Assembly: GCA_028870995.1 (NCBI GenBank)
Contig: JAGWOI010000011.1
Location: forward strand, 5,373 to 69,372
Source of the DNA: Candidatus Omnitrophota bacterium
GTDB lineage: Bacteria; Omnitrophota; Gorgyraeia; Zapsychrales; Fredricksoniimonadaceae
DNA length: 64,000 nucleotides
Reading direction: 5' to 3'
Part shown: one piece after another, positions 1 through 64,000 of the stretch
Position numbering within the stretch: position 1 is the first letter of the stretch
How the letters are laid out: the number at the start of each line of letters is the position of its first letter
The notes under the pieces: model-generated
Databases searched by the model: none
The model's input: only the letters and a program-made list of their open reading frames with translations
What the model was told of the DNA's origin: nothing
Program-made: the position numbers and the translations under genes

Positions 1-1506
1 GTGCTGGTGACTTCCGGTCCGGGAGCCACCAATACCGTCACCGGTATCCTGACGGCGATGATGGATTCCGTGCCCATGATCGTGCTGACCGGACAGACCA
101 TTACTTCCATGTTAGGCAAGGACGCCTTCCAGGAAGCGGACATTGCCGGCATCACCATGCCTGTGGTGAAGCACAGCTACCTGGTCAAGAATACCAATGA
201 TATCCCGCGCATCATCAAGGAAGCCTGGCATATCTGCCAGACCGGGAGGCCGGGCCCGGTCCTTATCGATTTGCCCAAGGACATCACGTCAGGCACCTTT
301 ACCGGCGAGACCCTTGACCCGGAAATGGATATCCCGGGCTATAAAAAAGATATGCCGTCGCCCCATAAGGCCGATATTATCAAAATGGCCAAACTTTTTA
401 AAGGCAGCAAAAAGCCCTTATTGCTGGTTGGTCATGGCGCGGTGCTTTCCAAGGCCGGCCCTGCCATCAGGAAATTGGCGGAAAAGCTGCGCGCACCGGT
501 GACCAATACCCTCCTGGGCAAAGGCGAGTTCCCTGAGACCCACCCCCTTTCGCTGGGCATGCTGGGGATGCACGGCACGGCTTACGCCAACAAGGCGCTT
601 ATTAACTGCGATGTGATCCTGTCCATCGGTTCGCGCTGGGATGACCGCATCAACGGCAACAATAATGAGTTCTGCGTCAATGCCAAAAAGCTCCATATCG
701 ACGTGGATTTTGCCGAGATCAACAAGATCGTCAAACCCGATGCCTATGTGCTGGGCCAGGCCCGTGAAGCGGTGGAAGAACTGATCAAGCATGTCGGACC
801 TTTGGACACCGCCGCCTGGCTCCAGGAGTTGGACTATTATAAGAAAGAATTTCCTCTTAAATATAGCGCTGCCAACGGCCTCACCGCGCAGCAGGTCATC
901 GACACCTGTTACAAGACGACCAAGGGCCGTGCCATTGTGTCCACCGATGTGGGCCAACACCAGATGTGGGCCGCCCAATTCTATCTGTCGGACAAAGGCA
1001 ATTACTGGCTCTCCTCCGGCGGCGCCGGCACCATGGGTTATGGATTTCCGGCGGCCATCGGCGCCCAGTTCGCTGCCCCTAACGAACTCGTGGTGGCGAT
1101 TGTCGGCGACGGCGGTTTTCAAATGACCCTGTACGAATTGGCCACGGTGTTCGTGCACAAACTGCCCGTGAAGGTGCTTATTATCGACAATAAATATTTA
1201 GGCATGGTGCGCCAGTGGCAGGAACTGTTTTTCGATAACCGGTATTCCGGTGTCGACCTGGAAGGAAACCCGGATTTCGTGAAACTGGCTGAAAGCTACG
1301 GGGTCAAGGGCTTTCATATGAACAAGCCTGATCATTGTGAAGCTGTCATGCGTGAAGCCATGGCCTATAAAGGCCCCTGCCTCATCCATGCCGAGGTCAT
1401 CAAGGAAGACAACGTGTTTCCCATGATCCCGGCCGGAAAATCGGCGTACCATATGATCATCGAGAAACCGTCCCAGAAAATGGAAAAACCGACAGGATCG
1501 ACATAA
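1..1506 (+). CDS. ilvB: acetolactate synthase large (catalytic) subunit, 5'-truncated by the window edge
   Basis: Translation shows TPP/FAD-enzyme motifs typical of ALS large subunit (GPGATN, GDGGFQM). The ORF runs from the first base and ends at TAA 1504-1506. It is followed 2 nt later by the small subunit. Confidence 0.9.
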   Translation: MLVTSGPGATNTVTGILTAMMDSVPMIVLTGQTITSMLGKDAFQEADIAGITMPVVKHSYLVKNTNDIPRIIKEAWHICQTGRPGPVLIDLPKDITSGTFTGETLDPEMDIPGYKKDMPSPHKADIIKMAKLFKGSKKPLLLVGHGAVLSKAGPAIRKLAEKLRAPVTNTLLGKGEFPETHPLSLGMLGMHGTAYANKALINCDVILSIGSRWDDRINGNNNEFCVNAKKLHIDVDFAEINKIVKPDAYVLGQAREAVEELIKHVGPLDTAAWLQELDYYKKEFPLKYSAANGLTAQQVIDTCYKTTKGRAIVSTDVGQHQMWAAQFYLSDKGNYWLSSGGAGTMGYGFPAAIGAQFAAPNELVVAIVGDGGFQMTLYELATVFVHKLPVKVLIIDNKYLGMVRQWQELFFDNRYSGVDLEGNPDFVKLAESYGVKGFHMNKPDHCEAVMREAMAYKGPCLIHAEVIKEDNVFPMIPAGKSAYHMIIEKPSQKMEKPTGST

Positions 1507-1508
1507 CA

Positions 1509-2003
1509 ATGAACAAACTGCCCCTGCATACAATCAGTGTCTTAGTTGCCAATAAGCCGGGCGTTCTTGTCCGCATTGCGCTAGTGTTTGCCCGCCGCGG
1601 CTACAATATCGATTCCCTGGTGGTCTCTCCTACAGTCAACCCCAAATTCTCCCGCATGACCATCACGGCCAGGGGCGATACCGAGACCCTGGAGCAGATC
1701 ATCAAGAACGTCGCCAAACTGGTGGATGTCATCCACTGCGAAGAGCACCCGGCCAATACGGTGGAAAAGGAGCTGGCCCTGCTTAAGACCAAGGCCTCTC
1801 CCGCCGTTAAAGCTTTTGTGACGAAGAATGCCCGTAAGTTCCATGTGCGCATCGACGACACCAGTGACGGCTTTTACATCATCGAGCAAACCGGAACCAC
1901 CGACGAACTCGACGAATTCGAAGGTCTCCTCAAGAAATTCGGCATCCCTGAAATGATCCGTACCGGTAAAATATTGATCACCCGCGGCAAGCAGACCACC
2001 TAG
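1509..2003 (+). CDS. ilvN: acetolactate synthase small (regulatory) subunit, ACT domain
   Basis: 164 aa with N-terminal ACT domain (ISVLVANKPGVLVRIALVFARRGYNIDSL) typical of IlvH/IlvN. It is tightly coupled to ilvB. Confidence 0.88.
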   Translation: MNKLPLHTISVLVANKPGVLVRIALVFARRGYNIDSLVVSPTVNPKFSRMTITARGDTETLEQIIKNVAKLVDVIHCEEHPANTVEKELALLKTKASPAVKAFVTKNARKFHVRIDDTSDGFYIIEQTGTTDELDEFEGLLKKFGIPEMIRTGKILITRGKQTT

Positions 2004-2007
2004 CCCC

Positions 2008-2439
2008 CTAGGGGCGGGGCGCAGGACGGTCCTTCAGACTGCAAGGCAGGATTTTAGGCAGCTCTTTGGGCGGCAGGATCACGAGGGCAATGTCAATAAA
2101 ATCCTCTGCCCTCTCGATCGAAGATATCCGGCAACGTTCATTATCCACGCCCTCATGCTCGATTCCCAAATACTGGACCACCGCCGCCTTGAGCGCATCC
2201 AATTCCAGATAAAGAATGAATTGTGCTTCTTCATCGTCGTTAAGGCCAAGGGCGGAGACAAGCATCCTGAAATCAAGATCCAGCACTTCTTCCAGGGATT
2301 GGCCGCGGCAAAAGGCGGACAGCCTCTTGCCCCCGCCGATTTCACTGGAACAAGTGATCTTGGCAAAATCAAAAGCAACCACACGCTCATTTAAATCCAA
2401 GCGCAGGTTCAAACCTGATGAACTATCGGAACAGGGCAT
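2008..2439 (-). CDS. hypothetical protein (143 aa), no recognisable domain
   Basis: ORF convergent with ilvN and immediately downstream of the TMTC-like gene on the minus strand. Coding-strand polarity matches the surrounding block. Confidence 0.4.
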   Translation of the reverse strand: MPCSDSSSGLNLRLDLNERVVAFDFAKITCSSEIGGGKRLSAFCRGQSLEEVLDLDFRMLVSALGLNDDEEAQFILYLELDALKAAVVQYLGIEHEGVDNERCRISSIERAEDFIDIALVILPPKELPKILPCSLKDRPAPRP

Positions 2440-2459
2440 GGATCTTAGTATACACTAAT

Positions 2460-3794
2460 TCACCGGGTTGGCAAAGAACCAAGCAGCTTGGCGGCCTGGG
2501 CATCGTCCGGATCAAAGAAGAGGCAGCGGCTTAAGAAAAGACGCGCCCTGGAGAAATCCTTGTAAATATAATAATGGATCCCCAGCGTCCTTAACGTTTC
2601 TGGATAAACAGGATTTAAAGTCAACGCACGCCTCAGAAAGGCAAGGCTTTGCTGTTCCTCTCCCTGGTCATGGGCCACCACGGCCAGCGCATCAAGGCTG
2701 TCCACATCCAACGGATCCACGGAGAGGGCTTGGCCGAAATAGCGGGCGGCGCCGGGCAGGTCCCCACGCTTAAAACAGATCATGCCCAGCCGCCGCAGCC
2801 ACATGGCTTTGATGAGGGGATTAAGGGAACGTCTGGCCATCTTTTTAACAGCGGGGATGTCGTCATCGTACTTCATCAACAATTGCTGGTCAATCACGGT
2901 ATGGGGCCACCATTCCAGGCTGCGGGTATGGCGCAGCAGGATCTCTTCGGTTGACCAGAACCGGCCTTGATAAAAGCTGACGGCGGTAAAAAGAAAAAGA
3001 AATACAATAACCCGCCTCGCCGGCCATTGCGCCACCCATAGGCAAAAGCCGGCCGATGTAAAATAAAAGATATGCCCTATCAGGATATTGCCCTGCTTGG
3101 GGACAATAGACCAGATGACGGCAAGGGGCAGGACACCGATGAACAGCCACCAGCCGCAAAATCGATTGAGACCCCGGACCTGGCCTTTGATGTAATAATA
3201 AATCAAAAGAGCGTAGAGAACGTAAGAAAGGGCGACTTCCCGGCTCAAGGCGGCCAGGCCCAGGCATATAAAAGCAAGGAGATGGCCTTGCTTGAATCCC
3301 GTTTTGAGAGACCTGGTCAAAAAAATCAATCCCATGAAACCGAACAAGGCGCTTAACTCATCCCCCCGCCCTGTCACATAACGCACCACCCACTCCTGGG
3401 ACGGCAAAAGGCCAAACAACAAGGCCGCCTTCAGCGCCAGCGACGGCTGGTTGAAGATCATCAGGAACAAGGTATAAATCAAAAGACAATTCAAAACGTG
3501 GATCAAGAGATTTATATACTGATAACCGCAGGCCTTCAGGCCGAATAGACGGTAGTCCAATATCCATGATGATTCCAACAAGGGCCGGTAATACCCGAAC
3601 TTGATGTAGCCCGATGAGGCACTGGCATCGAACAGGCGTGAGGTCCAAATACGTGAATACAACGAGGGGTTTTTGATCAGCGGATTGCGGACGACCGTGT
3701 AGTAATCATCCAAAACAAATTGAGCGTCACGGTGGGGCCAATAGACCGCCAGGCAGGCAACCGCCAACAGGGATGCAACGATCCAGATTTTCAC
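2460..3794 (-). CDS. TMTC-like membrane protein: N-terminal multi-TM (DUF1736-like) region plus C-terminal TPR repeats
   Basis: 444 aa with a hydrophobic N-terminal two-thirds, a DDYYTVVRNPLIKNP motif typical of DUF1736/TMTC proteins, and TPR-like repeats at the C-terminus (RYFGQALSVDPLDVDSLDALAVV...). Confidence 0.6.
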   Translation of the reverse strand: MKIWIVASLLAVACLAVYWPHRDAQFVLDDYYTVVRNPLIKNPSLYSRIWTSRLFDASASSGYIKFGYYRPLLESSWILDYRLFGLKACGYQYINLLIHVLNCLLIYTLFLMIFNQPSLALKAALLFGLLPSQEWVVRYVTGRGDELSALFGFMGLIFLTRSLKTGFKQGHLLAFICLGLAALSREVALSYVLYALLIYYYIKGQVRGLNRFCGWWLFIGVLPLAVIWSIVPKQGNILIGHIFYFTSAGFCLWVAQWPARRVIVFLFLFTAVSFYQGRFWSTEEILLRHTRSLEWWPHTVIDQQLLMKYDDDIPAVKKMARRSLNPLIKAMWLRRLGMICFKRGDLPGAARYFGQALSVDPLDVDSLDALAVVAHDQGEEQQSLAFLRRALTLNPVYPETLRTLGIHYYIYKDFSRARLFLSRCLFFDPDDAQAAKLLGSLPTR

Positions 3795-4909
3795 CGTTTA
3801 TGCCCGCCTAAAAGGGCCCCCAGAATGTTGACACCCTCTTCCACCAAAGCCTTGCGCTCCATTTTCCTGAAATCCTTGCTCAATTTATACCTTAAATGGG
3901 GTATGCGTCCGGTAAGACTTGCCTGCAGGGCTATGCACCGGCTGCCGTCAGTCAAATATTTTAGTCCTCCGAACTGATCGATCAAACCGGCGGAAATATC
4001 CTGGTTTATGTGCACCACGGTCTGCATGTCGGTATTCAATTCCTGGTCGATGAGCCCATGAGCCCTCAATTCCAGAATATTGGTCCGGATCAAAAAATCA
4101 TCGATGGAAACTGCCTGGGGAGGCAGGGAGAAACGGACCTCGGCCTTATCAATGAAGGTATCCGGCATGCTCAACTGCGGTACGTTTAAAAGATTGTCAA
4201 TATGCCCGCCCACAAAATTGCCGAGCGCCCGGGAAAGTAAGATTTTAATGATATTAAAATTCTTGATAACAGCGCCGGTGATAAGGACGTGGCCGGGTTC
4301 AAGCGTCCCATTGACGCCTGTGGTCCAGATATCGAGATAATTCCTCGGGTTTTGGTCAATAAAGGAAATAGCGCCATCCTGAATGGTTATGGGGATTTGC
4401 ATGAGCCCCTGGAGATCATTCTTGAATACCGCTCTCGAACCTCCGCCCATCTTGGCCGGTACAACGGGAGGGACAGGACCGGCATGATGGGAAAAATGAT
4501 TTCCAAAGGCGCCGAGACTACGGGCATTTATCTTCCCTTGTTCATCAACGATAAAGTGAATTTGCGGCGATCGTAAAATGATTTCGACGGCACGAAATTC
4601 CCGGTGATAGATGAGGGATTTCCAATCAACCGCAACACTCACCCTGTCTATCTTAACGAACGGCTGCCTGGTGAAGGCCGGATCATCGCCAACAGTGACC
4701 GGCCCCAGATCAAGGGTCATGCCTTTCCATGACAAGCCTATGCCGGCGTGACCGACGGAAACCCTCCTGCCCAGCGCCACCGAGGCTTTTTGATCAAATT
4801 GGGGGAAATACCGGTCTAAATCAAAAGTCTGCAAGAATATAAAAAGCGCAGTGACAGCAATAAGTACCAGGCCCAAGAGAACAGACAAAAGGATTTTTAT
4901 AATTTTCAT
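3791..4909 (-). CDS. AsmA-family outer-membrane biogenesis protein
   Basis: N-terminal signal-anchor then AsmA-N-like region (ALGRRVSVGHAGIGLSWKGMTLDLGPVTV...VKIDRVSVAVDW). Overlaps the upstream gene by 4 nt. Confidence 0.6.
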   Translation of the reverse strand: MKIIKILLSVLLGLVLIAVTALFIFLQTFDLDRYFPQFDQKASVALGRRVSVGHAGIGLSWKGMTLDLGPVTVGDDPAFTRQPFVKIDRVSVAVDWKSLIYHREFRAVEIILRSPQIHFIVDEQGKINARSLGAFGNHFSHHAGPVPPVVPAKMGGGSRAVFKNDLQGLMQIPITIQDGAISFIDQNPRNYLDIWTTGVNGTLEPGHVLITGAVIKNFNIIKILLSRALGNFVGGHIDNLLNVPQLSMPDTFIDKAEVRFSLPPQAVSIDDFLIRTNILELRAHGLIDQELNTDMQTVVHINQDISAGLIDQFGGLKYLTDGSRCIALQASLTGRIPHLRYKLSKDFRKMERKALVEEGVNILGALLGGHKR

Positions 4910-4922
4910 GAATGGGGAAAAG

Positions 4923-5858
4923 TTACCGGTCCAGTTTGTCCCTCATCTGCTGCTCTTCATCGGCGATACGCTGCCGGATCATTGCCTGCTGATCCTCCTG
5001 CTTTTGATGCTGTTCGTAAATCACGTCCCGGTCATGCTGCAGGCTGTCTTCGGCTTTTACCCTGGCATCGGCCAATTTATCACGAGCCTCCTCCAAAAGC
5101 TCCCTGCTTTTTTGTTCTCCGTTGGCAACCCTACGCATATCTTCCTGCTCTTTGTCCAAAAGGCTCCTGACGCGCTCCCTGAACATGTCCTGCTGTTCAT
5201 AATTTCCATAGGAAAGATTGCCCATGCCATAAAGCTGACCCTGGATTTCGCCGACCCCCTTGTTGACCCGCTGGTTGTACTCGTCCACCTTATTAAAAAG
5301 CGCGGAAGCCTGGTTTTGAAACATATCATAATGCTGTTGGATGGTGTTGAAGGAGTCATTGGTATTCATATTGGCCAGATCGATCTGCTGGGCCAGCCGC
5401 TGCCGCTCTTTCGTTAACTGGTTGTTGAAGGCAATCAGCTGCCGTCCCTGCTCGACCAAAAGGCGCTGCTTATCTTGTATCCCGGAGACCGCCTCCTTAA
5501 GTTGCAAGATGTCCCGGTCCTTATCCCTGCCTTCTCTTTTGGCTTCAAGCAAAACCGCGTTAGCGTTCCTGCTGGCGCTGTCCAACACTGCTTGTTGGTC
5601 GGCCAGCGCGTCCATGATCTTGGTCTGTTCCAAGGAGATATCGTCCATCTGCCGGCGGACCTGCATCAAGCCGCTGTTGACCGCCACATTGATCTGCTGG
5701 GATTTCTTCTCATTAGTTGTCTCGACATTGGTGTAGCCGACGCTGTCCATGGCGATTTTTAACGGATGGATGGGCTTGCGCAATTGCGGGAAATAGCTGA
5801 AAACCCCTGCCAGCAAGGCCACGATCAACAGGCAGAAAAAAGTCATTTGGATAAGCAT
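4923..5858 (-). CDS. membrane-anchored coiled-coil protein (hypothetical)
   Basis: One N-terminal TM helix followed by about 280 aa of heptad-rich Q/E/R/D sequence. Confidence 0.5.
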   Translation of the reverse strand: MLIQMTFFCLLIVALLAGVFSYFPQLRKPIHPLKIAMDSVGYTNVETTNEKKSQQINVAVNSGLMQVRRQMDDISLEQTKIMDALADQQAVLDSASRNANAVLLEAKREGRDKDRDILQLKEAVSGIQDKQRLLVEQGRQLIAFNNQLTKERQRLAQQIDLANMNTNDSFNTIQQHYDMFQNQASALFNKVDEYNQRVNKGVGEIQGQLYGMGNLSYGNYEQQDMFRERVRSLLDKEQEDMRRVANGEQKSRELLEEARDKLADARVKAEDSLQHDRDVIYEQHQKQEDQQAMIRQRIADEEQQMRDKLDR

Positions 5859-5862
5859 GTCG

Positions 5863-7908
5863 TTAACCTCCCCCTGGCCTGGTTAATTCCTGTTCAAGAA
5901 CATCGGCGTTGCCGACAGGTGGACGGCAGGCTCCCCGGCGGCAGATCAGCGCCCGCGGTGACGGCCCCGGCACGAGTTTCACCGCTTTGAAAGGGATAAA
6001 GTGTTTATATAATATTTTAATCATCCCGTCGATAGTCCTGTCGTCGCGGCGGCCTTCGAAGGTGATTTCCAAAGGGCCGTACACTTGCCAACCCAGGGCA
6101 GAAAGCAAGAAGCTGTACGCCTGCGGCGCCTGGGATACCGTCGCAGCAAAGCAGCCAAGCAAAGCTTCCAGCCTCACTCGATAAGGCTCCTGTCCGGTCA
6201 GGGCATAAAGCCTGGCGAGGCACAAGGCGGCCACTGAATTTCCTGAAGGTATTGCCCCGTCGTAAATATCCTTGGGACGCATGATCAAATCTTCAGCGTC
6301 CTTTGGCGTCATAAAAAAACCTCCGGCAGGGTCTGCAAAAAGCTCGATCATGGCCTCCGCCAGGCGTTGAGCTGACGCGAAGTACTCCGGCTCAAAGGCG
6401 GCCTCATCAAGGGCCAGCAGGCCGTAAATCAAGAACGCATAATCATCAAGGGTTGCGGCAATGCCGGCCTCCCCCCCGCGCCAGCGGTGCCACAGCCTTC
6501 CGGCATTTTCACCTCCTGCGGAAAAATGGGTCAGAATAAAATCAGCGGCCTTGCGTGCCGCGTGAATATACTTAGGTTCGTCCAAAACGCGGCCTGCCAG
6601 GGCGAAACTTGCCAGCATCAGACCGTTCCAGTCGCACAGGACCTTGTCATCCTTGTGCGGCCGGGGCCGTTGATCGCGCCGCATTAAAAGCTTGGATCTT
6701 GCTTCTATAAGTATAGCTTGGATTTCACCGCTTTGCCTTTGAAATTTAGCCGCTGCTTCTTCGGCTGTATGCGCCAGATACAGAATATTCTTCCCAAGAA
6801 ACTCCCCGTGGGGATCGATCCTGGCGTTACCTTCAGGCAGGATGCCGTAACAATAATTGAAAACCTCCGTCTGTTGAGGGCCCAAAACTTCAAGGATTTC
6901 AGGCGCCGCAAACGTATAAAAAGCACCCTCCTTCGGATGCCCGGCTTCCAGGCTGTCCGCGTCCTCGGCACAATAAAAACCGCCGGCCTCACTCGTCATA
7001 TCGCGCAATACATAATCAAGGATGCTCCGGGCGATCGCGGCATGCTCTGAGAAACCTGTGGCCTGATACGCTTCCAAGTAGGCCATGGACAACAAGGCCT
7101 GGTCATAAAGCATTTTCTCAAAATGCGGCACCTGCCAATAAGGATCGGTTGAATAACGGTGGAAGCCGCCGCCCAGATGGTCCCAGATGCCGCCCCGGGC
7201 CATGGCCTTCAAGGTTTTGTCAGCCATCTCCAGGGCTTCAGGCGCTCTTTCGGCGTGGTGATAGCGTAGCAGGAACGACAGTTGATGCCCCATGGGGAAC
7301 TTGGGAGCGGATCCGAAGCCTGCATTAAGGGGATCAAACTGCCTTTTCATCTGGTCTAAAGCGCGGTCCAATACGTCCTGCCCCATGGCCCCTCGCGGCC
7401 CCTCCCTCTCATGGCGCCCCAGCTCTTGGGCAATCGAACGGCCGGAAGATAAAATATTCTCCCGGTCCTTCTGCCATGCCGCAGCAATGGAATGAAGCAG
7501 ATCAATAAAACCGACACTTCCCCATTTGGCATAAGGGGGAAAATACGTGCCTCCGTAGAACGGCTCCCTCCGGGGTGTCAGGAAGACCGTCAAAGGCCAT
7601 CCGCCCTGGCCGGTCATGGCCGTGGTTGCCGTCATATAAATGTGGTCGATGTCAGGGCGCTCTTCGCGGTCCACCTTGACGGCCACGAAATGTTCGTTGA
7701 TGATCCCGGCTATCGCCTCATCTTCGAAACTTTCATGGGCCATGACATGGCACCAGTGGCAGGTTGAATATCCGATCGACAGCAAAACCGGCTTATTTTC
7801 CCGTCGGGCCTTATCGAAGGCAGCCGCACCCCAAGGGTACCAGTCCACGGGATTATGGGCATGCTGCAGCAAATAAGGGCTCTTTTCGTCGATCAGTTGA
7901 TTTGGCAT
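5863..7908 (-). CDS. YyaL/DUF255 thioredoxin-domain protein with (alpha/alpha)6 N-acylglucosamine-2-epimerase-like barrel
   Basis: N-terminus [50 protein letters not shown] is the conserved DUF255 thioredoxin-like signature. Length of 681 aa is typical of the family. Confidence 0.88.
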
Positions 7909-7920
7909 TTCGAACGTCGA

Positions 7921-10641
7921 TTATTTAGCGTTGGTATCGAACAGGTCCAATGCTTTGGAAATATAATCCTGGCGGGCTTCCGACGGGTTTTGCGGTAGGA
8001 CCGCCGTGGTCGGAGTATTGGCGGACAATGATTTCTGGCGGGCCTTGTCCAAGTATTCTTCGGTATGTTTATAGCCGGGAAGAATATCATCCACATCTTT
8101 GAATCGATTGGCCGCCTGGGCATAGTCACCGGACCGGTATAAACTCAGCGCTTGTTCATAAAGGGACTCAACGCCTTGCTGCAATTGCTTGTGCAAAGAC
8201 TCACGCCGGAGCTCTACAGAAGCAACTGCCGCCGGCTTGGGCAATGGTGCCGGCTGGATCTTAGCTACGGGTTTGGCGGCAACCGGTGGTTCGGCGACGG
8301 CTTTGACAACAGGCTTGGCGACAGGCTTGGCAACAGGTTTGGCGACCGGCTTGGCCGCAGGTTTGACAATAACAGGGGCAAGGTGAAACGATTCGGTCGA
8401 TTTAGGAGGAGCAGGCAGATTTTTAATCTTACGGAAACGGTACATCTCCTCCTGTTCATGCAGCTTCTTTTGACGCTCGATGCGCTTTCTTTCTTGGCGT
8501 TCGCGTTCAAACTCCTGGGCCTTGAGCATCTCTTCCTTGCGCCATTGCTTTAAACGATTGTCTTCAAAAATCTTTTTCTGATGTTCCAGCTCTTCAGTCA
8601 ATTTCTTTTGCCGCTCGTGCTCGCGTTCCTGGATAAGGGCCAATTTGCGCTGGGCGTTGATTTGGTCTCTCAAAAAGGCCGTACGCTCCATGGCCTGGGC
8701 CTCCTGGGCCCTTAAAAGCTGCTGCGTAATGGCCCGGTCCACCTTTTTGAGCCAGATCTCCCCCCGCCGGTCATGCTGGCTGGCCAACTCGCCGAAAAGA
8801 AGCCTGGCCTGGGAATATTGGCGGCGGCTGTAACAGACCACCCCCTCGTTGAATAAGCTATTCTGTTCCTGAAGGATCTCACGCTGCTTATAAATATCCG
8901 CCTGGCGGGAAGGCTGAATCGAGGCCATCAGTTGTTTTTCCTTGACCGCGTCGGCATCCACGGGCGCCTGCTCTATTTTCAGCTGCTGCCTGGCCAGGGA
9001 ATCGCGGCGCTGCATGGTTTCCCGGTACAATTGCTGGGCCCGCTCTATTTTTCCCTGCTGCATGGCGATCTGCGCCTTAAGCTGTGTCAAGGCATCGACG
9101 GTGCCCTGCAATTCGGCAAATTTCTTTTTCATGCCTTCATAATCCTGCTGGCGGGAAAGGCGGATGATATCGTCATTGATGGCCGAAGCCTTTTGCGTAA
9201 GTTCTTTTAATGAAGCCTGCTGCTCATCTTGTATGCGGCGCTCTTTTTCCTGCTCCTGCTGTTGGTGCTGCAGCTGGGCGGCGACTTCCTCATATTGCAT
9301 TTGCCTTAGACGCAGAGCATCCTGGCGCTGGTGTTCATTGATCGCCTCCTGGCTCTCTTTTTTCAAGGCTTCATCAATGGCCCACAGCTTCCGGCGGGTC
9401 TCTTTGTAATCAGGCCAAAGATGATCCACCTGTAAGAATTTAGCCTTGGCATTGGCATAATCGCGGGCGCTTAAATAATCCAGCCCCTGCCTGTACATGG
9501 CCTCCACCTCGGACTTAAGCTCCTGCTGATACCGGCGCTGCTTGTTGACTTTTAGATTATTCAGGATCTGGTCCACCTGCGCCATTTTGGCCTTGGTCTG
9601 GATGGTTGATTGATCGTCGGCTATATCGGCAATCTGATGATAAAGTTCTGATGACTGCTTGGCCAGATCATCGATCTGCTGGGCCTGTTTCTGTTTATCC
9701 GCAAGGGAATTTACCGTTTTTACGGCTGCCGGCGGAGCTGGCGGTACTGTGGGTTCCGGCTTTACTTCCGACCTGGCAGGGACCGGTGCCGGTGCCGCCT
9801 GCCTGGCTATTAGAGCATCAATTTTTTTCAAATATCCTTCGGTGCTCTTAAAATCAGGAAATATCTTTTCCACGGATTCAAATTGGGTTTTAGACTCCTG
9901 CCACTGATGGGCGCGATAGGACTCCAGGGCCGTGCGGTAGATCTTCAATGCCTGGTCTTCCTTTTCTTTCAATTCCAAGGCCCGCCGGTGCTCCTCGGCC
10001 GCCCGCTGTTGGTCGACCTTCCATTGCCCAATACGCTTGATGTATCTTCTTGTCCCCTTAAAATCCGGATAAACCTCTTCCAACTCATTAAATTTCTGCA
10101 GGGCCTCATCCATATTCTTCTTACCATACAAATCAAGGGCCTGCCTGTATAAGGACTGGGCTTTTTGATCAAGAGCTTCCACTTGAAGTCGCCGTTGGGC
10201 CTCTAAAGCCTCTTCACGCCGCATCCGGTCCTGCCGCTGCTGTAATTCGGTTTGTTCCTGTTTGAGGGCCTGCTGACGGCGTTGAATGTCCTGCTGTTGC
10301 AGGTGCTGCCGCTCCTGTTGCTGCTGTAAGGCCTTCTGTTGAGTCTGAAGATCCAGCTGCTGTTTGTTCGATTGATTTTGAGGCAAAGCAGCTTTAGGCA
10401 CACTGGGAGGACGGGCTTGGGCCAATTGGGTGGCTTTTTCAAAATAGCTGCTGGCCTCGTCGAGCTTGCCCTCGTTGATCAGCTCCATGCCCTTTTGGTA
10501 ATATTCATGGGCCTTTTCCTGGTTTGCATCGGTCAGGGATGAACCATTGGCTTCAGAAGGGGCGGAGTCGGCAAAAACCGACAGGCTGTTTAGGCAGAAA
10601 AAGAGAGATAATATAGATAAAAAAAACAATACCCTCTTCAT
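7921..10641 (-). CDS. secreted coiled-coil protein with six dispersed TPR-like modules and an AKPV tandem repeat
   Basis: The six-frame ORF extends to 10683, but the signal peptide starts at the internal Met (MKRVLFFLSILSLFFCLNSLSVFA), so I place the start at 10641. The protein has long Q/E/R coiled-coil stretches and six copies of a roughly 40-aa module (e.g. LYRQALDLYGKKNMDEALQKFNELEEVYPDFKGTRRYIKRI). Confidence 0.6.
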   Translation of the reverse strand: MKRVLFFLSILSLFFCLNSLSVFADSAPSEANGSSLTDANQEKAHEYYQKGMELINEGKLDEASSYFEKATQLAQARPPSVPKAALPQNQSNKQQLDLQTQQKALQQQQERQHLQQQDIQRRQQALKQEQTELQQRQDRMRREEALEAQRRLQVEALDQKAQSLYRQALDLYGKKNMDEALQKFNELEEVYPDFKGTRRYIKRIGQWKVDQQRAAEEHRRALELKEKEDQALKIYRTALESYRAHQWQESKTQFESVEKIFPDFKSTEGYLKKIDALIARQAAPAPVPARSEVKPEPTVPPAPPAAVKTVNSLADKQKQAQQIDDLAKQSSELYHQIADIADDQSTIQTKAKMAQVDQILNNLKVNKQRRYQQELKSEVEAMYRQGLDYLSARDYANAKAKFLQVDHLWPDYKETRRKLWAIDEALKKESQEAINEHQRQDALRLRQMQYEEVAAQLQHQQQEQEKERRIQDEQQASLKELTQKASAINDDIIRLSRQQDYEGMKKKFAELQGTVDALTQLKAQIAMQQGKIERAQQLYRETMQRRDSLARQQLKIEQAPVDADAVKEKQLMASIQPSRQADIYKQREILQEQNSLFNEGVVCYSRRQYSQARLLFGELASQHDRRGEIWLKKVDRAITQQLLRAQEAQAMERTAFLRDQINAQRKLALIQEREHERQKKLTEELEHQKKIFEDNRLKQWRKEEMLKAQEFERERQERKRIERQKKLHEQEEMYRFRKIKNLPAPPKSTESFHLAPVIVKPAAKPVAKPVAKPVAKPVVKAVAEPPVAAKPVAKIQPAPLPKPAAVASVELRRESLHKQLQQGVESLYEQALSLYRSGDYAQAANRFKDVDDILPGYKHTEEYLDKARQKSLSANTPTTAVLPQNPSEARQDYISKALDLFDTNAK
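8296..8367. repeat. six tandem copies of a 12-nt unit (GGCTTGGCRACA family) inside the coiled-coil gene, encoding (AKPV)n
   Basis: Direct reading shows gacggctttgac / aacaggcttggc / gacaggcttggc / aacaggtttggc / gaccggcttggc / cgcaggtttgac. Confidence 0.8.
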
Positions 10642-10720
10642 ATTAGAAAATATTCTATCATACCTATAAGCCCCATCCAGCACTTTCTCCTCTATTTTGC
10701 TGCTTATATCGAACTGATAC

Positions 10721-12433
10721 TTAGATGATCTGGAGCGACTGGAGTTTCAACAGCAGATCCTTGGCGATTTTTACTGAATTTTCCGAGGTGGCGCCGTACT
10801 CCAAAAAAACACAAAAGGCGATGGCGGCCTTAGGCGATCGTGTATACCCCACAAACCAGGCATGATTGGGTTTGCCGGGAGCGCTTTGGGCGGTCCCTGT
10901 TTTTCCATAAATGGTCAAGCCCGGCACCTGTTTCAAATCATGCCCTGTGCCCCCAGGGTCATCCACGCAAGACCTCAAGCCTTTCTGCACATCAGCCCAG
11001 GTATCCTGACGCAGCTTGATCAGCGGCCGCTTGGCAAGATCATCGGGCGGAATCACGCCGCCGCCCACCTCATGCACGATATGCGGCCGCAAAATAATAC
11101 CGTCATCGGCCACCGCAGCCATCATTACGGTCAATGCCAGCGGGGTCACAAGCGTATAGCCCTGACCGATGGATAAATTCAAAATATCACCGGTGTACCA
11201 TGCCCGGTCTTCGGAGCCTTTGGTCACAAGCTTGCCCCTGGCTTCAAAGGGCAGATCGATCCCCGTCAGCCGATTAAGGCCGAAAGCCCTGGCAAAAGCA
11301 CCGATGATCCGCGGCCTGACCAGCAGGCCGACATGAAAAAAGAAGACATTGCAGGAATGCGCCAGGGCCTCTTCAAGGTTCTGAATGCCGTGCACCTCGG
11401 CACAATGGAATTTTCGTTTCCCCACGAGCATATATCCGGGACAATTGAAGGTCGTCTCAGGGGTTATTTTATGAAGCTGGATCGCGGCCAGCGCCACGGG
11501 GATCTTGAATACCGACCCCGGCGGGTACACACCGTCGATAGCGCGATTGATCAAGGGCGTCAAAGGGTCAGTTAAATATGACCGCAGTTCATCATTCTTA
11601 CTTTTGTCTGAAAAGGCATTGGGATCAAAGGAAGGAGAACTGACCATGGACAAAAGGTTGCCGGTATGCAGGTCCATGACGATGATCGCCCCCCGCCACC
11701 CGCTTAATAATTGCTGGGCGGCAGCCTGCACACGTTCATCGATGGTCAACACCACATCCTGGCCGGGCAACGGATCCTTCAGACCCAGCAGGCGCACCTG
11801 CTGACCGCGGCTGTTGACCTCGATCTGACGTCCCCCGGGCTGCCCTTTAAGGAAAGGCTCATATTTTTCTTCGACGCCGGTTTTTCCAACCATGCTTAAA
11901 GGCGTGTACCCGTATTGCCGGCGCCCGGCCATCTCATTGTCATTGATTTTTCCGACATACCCCAGCACGTGCGCGCCGGTCTCATTGAAGGGATAGTAAC
12001 GCTTAAACCCCTGACGGACGATCAGTCCCGGGTAAATAAATTTCTCTTCCTCGATCCTGATGGCCAGCTGCCGGGGCACGTCCTCAGCCAGAATGACCGG
12101 GACGAAAGGCGCCTGCCTATGGTGCTCGAAGACCCTCTGAAGGGATTGCGGATCCCTATTAAACACACTTGCCAAATAACCGAACAAGGCCTTCTTATCT
12201 TCCACATCTTGAGGGACGACGCCCACCTCATAAGCGATTTGGTTGTCCGCCAGGACCGTGCCGTTGCGGTCCAGGATCCTGCCCCGCGGTCCGTCGATGG
12301 GAACAATGCGGATACGGTTATTCATGCTCTGCAGGTGATAATAGCCGCCACGGATGACCTGCATGTAAAACAAGCCGCCGGCGATCAGACCCAGCAGCAA
12401 AAAAACAAAAAATTGGATGATATTAAGACGCAT
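10721..12433 (-). CDS. mrdA: penicillin-binding protein 2 (elongasome transpeptidase)
   Basis: 570 aa with N-terminal TM, PBP dimerisation domain and transpeptidase motifs. Directly downstream of mreD. Confidence 0.85.
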   Translation of the reverse strand: MRLNIIQFFVFLLLGLIAGGLFYMQVIRGGYYHLQSMNNRIRIVPIDGPRGRILDRNGTVLADNQIAYEVGVVPQDVEDKKALFGYLASVFNRDPQSLQRVFEHHRQAPFVPVILAEDVPRQLAIRIEEEKFIYPGLIVRQGFKRYYPFNETGAHVLGYVGKINDNEMAGRRQYGYTPLSMVGKTGVEEKYEPFLKGQPGGRQIEVNSRGQQVRLLGLKDPLPGQDVVLTIDERVQAAAQQLLSGWRGAIIVMDLHTGNLLSMVSSPSFDPNAFSDKSKNDELRSYLTDPLTPLINRAIDGVYPPGSVFKIPVALAAIQLHKITPETTFNCPGYMLVGKRKFHCAEVHGIQNLEEALAHSCNVFFFHVGLLVRPRIIGAFARAFGLNRLTGIDLPFEARGKLVTKGSEDRAWYTGDILNLSIGQGYTLVTPLALTVMMAAVADDGIILRPHIVHEVGGGVIPPDDLAKRPLIKLRQDTWADVQKGLRSCVDDPGGTGHDLKQVPGLTIYGKTGTAQSAPGKPNHAWFVGYTRSPKAAIAFCVFLEYGATSENSVKIAKDLLLKLQSLQII

Positions 12434-12935
12434 GCTTAGCCTTGAGGTCGAAAAATATGCTGATATCCTTTAACCGCGCGAAGACATAGGTGGCGGCCAG
12501 GATGGTGGTCACCAATTGGGGAAGAAGGATGAAGGACAGCATTCCGCCCAAACGCAGCTCATGGTTCATGTTGGACAAAATAATCTGAACGATGAAACAA
12601 CCCAGCACCACAAAAAAAACCACCACGATCCTGGAAAACCTGGAACCGGGTTGATAAATATACCGGCGCACGAAGGTGGTCAAATAACTGGCGGCAAGGT
12701 AGACGACGATGTGGGTTCCGAAAGGCGCTATCCCTAAGGTGTCTTTGAATAACCCGCAAAAGAACGCGGCGATGATGCTAAAGCGTATGCCCAAATACAG
12801 ATTAAAAAAAATGACCACCAAAATCAGCAGTTCAGGTTTAAGCCAGCGGCCCCATGGATCCCAGAAATTATACAGTAAAAATTCCAGGGCAAAGGCCATG
12901 TAAGAAACCAATGCTATGACCAGGATGCGTTTCAT
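12423..12935 (-). CDS. mreD: rod shape-determining protein MreD
   Basis: 170-aa polytopic membrane protein with an MreD-like central motif (GLFKDTLGIAPFGTHIVVYLAASYL), located immediately 5' of mrdA. Confidence 0.6.
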   Translation of the reverse strand: MKRILVIALVSYMAFALEFLLYNFWDPWGRWLKPELLILVVIFFNLYLGIRFSIIAAFFCGLFKDTLGIAPFGTHIVVYLAASYLTTFVRRYIYQPGSRFSRIVVVFFVVLGCFIVQIILSNMNHELRLGGMLSFILLPQLVTTILAATYVFARLKDISIFFDLKAKHAS

Positions 12936-13327
12936 GCCGTTAATTTAGCTTCCATGCGCCGCATCTTAAAAGCATCTGAAGGGCTGTGATCGTTGTAGCC
13001 GGCCAAATGCAAAAGGCCATGGATGACGTATAAAATTATTTCTTCACGGGTCGAATTTTTATAGGCCCTGGCATTGGCTTGGGCCGCTTGGGGGCAGACG
13101 ATGATCTCCGCCACCCCGCCGCCTAAATCGAAGGTCAATACATCCGTCACGAAGTCGTGGTTCAAATATTTCTTATTGATGGCCCGCATCCGCTGAGGAC
13201 CGACAAAAACAATCGAAAGGCCCTGTAACTTTAGCCTGAGTTTACGCAAGGCCGCCGGCGCCCTTTTGAGGATCCGGCTTTTGGGAATAGAGACCTTCTT
13301 TTGAAGATTTTTTAGGGTTATTTCCAT
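12932..13327 (-). CDS. ybeY: rRNA maturation endoribonuclease YbeY
   Basis: 131 aa with the conserved H-x-x-x-H-x...H zinc motif (ILYVIHGLLHLAGYNDH). Sits at the canonical position after phoH and the HD-7TM gene. Confidence 0.88.
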   Translation of the reverse strand: MEITLKNLQKKVSIPKSRILKRAPAALRKLRLKLQGLSIVFVGPQRMRAINKKYLNHDFVTDVLTFDLGGGVAEIIVCPQAAQANARAYKNSTREEIILYVIHGLLHLAGYNDHSPSDAFKMRRMEAKLTA

Positions 13328-14651
13328 GGATGGTTTCAGGATATTTCACGCGGCTATGGTACATGGCGCTCAGCACACGGACAAAGGTCGAGGCGATGAT
13401 ATCGATTTCCCTCAAGGTCAAATGACATTCATCCAGCTGCCCGTCGATAAATTTATTATTAATGATCTTGCGCACGGTGTCTTCGATACGCTTAAGGGTA
13501 TGCTCGTCCAGGGCCCGGGTGGCACCTTCCACCGAATCCGCCAAGAGCACGATGGCCGTCTCCTTGCTTTGAGGCTTGGGGCCGGGATAGCGGTAATCCC
13601 GTTCATCCAGGCCGTCCTGCGATCCCTCCGCCAGCGCTTTCTGATAAAAATAATGCATGATGCTGGTACCGTGATGTTCCGGGATAAAATCGATGATGCG
13701 GGGGTTCAAGCGGTATTTGCGGGCCAATTCTATACCCTCCTTCACATGATTGGAAATCACCAGGCGGCTCATGGAAGGTTCCAGGTCATCATGCTTATTG
13801 CCGACAACCATCTGATTCTCGGTAAAATACTCGGGATTGACCAGCTTGCCGATATCATGATAGTAAGCCCCCACCCGGACCAAAAGAGAATTGGCGCCGA
13901 TGGCATCGGCAGCAGCCTCCGCCAGATTGCTCACGATGAGGCTGTGATGGTAGGAACCCGGAGCTTCCACCACCATGCGTTTGAGCAAGGGATGGGAAGA
14001 GTCCGTGAGTTCCATCAGGGTGAAATTGGTGATCTCCCCGAAAATGGTCTCGAAGACCTTAAGCGTGGCGATCACCACAAAAGCACAAATGAGGCCGTTA
14101 AGGGCCAGGGGTTTAAAAACATAGATGAGGACATCTTTATTCATGACAGGGTTGATCAAAAAGGCGCAGATGATCTGAATGACCGCAACCAGGATCCCGG
14201 CCTCGATCAGCAGCCCCCGGGTGCGCGCGTCCCTGACCCTGTAACATCCGGCCAGGCCGCCTAAAAAGAAAATCAACACCTCATTAAGGCTGAAACCCAG
14301 GATGATGCCTGCCAATACGGCCGACAACAACGCCATCATAAAACTGATCTGCACGTCATTAAACAGCAGCATGGTCAGCATGGCCACCGACGCCGCCGGC
14401 AGGTAGAAATGGGTCACATAAGGAAAAGTCTTAAGGGCATTGGCCGCAAAAATAAATAACGCCAACAGTAAGGACAGATGCAAAAAAATACGGGGATTTG
14501 CTTTTTTGAAAAAAAACAGGTGAAGCCCGCAAAAAAATACCAGCAAGGGGAGAATGAGCGGGAAGCCCGCAAAATAGCAAAAAATAAGCAGGGCCAGGAA
14601 AGACATGGCCACCATGATGCTTTGATCAATGGAAATGTGCTTAGTGGACAT
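13242..14651 (-). CDS. pgpH: 7TM-receptor-with-HD-hydrolase protein (PgpH/YqfF family)
   Basis: Multi-TM N-terminus followed by an HD domain (HHSLIVSNLAEAAADAIG...YYHDIGK). The 3' end overlaps ybeY by 86 nt in another frame. Confidence 0.8.
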   Translation of the reverse strand: MSTKHISIDQSIMVAMSFLALLIFCYFAGFPLILPLLVFFCGLHLFFFKKANPRIFLHLSLLLALFIFAANALKTFPYVTHFYLPAASVAMLTMLLFNDVQISFMMALLSAVLAGIILGFSLNEVLIFFLGGLAGCYRVRDARTRGLLIEAGILVAVIQIICAFLINPVMNKDVLIYVFKPLALNGLICAFVVIATLKVFETIFGEITNFTLMELTDSSHPLLKRMVVEAPGSYHHSLIVSNLAEAAADAIGANSLLVRVGAYYHDIGKLVNPEYFTENQMVVGNKHDDLEPSMSRLVISNHVKEGIELARKYRLNPRIIDFIPEHHGTSIMHYFYQKALAEGSQDGLDERDYRYPGPKPQSKETAIVLLADSVEGATRALDEHTLKRIEDTVRKIINNKFIDGQLDECHLTLREIDIIASTFVRVLSAMYHSRVKYPETIHGNNPKKSSKEGLYSQKPDPQKGAGGLA

Positions 14652-14656
14652 CAGGT

Positions 14657-15607
14657 TTAATGTTTACCGTTGGTTTGGGCATAGGCCTCGATGATCTTCT
14701 GCACCAATTCATGGCGGACCGTATCATCGCTGGTCAAATGAATGAATTTGATCTCAGGCACCTTGTCCAGCACACGGTTGGCCTCGGCCAGGCCGTTGTT
14801 CTCCGGAGAAGGAAGGTCGCTTTGGGTCACGTCGCCCACCACCACGACCTTGGAGTCAAAGCCCATGCGGGTTAAAAACATCTTCATTTGGTCCGGCCTG
14901 GAATTCTGGGCCTCATCCAGGATGACAAAGGCCTCGTTGAGGGTACGGCCGCGCATGAAGGCCAGGGGGGCGACTTCGATAATCCCCTGCTCGCTGTAAT
15001 GCTCGACCTTCTCGGGCTCCATCATGTCATAGAGAGCGTCATACAAAGGCCGCAGGTACGGCAGCACCTTTTCCACCATGTCGCCCGGCAAAAACCCTAA
15101 GTTCTCCCCTGCCTCGACGGCAGGCCGGGTCAGGACGATACGGCGCACCAATCCCTTTTTAAGGGCATTGACGGCCATGGCAATGGCCAGGTAGGTCTTA
15201 CCCGTGCCGGCGGGACCGATGCAGAAAACCAGGTCATGGTTCTTGATGGCTTCGATATATTCGATCTGCCCCTTGGTCTTGGGCGTGATCAAACCCTGGA
15301 CCGAGACTTCAATCTTTTCCTTGGCCAGGCGCTTGAAATCGATGGCCTTGTCCTTGTCGACCAGGCGCAGGGCGTAAACGATGTCGGACTTCTTGACGTC
15401 CTTGCCTTTTTCGATCAGGCTCAACAGATAATGGAACAATTCGCGGGCCACCGACAATTGGGGGTCACTGCCGATGATCTTGATGCCGTCCTCGGCGCGG
15501 ACAATGCGCACCCCCAATTCCTTCTCGATGATTTTCAGATTTTGATCATGGCGCCCGAATAAAAGCTGTAAATCGCGGTTATTGTTCAGTTGTAAGTGAA
15601 AATCCAT
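14657..15607 (-). CDS. phoH: PhoH-like ATPase (YbeZ)
   Basis: Walker A (GPAGTGKTYLAIAMAV) and PhoH family conservation. First gene of the phoH-pgpH-ybeY block. Confidence 0.88.
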   Translation of the reverse strand: MDFHLQLNNNRDLQLLFGRHDQNLKIIEKELGVRIVRAEDGIKIIGSDPQLSVARELFHYLLSLIEKGKDVKKSDIVYALRLVDKDKAIDFKRLAKEKIEVSVQGLITPKTKGQIEYIEAIKNHDLVFCIGPAGTGKTYLAIAMAVNALKKGLVRRIVLTRPAVEAGENLGFLPGDMVEKVLPYLRPLYDALYDMMEPEKVEHYSEQGIIEVAPLAFMRGRTLNEAFVILDEAQNSRPDQMKMFLTRMGFDSKVVVVGDVTQSDLPSPENNGLAEANRVLDKVPEIKFIHLTSDDTVRHELVQKIIEAYAQTNGKH

Positions 15608-15637
15608 TCAGTCCTCTTTGGGGTCGAAGTTAAAATT

Positions 15638-16240
15638 TCATTTGACCGGCGGGATGGTCAATACCATGCCGGGCTTCAGGACATTCGGATTCTTGATCTT
15701 GTCCTTATTGGCTTTGTAGATCTGGTACCATTTGCTGTAGGTGCCGTAGACCTTTTTGGAGATCTTTTGCAGGGTATCGTCTTTTTGCACCGTATAGGCG
15801 GTGGGCTGCAGGCTGCCCGCGTTGGGCTTGGACTGCGCGGCGGATTTAGGCGCCGAAGGTGAAACGTCTTCGCCAGGCCTCTCACCGATCACCGGAACGG
15901 CGGGAGCGGCTGGCACTTGGACAGCCGGCGTGGGAGCCGGGGCCGCGGGAATCACCTCAGGCGAAGGTGCCGGGACGTCGGCGATCGCGTTGACCGCCTT
16001 CTCTTCTATTTTCCGCACTTCGGATTCAGGAACAGGCTTAGTGATTTCCAGCACATAGACTTTGCGGGTGGTCTCCTTGGGTGCCGGCTGCGGAGGGCAC
16101 TTACCAACAACACATCCGCCGTTACCGTTACCTTGATTCTGACCGACACGCGGTTTGGTCATGACATAGGTCCTGGCCTCCAGACCGCAACCTGCTGCAA
16201 AAACGACCAATATCACCAAAGCCAAATTTTTGTTCAACAT
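15638..16240 (-). CDS. LysM-domain lipoprotein with Pro/Ala-rich linker
   Basis: Lipobox signal peptide (LVILVVFAAGC), a PAPAP-rich middle region and a C-terminal LysM (YTVQKDDTLQKISKKVYGTYSKWYQIYKANKDKIKNPNVLKPGMVLTIP). Confidence 0.75.
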   Translation of the reverse strand: MLNKNLALVILVVFAAGCGLEARTYVMTKPRVGQNQGNGNGGCVVGKCPPQPAPKETTRKVYVLEITKPVPESEVRKIEEKAVNAIADVPAPSPEVIPAAPAPTPAVQVPAAPAVPVIGERPGEDVSPSAPKSAAQSKPNAGSLQPTAYTVQKDDTLQKISKKVYGTYSKWYQIYKANKDKIKNPNVLKPGMVLTIPPVK

Positions 16241-16254
16241 AATTTTTCTCCCTT

Positions 16255-17655
16255 TTAATCCTCGTTTTTTTTCAAAACCACCAAACCCAAATCTTTAAGC
16301 TGCCTCGCATCCACGTCCGAAGGCGCCTCCGTCATCAAACATGTACCCTTCTGGGTTTTGGGAAAAGCGATACAGTCACGGATGGATTCGTTGCCCGTGA
16401 TGATCGTCACCAGACGGTCGAGCCCATAGGCCACCCCCGCGTGCGGCGGCGCGCCGTATTCGAAAGCGCGCAATAAAAAACCGAAACGCTTTTGCGCTTC
16501 CTGGGGATCGATGCCGATAATGTCAAAAATCTTTTGCTGTAATTCCCGCCGGTGGATACGCACCGAACCGCTGCCGATCTCATTGCCGTTAAGCACCAGG
16601 TCGTAGCAGCGGCCGCGGATTTGGGCGTACTGCCCCTGTTCCAGGAAATGCACATCTTCGGGATTAAGACCGGTAAAAGGATGATGTTCGCTATCCCAGC
16701 GTTTTTCTTCGGTATTATACTTGAACAAAGGGAAATCCACAACCCACAAAAAGGCGAACTCCTTGGGGTTATTCCTGTCCTGGCGGGTGTCGGGCTTGTC
16801 GCTGTTGTATTTGGCCATGGCCTCGGCATGGGTCATCCGGGGAAAAGGCGTTTTAAGATCGATATCAAGGACTTCCTTGAAGATCTGCTTGTACATCCGC
16901 TCAGTCAGGTCAAACACAAAATCCTGGTCCACAAAGGACATTTCCATATCCAGCTGGGTGAATTCCGGCTGGCGGTCGGCGCGCAGGTCCTCGTCGCGGA
17001 AGCATTTGACGATCTGATAATAGCGGTCCATACCCGCCACCATCAGGATCTGTTTGAACAACTGCGGGGACTGCGGCAAGGCATAAAAGGCGCCGGGGTT
17101 CAACCGCGAGGGTACAAGAAAATCCCTCGCACCTTCCGGCGTTGACTTGGTCAGCACCGGGGTTTCGATCTCGGTGAACTTTTCGCCGTTTAAAAAAGAC
17201 CGCATGGAGCCGCAGATGCGGTGGCGAAGCACCAGGGAGTCCCTCACCCGCTTGCGGCGAATGTCCAAATAACGGTAGGTCAGCCGGACTTCCTCGGCGG
17301 CTTCAATCTGATCATCGATCTCAAAGACCGGCACCTTGGCGGTGTTCAGGATTTCCAGTTTCTTGGCCAGAAGTTCGATGTCGCCGGTCGATGAATCCGG
17401 GTTGACGTTCTTTGGGGGCCGCACATTGACGGTCCCGGTGATTTTCACCACGAACTCCGGTCCCAGTTTTTGCGCTTCGGCATGGGCCTCGGGCGATACT
17501 GACGGCACGAACACCACCTGGGTGATGCCGTAACGGTCGCGGATATCGATAAAAATGAGTTTGCCGTGGTCCCGGCGGCGGTGCACCCACCCGCACAGGA
17601 CGGCCTCCTGCTCCTTAAAATTCTTGTTTAATTCCCCGCACGTATGCGTACGCAT
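16255..17655 (-). CDS. aspS: aspartate--tRNA ligase, bacterial-type sequence but lacking the GAD insertion domain
   Basis: N-terminal anticodon-binding OB (MRTHTCGELN...LIFIDIRDRYGITQVVF), class II motifs (FRDEDLRADRQPEFTQLDMEMSF; GLDRLV). The SDKPD motif is followed after about 11 aa by FLWVVDFP, whereas E. coli-type enzymes carry about 130 aa of GAD domain there. Confidence 0.85.
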   Translation of the reverse strand: MRTHTCGELNKNFKEQEAVLCGWVHRRRDHGKLIFIDIRDRYGITQVVFVPSVSPEAHAEAQKLGPEFVVKITGTVNVRPPKNVNPDSSTGDIELLAKKLEILNTAKVPVFEIDDQIEAAEEVRLTYRYLDIRRKRVRDSLVLRHRICGSMRSFLNGEKFTEIETPVLTKSTPEGARDFLVPSRLNPGAFYALPQSPQLFKQILMVAGMDRYYQIVKCFRDEDLRADRQPEFTQLDMEMSFVDQDFVFDLTERMYKQIFKEVLDIDLKTPFPRMTHAEAMAKYNSDKPDTRQDRNNPKEFAFLWVVDFPLFKYNTEEKRWDSEHHPFTGLNPEDVHFLEQGQYAQIRGRCYDLVLNGNEIGSGSVRIHRRELQQKIFDIIGIDPQEAQKRFGFLLRAFEYGAPPHAGVAYGLDRLVTIITGNESIRDCIAFPKTQKGTCLMTEAPSDVDARQLKDLGLVVLKKNED

Positions 17656-17670
17656 GCAACGAACCTTTCT

Positions 17671-18957
17671 CTATTCCTCCGGAAGCACATTCTTGATATG
17701 CTCCACAATTTTATCCAAAGCCACGGTCTCCTGCGTCGACTGGCGCATGTCTTTGACCGCAACCGATTTATTCTTCACTTCCTCTTCGCCCAGTATCAGC
17801 GCAAAGCGGGCGCCGGACTTGTCCGCCTTGCCCATCTGGGATTTCATCGAACCGCCGGCAAAATTCATGTCAGCGCTGATCCCGGATTTGCGCAAAAGCT
17901 GCAGCACTAAAAAGGCCAGGGGCTGGTATTCCTCCTTCATGGACATGACAAAAATGTTGATATTGGCCGGCGGGATGGGAACCTCGCCCAAGGACAATAA
18001 GATGCGCTCGATGCCTAAGGCAAAGCCGATGGCCCCGTAGGACACTTTAGGGTTGCCGCCCAATTCGTGCACCAGCCCGTTATAACGGCCGCCGGCGCCG
18101 ACGGCGTCCTGGCTGCCCAATCCTGCGGCCGTAATTTCAAAAACCGTATGGGTATAATAATCAAGCCCGCGCACCAGGTGCGGCGAAACCTCGAAGGGGA
18201 TATTCACGCTTTTAAGGGCGGCCTGTACCTGTTTAAAATATTCCTGGCTGGGAACGGACAAAGGCAAATCTTTAACAACCTGGGCAACCACCTTACGGCA
18301 GGATTCATTTTTACAGTCAAGCACGCGGAAAACGTTGCGCTCAAAACGGGCCCGGCAATCCGGGCACAAACGGTCGGTATGTTTGGCAAATTCCGCCCGC
18401 AGCCAGCTGGAAATGCGCGCCTTATCTTCCTTGGAACCAAGGCTGTTGATCTTTAACTGGGGTTCTTTGACCCCCAATTCCCTTAATAACTGCATGGCCA
18501 GAGCGATGACTTCCGCGTCCAAGAGGGGCGATGCTGCGTTGGGCCCTAGCACCTCCACGCCGATCTGGTGGAATTGACGCAAACGTCCCTTTTGCGGCCG
18601 CTCTCCCCGGAACATGGGACCTATATAAAATAGTTTAGACAGCGGCTCTTTTTTCTCCAAATCGTTTTCGATATACGAACGCACGACAGCGGCTGTGCCT
18701 TCCGGCCGCAAGGCGTAGCCTTCCTCTTGGTCTTCCTTGCTGGAAGCCAGTTCCAATAACTGCTTGTTGACAATGTCCGTGGTGGTTCCCAAAGACCTTT
18801 TGAACAGATTGGTGTCTTCAAAAATGGGCGTGCGCACTTCCTTATAGCCGTAAGACTTACAGACCTTACGGGCCAGGAATTCCAAGGCTTCCCAAAGAAG
18901 GACGGTATCGGGTAATATATCGGATGTCCCGCGAGGGACGGCGAAGGTTTTATTCAC
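17671..18957 (-). CDS. hisS: histidine--tRNA ligase
   Basis: 428 aa with class II HisRS motifs and a C-terminal anticodon-binding domain. Classic hisS-aspS adjacency. Confidence 0.88.
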   Translation of the reverse strand: MNKTFAVPRGTSDILPDTVLLWEALEFLARKVCKSYGYKEVRTPIFEDTNLFKRSLGTTTDIVNKQLLELASSKEDQEEGYALRPEGTAAVVRSYIENDLEKKEPLSKLFYIGPMFRGERPQKGRLRQFHQIGVEVLGPNAASPLLDAEVIALAMQLLRELGVKEPQLKINSLGSKEDKARISSWLRAEFAKHTDRLCPDCRARFERNVFRVLDCKNESCRKVVAQVVKDLPLSVPSQEYFKQVQAALKSVNIPFEVSPHLVRGLDYYTHTVFEITAAGLGSQDAVGAGGRYNGLVHELGGNPKVSYGAIGFALGIERILLSLGEVPIPPANINIFVMSMKEEYQPLAFLVLQLLRKSGISADMNFAGGSMKSQMGKADKSGARFALILGEEEVKNKSVAVKDMRQSTQETVALDKIVEHIKNVLPEE

Positions 18958-18971
18958 GTGAAATTAGGCGG

Positions 18972-19244
18972 CTATTTGACTTTTTGCTTCATTTCCAGAC
19001 CGGACTTAAAGACCACGACTTTCCGGGGAGGGACGGGAACGCTTTGTCCCGTGCGGGGATTACGGCCGAAACGGGCCCGGCGCTCCTTGATCTTGAAAAC
19101 CCCAAAATTGCGCAACTCCACCTTGTCCCCCTGCATCAGGGCATCAACGATCACATCAAAGGTCTTTTGCACGATCTTTTTAACATCCACCTGCTTGATG
19201 CCGGTGGCATCCGTGATTTTTAAGACTATATCTTTCTTGGTCAT
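18972..19244 (-). CDS. hup: HU/IHF-family nucleoid DNA-binding protein
   Basis: 90 aa, with the arm motif ...RNPRTGQSVPVPPRKVVVFKSG typical of HU/IHF. Confidence 0.88.
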   Translation of the reverse strand: MTKKDIVLKITDATGIKQVDVKKIVQKTFDVIVDALMQGDKVELRNFGVFKIKERRARFGRNPRTGQSVPVPPRKVVVFKSGLEMKQKVK

Positions 19245-19375
19245 TCAAAGCTCTCCTTGAAGAGTACCTGGCCATGGTCGCAACGGGACAGGCGGGGTTT
19301 CCTTGGATTAAATGTAAGCATAGTACCAACAACGACTTACAGTGTCAATGAAAAATTATCCCCCCCTTCCATATC

Positions 19376-20024
19376 TTGGACCGTTTCTAGGCATTATATT
19401 GCTATGTATTAACTTACAACAGAAGTGTCCCCATATTTGGTCAATTCAATATATTGGTAAACATCCTTATTCTTAAGATTTTCATAAAATTTTGCACTGG
19501 AATAAATATAATCGCAAGCCTTTGAAACAATTCCAGCACGCACCGGATTACAATGAATATAATCCAAACACTCAAGGATGTATTTTTCTTCCATAATTGG
19601 TTTACTTTGAAATCGGCCTTGCCAGACATGCCCCACATATCCGTACTTCCGACGGTATTTGAGACTGAAAGACAATAATATAGCCTGCATTATCTTGGAA
19701 ATGTTATGCACTTCCCCTGCTTCCATGACCATATGAACGTGATTATCCATTAATACGAATCCATAAATTTTGATTTTCATGCGCTCTTGATATTTTTGGA
19801 TGGACTTAAACAAGTTTTCTTTATCTGATTTTAATTTTAAAATGTTTTGACGGTTATTCCCTCTAAAGATGACATGATACACAGCATTTCCATAATAAAT
19901 TCTTTTAAGGCGGGACATAGTGACTCCTTTATGGGGGGAGGTTGTGTTAAGAAAATAATGAACTGTGAGGGACAGTTCAATCAGAAACTTCACTCTACCA
20001 TGGGGATATGTAGAAACGGTCCAA
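19376..20024 (-). mobile_element. IS200/IS605-like or RAYT-type minimal element, about 650 bp, bounded by 14-bp perfect inverted repeats, very AT-rich
   Basis: ttggaccgtttcta at 19376-19389 and its exact reverse complement tagaaacggtccaa at 20011-20024. The interior is about 25-35% GC versus about 57% for the flanks and encodes a single HUH Y1 transposase. Confidence 0.65.
19409..19918 (-). CDS. HUH-family Y1 transposase (IS200-like / REP-associated tyrosine transposase)
   Basis: HUH motif DNHVHMV and a catalytic-Tyr region (YIYSSAKFY). I place the start at the internal ATG (MSRLKRIYYG...) because it is preceded by AAAGGAG at -7, whereas the upstream GTG-initiated extension has no RBS. Confidence 0.7.
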   Translation of the reverse strand: MSRLKRIYYGNAVYHVIFRGNNRQNILKLKSDKENLFKSIQKYQERMKIKIYGFVLMDNHVHMVMEAGEVHNISKIMQAILLSFSLKYRRKYGYVGHVWQGRFQSKPIMEEKYILECLDYIHCNPVRAGIVSKACDYIYSSAKFYENLKNKDVYQYIELTKYGDTSVVS

Positions 20025-23000
20025 CTATAAGGTGAGGGAGAAATTGTCTTCTCCCACCAACACCTTGATCTCCTCCACTAAAACCTCGCTGGGGGTTACA
20101 TAAAGCTCCTGGCCCACCAAAATCTGCACCTTTTTATAGTTATCCGCATTCATCTGCAGATACACCGGCGTCTTGCCGGGAAAACGCGCCAGTTTTTCCT
20201 TGAGCTTTTCAAACTGGCCCGGGCTGGACAAATCCACCTGTACGGATTTCACCAGGTCATAAACTTCATCGATCCCCGCCATCTCATTAGCCACCATCTT
20301 GGGAAAACCGTCCCTGAAGCTGACCTTGCCCTTGACCACCACCACCGTGTTTTCCTTTAAATAGGACGCGATCTGGGTGTAGCTTGAGGGAAACACCACG
20401 ATTTCCATTTCTCCGTCGTTGTCTTCCAAGCCTACAATGGCCATCCGCTCGTTGGTTTTTTTGGTGGTCGTCAATTTGACGCTGGTGATCAATCCTACCA
20501 TGCGCGCCTCCTGGCCGTCGCGGGCCCCCTTGATGCCGCTCGTCGTAAAATCGGCAAATTTTTCGATTTCAGTCTTGTAACGGTCCAAAGGATGGCCGCT
20601 TAAATAAAATCCCAGCAAGGCCTTTTCATGGGCCAGGACAGTGGCCTGCGGCCATTCAGGGATATCCGGCAGCTTCTGGTCATGGGCGCCGAAACCGCTG
20701 TCCTCCTCGCCCATGCTGAAAAAGGAGATCTGGCCTATTTCCTTTTCTTTCTGCCGCCGCAAGCCCGATTCCAATGCCACGTCCAGTACGGCCAGCATCT
20801 GGGAACGGCGGCATTTAAAACCATCCAAGGCCCCGGCCTTGATCAGGCTTTCTAAGACCTTATGATTATTCAAACGCAGATCAACCCGGCTGCAAAAATC
20901 AAAAAGGGTGGTAAAGGCGCCTCCTTCCTGACGGGCCTGCCCCATGGATTCAATGGCCCCGGCACCTATATTCTTGACCGCCAATAAACCATAACGGATA
21001 CTGTCCTTATTTTCGACGGTAAAAGCCGCATGGCTATGGTTGACGTCCGGAGGCAGGACGGCAATACCTATGGCGCCACACTCTTTCACGTACTCCACCA
21101 CCTTGGCCGTATTATCTTTTTCTGAAGTCAAGAGCGCCGCCATGAATTCCACTGGATAATTAGCCTTTAAATAGGCGGTGCGATAACTGATCAGCGAATA
21201 GGCCGCGGAATGACTGCGGTTAAACCCGTAGCCGGCGAAGTATTCGATCAAATCGAATAATTGGTTGGCCTGGGGCTCGGACATTTGGCTGGTTTTGGCG
21301 CAGCCTTCGACGAAGAAGACCCTTGCTTTCTGCATTTCAGCCGGTATTTTCTTACCCATGGCTTTGCGCAAGTCATCGGCCTGGGCCATGTTGAAGCCCG
21401 CAATCACAGAGGCGATCTGCATGACCTGTTCCTGGTAAAGGATGATGCCATAGGTGGGTTTGAGCACCCCTTCCAATTTCGGATGAGGATAGGAGATCTT
21501 CTGGTCCCCCCTCTTGCGTTTGATGAAATCATCCAGCATGCCGGATCCCATGGGGCCCGGCCGGTACAAGGCGTTGATGGCGATCAAATCCTCGAACTCC
21601 GAAGGTTTCATTTTTTTAAGCAAGTCCCGCATGCCGCCGCTTTCCAGCTGGAAGATCCCGGTGGCATGGGCGGCCCGGAGCATCTCAAAGGTCTTTTTAT
21701 CATCGAGCGGCAGATGATCGATATCGATGTCCTTGCCCTGGTGCTGCTTGACCAATTTCACGGTATCGGCAATGACCGTCAGCGTCCTCAATCCCAAAAA
21801 GTCCATTTTCAAAAGACCTATCTGGGAAATCCCATCCATATCGTAGGCGGTGGTCACCTGCCCGTCCGAACTTTTGAACAAGGGCACATACTCGGTCAGC
21901 GGTTTGTCGGAAATGACCACCCCCGCCGCATGGATCGACGCATGGCGGTTCAATCCTTCCAGCACCTGGGCGGTCGTCAACAACTGCTGGGAGGTCTTGT
22001 CGAATTCGACCGTCTGGCGTAATTGCGGCTCCACATTCAATGCTTCTTCGATGGTGATGCCGATTTCATTGGGGATAAGTTTGGCGATCCTATCCACATC
22101 CGCGTAAGCCAGGCCCATGGCCCGGCCCACGTCACGCACCGCGGCCTTGGCCTGCATGGACCCGAAGGTGATGATCTGGGCGACGTTGTCGCTGCCGTAT
22201 TTTTTAGTCACGTAATCGATGATCTCGCCGCGGCGTTCGAAGCAAAAGTCGATGTCGATATCGGGCATGCTCTTGCGGCCCGGGTTCAAAAAACGTTCGA
22301 ACAAGAGGCCGTATTTGATGGGATCAAGGTCGGTGATGCCCAACAGGTAACTGACCAGGCTGCCTGCCGCCGAACCGCGGCCGGGACCGACGGGCACCCT
22401 GATGGATTTGGCATAATTGATAAAATCCCACACAACCAGGAAATAACTGACGAAACCCATGTCCTGGATGGTCTTCAGTTCGTATTCCAGACGCTGGCGC
22501 AAGGCCTTATCATCAGCCTTGTCGGGGTAACGCTTCTTTAAGCCTTGTTCACAAAGCTGCAGCAAATACGCTTGAGGCGTCAGGCCCTGGGGCACTGCAT
22601 AATGAGGCAGGCGGTATTGGCCGAAATCCAATTTTAAATTGCACTGCTCGGCAATGCGCAGGGTGTTATCGACAGCATCAGGCATCCCCGCAAACAGCCC
22701 GGCCATGGCCTGCGGATCTTTAAAATAAAATTGATCGGAGGAAAACCGCATGTGGTTCGGATCGTTTAAAGTAGTCTGGGTCTGAATGCACAGCAGTGTC
22801 TCATGCGCCACAGCCTGTCCCTGCTCCAGGTAATGCACGTCATTACTGGCCACTAAAGGCAGGTTCAATTGCCTGGCGATCCTGATCAAGTCCTCATTGA
22901 CTCGTCTTTGCTCCATGATGCCGTGGTCCATGAGCTCAATATAATAATGGCCTTCGGCAAATATCTGGCGGTATTGGTCCGCCGCTTTGAGCGCCCCTTC

Positions 23001-23459
23001 GAAAGATCCGCGCAGCAGATGACCCGCGATCTCTCCCTTCAGGCAGCCCGAAGTGCCGATAAGGCCGCGGGAATGCCTGGCTAAAATCTCTTTGTCGATG
23101 CGCGGTTTATAATAAAACCCTTCTAAATAGGCCGCGCTGACCAGTTTCATCAGGTTCGCGTATCCTTCATTGGTGCAGGCCAGCAAGGTCAAATGACAGG
23201 TGCTTTTCTGGTCGGAGGTTTTATCAAAGCGGGTGGTCGGCGAGAGATAAACTTCGCTGCCGATAATGGGTTTAATGCCGGCCTTCTGGCAGGCCTTATA
23301 AAAATGGATGGCCCCGAACATGTTGCCGTGGTCGGTCATGCCTAAAGCCGGCATGCCGAATGCGGCAGCTTTCTTGACCAGCTCATCGACACGGCAGGCG
23401 CCGTCCAAAAGGGAATATTGGGTGTGAACGTGCAGGTGAACGAATTGCGGATTACTCAT
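20025..23459 (-). CDS. dnaE: DNA polymerase III alpha subunit
   Basis: 1144 aa with N-terminal PHP domain (HLHVHTQYSLLDGA) and polymerase core conservation throughout. Confidence 0.92.
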   Translation of the reverse strand: MSNPQFVHLHVHTQYSLLDGACRVDELVKKAAAFGMPALGMTDHGNMFGAIHFYKACQKAGIKPIIGSEVYLSPTTRFDKTSDQKSTCHLTLLACTNEGYANLMKLVSAAYLEGFYYKPRIDKEILARHSRGLIGTSGCLKGEIAGHLLRGSFEGALKAADQYRQIFAEGHYYIELMDHGIMEQRRVNEDLIRIARQLNLPLVASNDVHYLEQGQAVAHETLLCIQTQTTLNDPNHMRFSSDQFYFKDPQAMAGLFAGMPDAVDNTLRIAEQCNLKLDFGQYRLPHYAVPQGLTPQAYLLQLCEQGLKKRYPDKADDKALRQRLEYELKTIQDMGFVSYFLVVWDFINYAKSIRVPVGPGRGSAAGSLVSYLLGITDLDPIKYGLLFERFLNPGRKSMPDIDIDFCFERRGEIIDYVTKKYGSDNVAQIITFGSMQAKAAVRDVGRAMGLAYADVDRIAKLIPNEIGITIEEALNVEPQLRQTVEFDKTSQQLLTTAQVLEGLNRHASIHAAGVVISDKPLTEYVPLFKSSDGQVTTAYDMDGISQIGLLKMDFLGLRTLTVIADTVKLVKQHQGKDIDIDHLPLDDKKTFEMLRAAHATGIFQLESGGMRDLLKKMKPSEFEDLIAINALYRPGPMGSGMLDDFIKRKRGDQKISYPHPKLEGVLKPTYGIILYQEQVMQIASVIAGFNMAQADDLRKAMGKKIPAEMQKARVFFVEGCAKTSQMSEPQANQLFDLIEYFAGYGFNRSHSAAYSLISYRTAYLKANYPVEFMAALLTSEKDNTAKVVEYVKECGAIGIAVLPPDVNHSHAAFTVENKDSIRYGLLAVKNIGAGAIESMGQARQEGGAFTTLFDFCSRVDLRLNNHKVLESLIKAGALDGFKCRRSQMLAVLDVALESGLRRQKEKEIGQISFFSMGEEDSGFGAHDQKLPDIPEWPQATVLAHEKALLGFYLSGHPLDRYKTEIEKFADFTTSGIKGARDGQEARMVGLITSVKLTTTKKTNERMAIVGLEDNDGEMEIVVFPSSYTQIASYLKENTVVVVKGKVSFRDGFPKMVANEMAGIDEVYDLVKSVQVDLSSPGQFEKLKEKLARFPGKTPVYLQMNADNYKKVQILVGQELYVTPSEVLVEEIKVLVGEDNFSLTL

Positions 23460-23465
23460 GTATAT

Positions 23466-23510
23466 AAAAAGGCCTTGGATGTTAAATCGAACATTAATTT
23501 AACATCCAAG
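23466..23510 (-). terminator. rho-independent terminator downstream of guaA
   Basis: 14-bp perfect stem cttggatgttaaat / atttaacatccaag with a 9-nt loop. Preceded on the plus strand by aaaaa, which is the T-tract on the minus strand. Confidence 0.6.
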
Positions 23511-23540
23511 ACCCATAGGAATCAATACAAATTAATTTGG

Positions 23541-25241
23541 TTATTCCCACTCGATGGTGGCTGGAGGTTTGGAGCTGATGTCGTAAACCACCCGGTTGAC
23601 GCCCGGCACCTCATTGATGATGCGGTTGGAGATGCGGCCCAGTAAATCATAAGGCAGCGGCGCCCAGTCAGCGGTCATGCCGTCGGCGCTCGTGACGCAG
23701 CGCAGGGCAATGACATTCTCGTAGGTGCGCTGGTCGCCCATAACACCGACGGTCTTGATGGGAAGCAGCACAGCAAAGGATTGCCATAATTCCTGGTAGA
23801 GGCCGGCCTTTTTGATCTCATCCAGCACGCGCTCGTCCGCCTCGCGCAGGATCTCCAGGCGTTCGGCCGTCACCTCTCCGATGACGCGGATGGCCAGGCC
23901 TGGCCCGGGGAAAGGCTGGCGTTTAAGGATGGACTCGGGCATCTGCAGGTTCTTACCGATCAGACGCACCTCATCTTTAAATAATTCGCGTAAAGGCTCG
24001 ACCAGCTTGAATTTCATATCCTTGGGCAGGCCGCCGACGTTGTGATGGCTTTTGATGACTGCTGTCGGACCGCCATGAGCGGCCACGGATTCGATCACAT
24101 CCGGATATAAGGTCCCTTGGGCCAGGAATTCCGCGCCCTTGATCTTCTTGGCCGCATCCTGAAAAACCCGGATAAATTCATCACCGATGATCTTGCGTTT
24201 CTGTTCGGGATCTTCCACTCCTTTAAGCCTGTCCAAGAAACGCTTCTCGGCCTCGACCAGGGTCAAATTCATTTTGAAATGGCCTTTGAACGTGCGCACC
24301 ACGGAGGCTGATTCGTTCTTGCGCAATAAACCGTTGTCCACAAAAATACAGTACAGGCGGCTGCCGATGGCTTTTTGCAGCAGCACCGCCACCACCGATG
24401 AATCCACCCCGCCGCTTAACCCTAAGACCACTTTTTTGCCGCCCACGGTCTCTTGGACCTGCTTGACGGCCGCTGTGATGAAACGGTCCATGGTCCAGCG
24501 CGGCAGGCATCCGCAAATCGTATAAGCAAAATTCTGGATGATCTGCAAGCCCCGCTGCGTGTGCACGACTTCGGGATGGAACTGCACCCCGTAAATCCTG
24601 CGGTTGCGGTTGGCAATGGCAGCATTGGCCGCATTTAAGGTGTGTGCAATACGGATAAAGCCCGGCGGCGGCGCAACGATCTCGTCCCCGTGGCTCATCC
24701 AGCAGGTCAAATTGGTCGACAGATTGCTGAACAGATCTTTATTGTTATCAATAAAAAGCTCAGCCTTGCCGTATTCACGGTCCTTGGCGCGGGACACCTT
24801 GCCGCCCAGCATGTGGGTGATGGCCTGCATGCCGTAACAGACGCCTAAAATAGGAATATTCAACTTGAAAATGTCCGGGTGCGGCAAAGGCGCGTTCTTA
24901 TCGGTGACGCTTTGCGGGCCGCCGGAAAGGATGATGCCTTTAGGATAAATTTCCTTGATCTTTTCGGGGGTGATATTGTACGGGACGATCTGGCTGAAAA
25001 CCTTGCTCTCGCGCACCCGGCGGGCAATAAGCTGGGTGTATTGTGACCCCATGTCAAGGATCAAAATGATGTCACGGCTGCGCTGCTTGCGGACTTCCAT
25101 GGGAACGATCTTGGAAGAAGACCGCAATTTGATCGGCTTCATCAAACCATGCACCGGCTTGCGCTTAGGTTTGGCAAAGCGGGCGGGCTTAACCGAAATT
25201 TTTTTTAAAGTTTTTCGTTTGGCAGCTTTTTTTATGGCCAT
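23541..25241 (-). CDS. guaA: GMP synthase (glutamine-hydrolysing) with an about 50-aa Lys-rich N-terminal extension
   Basis: GATase ([20 protein letters not shown]...GVCYGMQ) plus ATP-PPase (LSGGVDSSV) domains. The long start is supported by AAGGAG 9 nt upstream of ATG 25241. The internal Met at 25100 has no SD. Confidence 0.88.
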
Positions 25242-25267
25242 GAACCATCACTCCTTATGTAAGCGGC

Positions 25268-26437
25268 TCACTTCCCCATTCCCACGCGCTGGCCGATCTG
25301 GAAGACCTTGCCTTCCGTCTGGATCGAGGGCGCGAGGATGATTTCGACATCGTGCATTTCCTTGAGATTACGGGCGCCCAAAGAACCCATGGAGGTCTTT
25401 AAAGCGCCGACTAAATTCTGCGAACCGTCATCGACCTTGGCCGGCCCCATGAGGATTTCCTTCAAGGAACCGCTGGTGCCTACCCTGATACGGGTGCCGC
25501 GGGGCAGGTTGGCGTGGCTGGTGGCCATGCCCCAATGATAACCGCGGCCTGGGGCTTCTTCAGCCTTGGCAAAGGCGGAACCCACCATCACCGCGTCCGA
25601 CCCGGCGGCAAAGGCCTTGCAAATTTCGCCGCCGATACGCATACCTCCGTCGGTGATCATGGGAATGTACTGCCCCCTGCGCTTGAAAAAATAATCGCGG
25701 GCCGCGCAGCAATCCACCGTGGCGGTGATCTGCGGAACGCCGATGCCCAGAACGCCGCGCGAAGTGCAGGCGGCACCGGGCCCGATTCCGACCAAAACCG
25801 CGGAGGCTCCGGCCTCCATGATCTCCAGCGACATGTCGTAAGTCACCACATTGCCGACGATGACAGGCACCTTGCTGTTTTTGCAAAAATCAGCCAGGTC
25901 CAAAATCTTGTATTCCGTGGCGATATGGCGCACGGTCGCCACAGTGGATTGGACAATGAAGATGTCCACCCCCGCTTCGGCGGCGATCTTGGAGAAACGG
26001 GCCGCATTCTGCGGAATGCAGCTGACCACCGCAGGCACCTTGCCCTTCTTTATCTCCTCGACGCGCTTGGCGATCAGTTTTTCTTTGACGGGAAATTTGG
26101 TATTGTCGTAAAGGCTTTGAACGAGCTTGGTGGCCTCTTCGGGGCTCGCGGAGGCGATTTGCTCCAGGATCTCTCCCGGGTTCTCGTAACGGGTCTGGAT
26201 ACCGTCAAGGTTCAAGACCGCAATGCCGCCCAACTTCCCCATGGCAATGGCAAAATTAACATCCACAACGCCATCCATGGAAGCCGCCATGATCGGAACG
26301 GAAAATTTATGTTTACCTAAAATAAAGGTGGTATCAACTTCAGTGGGGTTGACGGTTACCATGCCTGGAACCAGTGCAACTTCATCAAAACCGTAACACC
26401 TGCGTGCACGCCGCCCTATGCCAATCCAATCAGCCAT
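25268..26437 (-). CDS. IMP dehydrogenase-family protein without CBS subdomain (GuaB3-type)
   Basis: 389 aa TIM-barrel IMPDH/GMPR fold ([12 protein letters not shown]...[15 protein letters not shown]). N- and C-terminal segments align to the GuaB3 subclass. No CBS pair. Confidence 0.75.
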
Positions 26438-26560
26438 CGCCTAACTCCTTTATTTCCAATAAGATAAATTCTTATAAAAGAGGATGTAAAATGAATTTGA
26501 AGCGAGATTATACCTTAGTATGACTGAAAAGTCAAATAAAAACGGCTCGCAGCCTACCTT

Positions 26561-26604
26561 AATAAAAAAGGGATCAGGGATAATTTTAACCTATCCCTGA
26601 TCCC
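26561..26604 (-). terminator. rho-independent terminator downstream of groEL
   Basis: 10-bp stem gggatcaggg / ccctgatccc (26570-26579 and 26595-26604) with a 15-nt loop. aaaaaa on the plus strand at 26563-26569 is the T-tract on the minus strand. Confidence 0.55.
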
Positions 26605-26626
26605 TAAACATCAACCGGTAAGGATA

Positions 26627-28294
<1,668 letters not shown>

Positions 28295-28322
28295 TCATTC
28301 TCTGGATAAGCGAGAATCCCTA

Positions 28323-28613
28323 TCACTTTACAATGGCCAAAACATCCTCTTCCTTCATGATCAAAAGCTCTTCGCCGTCGTTGGTGGTGATTTCCGTGCC
28401 GCCGTATTTGGCAAATAAAATACGATCGCCGACTTTAACTTTGGGGGCCTTAATTTGGCCACTTTCTAAAGTCTTACCTTCTCCCACAGCCACTACTTTA
28501 CCCTCTTGGGGTTTTTCCTTGGCCGTATCCGGAAGCAAAATGCCGCCCTTGGTGACTTCCTTAGCTTCCAGCACCTTGACCACGATACGGTCATCTAATG
28601 GTTGAATAGCCAT
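28323..28613 (-). CDS. groS: co-chaperonin GroES
   Basis: [14 protein letters not shown]... is the canonical GroES N-terminus. I place the start at ATG 28613, preceded by GGAGGAG. The six-frame ORF extends 7 codons further upstream. Confidence 0.9.
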
Positions 28614-28695
28614 AACCTCTCCTCCTTCATGCAAAAACGGTTAATATTGTTTGAAAAACTTCCTTAAAAAAGTGCAGGATCCGATGCAGGGATAC

Positions 28696-28722
28696 TTAGC
28701 ACTACCAAATCTGGAGTGCTAA
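28696..28722 (-). promoter_or_regulatory. CIRCE operator (HrcA site) overlapping the -10 of the groES promoter
   Basis: Minus strand reads TTAGCACTC-N9-TAGTGCTAA, which differs from the consensus TTAGCACTC-N9-GAGTGCTAA by one base. Confidence 0.8.
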
Positions 28723-28749
28723 TATAGCGGCAGATAAAAATTTTGTCAA
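28721..28749 (-). promoter_or_regulatory. sigma70-type promoter of groES-groEL (TTGACA-N17-TATATT)
   Basis: On the minus strand, TTGACA is at 28749-28744, then a 17-nt spacer, then TATATT at 28726-28721. The last two bases overlap CIRCE. Confidence 0.6.
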
Positions 28750-28756
28750 GAAAATT

Positions 28757-28783
28757 TTAGCAGTGAATTTAATCGAGTGCTAA
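28757..28783 (-). promoter_or_regulatory. second, upstream CIRCE-like operator
   Basis: Minus strand reads TTAGCACTC-N9-CACTGCTAA, with a perfect left half and two mismatches in the right half. It overlaps the stop codon of the upstream 1254-aa gene. Confidence 0.55.
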
Positions 28784-31700
28784 GATTGCTTTGAGATTGA
28801 CAGGAAGGACATTGAGGATTTGGATTTCGACGCCGGAAAAATTCCCCCGCCGGAATTGGGCGATCATAGCAGGATCAAAAGTAATATTAACCTTCGAGCC
28901 AACGCTTTCCAGGTTCAAATTTCTTGAATTTAAGTCGATACCGCCGGGCTCTGCCTCCGCCAACACCGGCTTATGCAAAACCCCCTGCCTTATCTTGACG
29001 GCGCGATTCAATTTTTCCAATTCGCGCTCAGGTAATCCGCTGTTGGAGATCATCCTTATAACTCCTTTAAGCTGGCTGTCATTGGCGGAATTGATGGCTC
29101 GAAGCAGACTGTCCCCCATGGTGATCTGTGCCTCTTCTTCAACAACATTGTGGGCCATTGCCGAATCTTGCGGAATAGTTATCCCGGTTTCTGTCAATTG
29201 GCCAACAATGGAACCATCCCTAGCGACTTCTCCTTGGGCGTCAATCATGTACCGGCCAGGTTTTTGTATATCAATCAACAGTCCCGGACTGTGCTTGACA
29301 AGTTGAAAGCCTCTTTGGATGAGATATTGAGGAACCCTACCTTCAGCGATCACTCGTTTTGCTCCTGAGACATCTTTCCAAAGATTATCAAGACTCCAGC
29401 CGGGATTCTGAACTTTGAGCCCGTCAATGTGAATTTCCACCCCTTTTCCGGCTTTAATGATCAAGGTCCCGTCCACATCCACATTTTTAAGATAAATATT
29501 GTCACCTTCTATCCTGACCACTGCCTTTGAAGACCAGACGCCGCCGCTTAACTTATCGCGGACATCCAAAATCGTCGGTGCCCAACCGGGCGTATAAACA
29601 AATTTGGCCCCATCAAACCATGGGAACTGAACATCCTCTTTAACGGTTTCATTGCCCTTTTTAACTTCAATTTCAAAGGGAATAGTGCGTTCGATCCCTT
29701 GAATTCCGGCCCCTGGAAAAGTGACCCCCCCCATCTGGGCAGCAATCCTGCGGTTATTTTGGTAATACATACCTTCAACCGCAAAGGGGCTTTCAAGGAA
29801 CGCACCGTCCTTCAAACGCTTATAACTTTCCGGATAATCATTCTTAAGAGCGGCAAAAACGAAACGGGGCTCAAAACTCGTCACACCCACCTTTGATCCG
29901 TCAAACCACACGGCAGCATCCTGCATATTATTTTCCGCACGCATGGGTTTGGCCAGTTCCTCGCTGCCCGGTTTGGTTTTAGGATTTAAAAGAAAAGGAA
30001 CCTGCCCCTTGGTCTTTTCGACCGCAGCCAACCATGAATCTATTTTCATCGTAAAGACGTTGATGTTGCCGGCATACTGGCTTTCAATGGCCTTTAATTT
30101 CGGTCTTTTATTAATGAAGTTATATTCAATATTCCTGGTGATAACTTTGCCTTGCCTGGCCTTAACCTCCTTCAAAACTTCCGAGATCTTGTCCGCCATC
30201 GACTCGAAGCCCGGAATGTTATTGTGCACATAATCAATTGTATCAACCAACACCCTGTGATCAGGCCCTACATATCCTTTTTGCTGTAGAAGCCCCATAA
30301 GGACGCCGCTTAAACCTCCAGAAACCTTATCAAGGTCCTCCAGCGTCAAGGGATTGCCTGTAAGGGTCATTAAAATTCCTGTCGCCTCGCCGGGTTTACG
30401 TTTGACACCGACAAGGTTCATGTCATCACCGCGCTCCACGGCATTGGCCAAGAGCGGCAGGATGGCATTCCACGTCTCCACATTAGTGTCCTGATAAAAA
30501 AGCAATTGAGCCTTGCCCCTGGCCTGGAAATATTTTACCAGCCCTGAACGGTACAGCATTTCATGAATGTCGCCATGACCTCTGGGATTTTCGCCTAGTT
30601 TGTATTGACCTTCCTTGGAAAGGCTGGCATTCATGTCCTTGACCAGGGGGACCATGTTCTGGCGGATGAGAATAATTTGCCCCAACCGGGCTTGAGGATC
30701 AACTTCTTGCGTTGAATCAACCACTGAATAGCCCCTGAGACCATAAGAATGATGCTCCTCCAACATTTTAATGGTGGCATCATGCGTCTTATCTGAAGTC
30801 ATAATGATAAAGGGAATTTCAACAGGTCGACCGGTCATCTTCAAATAGGCTTTTTGTTTAGCAAGGATTTCTTCGGCATCTTTCTGAAGGAACGGTTCAC
30901 CGGTGATTAAATCAACAGGAATCCCGACCTTAGGGCCGTTATACCCCAACCTGTCGCCCGCCCCTCCCGCGACCTTTACTAAAACCAATTGATTGAGATA
31001 GCCGACACCTCTTTGAGTATAGTCCAAATAATCCTGATTGATTCCGTCAAAAACCTTGCCTTGGGGGACTTGGGGAGTATAGCCATCCGTAGGATCAACA
31101 TCCTTGGCGTTTTTAAGAAGATTACGGACAAGGCCCTTGTAACCCGCCAAGCCGCCTTGCAGCTCTTTGTTCTTACGCGATACTTGGTCCAAGAAACTTT
31201 TTTTCTTGTCATCATTAATGCCGGGAGCATCCAAGTCCCGCATCAAGTCCTGTTCTCCTATATCTACCAATAATTTGATCGTAGCCAGGTTTTCTGCGGA
31301 AGACAGGACCCCCGCTTCGATATTCTGTAAAGCCGCTTCAGGTACACCTTTTGCCCGTAATTCCGCCAACATCGCTGCGTTAGGGCCGCTACCGGCTTCC
31401 TCAGTGAGCCCCTTGATGGTATAATACCTCCCAGGGACCGCTTCGAATGCCGCTTTAGCCTCTGCTGGAGTGGCCATAGCCAAATCCCTGACCGGCGTCA
31501 AACCGCCGGAAAAATATTTACGCGGGACTGTCTGTTCCGTGGCCGGATCGGTCTCTTCTTTAATAAAATTAAACACACCTCTTTTATAAGCCTGGACATA
31601 TTGATTATAAATTTTCTCCTGGATAGCAGGGTCACTCACATTGACGCCGTTGACCTTGGATTTATCGGTATAAACCTGGTTGAGCAGGGCATGTTTCAAA

Positions 31701-32533
31701 TTTTGTTTGAACCAAAAAGCCAGGATCATGGAATTATAAATCTGGCGCATCCGGGCAAAATTTTTACCGGTATTAACTTCCTTTTCAATGGCCGGAAGAA
31801 TGACCTGGCGCACGACCTGGGCGCCGAGATTATTGACATTGGCGGAATCACCTACGGGCGCATGTTTGCTTAAAGCCAGGTAGTCTTCGTCCAGCATGAC
31901 CTTCAAATGGCTTTTGACCACAAAAACGGTGTTGCCGTGACTGTAAACCTTGGCCGTATCCGGCAAAATCCACACCTTATTAAAAGTGTTCACGGGGATC
32001 TGGGTCGTGCCGTACATCCGCGCGGCCTTGGCATAAACCGCGTCCCAAAAATCCTTGCCCAGATCCCTTCCCGGATAGATCAAGGAAGCGGTCAACTGTT
32101 TCAATAAATAATCCTGCGCCAGCATGTCACGACCCAATACTGTCTGCCCTAAATCTTTGGGAATAATATGCTGATTCTCATAAGGGGAAAGGTTGACCCA
32201 TTGATTGTCTTCCGGGATGGTCAGGCAGGCCAAAAAATATTTGATCAGCCGGTTCGATTCTTTTTTAACCTGCTGGGCATTTAAACCGCTGTTGCCGGTG
32301 CTGACGATGAAATCCATCAATAAAGGATTTTCAGGGTGGATGGTCAAACCGGTCAACATCAGGGGCACATAAGCTGGAGATAAATTCACCATCGTTCCCG
32401 GTTGAGGCAGGCCAAGTACGCCCCCTTGCGCGCGTGCTTGGGGCATAACACCAAAGCTGACGATCAGGGCCGCAATAAGACATGAGCTGATGAAACGCGA
32501 ATTCCAGGTTTGGCGGATGGAAGAAAAAATCAT
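28769..32533 (-). CDS. large exported multidomain protein with a UDP-sugar pyrophosphorylase-like (UDPGP/USP family) core
   Basis: Sec signal peptide (MIFSSIRQTWNSRFISSCLIAALIVSFGVMPQARA/QG). Central nucleotidyltransferase signature LVLVKVAGGAGDRLGYNGPKVGIPV...IPFIIMTSDKTHDATIKMLEEH...GENPRGHGDIHE followed by a beta-helix-like segment. About 450 aa at the N-terminus and about 200 aa at the C-terminus are unassigned. GC is about 43-47% versus about 57% for the neighbours. AGGAGA RBS and a TTGACA -35 lie upstream. Confidence 0.7.
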   Translation of the reverse strand: MIFSSIRQTWNSRFISSCLIAALIVSFGVMPQARAQGGVLGLPQPGTMVNLSPAYVPLMLTGLTIHPENPLLMDFIVSTGNSGLNAQQVKKESNRLIKYFLACLTIPEDNQWVNLSPYENQHIIPKDLGQTVLGRDMLAQDYLLKQLTASLIYPGRDLGKDFWDAVYAKAARMYGTTQIPVNTFNKVWILPDTAKVYSHGNTVFVVKSHLKVMLDEDYLALSKHAPVGDSANVNNLGAQVVRQVILPAIEKEVNTGKNFARMRQIYNSMILAFWFKQNLKHALLNQVYTDKSKVNGVNVSDPAIQEKIYNQYVQAYKRGVFNFIKEETDPATEQTVPRKYFSGGLTPVRDLAMATPAEAKAAFEAVPGRYYTIKGLTEEAGSGPNAAMLAELRAKGVPEAALQNIEAGVLSSAENLATIKLLVDIGEQDLMRDLDAPGINDDKKKSFLDQVSRKNKELQGGLAGYKGLVRNLLKNAKDVDPTDGYTPQVPQGKVFDGINQDYLDYTQRGVGYLNQLVLVKVAGGAGDRLGYNGPKVGIPVDLITGEPFLQKDAEEILAKQKAYLKMTGRPVEIPFIIMTSDKTHDATIKMLEEHHSYGLRGYSVVDSTQEVDPQARLGQIILIRQNMVPLVKDMNASLSKEGQYKLGENPRGHGDIHEMLYRSGLVKYFQARGKAQLLFYQDTNVETWNAILPLLANAVERGDDMNLVGVKRKPGEATGILMTLTGNPLTLEDLDKVSGGLSGVLMGLLQQKGYVGPDHRVLVDTIDYVHNNIPGFESMADKISEVLKEVKARQGKVITRNIEYNFINKRPKLKAIESQYAGNINVFTMKIDSWLAAVEKTKGQVPFLLNPKTKPGSEELAKPMRAENNMQDAAVWFDGSKVGVTSFEPRFVFAALKNDYPESYKRLKDGAFLESPFAVEGMYYQNNRRIAAQMGGVTFPGAGIQGIERTIPFEIEVKKGNETVKEDVQFPWFDGAKFVYTPGWAPTILDVRDKLSGGVWSSKAVVRIEGDNIYLKNVDVDGTLIIKAGKGVEIHIDGLKVQNPGWSLDNLWKDVSGAKRVIAEGRVPQYLIQRGFQLVKHSPGLLIDIQKPGRYMIDAQGEVARDGSIVGQLTETGITIPQDSAMAHNVVEEEAQITMGDSLLRAINSANDSQLKGVIRMISNSGLPERELEKLNRAVKIRQGVLHKPVLAEAEPGGIDLNSRNLNLESVGSKVNITFDPAMIAQFRRGNFSGVEIQILNVLPVNLKAILALD

Positions 32534-32589
32534 TTAATCTCCTGCGCTAAATTGAGGTTAGCAAACGCTTCCTAGAAGGATTTAACGAA

Positions 32590-32630
32590 AGCTTAACATA
32601 TGACCAATGATTGTCAAGTTTACAACCTAT
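32590..32630 (-). promoter_or_regulatory. putative promoter of the 1254-aa gene (perfect TTGACA -35)
   Basis: On the minus strand, TTGACA is at 32627-32622 followed by an AT-rich weak -10 (TAAGCT or TATGTT) and an AGGAGA RBS before ATG 32533. Confidence 0.3.
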
Positions 32631-32644
32631 TGGTATTTAACAGA

Positions 32645-33382
32645 TTATAGATAAGAAAGGAAATAAATACCCTTAAAGACAAGGTCTTCATCAATGATGC
32701 GGATCTTAGGCGAGACAAACTTTTTCATGAGCTGGGTGTGGCCGCCGGTCATGACCACCTTGGGCTTAGCCTTAAGCTGGCGGCTGATAAGATCAATAAA
32801 CCCGCGGCACAAAGAACCGTAACCATAGAAAAGGCCGCTCAACATACTTTCCTGGGTCGTCTTCCCTATAATATGGCGCGGAGCCGAAAATTCAATATGA
32901 GGCAAAAGTGCGGTTTTCAAAAACAGGGATTCGGCGGACAAACGGAGGCCCGGCACAATGGCACCGCCTAAATATTCACCCTTGGTTGAAATCACATCAA
33001 AGGTAATGGCCGTGCCCAGATCCACGATGATCAAAGGCTTGCCGTAAATCTGCATGGCGGCGAAGGCACCGACCAGACGGTCCTGCCCTACCTGCCTGGG
33101 ATTTTTATACCGGTTCTTGACGGGCACGATGATATCACGGCCGATGACAGCCACCGGCAGCCGTTTTCTTAAAATATTCTCAAGAATCCTGGCCGCGCGG
33201 GGGACGACCGAACAGACCACCGCCCTGTTGACCGGGTAGGCCTTTAAGACCTTGTTGACCACGCCCATAATCTCGACGGTCTTTGCATTGGTGTCAAGAA
33301 CAACGGAAGACTCAATTTTGCCTGTTTTACGGATGACCGCAAAACCGATGGTGGTATTGCCAATATCAACGGCTAGTAACAT
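32645..33382 (-). CDS. coaX: type III pantothenate kinase
   Basis: 245 aa with MLLAVDIGNTTIGFAV (ASKHA fold) and CoaX family conservation. Overlaps the uvrB 3' end. Confidence 0.88.
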   Translation of the reverse strand: MLLAVDIGNTTIGFAVIRKTGKIESSVVLDTNAKTVEIMGVVNKVLKAYPVNRAVVCSVVPRAARILENILRKRLPVAVIGRDIIVPVKNRYKNPRQVGQDRLVGAFAAMQIYGKPLIIVDLGTAITFDVISTKGEYLGGAIVPGLRLSAESLFLKTALLPHIEFSAPRHIIGKTTQESMLSGLFYGYGSLCRGFIDLISRQLKAKPKVVMTGGHTQLMKKFVSPKIRIIDEDLVFKGIYFLSYL

Positions 33383-35339
33383 TCTTTAATTCCTTGATCT
33401 TGTCCCTGATCCTGGCGGCTTTTTCGAATTCCAAATTACGCGCCGCTGCCTCCATTTGCCGCTCCAGGTCGCTTAAGTAGGTGGCAAACTCGAATTCCTC
33501 TTCATCCTGGCCGCTGGACTCCATGACCAACTCCTCCGCTTCGGCATATTGCTCGATCCCGGCACTGATAGCCTTGGCAATGGTCGTGGGCGTGATGCCG
33601 TACCTGGCGTTAAAATCCATTTGGATCTTCCGCCGGCGCTCGCATTCGGCAATGGCGGATTTCATGCCCGCGGACACGGTGTCCGCGTACATGACCACGA
33701 TCCCATGGATATTGCGTGCCGCCCGGCCGGCGGTCTGGATCAATGACGTATGCGAACGCAGGAAACCCTGTTTATCCGCGTCAAATATAGCAACTAAGGT
33801 CACTTCGGGCAAGTCCAATCCTTCGCGCAGCAGGTTGACGCCGATCAAGCAGTCAAACTTCTTTTGCCGCAGGTCCTGTAAAATCTTGGTGCGGTCAATG
33901 GTCTCGATGTCGGAATGCAGGTATTTGACATTCAATCCGGCGTCTTCACAGTAAGCGCAAAGGTCTTCGGCCATCCGTTTGGTCAGGGTCGTGACCAGCA
34001 CCCGCTCATTCTTGGCCGCACGCTGGCGGCACTCGCTGATAAGATCTTCCACCTGGCCTTCGGTGGAACGCACAAAGATGGGCGGATCGATGATCCCCGT
34101 CGGACGGACGATCTGCTCCACCACATGATTGCCGGAATCCTTGCGTTCATAGGGGCCGGGGGTCGCGGAAACATAGATGCGCTGCTTAAGGAGTTTTTCC
34201 ACTTCAGGAAATTTCAACGGGCGGTTGTCCAGGCAGGACGGCAGCCTGAAGCCGTGCGCCACCAGCATCTCCTTGCGGGCACGGTCGCCCTCGTACATGC
34301 CGCCCAGCTGCGGGATGGTGACATGGCTCTCGTCGATGATGGTGATAAAATCATCCGGAAAGTAGTCCATCAGGCAGAACGGCCGGTTGCCCGGCGGCCT
34401 GCCGGAAAGGACCCTGGAGTAATTCTCGATGCCCTTGCACATGCCGATCTCTTTGAGCATTTCCATATCGTAACGGGTGCGGGACCTGAGGCGCTGGGCT
34501 TCCACCAATTTCCCCTGGGATTCAAGCTCTCCCAACCTCAGCCTTAATTCCTCCTCGATTTCGGTGAGGGCCTGCTCCAGCCGCGGCGGGGAAATCAGGA
34601 AGTGCTTGGCCGGATAGACAAAGGTTTTTTCCAACAGGGCGATGGTTTCTCCGGAAACAGGGTCTATTTGTTTGATCTTTTCAATTTCGTCGTCGAAAAA
34701 CTCGATCCTGACGGCATCCTGGCGGTAGGCCGGCTGCACTTCCACAATGTCCCCCCGCACGCGGATCTTGCCGCGGGTGAATTCATAATCATCGCGCTCA
34801 TACTGGATTGCAATAAGCTGGGAAAGCACCTCATCCCGGTCCTTTTTCTGTCCTACTTTCAAGCCCACCATCTGGTTCTGGTAATCTTCGGGGGAACCGA
34901 GGTTATAAATGCATGAAACGCTCGCCACAATGATGGTGTCCCGGCGGGACATCAAAGAGGTGGTGGCGGCCAGACGCAGCCGGTCAAGCCGGTCGTTGAT
35001 GGAAGAATCCTTTTCGATATAAATATCGGTCTGGGGGATATAGGCCTCAGGCTGGTAATAATCGTAATAACTGACAAAATACTCGACGGCATTGTTGGGA
35101 AAAAATTCTTTGAGCTCGCCGTAAAGCTGGGCAGCCAGCGTCTTGTTGTGGGAAATGACTAAAGCCGGGCGGTTGAGCTTGGCGATGACATTGGCAATGG
35201 TAAAGGTCTTGCCGCTGCCGGTAACACCCAGCAGGGTTTGGGCAGGCACACCCCGGTCAAGGCCGATGGCGAGTGCTTCAATGGCTTTACGCTGTTCTTC
35301 AACAGGCTTAAAAGGGCTCTTAAGGGTGAACTGTTCCAT
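33366..35339 (-). CDS. uvrB: excinuclease ABC subunit B
   Basis: 657 aa with Walker A (GVTGSGKTFT), UvrB helicase motifs and a C-terminal UVR domain (ATYLSDLERQMEAAARNLEFEKAARIRDKIKEL). Confidence 0.93.
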   Translation of the reverse strand: MEQFTLKSPFKPVEEQRKAIEALAIGLDRGVPAQTLLGVTGSGKTFTIANVIAKLNRPALVISHNKTLAAQLYGELKEFFPNNAVEYFVSYYDYYQPEAYIPQTDIYIEKDSSINDRLDRLRLAATTSLMSRRDTIIVASVSCIYNLGSPEDYQNQMVGLKVGQKKDRDEVLSQLIAIQYERDDYEFTRGKIRVRGDIVEVQPAYRQDAVRIEFFDDEIEKIKQIDPVSGETIALLEKTFVYPAKHFLISPPRLEQALTEIEEELRLRLGELESQGKLVEAQRLRSRTRYDMEMLKEIGMCKGIENYSRVLSGRPPGNRPFCLMDYFPDDFITIIDESHVTIPQLGGMYEGDRARKEMLVAHGFRLPSCLDNRPLKFPEVEKLLKQRIYVSATPGPYERKDSGNHVVEQIVRPTGIIDPPIFVRSTEGQVEDLISECRQRAAKNERVLVTTLTKRMAEDLCAYCEDAGLNVKYLHSDIETIDRTKILQDLRQKKFDCLIGVNLLREGLDLPEVTLVAIFDADKQGFLRSHTSLIQTAGRAARNIHGIVVMYADTVSAGMKSAIAECERRRKIQMDFNARYGITPTTIAKAISAGIEQYAEAEELVMESSGQDEEEFEFATYLSDLERQMEAAARNLEFEKAARIRDKIKELKNVTSR

Positions 35340-35349
35340 GTCCGATCAA

Positions 35350-35880
35350 TCATTTGGTTGCTTCTTTTTCAATGGCATCCAGCATGCCCTCTACCATTCT
35401 ATCACTGCGCGTGAAAATAAACTGCCTGATAAAGGTGACCCTGGACTCATATCGGATCTCCACCTCACTGGCATCACCCAGGGAATGGACCAAAATGTTC
35501 AAATGCGCCAGGGTGCCGTACAGACCCCAATAGTGCCTTTTGATCGCGGTCATGATCAACAGGTTCTGGTAGCCGTTATGCTCATAACGCTCGTTGCGCT
35601 CATAAACGGAAGGCAGGGACTCTTCGGCGACGCTCCATCCCTTGTTCCTTAATACATAGACAACGGCACCGGTCACCTTCTGGTAGTTTTCCTGGATTTT
35701 ACGGTCATAGGGATGATTTGCCGTGCCGATATATTCGGATAGGGGCGCAGCAGCGCAGCCAGACAAGGCCAACAGACACAAGATTAAGCTTAGATTAACA
35801 GGAACTCGACATAGGCCTTTAAAAGTCGTTTTTGAATACCGCTGGAGCCCCGCCCGTCTACATCGCCGATTCTGCCACAC
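35350..35880 (-). CDS. lipoprotein of unknown function, start uncertain
   Basis: Lipobox LILCLLALSGC. The six-frame ORF extends to 36129 and overlaps the MazG-like gene. I chose GTG 35880 (MWQNRRCRRAGLQRYSKTTFKGLCRVPVNLSLILCLLALSGC). ATG 35967 is an alternative. Neither start has a clear SD. Confidence 0.4.
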   Translation of the reverse strand: MWQNRRCRRAGLQRYSKTTFKGLCRVPVNLSLILCLLALSGCAAAPLSEYIGTANHPYDRKIQENYQKVTGAVVYVLRNKGWSVAEESLPSVYERNERYEHNGYQNLLIMTAIKRHYWGLYGTLAHLNILVHSLGDASEVEIRYESRVTFIRQFIFTRSDRMVEGMLDAIEKEATK

Positions 35881-35983
35881 AGCCCAAAGGGCGTTGTGTG
35901 GCTGAAATATTAGAAAAGACGGGCGGACAAAGGCGACCGCGGTTGAGAAAATGACTTTTAAGGGCATATGTCGGGCTGTTGAA

Positions 35984-36295
35984 TTAACAAATCTTTCCAT
36001 GTTTGTACGGGCGTAATTTATTCTTCTCCGATTTCTTGACGATCTCCGCCTGGATATCGATGCCCAACCCCCCGCACAAGTCAAACAGGCGGATAAAGGT
36101 GTCAGCCAATTCTTCACGGAAATTATCATGATCCTGGTGCCTGTAGCCTTCCATAGCCTCAGCCAGTTCGGTGACGATGAGCATCAAGGCTTCGCCGATA
36201 TTGCGCTTTTCATCCCAAAAACCTTTTTCCTTGGCGATACTGTGGCAAAGCTCACACCATTGTTTAAGGCTTAAGTTTTCGTAATTCAGGCTCAT
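35984..36295 (-). CDS. MazG-like nucleotide pyrophosphohydrolase (small single-domain type)
   Basis: 103 aa with MazG-type helices (LMLIVTELAEAMEGYRH...EELADTFIRLFDLCGGLGIDIQAEIVKKSEKNKLR). Confidence 0.6.
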   Translation of the reverse strand: MSLNYENLSLKQWCELCHSIAKEKGFWDEKRNIGEALMLIVTELAEAMEGYRHQDHDNFREELADTFIRLFDLCGGLGIDIQAEIVKKSEKNKLRPYKHGKIC

Positions 36296-36304
36296 GCGTT
36301 CTCC

Positions 36305-36961
36305 TTACTTGTTATGTTTCTCTAAGAAATCCTCCATATCCTGGGCCAGGGGCGCTTCAACGGCGATTCTGCCTTTGCCTTCCATCTTAGGCCACTCCAG
36401 GCGCATGGCGTGCAGCGCTGTACGCCGGAAGCGCAGCTCGAAATCGCGCCTGAAGGCATATTTGTCTTCCCCCACAAGGGGATGGCCGATCTTGGCAAAA
36501 TGAATGCGGATCTGGTTGGTCCTTCCCGTGACCGGCATCACCTTGACCACCGTGAAGTTTTTATAATAATCCTGGACTTCATAGTACGTCAAGGCGGATT
36601 GTGCGGGCAAATGACGGGCGAATTTGCGCTGGAAAAAATCCTTGATGGGAATTTCGATCTTCCCCTTAGGCGATTTCAAATGCCCGTGCACAAAGGCGAC
36701 GTACGCCTTATGCACCTGCCTGGCTTTGAAAGCCTGCATTAACCGCTCTTGGCATTCCCTGCCCTTGGCGAAAAGGATCACGCCGGAGGTGTCGCGGTCG
36801 ATCCGGTGGGCGGGATAAAGATGCTCCTGTTTGCCCCGCCCTTCATTGACGATGGACTCCAGGGTATGGCGTTCATTTTTTTCGGAGGGCACCACCAGCA
36901 ATCCTGGAGGTTTATTAAAGACCAGGCAATGCCCGTCTTCGTAAAGGACGGGTATGTTCAA
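36305..36961 (-). CDS. RluA-family pseudouridine synthase (no S4 domain), TTG start
   Basis: Catalytic motif HRIDRDTSGVILFAK and RluA family conservation. Confidence 0.8.
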   Translation of the reverse strand: MNIPVLYEDGHCLVFNKPPGLLVVPSEKNERHTLESIVNEGRGKQEHLYPAHRIDRDTSGVILFAKGRECQERLMQAFKARQVHKAYVAFVHGHLKSPKGKIEIPIKDFFQRKFARHLPAQSALTYYEVQDYYKNFTVVKVMPVTGRTNQIRIHFAKIGHPLVGEDKYAFRRDFELRFRRTALHAMRLEWPKMEGKGRIAVEAPLAQDMEDFLEKHNK

Positions 36962-37110
36962 TGGTCTTTGTCCAAATGCTCGTGCAGCAAATCAGTCAGA
37001 TAATTGATCTTGCGGATCAAAATGATGGGGAATACGATCATCCACGCCTGAAAGGCCAAGGCCAAAAATGCCTGGAAGGGGGTTACGGACAAATTAATTG
37101 AGTTTTCCAT
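36958..37110 (-). CDS. unannotated 50-aa single-TM small protein
   Basis: ATG at 37110 preceded by GGAGAAAAATT. Translation is MENSINLSVTPFQAFLALAFQAWMIVFPIILIRKINYLTDLLHEHLDKDH. Its TGA overlaps the TTG start of the RluA gene. It falls below the 60-aa cut-off of the supplied ORF track. Confidence 0.35.
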   Translation of the reverse strand: MENSINLSVTPFQAFLALAFQAWMIVFPIILIRKINYLTDLLHEHLDKDH

Positions 37111-37474
37111 AATTTTTCTCCAACTGGCTCTCTATAAACTCATTGATGGCCTGACTGTCCTTGGGAGCTATGTCGCTGAAGAAAATGGCCGTGTTGTAAT
37201 ACTCACCGTCATTGGCCGCCTGCACGCGGACGATGACGCCCTGGCAGCTGACTTTTTTGGTCACCATCTTATCATTTCTTTTAAAAGGCAAAAGCAGGTG
37301 GATCTTAAGCTTGGTCATCACTTCAAGCCGCTGCTCGACGCGGCAAAAAGCGCCGGAACAGCTTAAGTTCCAGGTTTCCGTAAGCACATCCCCATGGTCA
37401 CTGGAAATCTTGATGGGGATCTTGCTCTCTAGTCGAGGATGACGGCGCTTTTCCCGGGAAAAATGCGGCGGCAC
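37094..37474 (-). CDS. PilZ-domain protein (c-di-GMP binding)
   Basis: RxxxR (RRHPR) and N-x-S-x-x-G (NLSCSGA) PilZ motifs. The six-frame ORF extends to 37531 and overlaps the zinc-ribbon gene. GTG 37474, preceded by AGGGGGAG, removes the overlap. Confidence 0.6.
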   Translation of the reverse strand: MPPHFSREKRRHPRLESKIPIKISSDHGDVLTETWNLSCSGAFCRVEQRLEVMTKLKIHLLLPFKRNDKMVTKKVSCQGVIVRVQAANDGEYYNTAIFFSDIAPKDSQAINEFIESQLEKNYGKLN

Positions 37475-37487
37475 GGACTCCCCCTTC

Positions 37488-37685
37488 TTAAGCCTGAGGC
37501 TTGTCTTCAGATGCTTTTTCAGCGGCGGCATCCTTCTTGGAGGCCTGGGCCTTTTTGAAACAATTATTATTGCAATAATAGGCGCCGTTGCGATAAAAAC
37601 GCCGTGCTCTTTTTAGCGGTTTTTTACAAGCAGGACAGTTCTTGACTTCTTCGACAACCGGGGCTTGTACGGCAGCTTCAGCCAT
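37488..37685 (-). CDS. small zinc-ribbon protein (C-P-A-C ... C-N-N-N-C)
   Basis: 65 aa with two Cys pairs 17 residues apart, resembling TRASH or YacG-like treble-clef ribbons. Lys/Ala-rich tail. Confidence 0.5.
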   Translation of the reverse strand: MAEAAVQAPVVEEVKNCPACKKPLKRARRFYRNGAYYCNNNCFKKAQASKKDAAAEKASEDKPQA

Positions 37686-37705
37686 AACTCACTTTACTCC
37701 TTATC

Positions 37706-38044
37706 TTATTTAACGTGTTGTTGTAAGCCGGCATAGATCATTGCGCCGATAGCTCTTATACTCTCGTCATCCCTGATAAACTTAAGGCCCGCTTCATAGC
37801 AATCTTCGGAAACCTGGCGTATCCGGACAACCTTGGCCTTGACCCAAATGACCTTGGGCGATTCCAGCGAACGGATCTGCAGTTCCAGGACGGTCCCTAC
37901 AGGCACAAAGCCCTGGACCTTCAAAGAAATGCCGCTTAAACTGATGTTGCGCGCGACACTGCCGTTTACTGAAACCTCGGGAAGCCCAAAGGACACGGCT
38001 TCCGAGAACAAAAATCGCTGGGACGTACGTTTATCACCATCCAT
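37706..38044 (-). CDS. PilZ-domain protein (second copy)
   Basis: KRTSQRF (RxxxR) and NISLSGI (DxSxxG) motifs. 112 aa single-domain PilZ. Confidence 0.6.
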   Translation of the reverse strand: MDGDKRTSQRFLFSEAVSFGLPEVSVNGSVARNISLSGISLKVQGFVPVGTVLELQIRSLESPKVIWVKAKVVRIRQVSEDCYEAGLKFIRDDESIRAIGAMIYAGLQQHVK

Positions 38045-38181
38045 AAGGATTTCAGGCCTTTAATGCCCACCAGTATAGCATATTCAAAAAGGGATACAAC
38101 AGGAAAAAAGGACGGGCGGCAATCTTGCGACTGCCGCCCTGTGGATTGCCGTCCCGCCCCATTTCGGAACGGCGAGGGAGA

Positions 38182-38853
38182 TCACTTTTTCAACAGACGA
38201 TTCAAATAATGGGACGCGTGATCTTTACCGCCTAAACCGAAGGCCAAGCCCAAACCAAGGCTCAAGCCCCCTACCAGCATGGTCAGCGGGGCGCCGGTCA
38301 ACAAGAAACCAAAACCGATCTTGTTGACAAATACACCGACCGCCATCAACACCACCGCCCATCTGGTAAAAGACGCCAACAGGTCCGGCCTGGGCATGCC
38401 TGTATTGGCCGCGATCAGGCGGACAAACAAGCCTACGATATGGGCAAAAAACATGCCTACCATCAAGGTAACGACACCTACCAGCACTGAAGGCACATAG
38501 GCCATGACAGGGCCGGTGATCGGACCGATGATGGTAACGCCCGCATAGGTCAATGCTATGACGAGCGCCGTAATCGTAACGCCCCAGGTCACGACCGTAC
38601 CTATAAGGTCGCTGACCGGACGTTTGATCCCTCCCACTTCCAGGGTGTGCGCCAGACCAATTTCATGGCTAACCTTGTCAACATGGATGTGCTTTAAGAT
38701 AGCAGCAACCAGTTTGCCTGCTTCCCGGGCCACCAATCCGCCCACAACGAGCGCAGCCAACACCCCTAACACGGTAGGGACAAAACTTGATATGATGCTG
38801 AACACCGTACGCAGAGGATCCAGAATGAATGTAATGGTATTCATACGGACCAT
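38182..38853 (-). CDS. polytopic membrane protein with repeated Gly/Val-rich TM helices
   Basis: 223 aa, almost entirely hydrophobic helices with repeated GxxxG-like segments. Family not recognised. Confidence 0.45.
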   Translation of the reverse strand: MVRMNTITFILDPLRTVFSIISSFVPTVLGVLAALVVGGLVAREAGKLVAAILKHIHVDKVSHEIGLAHTLEVGGIKRPVSDLIGTVVTWGVTITALVIALTYAGVTIIGPITGPVMAYVPSVLVGVVTLMVGMFFAHIVGLFVRLIAANTGMPRPDLLASFTRWAVVLMAVGVFVNKIGFGFLLTGAPLTMLVGGLSLGLGLAFGLGGKDHASHYLNRLLKK

Positions 38854-38981
38854 CCTTTCCGTCCCGATACTAGGGACTCACAACCCAAGGGTACGAGGCC
38901 CCTTTAGGCTGCTACCTCAAGAATAACACTTGGTGATGCCAAAACAAGGCCTGGCGGCCGTTTGCAGGAAAACGCTTGCCA

Positions 38982-39020
38982 TAAAAAATCCCCGTCGACA
39001 AAGTCGAACGGGGATTTTGC
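38982..39020 (-). terminator. rho-independent terminator downstream of yceI-like gene
   Basis: Hairpin tccccgtcgac aaag tcgaacgggga with one bulge. Flanked by A-tract on the plus strand (T-tract on minus) and by ttttg on the plus strand, so it may act bidirectionally. Confidence 0.5.
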
Positions 39021-39070
39021 TTTCATCAGAGCCGTAAATTATTTCTTTCCAATAATTTGACTCAACGGCT

Positions 39071-39643
39071 TTATTTCTTGTCCGCCTCAATGCTTATGTT
39101 AATGGCAATATCGTTGGAGACGGCCACACCGCCCTGGTCAAGGGTTTTGTTCCAACTGATGCCCCAATCCTGGCGGTTGATGGTGGTTGAGCCGGTAATA
39201 CCGATGGCCTGACGGCCCATTTCGTTGATCGGACCGGAAATGGTCACCGGGATGGTGATCTTTTTGGTAACACCCTTCATGGTCAGATCACCGGTAATGT
39301 AGCCTGGCGTGAATTTGTCGGCCGCAAAGGTGATGGCGGGGTATTTGGCCGCATCAAAGAAATGCGGGCCTCTTAAATCAGCGTCCCGCATGGCCACCCG
39401 GGTGTTGATGCTGGAGACATCAATAGTCACTTCGGCTTTGGAAGCTGCCAAATCCTTAGGATCATAGGTGATGGTGCCGCTGAACTTATCAAATTCTCCC
39501 GGCACCTGGCTTATCATCATGTGTTTGGCTGTAAATGTAAAAGACGTATGGTTAGGATCGATGACATAGGTGTCCGCGGCAAAAGCCATTGAAGCGGCTG
39601 ATACCATGACCAACAATCCTATTGCGGCAAAACGTTGATGCAT
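39071..39643 (-). CDS. YceI-family periplasmic protein
   Basis: Signal peptide and YceI-like conservation (ITFAADKF...GDLTMKGVTKKI...QDWGISWNK). Confidence 0.8.
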   Translation of the reverse strand: MHQRFAAIGLLVMVSAASMAFAADTYVIDPNHTSFTFTAKHMMISQVPGEFDKFSGTITYDPKDLAASKAEVTIDVSSINTRVAMRDADLRGPHFFDAAKYPAITFAADKFTPGYITGDLTMKGVTKKITIPVTISGPINEMGRQAIGITGSTTINRQDWGISWNKTLDQGGVAVSNDIAINISIEADKK

Positions 39644-39671
39644 ACCCCCTCCTTGTTTATGATTAATAAAC

Positions 39672-40442
39672 TTAATTTTTAAGTCCGATGCCCTTTTTGA
39701 ACAGAAACAGGTTAATGCAGGTCAACACAACGGTAAGGCCAAGCAGGATCAGCAAGCACACGCCCGGATCCACATCAGAAAACCCAAAGAAACCGTACCT
39801 GAAGCCGTTGACCATGTAAACCAGCGGATTGTACAACGAGATCTCCTGCCAGACCTTCGGCAAACTGTGGATCGAATAAAAAACCCCGCCCAGATAAATC
39901 AAAGGCGTCAGAATGAAATTCTGGAAGAACGCCACTTCATCGAAATTCCGGGCGAAAATACCGTTGATCAAGGCCGCCAGGGAGAACAGGATGGAACTTA
40001 ACAGCGTGAACAGGACCACCGCCCAGGCATGGGTGACCATGGGATGGGCAAAACAAAGAGACACCGCAAAGACCAGCACCCCCACCAGGACCCCGCGCAC
40101 GATACCGCCCAGCACATAACCGGTGATGACCACCCAGTCCGGCGTCGGGGAGACAAGGATCTCCTCGATATTGCGCTGGAATTTAGCTCCGTAAAAAGAG
40201 GCCACCACATTGCCGTACGCGCTGCTGATCACCGCCATCATGACAAGACCGGGAACGATAAAAGCCATATAACCGATGCCATTGATGGACCTGACCTGAG
40301 AACCGATGAATTTGCCGAAAATAACGAAATACAACGTCTGGGTGATCAGCGGCGGCAGCAGGGTCTGGGTCCAAATGCGCAGTATCCTGGTCGTCTCTTT
40401 GCGCAGGATGGTCTTTAAGGCTATGTAATATTCCCTCTTCAT
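39672..40442 (-). CDS. ABC-2 type transporter permease
   Basis: 256 aa, 6-TM ABC-2 permease architecture. Overlaps the ATPase gene by 4 nt. Confidence 0.75.
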   Translation of the reverse strand: MKREYYIALKTILRKETTRILRIWTQTLLPPLITQTLYFVIFGKFIGSQVRSINGIGYMAFIVPGLVMMAVISSAYGNVVASFYGAKFQRNIEEILVSPTPDWVVITGYVLGGIVRGVLVGVLVFAVSLCFAHPMVTHAWAVVLFTLLSSILFSLAALINGIFARNFDEVAFFQNFILTPLIYLGGVFYSIHSLPKVWQEISLYNPLVYMVNGFRYGFFGFSDVDPGVCLLILLGLTVVLTCINLFLFKKGIGLKN

Positions 40443-41344
40443 TTGCTGACTATCTCCAAGAATAATTTTTCCAGGCGGTTGCCCTTCGGGTGGAAATCCG
40501 TGATCACAAAACCGCTCTGCGCCAATCTAAGGATCACTTCGTTGAGCTCTTCGCGCTTCTTGATTTCGATATCGAGCGTATGATCATCGACCTTGACGGC
40601 GTTAAAAGCTTGCGCCTTTTCCAGGGAAATCCTCTCCTTGAGCGTTACCCGGTAGGTGTCCTGCGGCATCCTGGTCAACAGGTGGCGCACGTTATCCAAG
40701 AGCACGATCTCACCTTCCTTGATGATGGCGCAATTACGGCACATCTGCTCCACTTCTTCGAGGTAATGCGTCGTCAACAAAATGGTGGTCCCCTGAGCAT
40801 TGATGTGCCTCAAATATTCCCACATGCCGTGGCGCAACTCCACATCGACTCCGGCCGTAGGCTCGTCTAAGATCAGCATGCGCGGATGGTGGATGAGGCC
40901 GCGGGCGATCATCAAACGGCGTTTCATCCCTCCGGAAAGTGTGCGTGCAATGGCCCGGCGCTTTTCCCAGAGCCCCACCCGTTTAAGGATTCCTTCGGAA
41001 TCCCTGACCGCGATCGAGTCATCAATGCCGAAATAGCCGGCTTGATTGACCACGATGTCCTGGACCCTCTCGAACATATGAAAATTGAATTCCTGGGGAA
41101 CGACCCCGATGCTCTTTTTGGCGCCTTCAAAATCAACGTCGATATCATTGCCGAAGATCTTAACCTGGCCGCCGGTCTTGTTGACCAATCCGGTCAGGAT
41201 GCCGATAAGCGTCGTCTTGCCGGCGCCATTGGCCCCCAAAAGCGCGAAGAAATCGCCTTGGGCCACGCACAAATCGACGCCCTTAAGCGCCTTCACGCCC
41301 CCTTTGTAGGTCTTGACCAAATTTTTGATTTCAATAGCGTTCAT
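40439..41344 (-). CDS. ABC transporter ATP-binding protein
   Basis: Walker A (GANGAGKTT), signature (LSGGMKRRL) and Walker B (ILDEPTAGVD). Confidence 0.85.
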   Translation of the reverse strand: MNAIEIKNLVKTYKGGVKALKGVDLCVAQGDFFALLGANGAGKTTLIGILTGLVNKTGGQVKIFGNDIDVDFEGAKKSIGVVPQEFNFHMFERVQDIVVNQAGYFGIDDSIAVRDSEGILKRVGLWEKRRAIARTLSGGMKRRLMIARGLIHHPRMLILDEPTAGVDVELRHGMWEYLRHINAQGTTILLTTHYLEEVEQMCRNCAIIKEGEIVLLDNVRHLLTRMPQDTYRVTLKERISLEKAQAFNAVKVDDHTLDIEIKKREELNEVILRLAQSGFVITDFHPKGNRLEKLFLEIVSK

Positions 41345-42132
41345 TTTTTAATGACGATGACTTCCTCAAGTTCTGAAAAATCCACGGCCGGCAGCACCAG
41401 GCAATCGACACTGTGGCTGTTAACCGAAGCGCGCACATCGGAAATTTTGCCGATCAACAGCCCGACGGGAAAAGCCGTGCTCAAACGCGAGGTCACCAGC
41501 ACGTCCCCCACCTTCACATCCGCGTTTGACGTCAAATATTGCAATCGCAGTTCCCCCTGCAAGGTCCCGGTCAAAAGCCCGTTTTCCCTGGAACGCTGGT
41601 CCACGGCAGCAACGGCGAAAGAAGGATCAGAAAGCAGGATCACCTTGGCCGTGTGTTCCCCCACCTCATAGATCCTTCCCACCACCCCCAAAGCATTGAC
41701 CACCGGCTGGCCCGCTTCAAGCCCTTCGGCGTGCCCCTTGTCGATGATCAAGGAGGCGTTCCAATCCGAAGGGTCGCGGCCGACCACATCCGCCACCACG
41801 GATTGGTAACCTTGATTCAGGCGGAAGGCCTGAATTTTTTCAAAGCGTCCTTCGGCCTGTTCGTTCTCCCGCATGGCGATCAACTTGGCTTTCAACACCT
41901 GGTTTTGCCTTTTGAACCGCACATATTCATCAAAGGTCTCCCGATAATAAAACAATTTCTTCAATTCAAAGGCAGGCACCTCCCATAGGCTCACCGGCCC
42001 GGCCACAGAGTCTAATAATCCTGCCGCTCTATAATTCTTGGGATGAAAAAAAAGAATCAAGAAGGGAACGACGATAACGGCGGTATACGCGACAGCCTTG
42101 ACGGCCTCTTTTTTGAAGATTGAGCGCCACAC
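41341..42132 (-). CDS. mreC: rod shape-determining protein MreC
   Basis: N-terminal TM, a coiled-coil segment (ENEQ...), then beta-rich MreC domain (GDVLVTSRLSTAFPVGLLIGKISDV). Directly after mreB. Confidence 0.75.
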   Translation of the reverse strand: MWRSIFKKEAVKAVAYTAVIVVPFLILFFHPKNYRAAGLLDSVAGPVSLWEVPAFELKKLFYYRETFDEYVRFKRQNQVLKAKLIAMRENEQAEGRFEKIQAFRLNQGYQSVVADVVGRDPSDWNASLIIDKGHAEGLEAGQPVVNALGVVGRIYEVGEHTAKVILLSDPSFAVAAVDQRSRENGLLTGTLQGELRLQYLTSNADVKVGDVLVTSRLSTAFPVGLLIGKISDVRASVNSHSVDCLVLPAVDFSELEEVIVIKK

Positions 42133-42139
42133 GATTCAC

Positions 42140-43213
42140 TTAGAAATCTAATTTCGCCTGGGCGGTAAACCGCCGGCGCATCATCGGAGACATGTTAAGG
42201 GTCGCCCCTGTCCCGTTGACAACGGCAGTCAAGGGATCATCAGCCACATGGACCGGCAAGCCGGTCTCTTCGGCTATACGCTTGTCCAATCCTCTCAAGA
42301 GGGAGCCGCCGCCGGCCATGACAATGCCGCGGTCGATCAAATCCGAGGCCAGTTCCGGCGGCGTGTGTTCCAGGGTCGATTTGGACGCATCCACGATGGC
42401 CTGCACAGGGTCCTGCAGGGCTTCACGGATTTCCACGGAAGTCACGTTGATCGTCTTGGGCAGGCCGGCAATGAGGTCGCGGCCGCGCACATCCATGTTC
42501 AATTCCTCTTCCAAGGGGTAGGCCGAACCCAGACGGATCTTGATCTCCTCGGCGGTGCGTTCGCCGATCATCAAATTATAAGTCTTGCGCAAATATTCGA
42601 TAATGGCCATGTCCATCTCATCGCCGGCGATGCGGATGGATTTGGCGTACACCAGCCCCCCTAAGGAAATCACGGCAAATTCGGTGGTACCGCCGCCGAT
42701 GTCGATGATCATGTTGCCGGCCGGCTCATGCACCGGAAGGCCGACACCGATGGCCGCCGCCTTGGGCTCTTCGATCAGGATCACGTTGCGCGCCCCGGCG
42801 TGCTCGGCGGAATCGATGACCGCGCGCTTCTCCACCTGAGTGATCCCTGACGGAATGGCAATGACGATCGTCGGACGGAAAGAAAAACGGTTGGGCTGGA
42901 CCTTCTTGATGAAATATTTAAGCATGGCCTCGGTCACTTCAAAGTCTGAAATGACGCCGTCCTTCATGGGACGAATGGCCACGATGCTGCCCGGCGTGCG
43001 GCCCAGCATGCGTTTGGCCTCCTCGCCCACCGCCACGACATGGTTGGAATCTTTTTCAATGGCCACGACCGAAGGTTCGCACAGGACCACCCCTTCACCT
43101 TTAACATAAACAAGGGTGGTGGCCGTGCCCAGGTCTATGCCTATGTCCTTGGAAAACAAACCCAGGGCCTGGTCATATATCAATTTAAAAAACTTCTTAA
43201 GTTGATTAATCAT
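42140..43213 (-). CDS. mreB: rod shape-determining actin homologue MreB
   Basis: [22 protein letters not shown]..., actin-fold phosphate motifs, 357 aa. Confidence 0.92.
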
Positions 43214-43319
43214 GAGGAACCATATTAACGAAAAGCCCCTGGACTGTCAAACGATTTATAAGGCCGATTCTGCTGATAAAAGATTGTGGAATCTTTGGAA
43301 GTCCCAGCCACTGCTTTAA

Positions 43320-44552
43320 TTAGGACAAGGCGCCCAAGGCTTTCATGTCGTTGATGAAAGAGGGATAGGACTTGCGGCAGGATTCGATGCCGGCCACCCG
43401 GCAGCCGATCTTAAGCCCCAGAACCGTGAAGGCCATGGCCAAACGGTGGTCATGATGAGAATCCAGCAACTGACCGCTTCTATACCGGGGCCGGGGCTTG
43501 ACAGTCAGGCTGTCGCTTGTTTCAATCACGCGGGCGCCGACCTTTAAAAGTTCAGCCCTCAAATCGCTGATGCGGTCGGATTCCTTGGCCCGGGCATGGC
43601 GGATGCCGACGAGACGGGTCTGCCCTTCGGCAAAAAGCGCCAATACGGCCATGACAGGCACCAGGTCCGGGCAGTCCTTCAAGGAGAATGTCCCTCCTTT
43701 TAAATCAAACGGCCCTTTGATTTTAATGGCCCGGGTGGTTTTGGTGAAATCAGCGCCCATGGCCTTCAAAAATTCCAGGATATGCCCGTCCGATTGGATC
43801 AGGTTGTCCTGAAAGTTTCCCAGTAAGCTCACTTGCGACGGCAGAAGGACAGCCGCAGCCATGGGAAAAGCCGCCAGGCCGTAGTCGGAAGGCACAACAA
43901 AATCCTTTAAACCTTTAAAACGCTGGCCGCCCTTGATGCGGTACTCCCTGGCGGAAACGCGTTTGATGACGATCCCCGCCCTGGCTAAAATCTGAATGGT
44001 CATTTGGATATAATCCTGGGACACCAGTTCCCTGCCTGTCAATACCACCTGCGAATCATTGGGCAAGGCGGGCAGGGCGATCAAAAGGCTGGAAATAAAC
44101 TGGGAGCTTAAGGACCCGTCGATGGCCACGCGGCCGCCGCGCAAAGAACCGCCGTTAAAGACGATCGGCACCGATTCCTTGGGACCGACCCCCCTGATGT
44201 CCATGCCCTGCCCTCTTAAGGAGGCGCATAAATGCGCATTGGGCCGTCCCACCAGGGTGCCTTTGCCCTTCACCACGGCTTGGGTTGTGTGGAAAGGCAG
44301 CAAGGGAAGTAAAAACCTTAAGGTCGTCCCCGATTCTCCGACGGAAAAGACCCGGGACTTGGACATCGAAAAAGCCTTCAGGGCTGCGGCGGTTTCGGAG
44401 GCCGCCAACGCATCATCACAATCGGATGCGTGTTTGATCCGGGATTTCCCTCCCCGGGCGGCGATGATATGCGCACGGATCGAATAGGATTTGGATGCCG
44501 GCAGGCGGACCGTGCCGCTCAGGCGTTGGACAGGCAGGCAATTTAAAATCAC
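43320..44552 (-). CDS. aroA: 3-phosphoshikimate 1-carboxyvinyltransferase (EPSP synthase)
   Basis: GTVRLPASKSYSIRAHIIAA N-terminal motif and two-domain enolpyruvyl transferase fold. 410 aa. Confidence 0.8.
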   Translation of the reverse strand: MILNCLPVQRLSGTVRLPASKSYSIRAHIIAARGGKSRIKHASDCDDALAASETAAALKAFSMSKSRVFSVGESGTTLRFLLPLLPFHTTQAVVKGKGTLVGRPNAHLCASLRGQGMDIRGVGPKESVPIVFNGGSLRGGRVAIDGSLSSQFISSLLIALPALPNDSQVVLTGRELVSQDYIQMTIQILARAGIVIKRVSAREYRIKGGQRFKGLKDFVVPSDYGLAAFPMAAAVLLPSQVSLLGNFQDNLIQSDGHILEFLKAMGADFTKTTRAIKIKGPFDLKGGTFSLKDCPDLVPVMAVLALFAEGQTRLVGIRHARAKESDRISDLRAELLKVGARVIETSDSLTVKPRPRYRSGQLLDSHHDHRLAMAFTVLGLKIGCRVAGIESCRKSYPSFINDMKALGALS

Positions 44553-45373
44553 GGCTTTAAAACCACGGTATCGTTTTTGTGGACATCCTTGCTGACCAGC
44601 GGAGGGATAATATCGGCGGCGGACATCTCGTCCTGGACCCTGGCGGCCTTGATGTCGCCCAAATACTTGTTGTCGCGGTAAACGCCCAGGATATCATCAG
44701 GCCTGATGCCCTGTTTTAAACCAAGATTGAAGATCACAAATTCCGCATCCGAGTCGACACTTAAGATCTTTCCCTGGACATTGCCGTTCTGGCTTCCGAC
44801 GACGATCTTGCCCAATTCCATGGAGCTCTTGTCGCCTTGCGGGCCTGCCGCCGGGGTGACGCCGGGACCGCTCAAGGCATTGATCCTGGCCTGCATATCC
44901 TGATTGCTTTGGGTCAGGCTGGAGAGCTTGGCCTCCAGCTCCTTGCTCTTGTCTTCGGAAGTTTTCAATAATTGCTGGTATTGAGTCAACTTGGAGGCGG
45001 CATCATCCAGATCCGCCTTCATTTTTTCCCTGGCTTGAGTGAGGCTTGCCAACTGGTCTTTGAGCCCGGCATTCTCTTTTTTCAATGCCGCGCGCAGGCC
45101 CTCATTCAAATCACGTTCATCGAGCAGATTGTTGATCTTCTGCTCATCCTCTTTATTTTTATCTTCAACCAAGGTCAATTGGCCCTGGACATTCTTAAGT
45201 TCAGTCTGGAGCTTGAGCACATCGGCACGGCTATTGTCCAGCTCGCCCTGCTCATTCTTATACATGCGTTTTTCCAGCTGGTAAAGATAAAAACCAATGC
45301 TCGTTGAAGCCATCAACAAGATGACGATCAAAATAATGAAAATGGTGAGGGTTTTCCCAAATTTATTCAACAT
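44549..45373 (-). CDS. membrane-anchored coiled-coil protein (hypothetical)
   Basis: N-terminal TM helix, about 170 aa of coiled coil (LQTELKNVQGQLTLVEDKNKEDEQ...) and a C-terminal globular domain of about 70 aa. Confidence 0.5.
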   Translation of the reverse strand: MLNKFGKTLTIFIILIVILLMASTSIGFYLYQLEKRMYKNEQGELDNSRADVLKLQTELKNVQGQLTLVEDKNKEDEQKINNLLDERDLNEGLRAALKKENAGLKDQLASLTQAREKMKADLDDAASKLTQYQQLLKTSEDKSKELEAKLSSLTQSNQDMQARINALSGPGVTPAAGPQGDKSSMELGKIVVGSQNGNVQGKILSVDSDAEFVIFNLGLKQGIRPDDILGVYRDNKYLGDIKAARVQDEMSAADIIPPLVSKDVHKNDTVVLKP

Positions 45374-45450
45374 AAATCATAAGATAGGGCATGTTTTTTA
45401 AGTGTTAATGTACATTATAAAAAGAACGTAAAGCTCCGTAAAGATTAAAA

Positions 45451-46350
45451 TTAGAAATCATCCTTCAGAAACTCGGGCGGCGTGGGGCAGGAAAATTCGA
45501 CATAGGCCTTGGTAACAGGATGAATGAAGCCGATGCTTTGGGCATGAAGGGCCAGGCGGGGGAAATTGTCCTTGCGGCCGTACTTCTCGTCACCCAAGAT
45601 CGTGTGGCCGAGATGCTTCATGTGGACGCGCAACTGGTGGGTACGCCCGGTCTGAGGGAAAAGCGCTATCAGGGTCGAACGGGAAAAACGATTGAGCACC
45701 TGGTATAAGGTGACCGCCTCCTTGCCTTTTCCCTCGGCCGCCACCTGCCGCTGGTCATGGAATTTTTTGTGCTTCTCCAGAGGTACATCCACGACCCCCT
45801 GGTCAAACTGAACCTTCCCTTCGACCCGTGCCACGTAGCGCTTCATCACCGTATGTTTTTCAAATTGCCGGCCCAACCGGGCATGGGCCAGATTGGTTTT
45901 GGCAATGAGAAGCAATCCCGACGTATCACGGTCCAGACGATGGACAATACCGGGACGGTCAGCGCCGCCGGCATCCGAAAGCTCCTGATAATGATAGATC
46001 AAGGCATTGACCAGGGTGCCGCTTTTGTGGCCGCTGGCCGGGTGCACGCTCAAGCCTGAGGGCTTATTGATGACAAGCATGTCCCCGTCTTCATAAAAAA
46101 TGTCCAGGTCCATCTTTTCGGCCGCAAGGTCCTTGGGCGCCCAGGCCTGCCGGTCGATGTCGACATCGATGGCATCCCCCGTCGCAACCTTATATTTTGT
46201 TTTTTCCTGACGGCCGTTGACCTTGACCGATCCGGCCTCGATCATTTTCTTGATGAACATGCGGGAAGGCACATCCGGCAGGGCTTGGGTCAGATAAACA
46301 TCCAAACGCAACCCCTTATGTTCTTCGCTGACGGTGTGTGTTTGTTTCAT
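45451..46350 (-). CDS. rluD: 23S rRNA pseudouridine synthase, RluD-type with N-terminal S4 domain
   Basis: S4 domain (LRLDVYLTQ...) followed by catalytic HRLDRDTSGLLLIAK. Confidence 0.82.
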   Translation of the reverse strand: MKQTHTVSEEHKGLRLDVYLTQALPDVPSRMFIKKMIEAGSVKVNGRQEKTKYKVATGDAIDVDIDRQAWAPKDLAAEKMDLDIFYEDGDMLVINKPSGLSVHPASGHKSGTLVNALIYHYQELSDAGGADRPGIVHRLDRDTSGLLLIAKTNLAHARLGRQFEKHTVMKRYVARVEGKVQFDQGVVDVPLEKHKKFHDQRQVAAEGKGKEAVTLYQVLNRFSRSTLIALFPQTGRTHQLRVHMKHLGHTILGDEKYGRKDNFPRLALHAQSIGFIHPVTKAYVEFSCPTPPEFLKDDF

Positions 46351-47068
46351 GCGAAAAGACCTTGATTAGGATAAGACCAGCTGCAAAGACCGCCAGGGCG
46401 ACATACTGGGCGAGGGTCAAGCCAAAAGGAGCGGGAACGGTATCTCCGCGGAAGAATTCAACGATAAAACGCTCCATGGCGGCCAGCAGCAGGTAAAAGG
46501 CAAAAATAATGCCGGGCGCGTGGGGTTTTTGTCGAGCGGCCTTGAGGACCAAAAAGATGATAAACAGCATACCGCACTCAAAAAGCTGGGTGGGAAAAAG
46601 CCTGGCATGATGCACCGGATAATAAAGCCCCCAGGATACGGGCTTGCCGTAGCAGCAGCCTTTAAAAAAACAGCCGATGCGGCCGATGGATTGACCCAGG
46701 GCGATATAGGGCGCTGTCAGGTCCATGACCGGCCTTATGGACAATTTGTGCCGGCGCGCGAACCATAGGCCGGAGGCGATACCGCCGATAAAACCGCCTT
46801 GCCAGGCAAGCCCGCCCTGCCAGATCATGGGGATCTCAATGGGATTGGCCATATAATAAGGCCATTCAAGAAAAATGTAAAAGATCCTGGCCCCCAGAAA
46901 TCCGCCGATCATGCACCAGAACACCAGGTCATAGGCCGCCTCCTGGGACATGTTGTACTGCTTGGCATCAAGGCTCAAAGCCCAGCTGCAGACCAGCACG
47001 GCGATGGCGAGCATGACACCGTAACTGTAGATGGTAAAGGGACCGATGGTAAAAAGGATTGGATGCAT
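46316..47068 (-). CDS. lgt: prolipoprotein diacylglyceryl transferase
   Basis: Lgt signature (Y...GRIGCFFKGCCYGKP, H103/Y235-type conserved residues). 250 aa polytopic. Confidence 0.88.
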   Translation of the reverse strand: MHPILFTIGPFTIYSYGVMLAIAVLVCSWALSLDAKQYNMSQEAAYDLVFWCMIGGFLGARIFYIFLEWPYYMANPIEIPMIWQGGLAWQGGFIGGIASGLWFARRHKLSIRPVMDLTAPYIALGQSIGRIGCFFKGCCYGKPVSWGLYYPVHHARLFPTQLFECGMLFIIFLVLKAARQKPHAPGIIFAFYLLLAAMERFIVEFFRGDTVPAPFGLTLAQYVALAVFAAGLILIKVFSHETNTHRQRRT

Positions 47069-47073
47069 AAAAA

Positions 47074-47156
47074 CCGGGACACAAGATCCCCTACTCCTTG
47101 CTCTGCATTACTTAATCCCCGCGGACAAACAAGAAACAGGTAATCTTGTGTCCCGG
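47074..47156. other. 14-bp perfect inverted repeat separated by a 55-nt spacer between lspA and lgt
   Basis: ccgggacacaagat at 47074-47087 and atcttgtgtcccgg at 47143-47156, extended by flanking A and T runs to give an 18-bp arm. Confidence 0.5.
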
Positions 47157-47161
47157 TTTTT

Positions 47162-47638
47162 TCATTTTGATGCTGGAATACATTTTAGCAGAATGATCGC
47201 AGCTCCGATAGTAATAGCGCTGTCTGCCACATTAAAAACAGGCCAGATGCGAAAATCAATGAAATCGATCACATATCCAAGAAGGATACGGTCGATCAAA
47301 TTGCCGATGGCCCCGCCCAGAATCAGAGAAAAAGCAATGATATAGGTGCGGGACAACTGGGGACTGTGGCGGTAATACGCCACATTGTAGATCAAAAGCC
47401 CGGTGAGGATAACGGGAACGATAATGAACACCGCCCCGCAGTCCCGGAAAAACCCGAAGGCGATGCCGGTATTATGCACCAGAGTGAAGCGCAGGACATG
47501 GGGCACGACGGACAAGGACTCGTTTAAACCCAAAAAATTAGAAAAAAAATGCTTGGTCAAACGGTCGACAAGGACGACGATTGAAACGCCCGATAAGAAA
47601 ATAATGATGTCCCACTGGGAACGGCGAGCCTCATGCAT
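47162..47638 (-). CDS. lspA: lipoprotein signal peptidase (signal peptidase II)
   Basis: LspA conserved boxes (FTLVHNTGIAFGF...NVADSAI), 158 aa. Confidence 0.88.
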   Translation of the reverse strand: MHEARRSQWDIIIFLSGVSIVVLVDRLTKHFFSNFLGLNESLSVVPHVLRFTLVHNTGIAFGFFRDCGAVFIIVPVILTGLLIYNVAYYRHSPQLSRTYIIAFSLILGGAIGNLIDRILLGYVIDFIDFRIWPVFNVADSAITIGAAIILLKCIPASK

Positions 47639-47648
47639 GGGATGGCTG

Positions 47649-48041
47649 CTAGCGTCTCTTTGATTCCATTAATTCCTGACACTTCAGACAGGTTTGGGTA
47701 TGCGGAATCGCTTTTAAACGGGTTGCCGGGATCGGTTTCTTGCACAATGAGCAATGGCCGTAATTGCCTTCGTCGATGCGGTTCAAGGCTTCATTGACCT
47801 GGTATAAAAGTTCACGGTCATTGGCCGCCAGGCCTAACGTGAATTCGCGGTCGTACATGTCGGTTGCCACATCCGCCATATGCAGGGCATGCCCGGAGAC
47901 GTCCCCGCCGCGGTCGTTGCCGCTGCCGTTGTTTTCATCGGAAAGTCCCCGGATATCGCCGGTGATCTGTTCCTTGATCTTGATGAGCAGCTTCTTATAT
48001 GGCTCTAATTTCGGGTTGGTTCTTTTTCTCTTTGTAGCCAT
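47649..48041 (-). CDS. DksA/TraR-family C4 zinc-finger protein
   Basis: C-terminal CSLCKKPI...CLKCQ four-Cys finger and an acidic coiled-coil-like N-terminal part. Confidence 0.7.
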   Translation of the reverse strand: MATKRKRTNPKLEPYKKLLIKIKEQITGDIRGLSDENNGSGNDRGGDVSGHALHMADVATDMYDREFTLGLAANDRELLYQVNEALNRIDEGNYGHCSLCKKPIPATRLKAIPHTQTCLKCQELMESKRR

Positions 48042-48079
48042 TCATACCTCCCTAAAGCCAAAGTATACTATATAAATTT

Positions 48080-50869
48080 TTATCCAACAATCTCGGTACA
48101 GCGCCCGCACAATAACGGGTGGCTGGCGGAGCCCCCCACATCCGTACGCCATTTCCAGCAACGGGCGCATTTGACGCCGTCCGCCTGCTGGATGGTGATG
48201 GCCTGCGGGCCCTCCCTGAATTCCATCTGTGATACGATACAAATCGATGCTAAATCGTTAAAAGAACCAAAGTACCGGAGACTGGCTTGGTCCGGCAATT
48301 GAACGATGACCTTGGCCTGGGAACTGCTGCCGATCTTGCCGGCCTTGCGTTCCTCATCCAGGGCTTTCATGACAAGGGCGCGTACATTAAAGACCCGCCC
48401 GTACTTTTCCGCAAGGGCCCCCGAGATCCATTGGGGATCGATGACCGGCCAGTTTAACACATGGACGCTCGCGGCCTTGGCCGCAGCCGGCTTGGGGCTG
48501 TATTCATAAACTTCCTCGGCGGTGAACGAAAGCACCGGCGCCAACATCCGGGTTAATGCATCGAGCATATAATAAAGAACTGTCTGGGCGCTTAATCTTT
48601 CCCTTGAAAAAGCGCGGTAAGTATACAGTCGGTCCTTGAGGATGTCAAGATAAATGCTCGATAGCTCTTCATTGCAAAAACTGTAAATGGTCTTAAACAC
48701 CTGGACAAAATCATACTTCTCGAAACCCGCATCCAGCGTCTGGATAATGACGGCCAAACGGTTCAGGGCCCACTGGTCAAGCTCCAGCAATTGCCCGTAG
48801 GCAAGAAGATTTTTATCGGGATCGAAGCCGTGCAGGTTGCTCAAAAGATAGCGCAGGGTGTTGCGGATCTTGCGGTAGGCATCCACCAGGCGGTCAACGA
48901 TCTCCTTGGAGATGCGCACGTCCTCGTTACAGGACGAGGACGCCACCCACAGGCGCAGGATCTCGGCGCCGTGGGCATCCATGATCTCCTGCGGCTTGAT
49001 GACATTGCCCAGGGACTTGGACATCTTGCGCCCCTCCCCGTCCACCACAAAACCGTGGGTCAACACCTGCCGGTAAGGCGCTTTATTATCAATGGCCACC
49101 GATGGGATAAGCGAAGACTGGAACCAGCCGCGGTGCTGGTCCGAACCTTCCAGATAAAGGTCGGCCGGCAGCGGGGCCTTGATCATTTCATGGAATACCG
49201 CCCGGTGGCTGACCCCGGAATCGAACCAGACATCAAGGATATCGCTGGTCTTTTGAAAATCATGCCCCCCGCAATCCGGGCATTTGAAGCCGGGCGGCAC
49301 CAGGTCTTTGGCTTCTTTCTGGAACCAGACATCACTTCCCTGCTTCCTGGCAAGGTCCGCCACATGCTCGATGACCTCGACAAAAAGTTTTTGTTTGCCG
49401 CCGCAGCCCGAACAAGTCAGGGCCGGGATCGGCACACCCCAGAGGCGCTGACGGGAAAGGCACCAATCCGGCCGGGTGGCCACCATGCTTAAAATACGCT
49501 CCCGGCCTGCCGCCGGTATCCATTCCACCTGGGACTCAATGGCCTTCTTTAACTCTTCGCGCAGGTTGCCATGACCGATGTTCAAAAACCACTGTTCCGT
49601 GGCGCGAAAAATGACCGGGTTCTTGCAGCGCCAGCAATGCGGATAAGAGTGCTGCAAGGGCTCGCTCGTAAACAATAGGCCCCTCTTTTTTAAATCCTCG
49701 ATAATGGGTTCATTGGCCTTAAAGACATGCTGCCCCGTAAACGGCGCTCCCTCGTCAGTAAAAACACCTTTGGAATTAACCGGCATCAAGACCGGCAGGT
49801 TATTACGCAAACCGGTTTGGAAGTCCTCCTGGCCGTGGCCCGGCGCGGTGTGGACTAAACCGGTACCGTCTTCCTTCGTAACATAATCTGCGAGAACCAC
49901 TGGGCAATGTTGTTTTCTGCCAAAAGGATGAACATACGTCAACTTTGCCAATTCAGAACCTTTAATACGCTTAAGTGAAGAATAATTCTCAAAACGATAA
50001 GCACCGGCCACTCTGTCTTTCAATAATTTATCTGCCCGACTTTCTTCAAGAATTAAAACATCTTTGCCTTGCTCCGCCACAACATAATAAAAATCTGCAT
50101 TAGCAGCCACAGCCACGTTGGCCAACAAAGTCCAGGGCGTTGTGGTCCAGATCAATAAAGAAGCTTTTTTATCTGATGGCAACCCTAAAATCTGAGAATT
50201 TTCTATTGGAAATTTTACATACACCGTCGGCGATGTATGGTCTTCATACTCCACTTCAGCCTCGGCCAAAGCGGTCTCGCAGCTAAAGCACCAGTTCACT
50301 GGTTTCAGACTGCGGTACACGTAACCTTTCTTCGTTAACTCGGCTAAAGATTTCAAAATCCAATATTCATAATGAGGGCTTAAGGTCAAATACGGGTCAT
50401 CCCACTGGCCAAAGATCCCTAAGCGCTTGAACTCATCGCGCTGGATGCCGACGAATTTCATGGCATAATCATGGGCTTTTTTGCGAAAGACCAGGGTATC
50501 AAAATCCGACTTGGAGGCTTTCAAATCTTTCAAAAGCTGGTGCTCGATGGGCAGGCCGTGGCAATCCCAGCCCGGCACATACAAGGCATCAAAGCCCTTC
50601 ATCGTCTTGTACTTGACGATCATGTCCTTGAGGATCTTGTTGAGGGCATGGCCGATATGGATATGGCCGTTGGCATACGGCGGCCCGTCGTGCAAAATAA
50701 AAGGTTTTTGGCCTTTGGCCTTTTGGCGAATCTGTTGATAGACCCCGTCCTTCTGCCAGCGCTCCAGCATCTGCGGCTCTTTTTGCACCAGCCCTGCCTT
50801 CATCGGGAAAGCCGTCTGCGGCAGGTTCAGACTTCTTTGGTAATCGATCTTATTTGATGTATTTTCCAA
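48080..50869 (-). CDS. ileS: isoleucine--tRNA ligase
   Basis: 929 aa with HIGH (PYANGHIHIGH), KMSKS (KMSKSLGN) and a C-terminal zinc-binding Cys cluster. Confidence 0.95.
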   Translation of the reverse strand: MENTSNKIDYQRSLNLPQTAFPMKAGLVQKEPQMLERWQKDGVYQQIRQKAKGQKPFILHDGPPYANGHIHIGHALNKILKDMIVKYKTMKGFDALYVPGWDCHGLPIEHQLLKDLKASKSDFDTLVFRKKAHDYAMKFVGIQRDEFKRLGIFGQWDDPYLTLSPHYEYWILKSLAELTKKGYVYRSLKPVNWCFSCETALAEAEVEYEDHTSPTVYVKFPIENSQILGLPSDKKASLLIWTTTPWTLLANVAVAANADFYYVVAEQGKDVLILEESRADKLLKDRVAGAYRFENYSSLKRIKGSELAKLTYVHPFGRKQHCPVVLADYVTKEDGTGLVHTAPGHGQEDFQTGLRNNLPVLMPVNSKGVFTDEGAPFTGQHVFKANEPIIEDLKKRGLLFTSEPLQHSYPHCWRCKNPVIFRATEQWFLNIGHGNLREELKKAIESQVEWIPAAGRERILSMVATRPDWCLSRQRLWGVPIPALTCSGCGGKQKLFVEVIEHVADLARKQGSDVWFQKEAKDLVPPGFKCPDCGGHDFQKTSDILDVWFDSGVSHRAVFHEMIKAPLPADLYLEGSDQHRGWFQSSLIPSVAIDNKAPYRQVLTHGFVVDGEGRKMSKSLGNVIKPQEIMDAHGAEILRLWVASSSCNEDVRISKEIVDRLVDAYRKIRNTLRYLLSNLHGFDPDKNLLAYGQLLELDQWALNRLAVIIQTLDAGFEKYDFVQVFKTIYSFCNEELSSIYLDILKDRLYTYRAFSRERLSAQTVLYYMLDALTRMLAPVLSFTAEEVYEYSPKPAAAKAASVHVLNWPVIDPQWISGALAEKYGRVFNVRALVMKALDEERKAGKIGSSSQAKVIVQLPDQASLRYFGSFNDLASICIVSQMEFREGPQAITIQQADGVKCARCWKWRTDVGGSASHPLLCGRCTEIVG

Positions 50870-51710
50870 CTAACAGCTCCAGCTCTTTTTTCTTGGCCGC
50901 CGGGATCACGGCCGGATTGGTCATGATAGCAAATTTCATGGCGCCTTCTGCACTAAAATTCTTTAATTTTCCCACCTCCACAATGGCGATCTTTAAAATG
51001 GCCTTGGCATTGGCCACGTTCTTGTTGAGATAACTGATGACCATGTCCAGGGTAACCGAATCATGCGATGGATGCCAGCAGTCATAATCCGTCACCGCGG
51101 CCAGCGTGGCGTAAGAGATTTCCGCCTCGCGGGCGAGTTTGGCCTCGGTCAAATTGGTCATGCCGATGATGTCCATGCCCCACTGGCGGTAGAGAAGGCT
51201 CTCTGCCTTGGTGGAAAATTGCGGGCCTTCCATGTTCACATAGGTGCCGCCGCGGTGGACCCTTACTTTAAGCTTGCGGGCGGCCTTCTCTAATATATCG
51301 GCAATCTCCTTGGAAATGGGATCGGCGAAAGACACATGGACCACAATGCCGCCGCCAAAAAAAGTGTCGATGCGGCCTTTGCGGGTGCGGTCCAGGAATT
51401 GGTCAGGGATAACGAAATCCATCGGCTTGTATTCCTGCCTGAGACTTCCACAGGCAGACACCGACATGATGGCCTTAACCCCCAGTTTCTTCATGCCGTA
51501 GATATTGGCGCGGTAATTGATCTCCGAGGGACTGATGCGGTGGCCGCGGCCGTGGCGCGGCAAAAAAATGACGGGAGTGCCTTCCAGCTCGCCGGTGATG
51601 AATTTATCGGAAGGGGCGCCAAAGGGTGTCTTGACCGCCACTTCCTTGACCTTCTTGATCCCTTCGATCTGGTATAACCCGCTGCCGCCGATGATGCCCA
51701 CTGTTGCCAT
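50850..51710 (-). CDS. mtnP: S-methyl-5'-thioadenosine phosphorylase (PNP family)
   Basis: MATVGIIGGSGLY... and MTAP family conservation, 286 aa. Confidence 0.82.
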   Translation of the reverse strand: MATVGIIGGSGLYQIEGIKKVKEVAVKTPFGAPSDKFITGELEGTPVIFLPRHGRGHRISPSEINYRANIYGMKKLGVKAIMSVSACGSLRQEYKPMDFVIPDQFLDRTRKGRIDTFFGGGIVVHVSFADPISKEIADILEKAARKLKVRVHRGGTYVNMEGPQFSTKAESLLYRQWGMDIIGMTNLTEAKLAREAEISYATLAAVTDYDCWHPSHDSVTLDMVISYLNKNVANAKAILKIAIVEVGKLKNFSAEGAMKFAIMTNPAVIPAAKKKELELLVGKYIK

Positions 51711-51721
51711 ACGTTTGCCCC

Positions 51722-52510
51722 CTATTTGGCCAATTCCCCGGCACGTTTCTTAGCAGCTGCCAATGCAGCTTCGACCAACCGGTCCAATTTCCCTTTAAAG
51801 AATACGTCGATCGCGGCCTGTGTCGTGCCGCCTTTGGATGTCACCTTAACGCGCAAGGTGGCGGCATCAAATTCACTTTTCTCCAATAAATGGGCGCTGC
51901 CGATAAGTGTCCGATAGACCAGCTGTTTGGCTTCGGCTTCTTTGAAGCCCAGTTTCCGTGCCGCCGCCACCCACTGCTCCACCAATAAAAAAACATAGGC
52001 CGGGCCGCTGCCGGAAACCGCGGTCAGGGCATCCATCATGGATTCCTTGACGATCACTGTTTGGCCGATGGTTTGCAGAATCCTTTGCGCCGTTTTTACG
52101 TCCGCGGCAGATGCGTATTTGCCGGCGCAGATGCCGGTGATCCCTTCGCCGATCATGGCCGGCATGTTGGGCATGCATCGGATCACGGAAATCTTGCGGC
52201 CAGGAAAATGTTTCTCAAAAAATTTAGTCGTCAAGCCTGCGGCAATGGAAATGATGGGCTTGCCCCAGGTGCAGGCCTTGATGCTTTCCAGAACGCCGGA
52301 CATATCTTGAGGCTTCACGGCCAAAATTAAAACACCGGCCTCTTTGACCGTGGTATCGGTATCCCCGATACTGAGACGGTATTTCTTTTTTAAATATCCG
52401 GCGCGCTGGGCGCTGGCCTCAACCACCATAAGGCGGTTATCCTTATAAAGCCCCTTGATCAGGGCCTCGCCCATGTTGCCGCCGCCGATAATGCCGATTG
52501 TCTTTTTCAT
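51722..52510 (-). CDS. proC: pyrroline-5-carboxylate reductase
   Basis: Rossmann GIIGGGNMGEAL and ProC C-terminal dimerisation domain. Confidence 0.85.
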   Translation of the reverse strand: MKKTIGIIGGGNMGEALIKGLYKDNRLMVVEASAQRAGYLKKKYRLSIGDTDTTVKEAGVLILAVKPQDMSGVLESIKACTWGKPIISIAAGLTTKFFEKHFPGRKISVIRCMPNMPAMIGEGITGICAGKYASAADVKTAQRILQTIGQTVIVKESMMDALTAVSGSGPAYVFLLVEQWVAAARKLGFKEAEAKQLVYRTLIGSAHLLEKSEFDAATLRVKVTSKGGTTQAAIDVFFKGKLDRLVEAALAAAKKRAGELAK

Positions 52511-52511
52511 A

Positions 52512-53228
52512 TCAAACCTCTTTGAAAATCGCGCTGCCCACGCGCACCATGGTGGAGCCTTCCTCGACCGCGATCTTGTAGTCGCCGCTCATGCCCATGG
52601 ACAAAATGCCCATATCAACCGCCGGATGCCCGCTGAAAGCGGCCTTGACCTCTTCCCTGATGAGACGCAGATCGGCAAACGTCTTGCGGACGATGCCCAA
52701 ATCGTCGGTATAAGGCGCCATGCACATGAGCCCCTTGATCCTGACTAAGGAAAATTTGGCGATGCCCTCGATCAGATTCTTGGCTTCAGCCGGATCGGCG
52801 CCGAATTTCTGCTCTTCACGGGCGGTATTGAATTGGACCAGAATATCAACCAGTTTGCCCGTCTTGGCGGCTTGTTTTTCGATCTCCTGGGCCAATTTTA
52901 AACTGTCCACGGACTGGATCAGGGAACAGACCCTGACGGCATCCTTGGCCTTATTGGTCTGCAAATGGCCGATCAGATGGGCCTTAACATGGGGGTTCTT
53001 TGCCAAAAGGGCCGGAAATTTATTCTCCGCCTCCTGCACCCGGTTTTCCGCAATATTTTGAATCCCGGCGTTGATGGCCTCCTGGATGGCATCCGGGCCG
53101 ATGGTTTTGGTAACGCCGACCAGCGTCACCTCCTGCGGGCTGCGGCCCGCCTGACGGCAGGCATTTTCAATCTCAGAAAAAACTTTTCGGACATTATCTT
53201 GAACCATAGCAAGCAAAGAGGTTAACAC
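52512..53228 (-). CDS. yggS: YggS-family PLP-binding homeostasis protein
   Basis: 238 aa alanine-racemase-N-like barrel with the conserved Lys context (LVGVTKT). Classic yggS-proC adjacency. Confidence 0.85.
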   Translation of the reverse strand: MLTSLLAMVQDNVRKVFSEIENACRQAGRSPQEVTLVGVTKTIGPDAIQEAINAGIQNIAENRVQEAENKFPALLAKNPHVKAHLIGHLQTNKAKDAVRVCSLIQSVDSLKLAQEIEKQAAKTGKLVDILVQFNTAREEQKFGADPAEAKNLIEGIAKFSLVRIKGLMCMAPYTDDLGIVRKTFADLRLIREEVKAAFSGHPAVDMGILSMGMSGDYKIAVEEGSTMVRVGSAIFKEV

Positions 53229-53324
53229 AAAACCTTAAGCAGGTCAACGTTCTGTTGGAGGCAAACCTGACATAAAACCATCGTTTTATCTTTATATGGC
53301 ACTGTGTATGTTATTATACAATAA

Positions 53325-54809
53325 ATGAAAAAAAATCTCTTCAGCAGCGCCTGGGATATTCCTCTGGGCCTCATGATTTGTTCTGTTGTTTTCGGCTATA
53401 TTTGTCTTCGCGCCTCCCTTATATCAATATCCCATGATGAAGCGCTGACCTACCTGATACATGTTCATAGCAGTTGGAAGGAAATATTGTTCCATCCACA
53501 ATATCCGGCCTCCAACAACCACCTGCTCAACACCTTATTCATCAAAATTTTGGTCCACTGGTTCGGCCCTTCCGTATTCGTCCTGCGCATCCCTGCCCTG
53601 GCAGGCTGCCTGTTATACATGGCCGCCGGCTTTAAAATCCTGCGCCTGTTTTCGAAAGGCCTGCCTTTTGTCGTAGGCCTTACCCTGCTGATAACCAACC
53701 CCTTGATGATGGACCTCTTTTCCTGCGCCCGCGGTTACTCTTTGGCTCTGGGAGTCTTCATGCTGGCGCTGTATTATTGTTTCAAAAGGTTTTCCAGTAA
53801 TGACCGATTTAATAAAAATAATTACGGCGCTATAGGCGCGTCCACCCTCTCCGCCCTCTCACAAATATCATTTGTTAACACTTATTTTGTCATCGCCTAC
53901 CTGCTCGCTTTTTTACAAATATGCCTCTTTTTAAAAGAGAAGGATTCTGAACCTTCTGGCAGAAATTCTCCCCTGCCCATCCTCATAGCCTTAATTTCAA
54001 GCAGCTTGGTCCTGGGGCTGGTCTACAGCCCCTTTGTCCTGGGCTTAATGGCGCTACCCCCTTATGGGGGCTATGACGGTTTTGTAAAAAATACGATTGC
54101 CAGCCTTGGCTTTGACATCTTCCAGAGAGGCAGCATGAATCCCATTGCCCTATCGGCCCTGGTTATTGGAATACTGTTGTGCATCCTTATGGCGCTTTGG
54201 GGTTTGATCAAGAGCGGTTCTAAAGGAAAATATTCCACCCATCATAAATTTTTGTTTTTAACAGCCTTGCTGCTGATCTACATTTCCGTACTTATTAAAT
54301 CGGAAGCGATCTTTATACAAATCCTTTATCCGGAAGGCAGGACCGCCCTCTATTTTCTCCCGCTGTTTTTCCTGTTTATCTTACTGTTGCCCGACAACTT
54401 CAACCGACTGACCGGCCCTTTGAATAAGACGGCCAACATAGCCTTTTATACCCTCTGTTCAGTCATTATCTTCCACGGCCTTTGCAGCATCAACTTGAAC
54501 AATTTCTATATTTGGGAATATGACGCCTGCACCAAGAAGGTCTTGACCTTCATCGGCCATGAAATGAAAGAGCACCCGAAAAAGAAATACACCATCGGCC
54601 TCAATTGGGTTCTTGAACCAAGCTCCAATTACTACATCATCTTCTGGAAAATGAAGCAACTAAAGCCGGCCAGCCGCAAAGGTCCTGACGGTGTTTACGA
54701 CTTTTATTATCTGCTTGCCTCCGACCTTGACATCCTTAAAAAATATAACCTGCGTGTCGTAAAATCTTATAAACTATCCGGCACTTTCTTGGCTGAACCA
54801 ATCCATTAA
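53325..54809 (+). CDS. GT-C-fold glycosyltransferase-like polytopic membrane protein (PMT/ArnT-like)
   Basis: 494 aa with 10 or more TM helices and a DE motif in the first extracytoplasmic loop (SISHDEALTY). Lower GC, about 45%, and one of the few plus-strand genes. Confidence 0.5.
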   Translation: MKKNLFSSAWDIPLGLMICSVVFGYICLRASLISISHDEALTYLIHVHSSWKEILFHPQYPASNNHLLNTLFIKILVHWFGPSVFVLRIPALAGCLLYMAAGFKILRLFSKGLPFVVGLTLLITNPLMMDLFSCARGYSLALGVFMLALYYCFKRFSSNDRFNKNNYGAIGASTLSALSQISFVNTYFVIAYLLAFLQICLFLKEKDSEPSGRNSPLPILIALISSSLVLGLVYSPFVLGLMALPPYGGYDGFVKNTIASLGFDIFQRGSMNPIALSALVIGILLCILMALWGLIKSGSKGKYSTHHKFLFLTALLLIYISVLIKSEAIFIQILYPEGRTALYFLPLFFLFILLLPDNFNRLTGPLNKTANIAFYTLCSVIIFHGLCSINLNNFYIWEYDACTKKVLTFIGHEMKEHPKKKYTIGLNWVLEPSSNYYIIFWKMKQLKPASRKGPDGVYDFYYLLASDLDILKKYNLRVVKSYKLSGTFLAEPIH

Positions 54810-54828
54810 TGCCTAATTAAAGCTGAAA

Positions 54829-55194
54829 TTACGGCTGGCCTATCACTTCGATGGCTTTATTGATGAGGTCTTGCAGCTTGAGGGGTTTGATAAGGTAGTC
54901 CTTGATGCGGTGGCGCCTGAACAGGGGTTCCATCTCGGCATAGGCCGTCAATACCACGACAGGGATATGTACATATTCCGGGATCTTGTCCTTTTCCATG
55001 ATAAAGGTGTAGCCGTTCATGTCCGCCATCTGGATGTCCAAAAAGATCAAATCCGGTATCTTGAACTTTAATGAGGCGAAGGCCTCATTGCCATTGCTGG
55101 CGGTGCGCACTTCGAAACCGGTTTCTTCCAGTTTACGCTTGCTGATTTCAACGACAACCGGCTCATCGTCAACGACCAGGATGGATTTGGGCAT
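54829..55194 (-). CDS. single-domain response regulator (CheY-like receiver)
   Basis: DD...D...T...K receiver signature (VVDDEP...FLDIQMADMNG...VVLTAY...K). Confidence 0.8.
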   Translation of the reverse strand: MPKSILVVDDEPVVVEISKRKLEETGFEVRTASNGNEAFASLKFKIPDLIFLDIQMADMNGYTFIMEKDKIPEYVHIPVVVLTAYAEMEPLFRRHRIKDYLIKPLKLQDLINKAIEVIGQP

Positions 55195-55198
55195 GCGG

Positions 55199-57982
55199 TT
55201 ATTTTATCTCAACAGGGTCATCTATAAAAGGAATTTCCAAATTATATATCTCCGCCATGATAAAGTCCAGGGCCTTCAAATACCCCTCCAAAACCATGTC
55301 AATGTCCTTCATTTGGGCCTCGCTGAGGAATTTTTCCATCCCCAGCGTGCGTAAATGATAAAGGGCGCTGTTGACCCGCCGGCCCGGAAACTGTTGATGC
55401 AGGTAATGTACATACAGCGGCATTTGAAAACTCTTGACCTTGTCGCGCAACAGCTCGCGGCTAAAGGGGGCGGAAACCTCCTTAGGCATGGGATCAAGCC
55501 CTCCGGTCTTATAATCAAGGATAAAGATGCCCCCATCCTTCATTTCATCCACCCGGTCGACCCTGTAGGTCAAATGCACCTTGCTGGCCCCCAGATCAAG
55601 CACCTGGTCAAAGCTGCGTTCGACATAGAGCACTTGGGCCACCTGCTCTTCGCAGCGCAGGGCTTCCTGCTCTAAAAATCGTTCCAAACGGGTCTTTAAA
55701 ACCGTTTCCATTAAAAAGGTATCGCTGCGCCGCTTGCGGCCGAAGGTTTGCTCGAATTTGGAGTCGTAAACTTTCTGGTAATACCTCCTGAAGGCCGCAT
55801 CCAGCACGGGTTTCTTGCCCACAAAAATGCCAAAAACCTCCTGCAGCAGCTCATGGATAAAGACGCCGATATGGCGGCTTTCCACATCCTCCAGCAGGTC
55901 ATCCTTAGGTCTTAACCCCAGCACATAGCGGCAGTAAAAATTGTACGGGTTCTGCAGGTAGGTGTTGATGCTGCTGGCGGAAAAACGGAAACTTTTAAGG
56001 AAATCCACCATGGCCGGCGTCTTGGGGACGGCCTTGGGGCTCTTATCGACGGACACGTCAAAGACCCCGCGGATGAGCGGCACCGCGCCCAGTTTTGAGG
56101 CCCTCTGTTCCTGTTCCCAGATAAGTTCTTCCAGAAAACGGCTGCGGGTGCGGTCGTTGTTATGCTGATAGATCAAATGCACATTCCTGGCCGCTGAGAT
56201 CAAACGCATGAATCCATAGCGCTGGATCTCCTCTTCCAATTCCAGCCTGTCCAGATTCAACTTGATCATCACTTCACGCGGAATAAGCGGCTCATAGATA
56301 TTCAGGCTGGGCAAAAGCCCTTCATTGGCGTCCACCACGATCACATTCTTGAAATTCAGGCTCCTGGTCTCGAAAAGCCCCAGGATCTGCAAACCGCGCA
56401 GCGGCGAACCGCTGAAGGCCACCATCTGTGCCTGGCACTTCTCCTCCAGGATCTTAAACAAATCCGCCGGCTGAAAGATTTCAGCGGCAAAAACACAGTT
56501 TCTTAATTCGTCGGCGATGGCCTGCAGGCTCAAAGCGATCTGGGCATTAAAAGGGTATTGGTCCATGGCACTGTAAGCCTGCATAAAATCCACGAAATTT
56601 TGAAGGCTGGCAGCCAGATCCAGCGCAGACCGGATATCTTCAAAGCCGTTTAAAAAAGCACGGTGGACCGACAGGATCGTTTCCTTGATATTGGCGGGAC
56701 CGGCACCGGTTTCCACGGCGGACAAGGATTGGACCGCAGCCTCCAAAAGTTTTTCATCCTCAAGCACCTGCCGGGGGTCCAGGAACAGCTGCCCGGAAAT
56801 ACCGGTCAGCAATTCCCCTTTAAGCGCCGCTTCGACGGCCGTACCCAGGGCCTGCACTGCCTGCGGGTGCCCCAAACTTAAATTTCTGACCAGCGGATGA
56901 CGCCACAGGGCCAGGTAATCATGGACGTAATAAAGACCGTCTTTGCGGCGGCGCTGGGCTTCCAGGACAAGGCCGAGCAGCGCATAAAGAGCGCTGCGGG
57001 TAAGACGATAGCCCATGGAAATATTAAATTCCAATTCCCCCAACTGGCCTGCCACTGCCGTCAACAAAGGCACCAGGAAATCCGCGTCCGGCAGGACAAT
57101 GACGGTGGATTCCTTGTCCGGGATCCCCTCCAGGATCTCCTTGACCAAACCGGCCTGGGCATGGCTGTCAAAAGCCTCATAAACCTTTAAATTAAAAGCC
57201 GTGGGCCTGACCTCGTCGCCCTCGCGGACAGGCATCCCGAAGGTCTTGGCCATGCGGGAAAGCGCCGGCCAGCGGCGCTCGTCGCCCTGCAGGAACAACA
57301 CGGCCTTACCCCGGTCATAAATATTTTTAATGACCGTATTTTCCGTACGGTGCAGATAGAAAAAATTACAGAACAGGACCTCGTCAAAATCTTTCAGATC
57401 GCACTGCCCCGCCCGCCGGCCGGCCTGGACATATTGGAAGGAACGCGGGGCCAGACCCTTTTGTTCAAGCTGCCGGTGATAATGCTCGCGCAAGGCGCTT
57501 AAATGGATCAATAACTTATTGATGTCTTCCGGGACACTGAAGCCGATCTCCGCGTGCGCCTTGATCACCTTCAAGGTGTCCGACGGCACATCTTCCAGGT
57601 CCAGCTGTTCAATAAAACGCAGGATCTCACGGGCCCAGGGCAGGAATTGCGCGAAAGCCTCCCTCCCGCGGCAGATCCAGGGACATACTTCCATGGCCAA
57701 TCGATAGACGGCATAGCAGTGGTCCAGGTCGCGGCCTGGGGACGGCGTCCGACTGCCGTAGGCGACAAAGGCCATCCACTCATCGATGGTAAAAAAACGC
57801 GGGGGGATAAACGCCTTGCGCCATTTGTGCCCCAGCGCCCTTTTGATAAACAGTGATGGACGGCGGCCGCCGAAAACGATCCCCAGACGGGAGAGGTCTT
57901 TGTGCTTATACTGAGCGTCTATATAATCCACCACATGGGGCAGGAAATCTTCTGTAAAGGGAACGGTAATGATCTTGCTCAT
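55199..57982 (-). CDS. AddB-like PD-(D/E)XK nuclease family protein (degenerate helicase region, no Walker A)
   Basis: 927 aa. C-terminal RecB-type nuclease motif (ILDYKTG). Overlaps, and is co-oriented with, the upstream UvrD-type helicase gene. Confidence 0.6.
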   Translation of the reverse strand: MSKIITVPFTEDFLPHVVDYIDAQYKHKDLSRLGIVFGGRRPSLFIKRALGHKWRKAFIPPRFFTIDEWMAFVAYGSRTPSPGRDLDHCYAVYRLAMEVCPWICRGREAFAQFLPWAREILRFIEQLDLEDVPSDTLKVIKAHAEIGFSVPEDINKLLIHLSALREHYHRQLEQKGLAPRSFQYVQAGRRAGQCDLKDFDEVLFCNFFYLHRTENTVIKNIYDRGKAVLFLQGDERRWPALSRMAKTFGMPVREGDEVRPTAFNLKVYEAFDSHAQAGLVKEILEGIPDKESTVIVLPDADFLVPLLTAVAGQLGELEFNISMGYRLTRSALYALLGLVLEAQRRRKDGLYYVHDYLALWRHPLVRNLSLGHPQAVQALGTAVEAALKGELLTGISGQLFLDPRQVLEDEKLLEAAVQSLSAVETGAGPANIKETILSVHRAFLNGFEDIRSALDLAASLQNFVDFMQAYSAMDQYPFNAQIALSLQAIADELRNCVFAAEIFQPADLFKILEEKCQAQMVAFSGSPLRGLQILGLFETRSLNFKNVIVVDANEGLLPSLNIYEPLIPREVMIKLNLDRLELEEEIQRYGFMRLISAARNVHLIYQHNNDRTRSRFLEELIWEQEQRASKLGAVPLIRGVFDVSVDKSPKAVPKTPAMVDFLKSFRFSASSINTYLQNPYNFYCRYVLGLRPKDDLLEDVESRHIGVFIHELLQEVFGIFVGKKPVLDAAFRRYYQKVYDSKFEQTFGRKRRSDTFLMETVLKTRLERFLEQEALRCEEQVAQVLYVERSFDQVLDLGASKVHLTYRVDRVDEMKDGGIFILDYKTGGLDPMPKEVSAPFSRELLRDKVKSFQMPLYVHYLHQQFPGRRVNSALYHLRTLGMEKFLSEAQMKDIDMVLEGYLKALDFIMAEIYNLEIPFIDDPVEIK

Positions 57983-60900
57983 GAGCCGCCCCTTGGATCT
58001 TTGAAATATAAAATCTTCCCGTGCACTTTATGCTTAGGATAAAAGGAGCTGACCAGCTCGACATATTCCTTGATCTGCTCCTCATGCCGGGCTTGGGCCG
58101 CGGGGGACAATTTATAATCCACCACCCACACCTCGTCTTTCAACACGACGAGGCGGTCGATGCGTTTGCCGTCCCCATAGGCGTTGGCAAATTCCTTTTC
58201 ACAAAAGATGGCAGCATCATCCGGCAAATAGAAAAATGCCCGCGCTTCATCGCGGTTGATGAATTCACGCATGTGTTTCAACACTTCATCCCGGCCGGCG
58301 GCCGGAGCATGCCGGCGGCAGGCCTGCAGCCAGGCATGCTGGAGTACCGCCTCCAGGCTGCTTGCATCGACGCGTCCCACCTCCATCAGCAAGGCATGAT
58401 AAAACTCTCCTTGTTGCGCCAAAGCCGCCGAGGCGACCGGCTCTGCGGCAAATTCATGCTGTAAATACTCCCAGGGATCACCGACAAAAGTCTTGATCTT
58501 TTGATGGGCGGACGGCGGCTGATGGGCTTGGGGCCGGTCGGCGGCTTCCCCCAAGGACCAGCAATCCTCCGGGATGAGAAACCGGGCGGGATTCACCGCA
58601 TTGCCCACGCGGCCCGGCACGAAAACATAAAGCTCCTCCACGGCACGGGTCAAGGCCACATAAATGCTGTTTAATTCCACCAAAAAAGATTTCTTGTATT
58701 CCTGCTCATACCTGGCTTGTAGCTCGGGACAAAATTTCCGGTAAGCTTCCTTCAGGCGCAGGAGCGCGACACCGTCTTGATGCACGTCCAGGACGTAGGC
58801 CTGCCCCCCGTCACGGCCGCCGCTGCCCGCCTTAATATCCATTTCCAAAAAGGGGATGATCACGACCGGAAATTCCAGCCCCTTGGCCTTATGCACCGTG
58901 GTCACCCTGACGGCATTCATTTGGGTCATGGGCACAAAGCGTTCTTCCCCTTCGAGGGCTTCATAAAAAGCGGCAAAAGAAGACAGGTCGCAGCCGTTTT
59001 TCTCCTGCTTTTTGATCAATTCCAAAAAATGCATGAAAAAGGCCTGGTTTTGGGGAAAGCACTCTTCGCAGCGAAAACGCCGGATGATGCCGGCGGTCAG
59101 TTCATATAAAGGACTGACGCCGGCCTGCCGGAAAAATTTTTCGAACAGGTCCTGCCATATTTCCGGAAAGACCTCACGGAATCTTTTATAGAACGCAACC
59201 TGCCTGTTGCCGGACGATCCCCTGGCGCAGGCAAACAGGAAGTCCTGCAAAACCTGTGGCTTTAATCCTGCTGCGCGGGGAAGCATCAGCCCTAAGCACA
59301 CCTGAGCAAAAGCATTGTTGTCGGCCGGCGCATGCAAAAAGATGAGCAAATTCAGCAGCTCATTGACCAGGGCGTTATTTTTGATGTCACTGCTGCGCTC
59401 CGAAGAGGCGCCTATCCCCTCCTGCAAGAGCCATTGGGTGACCTCCTCGACCTCGTCATTGCCCCTGGTCAGCAAGGCAATGTCCCTTAAAGCAAAACGC
59501 CGGGTAATGTCCTTGATAAGTGCCGTGAGCTTCTGGCGGACCTCATCGCCGCGCTCCTGTTTGGTCCTTCCATCGACAAGGTTCACCCGCACCAGGCCTC
59601 CGCTGAGGTCCTTGCCCGGAGTTTGATGGGCATGGCCGAATGTCAGGGCGATCTGCTGAAAATCTTCTTGAGAGAAATGGATATCGTTAGGACGCTTATT
59701 TTGGCGCGAATCTTCCAGGCGGCGCTCCAAAAAATCCCGGAGGTTCTCCAGGCTGAATACGCGGTTGTTAAAGCCGATGATCTCAGGGCAGCTGCGGAAA
59801 TTCTTATCGAGGCGAGTCGATTGGATGTTATACCCGTCCAATTGGCTTTGCAAGGCGTCGAACAGGCGGCTTTCACCTCCCCGGAAAGAATAGATGGCCT
59901 GCTTTTTATCCCCGACATAAAACAAAGACCCGCTGCCCGCCAGGGCCTCCTGGACCATGAGGCTCAAATTGCGCCACTGCGACAAGGAGGTGTCTTGAAA
60001 TTCATCGATAAGATAGTGCTGAAGCCGGGCGGCCAGCCGCAAGTACAACTCTTCGACACTGACCAAGCCATCCTCAAAGAGCAGCCCGGCCTTGCGGTTT
60101 AATTCCTCCAAAAAGAGCACATCATCCCGGCGGGATAATTGGCCGAAACGGGACAGCAGGTGCTCAAATAAAACGACGTAGGGATTAAACAAGCTGCGGG
60201 CTTCCGTCAGGCAGAGGGCGCAAATCTCCTGGTTGATCTGCCGCCACAATTTCAGGGCTTGGGGACTTGGCTCCCCTCCTTTATTGACGGGAAAATCCTC
60301 CCTGGCCCAATAATTGGCCAGCGCATCCACATCAATAATGCCCCTGGTGTTTGCCAAAAGCTCTTCCAGATGGTCAAGGAACCGCCGGCTGGTCTGGGCC
60401 GGACAACAGGATTTCAATTCAACCATCAAGTCATAGATCTTTTTCTTGCGCTCGAAAAGATCCCCGGCGTAAGGATAGACCAGCAGGGGTTTTTGATAGG
60501 TGTTGTATTGCCTGAAAAGCTCGATAATGACCTTTACCAGGTCTTCCTTGGGAAACCAACCCGAACGGTTTTCCAGAAACAAATACTGGCGCACAAAATT
60601 CTCAAACAGCATGCGTATCTTGTTGTCGCCGTCCGCCTGGTCCAGAAGCTCATCCAGGCTTAACTGCAGGTATTCGCCGGCATTGCGCTGGATCTTAAAA
60701 CGCGCCGAGAGGCCGATCTTGAAAGAACAGCCGGACAGCAGGATGTTGACGAAACTGTCGATGGTCTGGACCTGAAAATAATGGTACTGACGGATCACCT
60801 CATGCATCAATCCTGCGGCGAGCCTGGAAGCGCTTGATTCATCCAGCCCCAACGGTTTTAGGAAATCGTCGACTTGTGCGGGATCCAGTTGCTTAAGGCT

Positions 60901-61107
60901 GATGCGCTTGAGGAAATCCAGGATGCGGGACTTCATTTCCCAGGCGGCCTTATTGGTGAAGGTGATGGCCAGGATGGACTGGATGGGAAGGGCCTGGCCG
61001 CCGGCGGCAAGTTCCAAGCTTAACTGGACGTAGCGCCTGGCCAGGCAATAGGTCTTGCCGCTGCCTGCCGAGGCTTCGACCACAAAAACTTGGGACTCAC
61101 TTCTCAT
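57979..61107 (-). CDS. AddA-like UvrD/REP-family helicase with C-terminal PD-(D/E)XK nuclease domain
   Basis: Walker A (ASAGSGKTY), ITFTNKAA motif, UvrD helicase motifs and a C-terminal VVDYK nuclease motif. 1042 aa. Confidence 0.8.
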   Translation of the reverse strand: MRSESQVFVVEASAGSGKTYCLARRYVQLSLELAAGGQALPIQSILAITFTNKAAWEMKSRILDFLKRISLKQLDPAQVDDFLKPLGLDESSASRLAAGLMHEVIRQYHYFQVQTIDSFVNILLSGCSFKIGLSARFKIQRNAGEYLQLSLDELLDQADGDNKIRMLFENFVRQYLFLENRSGWFPKEDLVKVIIELFRQYNTYQKPLLVYPYAGDLFERKKKIYDLMVELKSCCPAQTSRRFLDHLEELLANTRGIIDVDALANYWAREDFPVNKGGEPSPQALKLWRQINQEICALCLTEARSLFNPYVVLFEHLLSRFGQLSRRDDVLFLEELNRKAGLLFEDGLVSVEELYLRLAARLQHYLIDEFQDTSLSQWRNLSLMVQEALAGSGSLFYVGDKKQAIYSFRGGESRLFDALQSQLDGYNIQSTRLDKNFRSCPEIIGFNNRVFSLENLRDFLERRLEDSRQNKRPNDIHFSQEDFQQIALTFGHAHQTPGKDLSGGLVRVNLVDGRTKQERGDEVRQKLTALIKDITRRFALRDIALLTRGNDEVEEVTQWLLQEGIGASSERSSDIKNNALVNELLNLLIFLHAPADNNAFAQVCLGLMLPRAAGLKPQVLQDFLFACARGSSGNRQVAFYKRFREVFPEIWQDLFEKFFRQAGVSPLYELTAGIIRRFRCEECFPQNQAFFMHFLELIKKQEKNGCDLSSFAAFYEALEGEERFVPMTQMNAVRVTTVHKAKGLEFPVVIIPFLEMDIKAGSGGRDGGQAYVLDVHQDGVALLRLKEAYRKFCPELQARYEQEYKKSFLVELNSIYVALTRAVEELYVFVPGRVGNAVNPARFLIPEDCWSLGEAADRPQAHQPPSAHQKIKTFVGDPWEYLQHEFAAEPVASAALAQQGEFYHALLMEVGRVDASSLEAVLQHAWLQACRRHAPAAGRDEVLKHMREFINRDEARAFFYLPDDAAIFCEKEFANAYGDGKRIDRLVVLKDEVWVVDYKLSPAAQARHEEQIKEYVELVSSFYPKHKVHGKILYFKDPRGGS

Positions 61108-61840
61108 CTATGGATTTCCAGATGGAATCTTCCAGCATCTCCCGGATCACGGAGATGGAGGCCTGCAGGGGGGTCTGGCCTGCTCTCAACCCCCAGTCCA
61201 GCTCGCCGCCGCCGAACGAATCGAGCTTGTCCAAGAGCTCCTGGCGCTGCCGGGCGGTGATGGCCAGCAGGTGGCCTTTGCCGTTGGGGTTCTTATCGCT
61301 GATCATAACCTTGGTCATCATCACCGAGGCCTGGATGATCTTTTTATCCGCCTCTTTGCGCCGGAGTTCCATGTCATACTGGTTTTTCACGAACTCGATC
61401 TCCTTGGGCCGGGTGGCCTGGCCGGCGGCGTTAAGATCGTACCATTTTTCCCACAAATTCTTTTCCTGGCGGTTGATGGCGACTTCCTCGGAAACAGCCA
61501 CCACCACCGTGTCCGCGACCTTGCGCATCAGCATGTTGGGGGATTGCAGGTATTTGAGCAAATATCCCTTGATGACAAGCAGGTCCGAGCTGTCCAGGGT
61601 CAGGTCATCGATGGTGGCCAGGATCATTTTCTTTTTGTCATGGGCAAAGCGTTTCTTGGGGGCATTCTTGTTCCAGCGGTCATCCACGTCCTTCATGTAA
61701 CGCAGCGCCGTGATGTAGCTGCGGGCAAACTGGTATTTCATGATGTCGGGATTGTCTTTGCGGAATTCACCGGCGGCAAAGGCGGGCCAGACGGGGATTA
61801 ACCCGTAGAGGGAAAGGGCTACCAGCAAACATCGAAGCAT
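61097..61840 (-). CDS. secreted hypothetical protein
   Basis: Signal peptide MLRCLLVALSLYGLIPVWPAFA, then a 225-aa hydrophilic K/E-rich domain. Confidence 0.45.
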   Translation of the reverse strand: MLRCLLVALSLYGLIPVWPAFAAGEFRKDNPDIMKYQFARSYITALRYMKDVDDRWNKNAPKKRFAHDKKKMILATIDDLTLDSSDLLVIKGYLLKYLQSPNMLMRKVADTVVVAVSEEVAINRQEKNLWEKWYDLNAAGQATRPKEIEFVKNQYDMELRRKEADKKIIQASVMMTKVMISDKNPNGKGHLLAITARQRQELLDKLDSFGGGELDWGLRAGQTPLQASISVIREMLEDSIWKSIDEK

Positions 61841-61844
61841 AAGT

Positions 61845-62216
61845 CTATTCTAAAGCTTTTTGGACTTTTTCCAACAAAAGTTTGGTGTCGACGGGTTTTT
61901 GCATGTAATCGATCCCCATCAGAAAACCGATGCGGGGGTCCAATTCCTGTTCGCGCGAGGTCAACACGATGATGGGGATATGCTTGAATTTGGGATCGAA
62001 TTTAAGGTCGCGGCAGACGTCATAACCGTTGAGCTCGGGCATCATCACATCCAGGACGATCAGATCCGGCACTATCTTTTTGACCTGCGCCACCCCTTCC
62101 AGGCCGTTATGGGCCTGCTCGACATCATAACCGGCGGAAGAAAGCACATTCTCCAGCAAAGTTATCACCGCCCTGTCATCATCCACGATCAAGATCTTTT
62201 TACCTTTGGTCGCCAT
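61845..62216 (-). CDS. single-domain response regulator (CheY-like receiver)
   Basis: ILIVDDD...VLDVMMPELNGYDV...IIVLTS...K receiver motifs. Confidence 0.8.
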   Translation of the reverse strand: MATKGKKILIVDDDRAVITLLENVLSSAGYDVEQAHNGLEGVAQVKKIVPDLIVLDVMMPELNGYDVCRDLKFDPKFKHIPIIVLTSREQELDPRIGFLMGIDYMQKPVDTKLLLEKVQKALE

Positions 62217-62248
62217 TTCCTTTCTCCTTCCTGTAGATCGGCATTTAT

Positions 62249-62929
62249 TTACTCGTCATTGATCGACGCCATCATACCTTCCAGCGCCGCAAATCGTTCT
62301 TGATAATCCTTCCGGGAACAGCGGATGACCTCCAGGGCCTCTTCCCGGCCGAATACATGGGTGATCTCGCAAATACGCTCATCGGAACCGGGAATATCCT
62401 TATAGGTCAGGAAATAATGTTTCAACCGGTCGATGAAGGAGCGCGGGCAGTCTTCAATATTGTTCCACTGGCTGTACAGGGCGTCCCCGTGCATGACCGC
62501 GATGATCTTGTCATCCGCCTGGCCGCGGTCGATCATGCGGAAACCGCCGATGGGGAGGGCCCGCACGATGATGTCGCCGTGGGTGATGACCTTCTCGCTC
62601 AAAATACAAATGTCCAGCGGGTCATCGTCCCCCACCACGGAATCGCGGCCTGTGCGCTCGCGGCAAAGCTGTGCGATATGGGTGGAACAATAGGTTTGCG
62701 GGATAAAGCCATAGAGCGTCGGACAGATGCTGGAATACTTTTGGGGGCGGTCAACCTTTAAAAAGCCGCTTTTTTTGTCGATCTCGTATTTGACGGTGTC
62801 GGAAGGCACGGTTTCTATATAGGTGTTGACGATATTAGGCGCCTCTTCCCCTATGGGTATACCATGCCAGGGATGGCTGCGCAGCAAAAGCGCCAAGGAT
62901 TGCCACAGTTTGTCCAAATCTTCATTCAT
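62249..62929 (-). CDS. ppa: inorganic pyrophosphatase (family I)
   Basis: HPWHGIP, DDDPLD and DKIIAV motifs of soluble family I PPase. 226 aa. Confidence 0.85.
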   Translation of the reverse strand: MNEDLDKLWQSLALLLRSHPWHGIPIGEEAPNIVNTYIETVPSDTVKYEIDKKSGFLKVDRPQKYSSICPTLYGFIPQTYCSTHIAQLCRERTGRDSVVGDDDPLDICILSEKVITHGDIIVRALPIGGFRMIDRGQADDKIIAVMHGDALYSQWNNIEDCPRSFIDRLKHYFLTYKDIPGSDERICEITHVFGREEALEVIRCSRKDYQERFAALEGMMASINDE

Positions 62930-63103
62930 GGGAAAAAATCAGGATAAGAAGTTTTCGTTTGACGGCACACAGTATAACACTGTCCCTTTAAGGATTTCAA
63001 GCATTTAAACAGATTAAATAAGTAAAAAATGGCAAACATACGAATTAATAGGGTATACTTATTGATGGAGTCATACATAAACCACATACAAAGGAGGGTA
63101 CCT

Positions 63104-63502
63104 ATGCGTACTCACAACAAACAAGGTTTTACGCTGGTGGAAATCATGATCGTGGTAGCGATCATTGCCCTGTTGGCGGCAATCGCGATCCCTAACCTGC
63201 TCAGAGCAAGGATGACATCCAACGACTCTTTGGCCAAGGCCACTTTACGCGCGATGTCAACTGCGGCCGAATCTTACGGGACGGCCAACAACGGCAATTA
63301 TCCGACCAGCGAAAGCGCCTTAACCGGCGCCACACCGCCTTATTTGAACAAGGCTTATTGTGCCAACTCACCGATCTCCGGGTATAACTATACTTGCAAC
63401 TTTGCTTCTTCGGGCTATACGGTCACGGCAACGCCTCTGGTGATCGGCAGCTCCGGTTCCACGGTAGAAACGATCACTACCGGTGGCGTTTTGACACCGT
63501 AA
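63104..63502 (+). CDS. type IV pilin / pseudopilin with prepilin N-terminal methylation motif
   Basis: KQGFTLVEIMIVVAIIALLAAIAIPNL class III signal. Two Cys near the C-terminus (disulfide D-region). AAGGAGGG RBS 4 nt upstream of ATG 63104. Confidence 0.85.
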   Translation: MRTHNKQGFTLVEIMIVVAIIALLAAIAIPNLLRARMTSNDSLAKATLRAMSTAAESYGTANNGNYPTSESALTGATPPYLNKAYCANSPISGYNYTCNFASSGYTVTATPLVIGSSGSTVETITTGGVLTP

Positions 63503-63527
63503 TTCTTTAATACGGGCCATCAAAAAA

Positions 63528-63553
63528 CCCCGCCAGTCTCGGCGGGGTTTTTT
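63528..63553 (+). terminator. rho-independent terminator after the first pilin gene
   Basis: ccccgcc agtctc ggcgggg followed by tttttt. Confidence 0.75.
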
Positions 63554-63636
63554 ATTAAATAATAACCCCTTTATCCCCCTGCATGGTATACTAAAATTTG
63601 GAGTTATACATTAACCATATATCAAGGAGGGGTAGT

Positions 63637-64000
63637 ATGCGTACTCGTAACAAACAAGGTTTTACGCTGGTGGAAATCATGATCGTAGTGGCGATCATTG
63701 CCCTGTTGGCGGCGATTGCCATCCCCAACCTGCTGCGCGCCAAGATGACATCCAATGACTCATTGGCCAAGGCCACCTTGAGGGCCATGTCGACAGCTGC
63801 TGAATCCTACGGGACAGCCAACAACGGCAATTATCCGACCAGTGAAAGCGCCTTAACCGGGGCAACGCCTCCGTACTTAAACACGGCTTATTGCGCCAAT
63901 TCGCCGATTGCAGGTTATAATTACTCCTGCAACTTCGCTTCTTCGGGTTACACCGTCACCGCGACCCCGCTGGTGATCGGCAGCACCGGTTCAACCGTGG
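63637..64000 (+). CDS. second type IV pilin paralogue, 3'-truncated by the window edge
   Basis: ATG 63637 preceded by AAGGAGGGG. The protein is about 90% identical to the first pilin. The DNA is diverged mostly at synonymous positions. Confidence 0.85.
   Translation, partial: MRTRNKQGFTLVEIMIVVAIIALLAAIAIPNLLRAKMTSNDSLAKATLRAMSTAAESYGTANNGNYPTSESALTGATPPYLNTAYCANSPIAGYNYSCNFASSGYTVTATPLVIGSTGSTV

Follow-up and report, generated by a model that had tools for sequence, protein, structure and literature searches.

A UDP-sugar pyrophosphorylase between two conserved modules in a large family of predicted exported proteins found mostly in Omnitrophota

Organization of the locus

The stretch of DNA analysed here (the window; 64,000 nucleotides from a Candidatus Omnitrophota bacterium) contains an open reading frame (ORF) of 1254 amino acids on the minus strand, which had been proposed in a first-pass annotation and is present in the ORF list with an ATG start. 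Its product consists, in order, of a signal peptide, an N-terminal module (N-module), a first linker, a UDP-sugar pyrophosphorylase (USP) payload, a second linker, and a C-terminal module (C-module). The features of the ORF and its flanks are as follows.

28769..32533, minus strand: whole ORF, 1254 aa plus stop, from the ORF list, with module borders from family alignments
32539-32543, minus strand: ribosome-binding site AGGAG, 5 nt upstream of the ATG
32429..32533, minus strand: predicted Sec-type signal peptide, aa 1-35, from sequence features compared across 114 family members
31499..32428, minus strand: N-module, aa 36-345, from family alignments and an AF2 model
31250..31498, minus strand: linker 1, aa 346-428, holding two [DN]xAM motifs
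31475-31486, minus strand: DLAM, [DN]xAM motif in linker 1, aa 350-353, from a motif scan
31370-31381, minus strand: NAAM, [DN]xAM motif in linker 1, aa 385-388, from a motif scan
29219..31249, minus strand: USP payload, aa 429-1105, with N-terminal, catalytic, and C-terminal domains, from Pfam and solved USPs
30164..30355, minus strand: insertion of ~64 aa within the USP, aa ~727-790, from comparison with USPs
28961..29218, minus strand: linker 2, aa 1106-1191, holding one [DN]xAM motif
29156-29167, minus strand: DSAM, [DN]xAM motif in linker 2, aa 1123-1126, from a motif scan
28772..28960, minus strand: C-module, aa 1192-1254, at the extreme C-terminus, 40-75% identical in proteins that carry different payloads
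28757..28783, plus strand: upstream CIRCE-like operator of groES, two mismatches
28696..28749, minus strand: groES promoter (TTGACA-17-TATATT, 28749..28721) and second CIRCE-like operator (28696-28722, one mismatch)

The ribosome-binding site claimed earlier is the AGGAG listed above. A promoter of its own, assigned to the TTGACA at 32612-32617, did not hold up: a spacing of 16-18 nt leads to no acceptable -10 hexamer, and the promoter scan did not call this site; the ORF may instead be co-transcribed with uvrB-coaX. At the other end, the upstream CIRCE-like operator covers the TAA stop codon (28769-28771), as had been described. The two CIRCE-like operators, against none expected by chance, flank the groES promoter, and this promoter and the second operator belong to the gene downstream, not to the ORF.

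The USP payload

USPs are, as far as is known, cytosolic enzymes that catalyze the reaction UTP + sugar-1-phosphate <-> UDP-sugar + PPi. UTP, ATP, NAD, and partner proteins are not expected in the periplasm or outside the cell, and the pairing of a cytoplasm-type enzyme with an export signal, raised as an oddity by the first-pass annotation, is a real paradox.

The assignment of the core to this enzyme family is borne out by a match to Pfam UDPGP PF01704 (64.6 bits, with a cut-off of 22; E=9e-18), besides which the Pfam search of the ORF returned nothing at E<=1. The motifs quoted earlier, VAGGAGDRLGYNGPKVGIPV, IPFIIMTSDKTH, and GENPRGHGD, were all found in the translated ORF. Homology to solved USPs spans the entire enzyme, including its C-terminal domain, with E=1e-54 for the bacterial MbUSP (solved structure, PDB 9uml) and E=1e-23 for L. 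major USP. The USP motifs present are the NB-loop G523-G-A-G-D-R528-L-G...K535, GHGD at 652, QDTN at 681, IEYN at 802, NPK at 850, K862, and the catalytic K897. Four residues singled out in LmUSP, R127, K134, K398, and the catalytic lysine K434 (PMC12584669), are kept in the ORF as R528, K535, K862, and K897, and these, together with the GHGD, QDTN, EYN, and NPK motifs, are invariant across six USP-type family members. Judged by its sequence, the payload is a USP with intact catalytic residues and apparently an intact enzyme; the earlier idea of a repurposed binding module is disfavoured because these residues are conserved.

The payload is the same three-domain enzyme, with the same motifs and catalytic lysine, as the USPs of L. 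major (PDB 3OGZ/3OH0-4, 8TG2) and bacterial MbUSP (9UML/9UMK). Known USPs are free-standing and ~600 aa long, whereas the present one lies within a 1254-aa chain, preceded by a Sec signal and the orphan N-module of 310 aa and followed by the C-module, and has its own ~64-aa insertion. The insertion is common only to the closest relative, P0001, and is missing from MbUSP, LmUSP, and other Omnitrophota USP-type payloads.

A family of cassette proteins

The ~450-aa N-terminal and ~200-aa C-terminal ends, previously left unassigned in a protein treated as a one-off, turn out to be two conserved modules of a family of ~8,000 clusters. The N-module (~310 aa; consensus LPxPGTMVxLSPAYVP...HPENPLLFDFIV...NLSPY...DYxLKQ...PRKYFSGG) occurs, after clustering at 50% identity, in 7,980 protein clusters, and for 6,171 of these the match has E<=1e-30. 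Its alignment has ~55 invariant columns. All 120 top matches share it at 47-80% identity, and the identity is 55-80% with proteins that carry other payloads. It always directly follows a signal-like N-terminus, beginning at approximately residue 28-49 in most of the best 150 matches, and in GTDB representative genomes it occurs mostly in MAGs labelled Omnitrophota, in multiple copies per genome. The C-module (~60 aa; consensus GGIDLNxxNL...FDPAMIAQFRRGNFSGV..I..V.PV...ILAL) accompanies it in 164 of 203 members, with 200-2,659 aa between the two, and both modules are far more conserved than the payloads.

The payloads recognized by Pfam among the top 120 matches include many metabolic enzymes (PGM/PMM, PGI, transaldolase, hexokinase, PGK, enolase, adenylate kinase, GDH, PPDK, and NAPRT), along with methyltransferases and, as payloads that need partner proteins, response regulator, ACP, and J-domain. 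Many payloads are unrecognized. An unbiased sample of 44 members held 21 different Pfam families, every one in a single member. Neither the top matches nor this sample contained a glycoside hydrolase or peptidase family among the recognized payloads, and typical extracellular domains are rare, with LysM occurring once. In two members, P0008 and P0045, PGM/PMM and UDPGP domains share one chain, which points to pathway logic and was counted in favor of the cassette reading. No conserved neighboring genes pointing to a dedicated secretion or processing partner were found, and no published description of the N-module/C-module architecture was found in the literature.

An AF2 model of the N-module (pLDDT 71.8, pTM 0.68) suggests an orphan alpha+beta domain, and that of the C-module a hairpin and helix at low confidence (pTM 0.33). 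A far-fetched possibility is that the N-module is a ClyA-family-like alpha-pore-forming toxin that would insert in a target membrane and deliver the payload to the prey cytoplasm, a destination that would resolve the substrate paradox. Among its top 50 Foldseek matches, 15 are ClyA, NheA, MakA/B/E, SmhA, or AhlB components, similar in size (~300-360 aa) and likewise made of helices and a beta-hairpin. Neither module matched anything in Pfam, NCBIfam, PDB sequences, or solved folds. The roles proposed for the modules are guesses, since no relative of known function was detected for the N-module and the C-module models poorly alone.

Synteny and base composition

The gene order uvrB-coaX-[family gene] was found at eight loci across related genomes and species, and the payload of the family gene differs among them. 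The first-pass annotation had taken a GC content of 43-47%, against 57% in groEL and uvrB, as a sign of horizontal acquisition. The deviation is real yet modest, with 47.8% GC (GC3 52.5%) in the ORF against 53.0 +/- 2.6% (GC3 65.9 +/- 5.1%) in window genes of at least 250 aa (z about -2.0 for GC and about -2.6 for GC3), and groEL and uvrB are at 54.7% and 54.9%. In 35 of 46 loci the family gene has a lower GC3 than the genes beside it (p=2e-4), and the lower GC is uniform over all modules of the ORF. Low GC is a family-wide trait and is not evidence of foreign origin.

It is accordingly very improbable that the protein is a horizontally acquired effector or non-catalytic module with a eukaryote-type USP fold repurposed for sugar-nucleotide binding. 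GC and GC3 under the window norm and a USP subfamily best known from eukaryotes would fit such an origin, yet the best structural relative is a solved bacterial USP, the catalytic residues of the payload are conserved, both modules are present mostly in Omnitrophota-labelled MAGs, and synteny at the locus extends across species; foreign origin is largely refuted.

Signal peptide and predicted export

Export of the ORF product is predicted from sequence heuristics. The n-region carries R7 and R13, the h-region spans F14-M30 (~17 hydrophobic residues, 14-30), and the c-region, P31-Q-A-R-A35, leads to a predicted cut at ARA|QG before Q36. The features of the textbook Sec signal described earlier are thus present, with the predicted cut motif being ARA|Q rather than AQA. 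The n-region has RQ and no RR pair, so the signal is not of the Tat type, and no lipobox was found after the h-region. The relatives agree: wherever the N-terminus is complete (114 family members), the proteins have Sec-signal sequence features and a small-x-small site, with n-regions averaging 2.4 K+R and 0.08 D+E and a median uncharged stretch of 18 aa. P31 and A35 are nearly invariant in the family alignment, and the ORF has a single TM-like segment.

Read as an uncleaved N-terminal helix, this segment could instead tether a cytoplasmic scaffold, with payloads on the inner membrane face or in an internal compartment, where the USP and other payloads would use normal cytoplasmic substrates and the modules would organize a membrane-associated metabolon. 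In keeping with a scaffold, nearly all payloads are enzymes and signalling domains of cytoplasmic type that need NTPs, NAD, or cytoplasmic partners, and the authors of a preprint on giant genes warn that an extracellular call for glycolytic domains may be a topology error (bioRxiv 10.1101/2023.11.21.568195). However, the charge distribution is strongly N-in, with 0.6 K/R and 0.7 D/E after the hydrophobic stretch against the 2.4 and 0.08 before it, which puts most of the protein outside. A helix-breaking proline and small-x-small site after the h-region in 114 of 114 members and the lack of a second TM segment to return the chain inside also make a tether unlikely.

The [DN]xAM motif

The motif [DN]xAM is 13-fold enriched in the family (756 copies in 204 proteins against 57 +/- 7 in shuffles), and its count rises with protein length (r=0.45). 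It follows the N-module within 110 aa in 79 of 117 members and precedes the C-module by no more than 45 aa in 60 of 116. In the ORF, the USP homology region (429-1105) has two sites before it, at aa 350 and 385, and one after it, at aa 1123. The window's other proteins are not enriched (1 observed against 2.8 expected). Such counts and positions would fit an exported polyprotein in which [DN]xAM marks processing sites, so that the chain would be cut into the N-module, a free USP (~aa 389-1126), and a C-terminal piece, and the modules would serve temporarily, as export or chaperone pro-domains, and not as permanent anchors. We know of no protease for this site, no conserved protease was found among the neighbors, and one copy (FDPAM) lies inside the folded C-module, so that [DN]xAM may be a structural element such as a helix cap instead of a cleavage site. 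With these points against it, processing is possible though doubtful, and it can coexist with the carrier function proposed below.

Comparison with known systems

Giant Omnitrophota proteins ('Archaeovorins' and others) come from the same phylum as the ORF, bear a signal peptide or TM segments, and have sugar-phosphate enzyme domains predicted to be extracellular (bioRxiv 10.1101/2023.11.21.568195; 10.64898/2026.06.07.730766). Their predicted extracytoplasmic domains include PGM/PMM, PGI, TPI, aldolase, methyltransferase, response-regulator, and HATPase. The giants exceed 10,000 aa, whereas the present family spans ~600-4,100 aa and is defined by its N- and C-modules; no shared bracket of this kind is described in the giant-protein reports.

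Polymorphic toxin and effector families, including mycobacterial PE/PPE, combine a conserved trafficking domain with a variable payload (PMC12226406). Rhs, CdiA, MuF, LXG, and PE/PPE proteins resemble the present family in their conserved terminal domain and swappable payloads, and both have many paralogues, with several copies per genome. The present payloads are housekeeping-type metabolic and signalling enzymes rather than toxins, however, and there is a second conserved module at the C-terminus, an N-module unrelated to known trafficking domains, and, at family loci, no adjacent immunity genes or conserved neighbors.

T9SS cargo proteins have a Sec signal, a payload, and a conserved C-terminal sorting domain, and cellulosomal enzymes are dockerin-tagged. 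Like these, the family places a small conserved C-terminal module on diverse catalytic payloads and, like T9SS cargo, adds a Sec signal, a combination that implies a common sorting or docking step. Unlike a T9SS sorting domain, the C-module is short (~60 aa) and not confidently a beta-sandwich, the payloads are not hydrolases, and no known sorting-domain family was detected in the ORF by Pfam.

Glycogen enzymes of Chlamydia are exported to the inclusion. Microsporidian hexokinases are likewise 'cytosolic' metabolic enzymes secreted by intracellular parasites (PMC6460350). As in the ORF, signal peptides are found on otherwise cytoplasmic sugar-metabolism enzymes, which in parasites work within a compartment derived from the host, where nucleotides and sugar phosphates are plentiful. 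The parasite proteins are single enzymes bearing a plain or T3SS signal, whereas the present family comprises thousands with dedicated flanking modules, and host association is a feature of the parasite systems, while for the organism of the ORF a host or prey link is only proposed.

A proposed carrier cassette

The best explanation, to which roughly even weight is given, is a Sec-exported carrier cassette with an active USP acting outside the producer's cytoplasm. The protein would be exported via Sec and cut at ARA35|Q36, and the N- and C-modules would form a common carrier, sorting, or anchoring device that either keeps the payload on the cell envelope or surface or hands it to an attached host or prey cell. 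The nucleotides and sugar phosphates used by the USP would then have to come from the contents of another cell, as no other source could supply such pools. Since the USP and most recognized payloads need UTP, ATP, NAD, or partners, a cytoplasm-like destination fits better than simple surface display, and the earlier suggestion of a secreted effector-like protein is still compatible with the data. Recombination in the conserved flanks may swap payloads from one cassette to another.

The modules shift the question from why a USP is exported to what the carrier cassette is. The presence of the same modules around many normally cytoplasmic enzymes suggests an undescribed route out of the cell.

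The USP payload and its setting

The gene at 28769-32533 encodes a UDP-sugar pyrophosphorylase (USP) payload held, by way of linkers, between two conserved modules behind a Sec-type N-terminus, an arrangement that recurs around other payloads in a large protein family. Its parts and the elements flanking it are as follows.

28769-32533 (-): family gene, 1254 aa, ATG start, AGGAG 5 nt upstream of the ATG
32612-32617: exact TTGACA upstream of the gene
aa 36-345: N-module, directly after the signal
31475-31486, 31370-31381 and 29156-29167: [DN]xAM motifs at aa 350, 385 and 1123, bracketing the USP
aa 429-1105: USP payload
aa 1192-1254: C-module, at the extreme C-terminus
28757-28783: upstream CIRCE-like inverted repeat, 2 mismatches, overlapping the TAA stop of the gene
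28696-28722: CIRCE-like inverted repeat on the groES side, 1 mismatch

The ORF listing confirms the frame that the first-pass annotation had described, and the strong ribosome-binding site and all of the USP motifs quoted there were likewise found. Its assignment of the core to the UDPGP/USP family also holds in profile searches: Pfam UDPGP (PF01704) matches aa 501-684 at 64.6 bits (cut-off 22, E=9e-18), the best solved relative is the bacterial MbUSP (9UML/9UMK, E=1e-54 to 6e-56), and Leishmania major USP (LmUSP) matches at E about 1e-23 to 1e-25. The homology lies in two stretches, aa 429-731 and 818-1047, which jointly span the N-terminal, catalytic, and C-terminal domains.

The LmUSP residues named in PMC12584669 were mapped onto the protein via the printed alignments. 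Those singled out there, R127, K134, K398, and catalytic K434, correspond to R528 and K535 of the nucleotide-binding loop (G523-G-A-G-D-R528-L-G-Y-N-G-P-K535), K862 (LAK862P), and K897 (AALK897ND), so that the catalytic lysine, about which the first-pass annotation had left a question, is kept. E126 is replaced by D527, and Y430 by phenylalanine, as it is in MbUSP. The mapped residues, together with the GHGD, QDTN, EYN, and NPK motifs, do not vary among six USP-type payloads of the family. With these residues intact, the payload looks active, and it adds a member to an enzyme family already known. Solved USPs are free-standing proteins of 469-641 aa with no signal peptide, whereas this one is part of a chain of 1254 aa that also contains a signal and two further modules.

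Searches for unfused relatives of the payload, with the single sequence and with a six-sequence profile (the word index was swamped), returned only the closest relative, family protein P0001, with a payload 77% identical and a private insertion of ~64 aa (aa ~727-790) in common, one fragment, and a weak match, P0204 (24% identity). No entry for the exact protein was found in the records; P0121 (KGJ11_10325, from a Ca. Omnitrophica MAG) is a 473-aa fragment with an N-module 100% identical. Another family member, P0002 (1381 aa), reads AAGNAQRLS for GGxGxRLG, LGHGW for GHGD, and FFQASN for QDTN, and its USP-type payload is probably, on these substitutions, a catalytically dead paralogue; payloads of the family therefore need not all be active.

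The N-terminus and predicted topology

The protein begins with a positively charged n-region (R7/R13), a hydrophobic stretch (F14-M30), and P31-Q-A-R-A35, with cleavage predicted before Q36; P31 as helix breaker and A33 and A35 at -3/-1 are the features expected for Sec and signal peptidase I. The same design runs through the family, where all 114 members with a complete N-terminus have a positive n-region (mean K/R 2.4, D/E 0.08), an uncharged stretch of median 18 aa, and a near-invariant proline with a small-x-small site ~10 residues before the LPxPG that opens the N-module. The Sec signal proposed in the first-pass annotation thus holds as a prediction from sequence, with the correction that the predicted cleavage motif is ARA and not AQA.

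Other kinds of N-terminus were set aside. A Tat signal would need the twin arginine, where this protein reads I-R-Q; within the family RR is confined to some close paralogues, and most members lack it. A lipoprotein cleaved by signal peptidase II is rejected, as the only early cysteine, C18, precedes the hydrophobic core and no cysteine follows it. An N-out anchor was dismissed on sequence grounds, namely the N-terminal charge and cleavage-site features. The protein has one TM-like segment only, and by the positive-inside rule its bulk would lie beyond the cytoplasmic membrane, a placement that is heuristic, though consistent across the family.

Two orphan modules and a linker motif

The N-module, which ends in PRKYFSGG, is 55-80% identical to those of members with other payloads and has ~55 invariant columns among 62 sequences. 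An AF2 model of aa 1-440 built on the 62-sequence alignment reached a mean pLDDT of 71.8 and a pTM of 0.68, with several core blocks above 85, and predicts an alpha+beta fold in which helices 15-30 residues in length accompany a pair of long beta-hairpins (59-78 and 187-214). Foldseek of this model against the PDB returned nothing at E<=0.001. Components of the ClyA/Nhe/Mak/Smh/Ahl pore-forming toxins made up 15 of the top 50 weak matches, with TM <=0.18; since hhalign against E. coli HlyE gave a probability of 0.3%, a ClyA-family N-module was rejected and the matches were treated as noise.

The C-module carries the signature GGIDLNxxNL...FDPAMIAQF(K/R)RG(D/N)FSGV...P(I/V) and is 40-75% identical among members. 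Modelled alone by AF2 it forms a hairpin and a helix at low confidence (pTM 0.33), and it may need a partner to fold. UDPGP is the sole Pfam match of the whole protein at E<=1, and NCBIfam gives nothing meaningful at E<=10; neither module matches a Pfam or NCBIfam profile for a T9SS sorting domain, an autotransporter barrel, or another known sorting domain, and profiles of the N-module found no match among PDB sequences, PADLOC, or PHROGs. The cassette is new: two orphan domains outside Pfam and NCBIfam, defining ~8,000 clusters.

Payloads are flanked by a short motif, [DN]-x-A-M, with T or A as a frequent next residue; it also occurs between sub-domains of longer members. A set of 204 family proteins contains 756 copies, a 13-fold enrichment over shuffled sequences (57 ± 7), with a mean of 3.7 and a maximum of 13 per protein, and longer proteins tend to have more of them (r=0.45). 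The related pattern D-x-A-[ML] follows the N-module by no more than 110 aa in 79 of 117 members (~26% expected) and precedes the C-module by no more than 45 aa in 60 of 116 (~12% expected), the expected shares being rough estimates from a background frequency of 0.27 per 100 aa. One copy of [DN]xAM falls inside the C-module itself (FDPAM), and the window's remaining proteins are not enriched in it (1 observed, 2.8 expected). Processing sites or hinges are two possible roles for the motif. Cleavage of a polyprotein at [DN]xAM may be a layer added on top of export.

Family size and payload diversity

A whole-protein search found at least 2,794 relatives, and all source-named matches are from Candidatus Omnitrophota or Omnitrophica. 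Most matches span only about 27-32% of the protein: in local alignments the first ~345-400 residues are 47-80% identical and the last ~60 residues 40-75%, with the middle unmatched. An exhaustive HMMER search with the N-module only gave 7,980 clusters (50% identity), of which 6,171 reached E<=1e-30, and in most of the best 150 matches the alignment begins at about residue 28-49. Both modules are present in 164 of the 203 members examined, with a gap of 200-2,659 aa (median 818) between them and no payload-free members.

Pfam domains recognised among the payloads are PGM/PMM, PGI, transaldolase, hexokinase, 6-phosphogluconolactonase type, GHMP kinase, PGK, enolase, adenylate kinase, Glu dehydrogenase, PEP-utilising enzymes, NAPRT, epimerase, methyltransferases, response regulator, ACP, J-domain, and LysM. 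A separate sample of 44 members held 21 Pfam families with one member each, including adenylate kinase, GDH, aminotransferase, epimerase, an AprA-like methyltransferase, response regulator, HATPase_c, PP-binding, NUDIX, and metallo-beta-lactamase; for the majority of payloads Pfam gave no match. Two members, P0008 and P0045, combine PGM/PMM and UDPGP in one chain, that is, two consecutive steps of sugar activation, which suggests that real pathway steps are exported together.

It is this spectrum of payloads that favours the main rival to export, according to which topology prediction misleads and the family proteins are tethered to the membrane within the cytoplasm; the charge bias and the cleavage-site features of the N-termini oppose it.

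Among GTDB representative genomes the N-module occurs in MAGs labelled Omnitrophota. Further carriers are many third-party bins named 'uncultured Planctomycetales' and isolated ones named Peribacteria, archaeon, or just 'bacterium'; oddly labelled carriers include L003, L006, L007, L010, L011, L013, L068, and L073 (loci in other MAGs). The uvrB genes of L068 and L073, both labelled Planctomycetales, are ~84% identical to that of the window, the same as in Omnitrophota-labelled MAGs, and their labels are therefore probably wrong or too coarse. A scan with six query-specific peptide patterns indicated at least 3-5 copies in several genomes; within the 64-kb window there is no second copy of either module.

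Synteny, composition, and transcription

The order uvrB-coaX-[N-module gene] of the window is repeated at eight loci of other MAGs (L001, L002, L004, L005, L007, L059, L068, and L073), at which uvrB is 80-86% and coaX 68-79% identical to the genes here. The occupant of the slot varies: in L001 the linker domains are different ones and lead into another UDPGP-like nucleotidyltransferase, the payloads of L005 (P0022-like) and L007 were not recognised, and L073 is similar to the PGI-type P0007. The ORFs of L002 and L068 break off after 130 and 198 aa, respectively, which could reflect a pseudogene or an assembly error. As the payload differs among syntenic loci, the slot is conserved while its cargo turns over, and this turnover fits recombination within conserved flanks. 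Apart from uvrB-coaX, no recurrent partner gene was found beside family genes at 79 loci.

The gene has a GC content of 47.8% and a GC3 of 52.5%, against window averages of 53.0 ± 2.6% and 65.9 ± 5.1% (32 genes of at least 250 aa). The low GC reported in the first-pass annotation is thus real but was overstated, with groEL at 54.7% and uvrB at 54.9%. The horizontal acquisition read from it does not follow, since low GC is a family trait: it is even across the signal, N-module, USP, and C-module (GC3 0.48-0.57), and at 35 of 46 loci the GC3 of the family gene falls below that of the genes flanking it (mean -4.9 points, Wilcoxon p=2e-4). Flanking genes at these 46 sampled loci average ~45% GC, compared with ~53% for this window. 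Exchange among Omnitrophota genomes is one possible cause of the low GC, which is no sign of an outside origin for this particular gene. The surroundings are ordinary chromosome, with guaA, IMPDH-like, groESL, coaX, uvrB, dnaE, hisS, aspS, ileS, mreB, PBP2, and addAB-like genes.

A TTGACA promoter of its own had been claimed for the gene, and the exact hexamer is present; the claim is weaker than stated, as no acceptable -10 hexamer lies 16-18 nt away and the promoter scan made no call there. CoaX lies 111 nt upstream in the same orientation and is itself overlapped by uvrB, so that co-transcription with uvrB-coaX is possible. At the other end, the CIRCE-like operator over the stop codon was correctly placed upstream of the groES promoter. 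That promoter (TTGACA-17-TATATT) is bracketed by both repeats, neither of which would be expected by chance. This is a tandem HrcA-type arrangement at groES of this Omnitrophota genome, in which the upstream operator enters the coding end of a family gene.

Other features of the window

Several further genes stand out in the window.

19409-19993 (-): IS200-like (Y1 transposase) ORF between hisS and dnaE
35350-36129 (-): ORF with an internal lipobox-like LALSGC after a hydrophobic stretch, no Pfam match
35984-36295: MazG-like small ORF overlapping the preceding ORF
37094-37531 (-): small PilZ-domain gene, a few kb upstream of the family gene
53325-54809 (+): only long plus-strand gene of a minus-strand region, GC 45.5%, hydrophobic N-terminus, no match to Pfam

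The IS200-like ORF lies in a sharp low-GC island (GC 34.9%, GC3 36%) and has by far the most deviant composition of any gene in the window. From its lipobox, the ORF at 35350-36129 probably encodes a lipoprotein with a true start downstream of the listed ATG. Small pilZ genes have been noted beside giant Omnitrophota genes (bioRxiv 10.1101/2023.11.21.568195).

Proposed function

The best-supported reading, to which we give about an even chance of being right, is a Sec-exported carrier cassette. The signal would carry the chain across the inner membrane via Sec, the conserved N- and C-modules would supply a common function (sorting, anchoring, or hand-over), and the payload, here an intact USP, would act outside the producer's cytoplasm. 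Because the recognisable payloads need UTP, ATP, NAD, or cytoplasmic partners, the destination is most plausibly one where the contents of another cell abound, for example the interface between predator and prey or the inside of an attached host. A predatory or host-dependent lifestyle has been proposed for Omnitrophota (PMC10066038; PMC12583861), in agreement with such a destination, and the glycolytic and PGM domains of giant Omnitrophota proteins have been predicted to be extracellular (bioRxiv 10.1101/2023.11.21.568195), in agreement with export.

A conserved delivery module joined to a variable payload is an established design, seen in polymorphic toxins, PE/PPE proteins, T9SS cargo, and cellulosomal enzymes, and no description of this cassette was found in the searchable literature. 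Polymorphic toxin systems pair a toxin payload with an adjacent immunity gene, whereas this family has metabolic and signalling payloads and no recurrent neighbour; at the present locus the neighbours are coaX and groES, and an immunity gene is absent.

A wider claim, tentative and in our estimate rather unlikely, is that the cassette is a phylum-wide Omnitrophota export or delivery system that places a repertoire of cytoplasm-type enzymes (sugar activation, glycolysis, ATP-regenerating and nucleotide enzymes, methyltransferases, signalling) outside the cell's own cytoplasm. If true, it would amount to externalised metabolism at a predator-prey interface, or to an arsenal of metabolic effectors reprogramming an attached host, with the USP of this window as one effector.

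Significance

Two new domains can now be defined as profile models. Many candidate exported enzymes are at present counted as cytoplasmic steps in MAG reconstructions, and pathway inferences for the phylum may be affected. Were the proteins cytoplasmic after all, they would be a striking case of misleading canonical signal-peptide features, which would matter for every secretome prediction in the phylum. The family also offers a sequence-defined system for asking how enzymes that are folded and depend on cofactors can be sorted and put to use beyond the bacterial cytoplasm. Omnitrophota are widespread, uncultured, ultra-small, and suspected to be predators or parasites (PMC10066038), and a family of this size, joining a conserved, unannotated export-type cassette to ordinary cytoplasmic enzymes, provides a testable handle on how they may exploit other cells.
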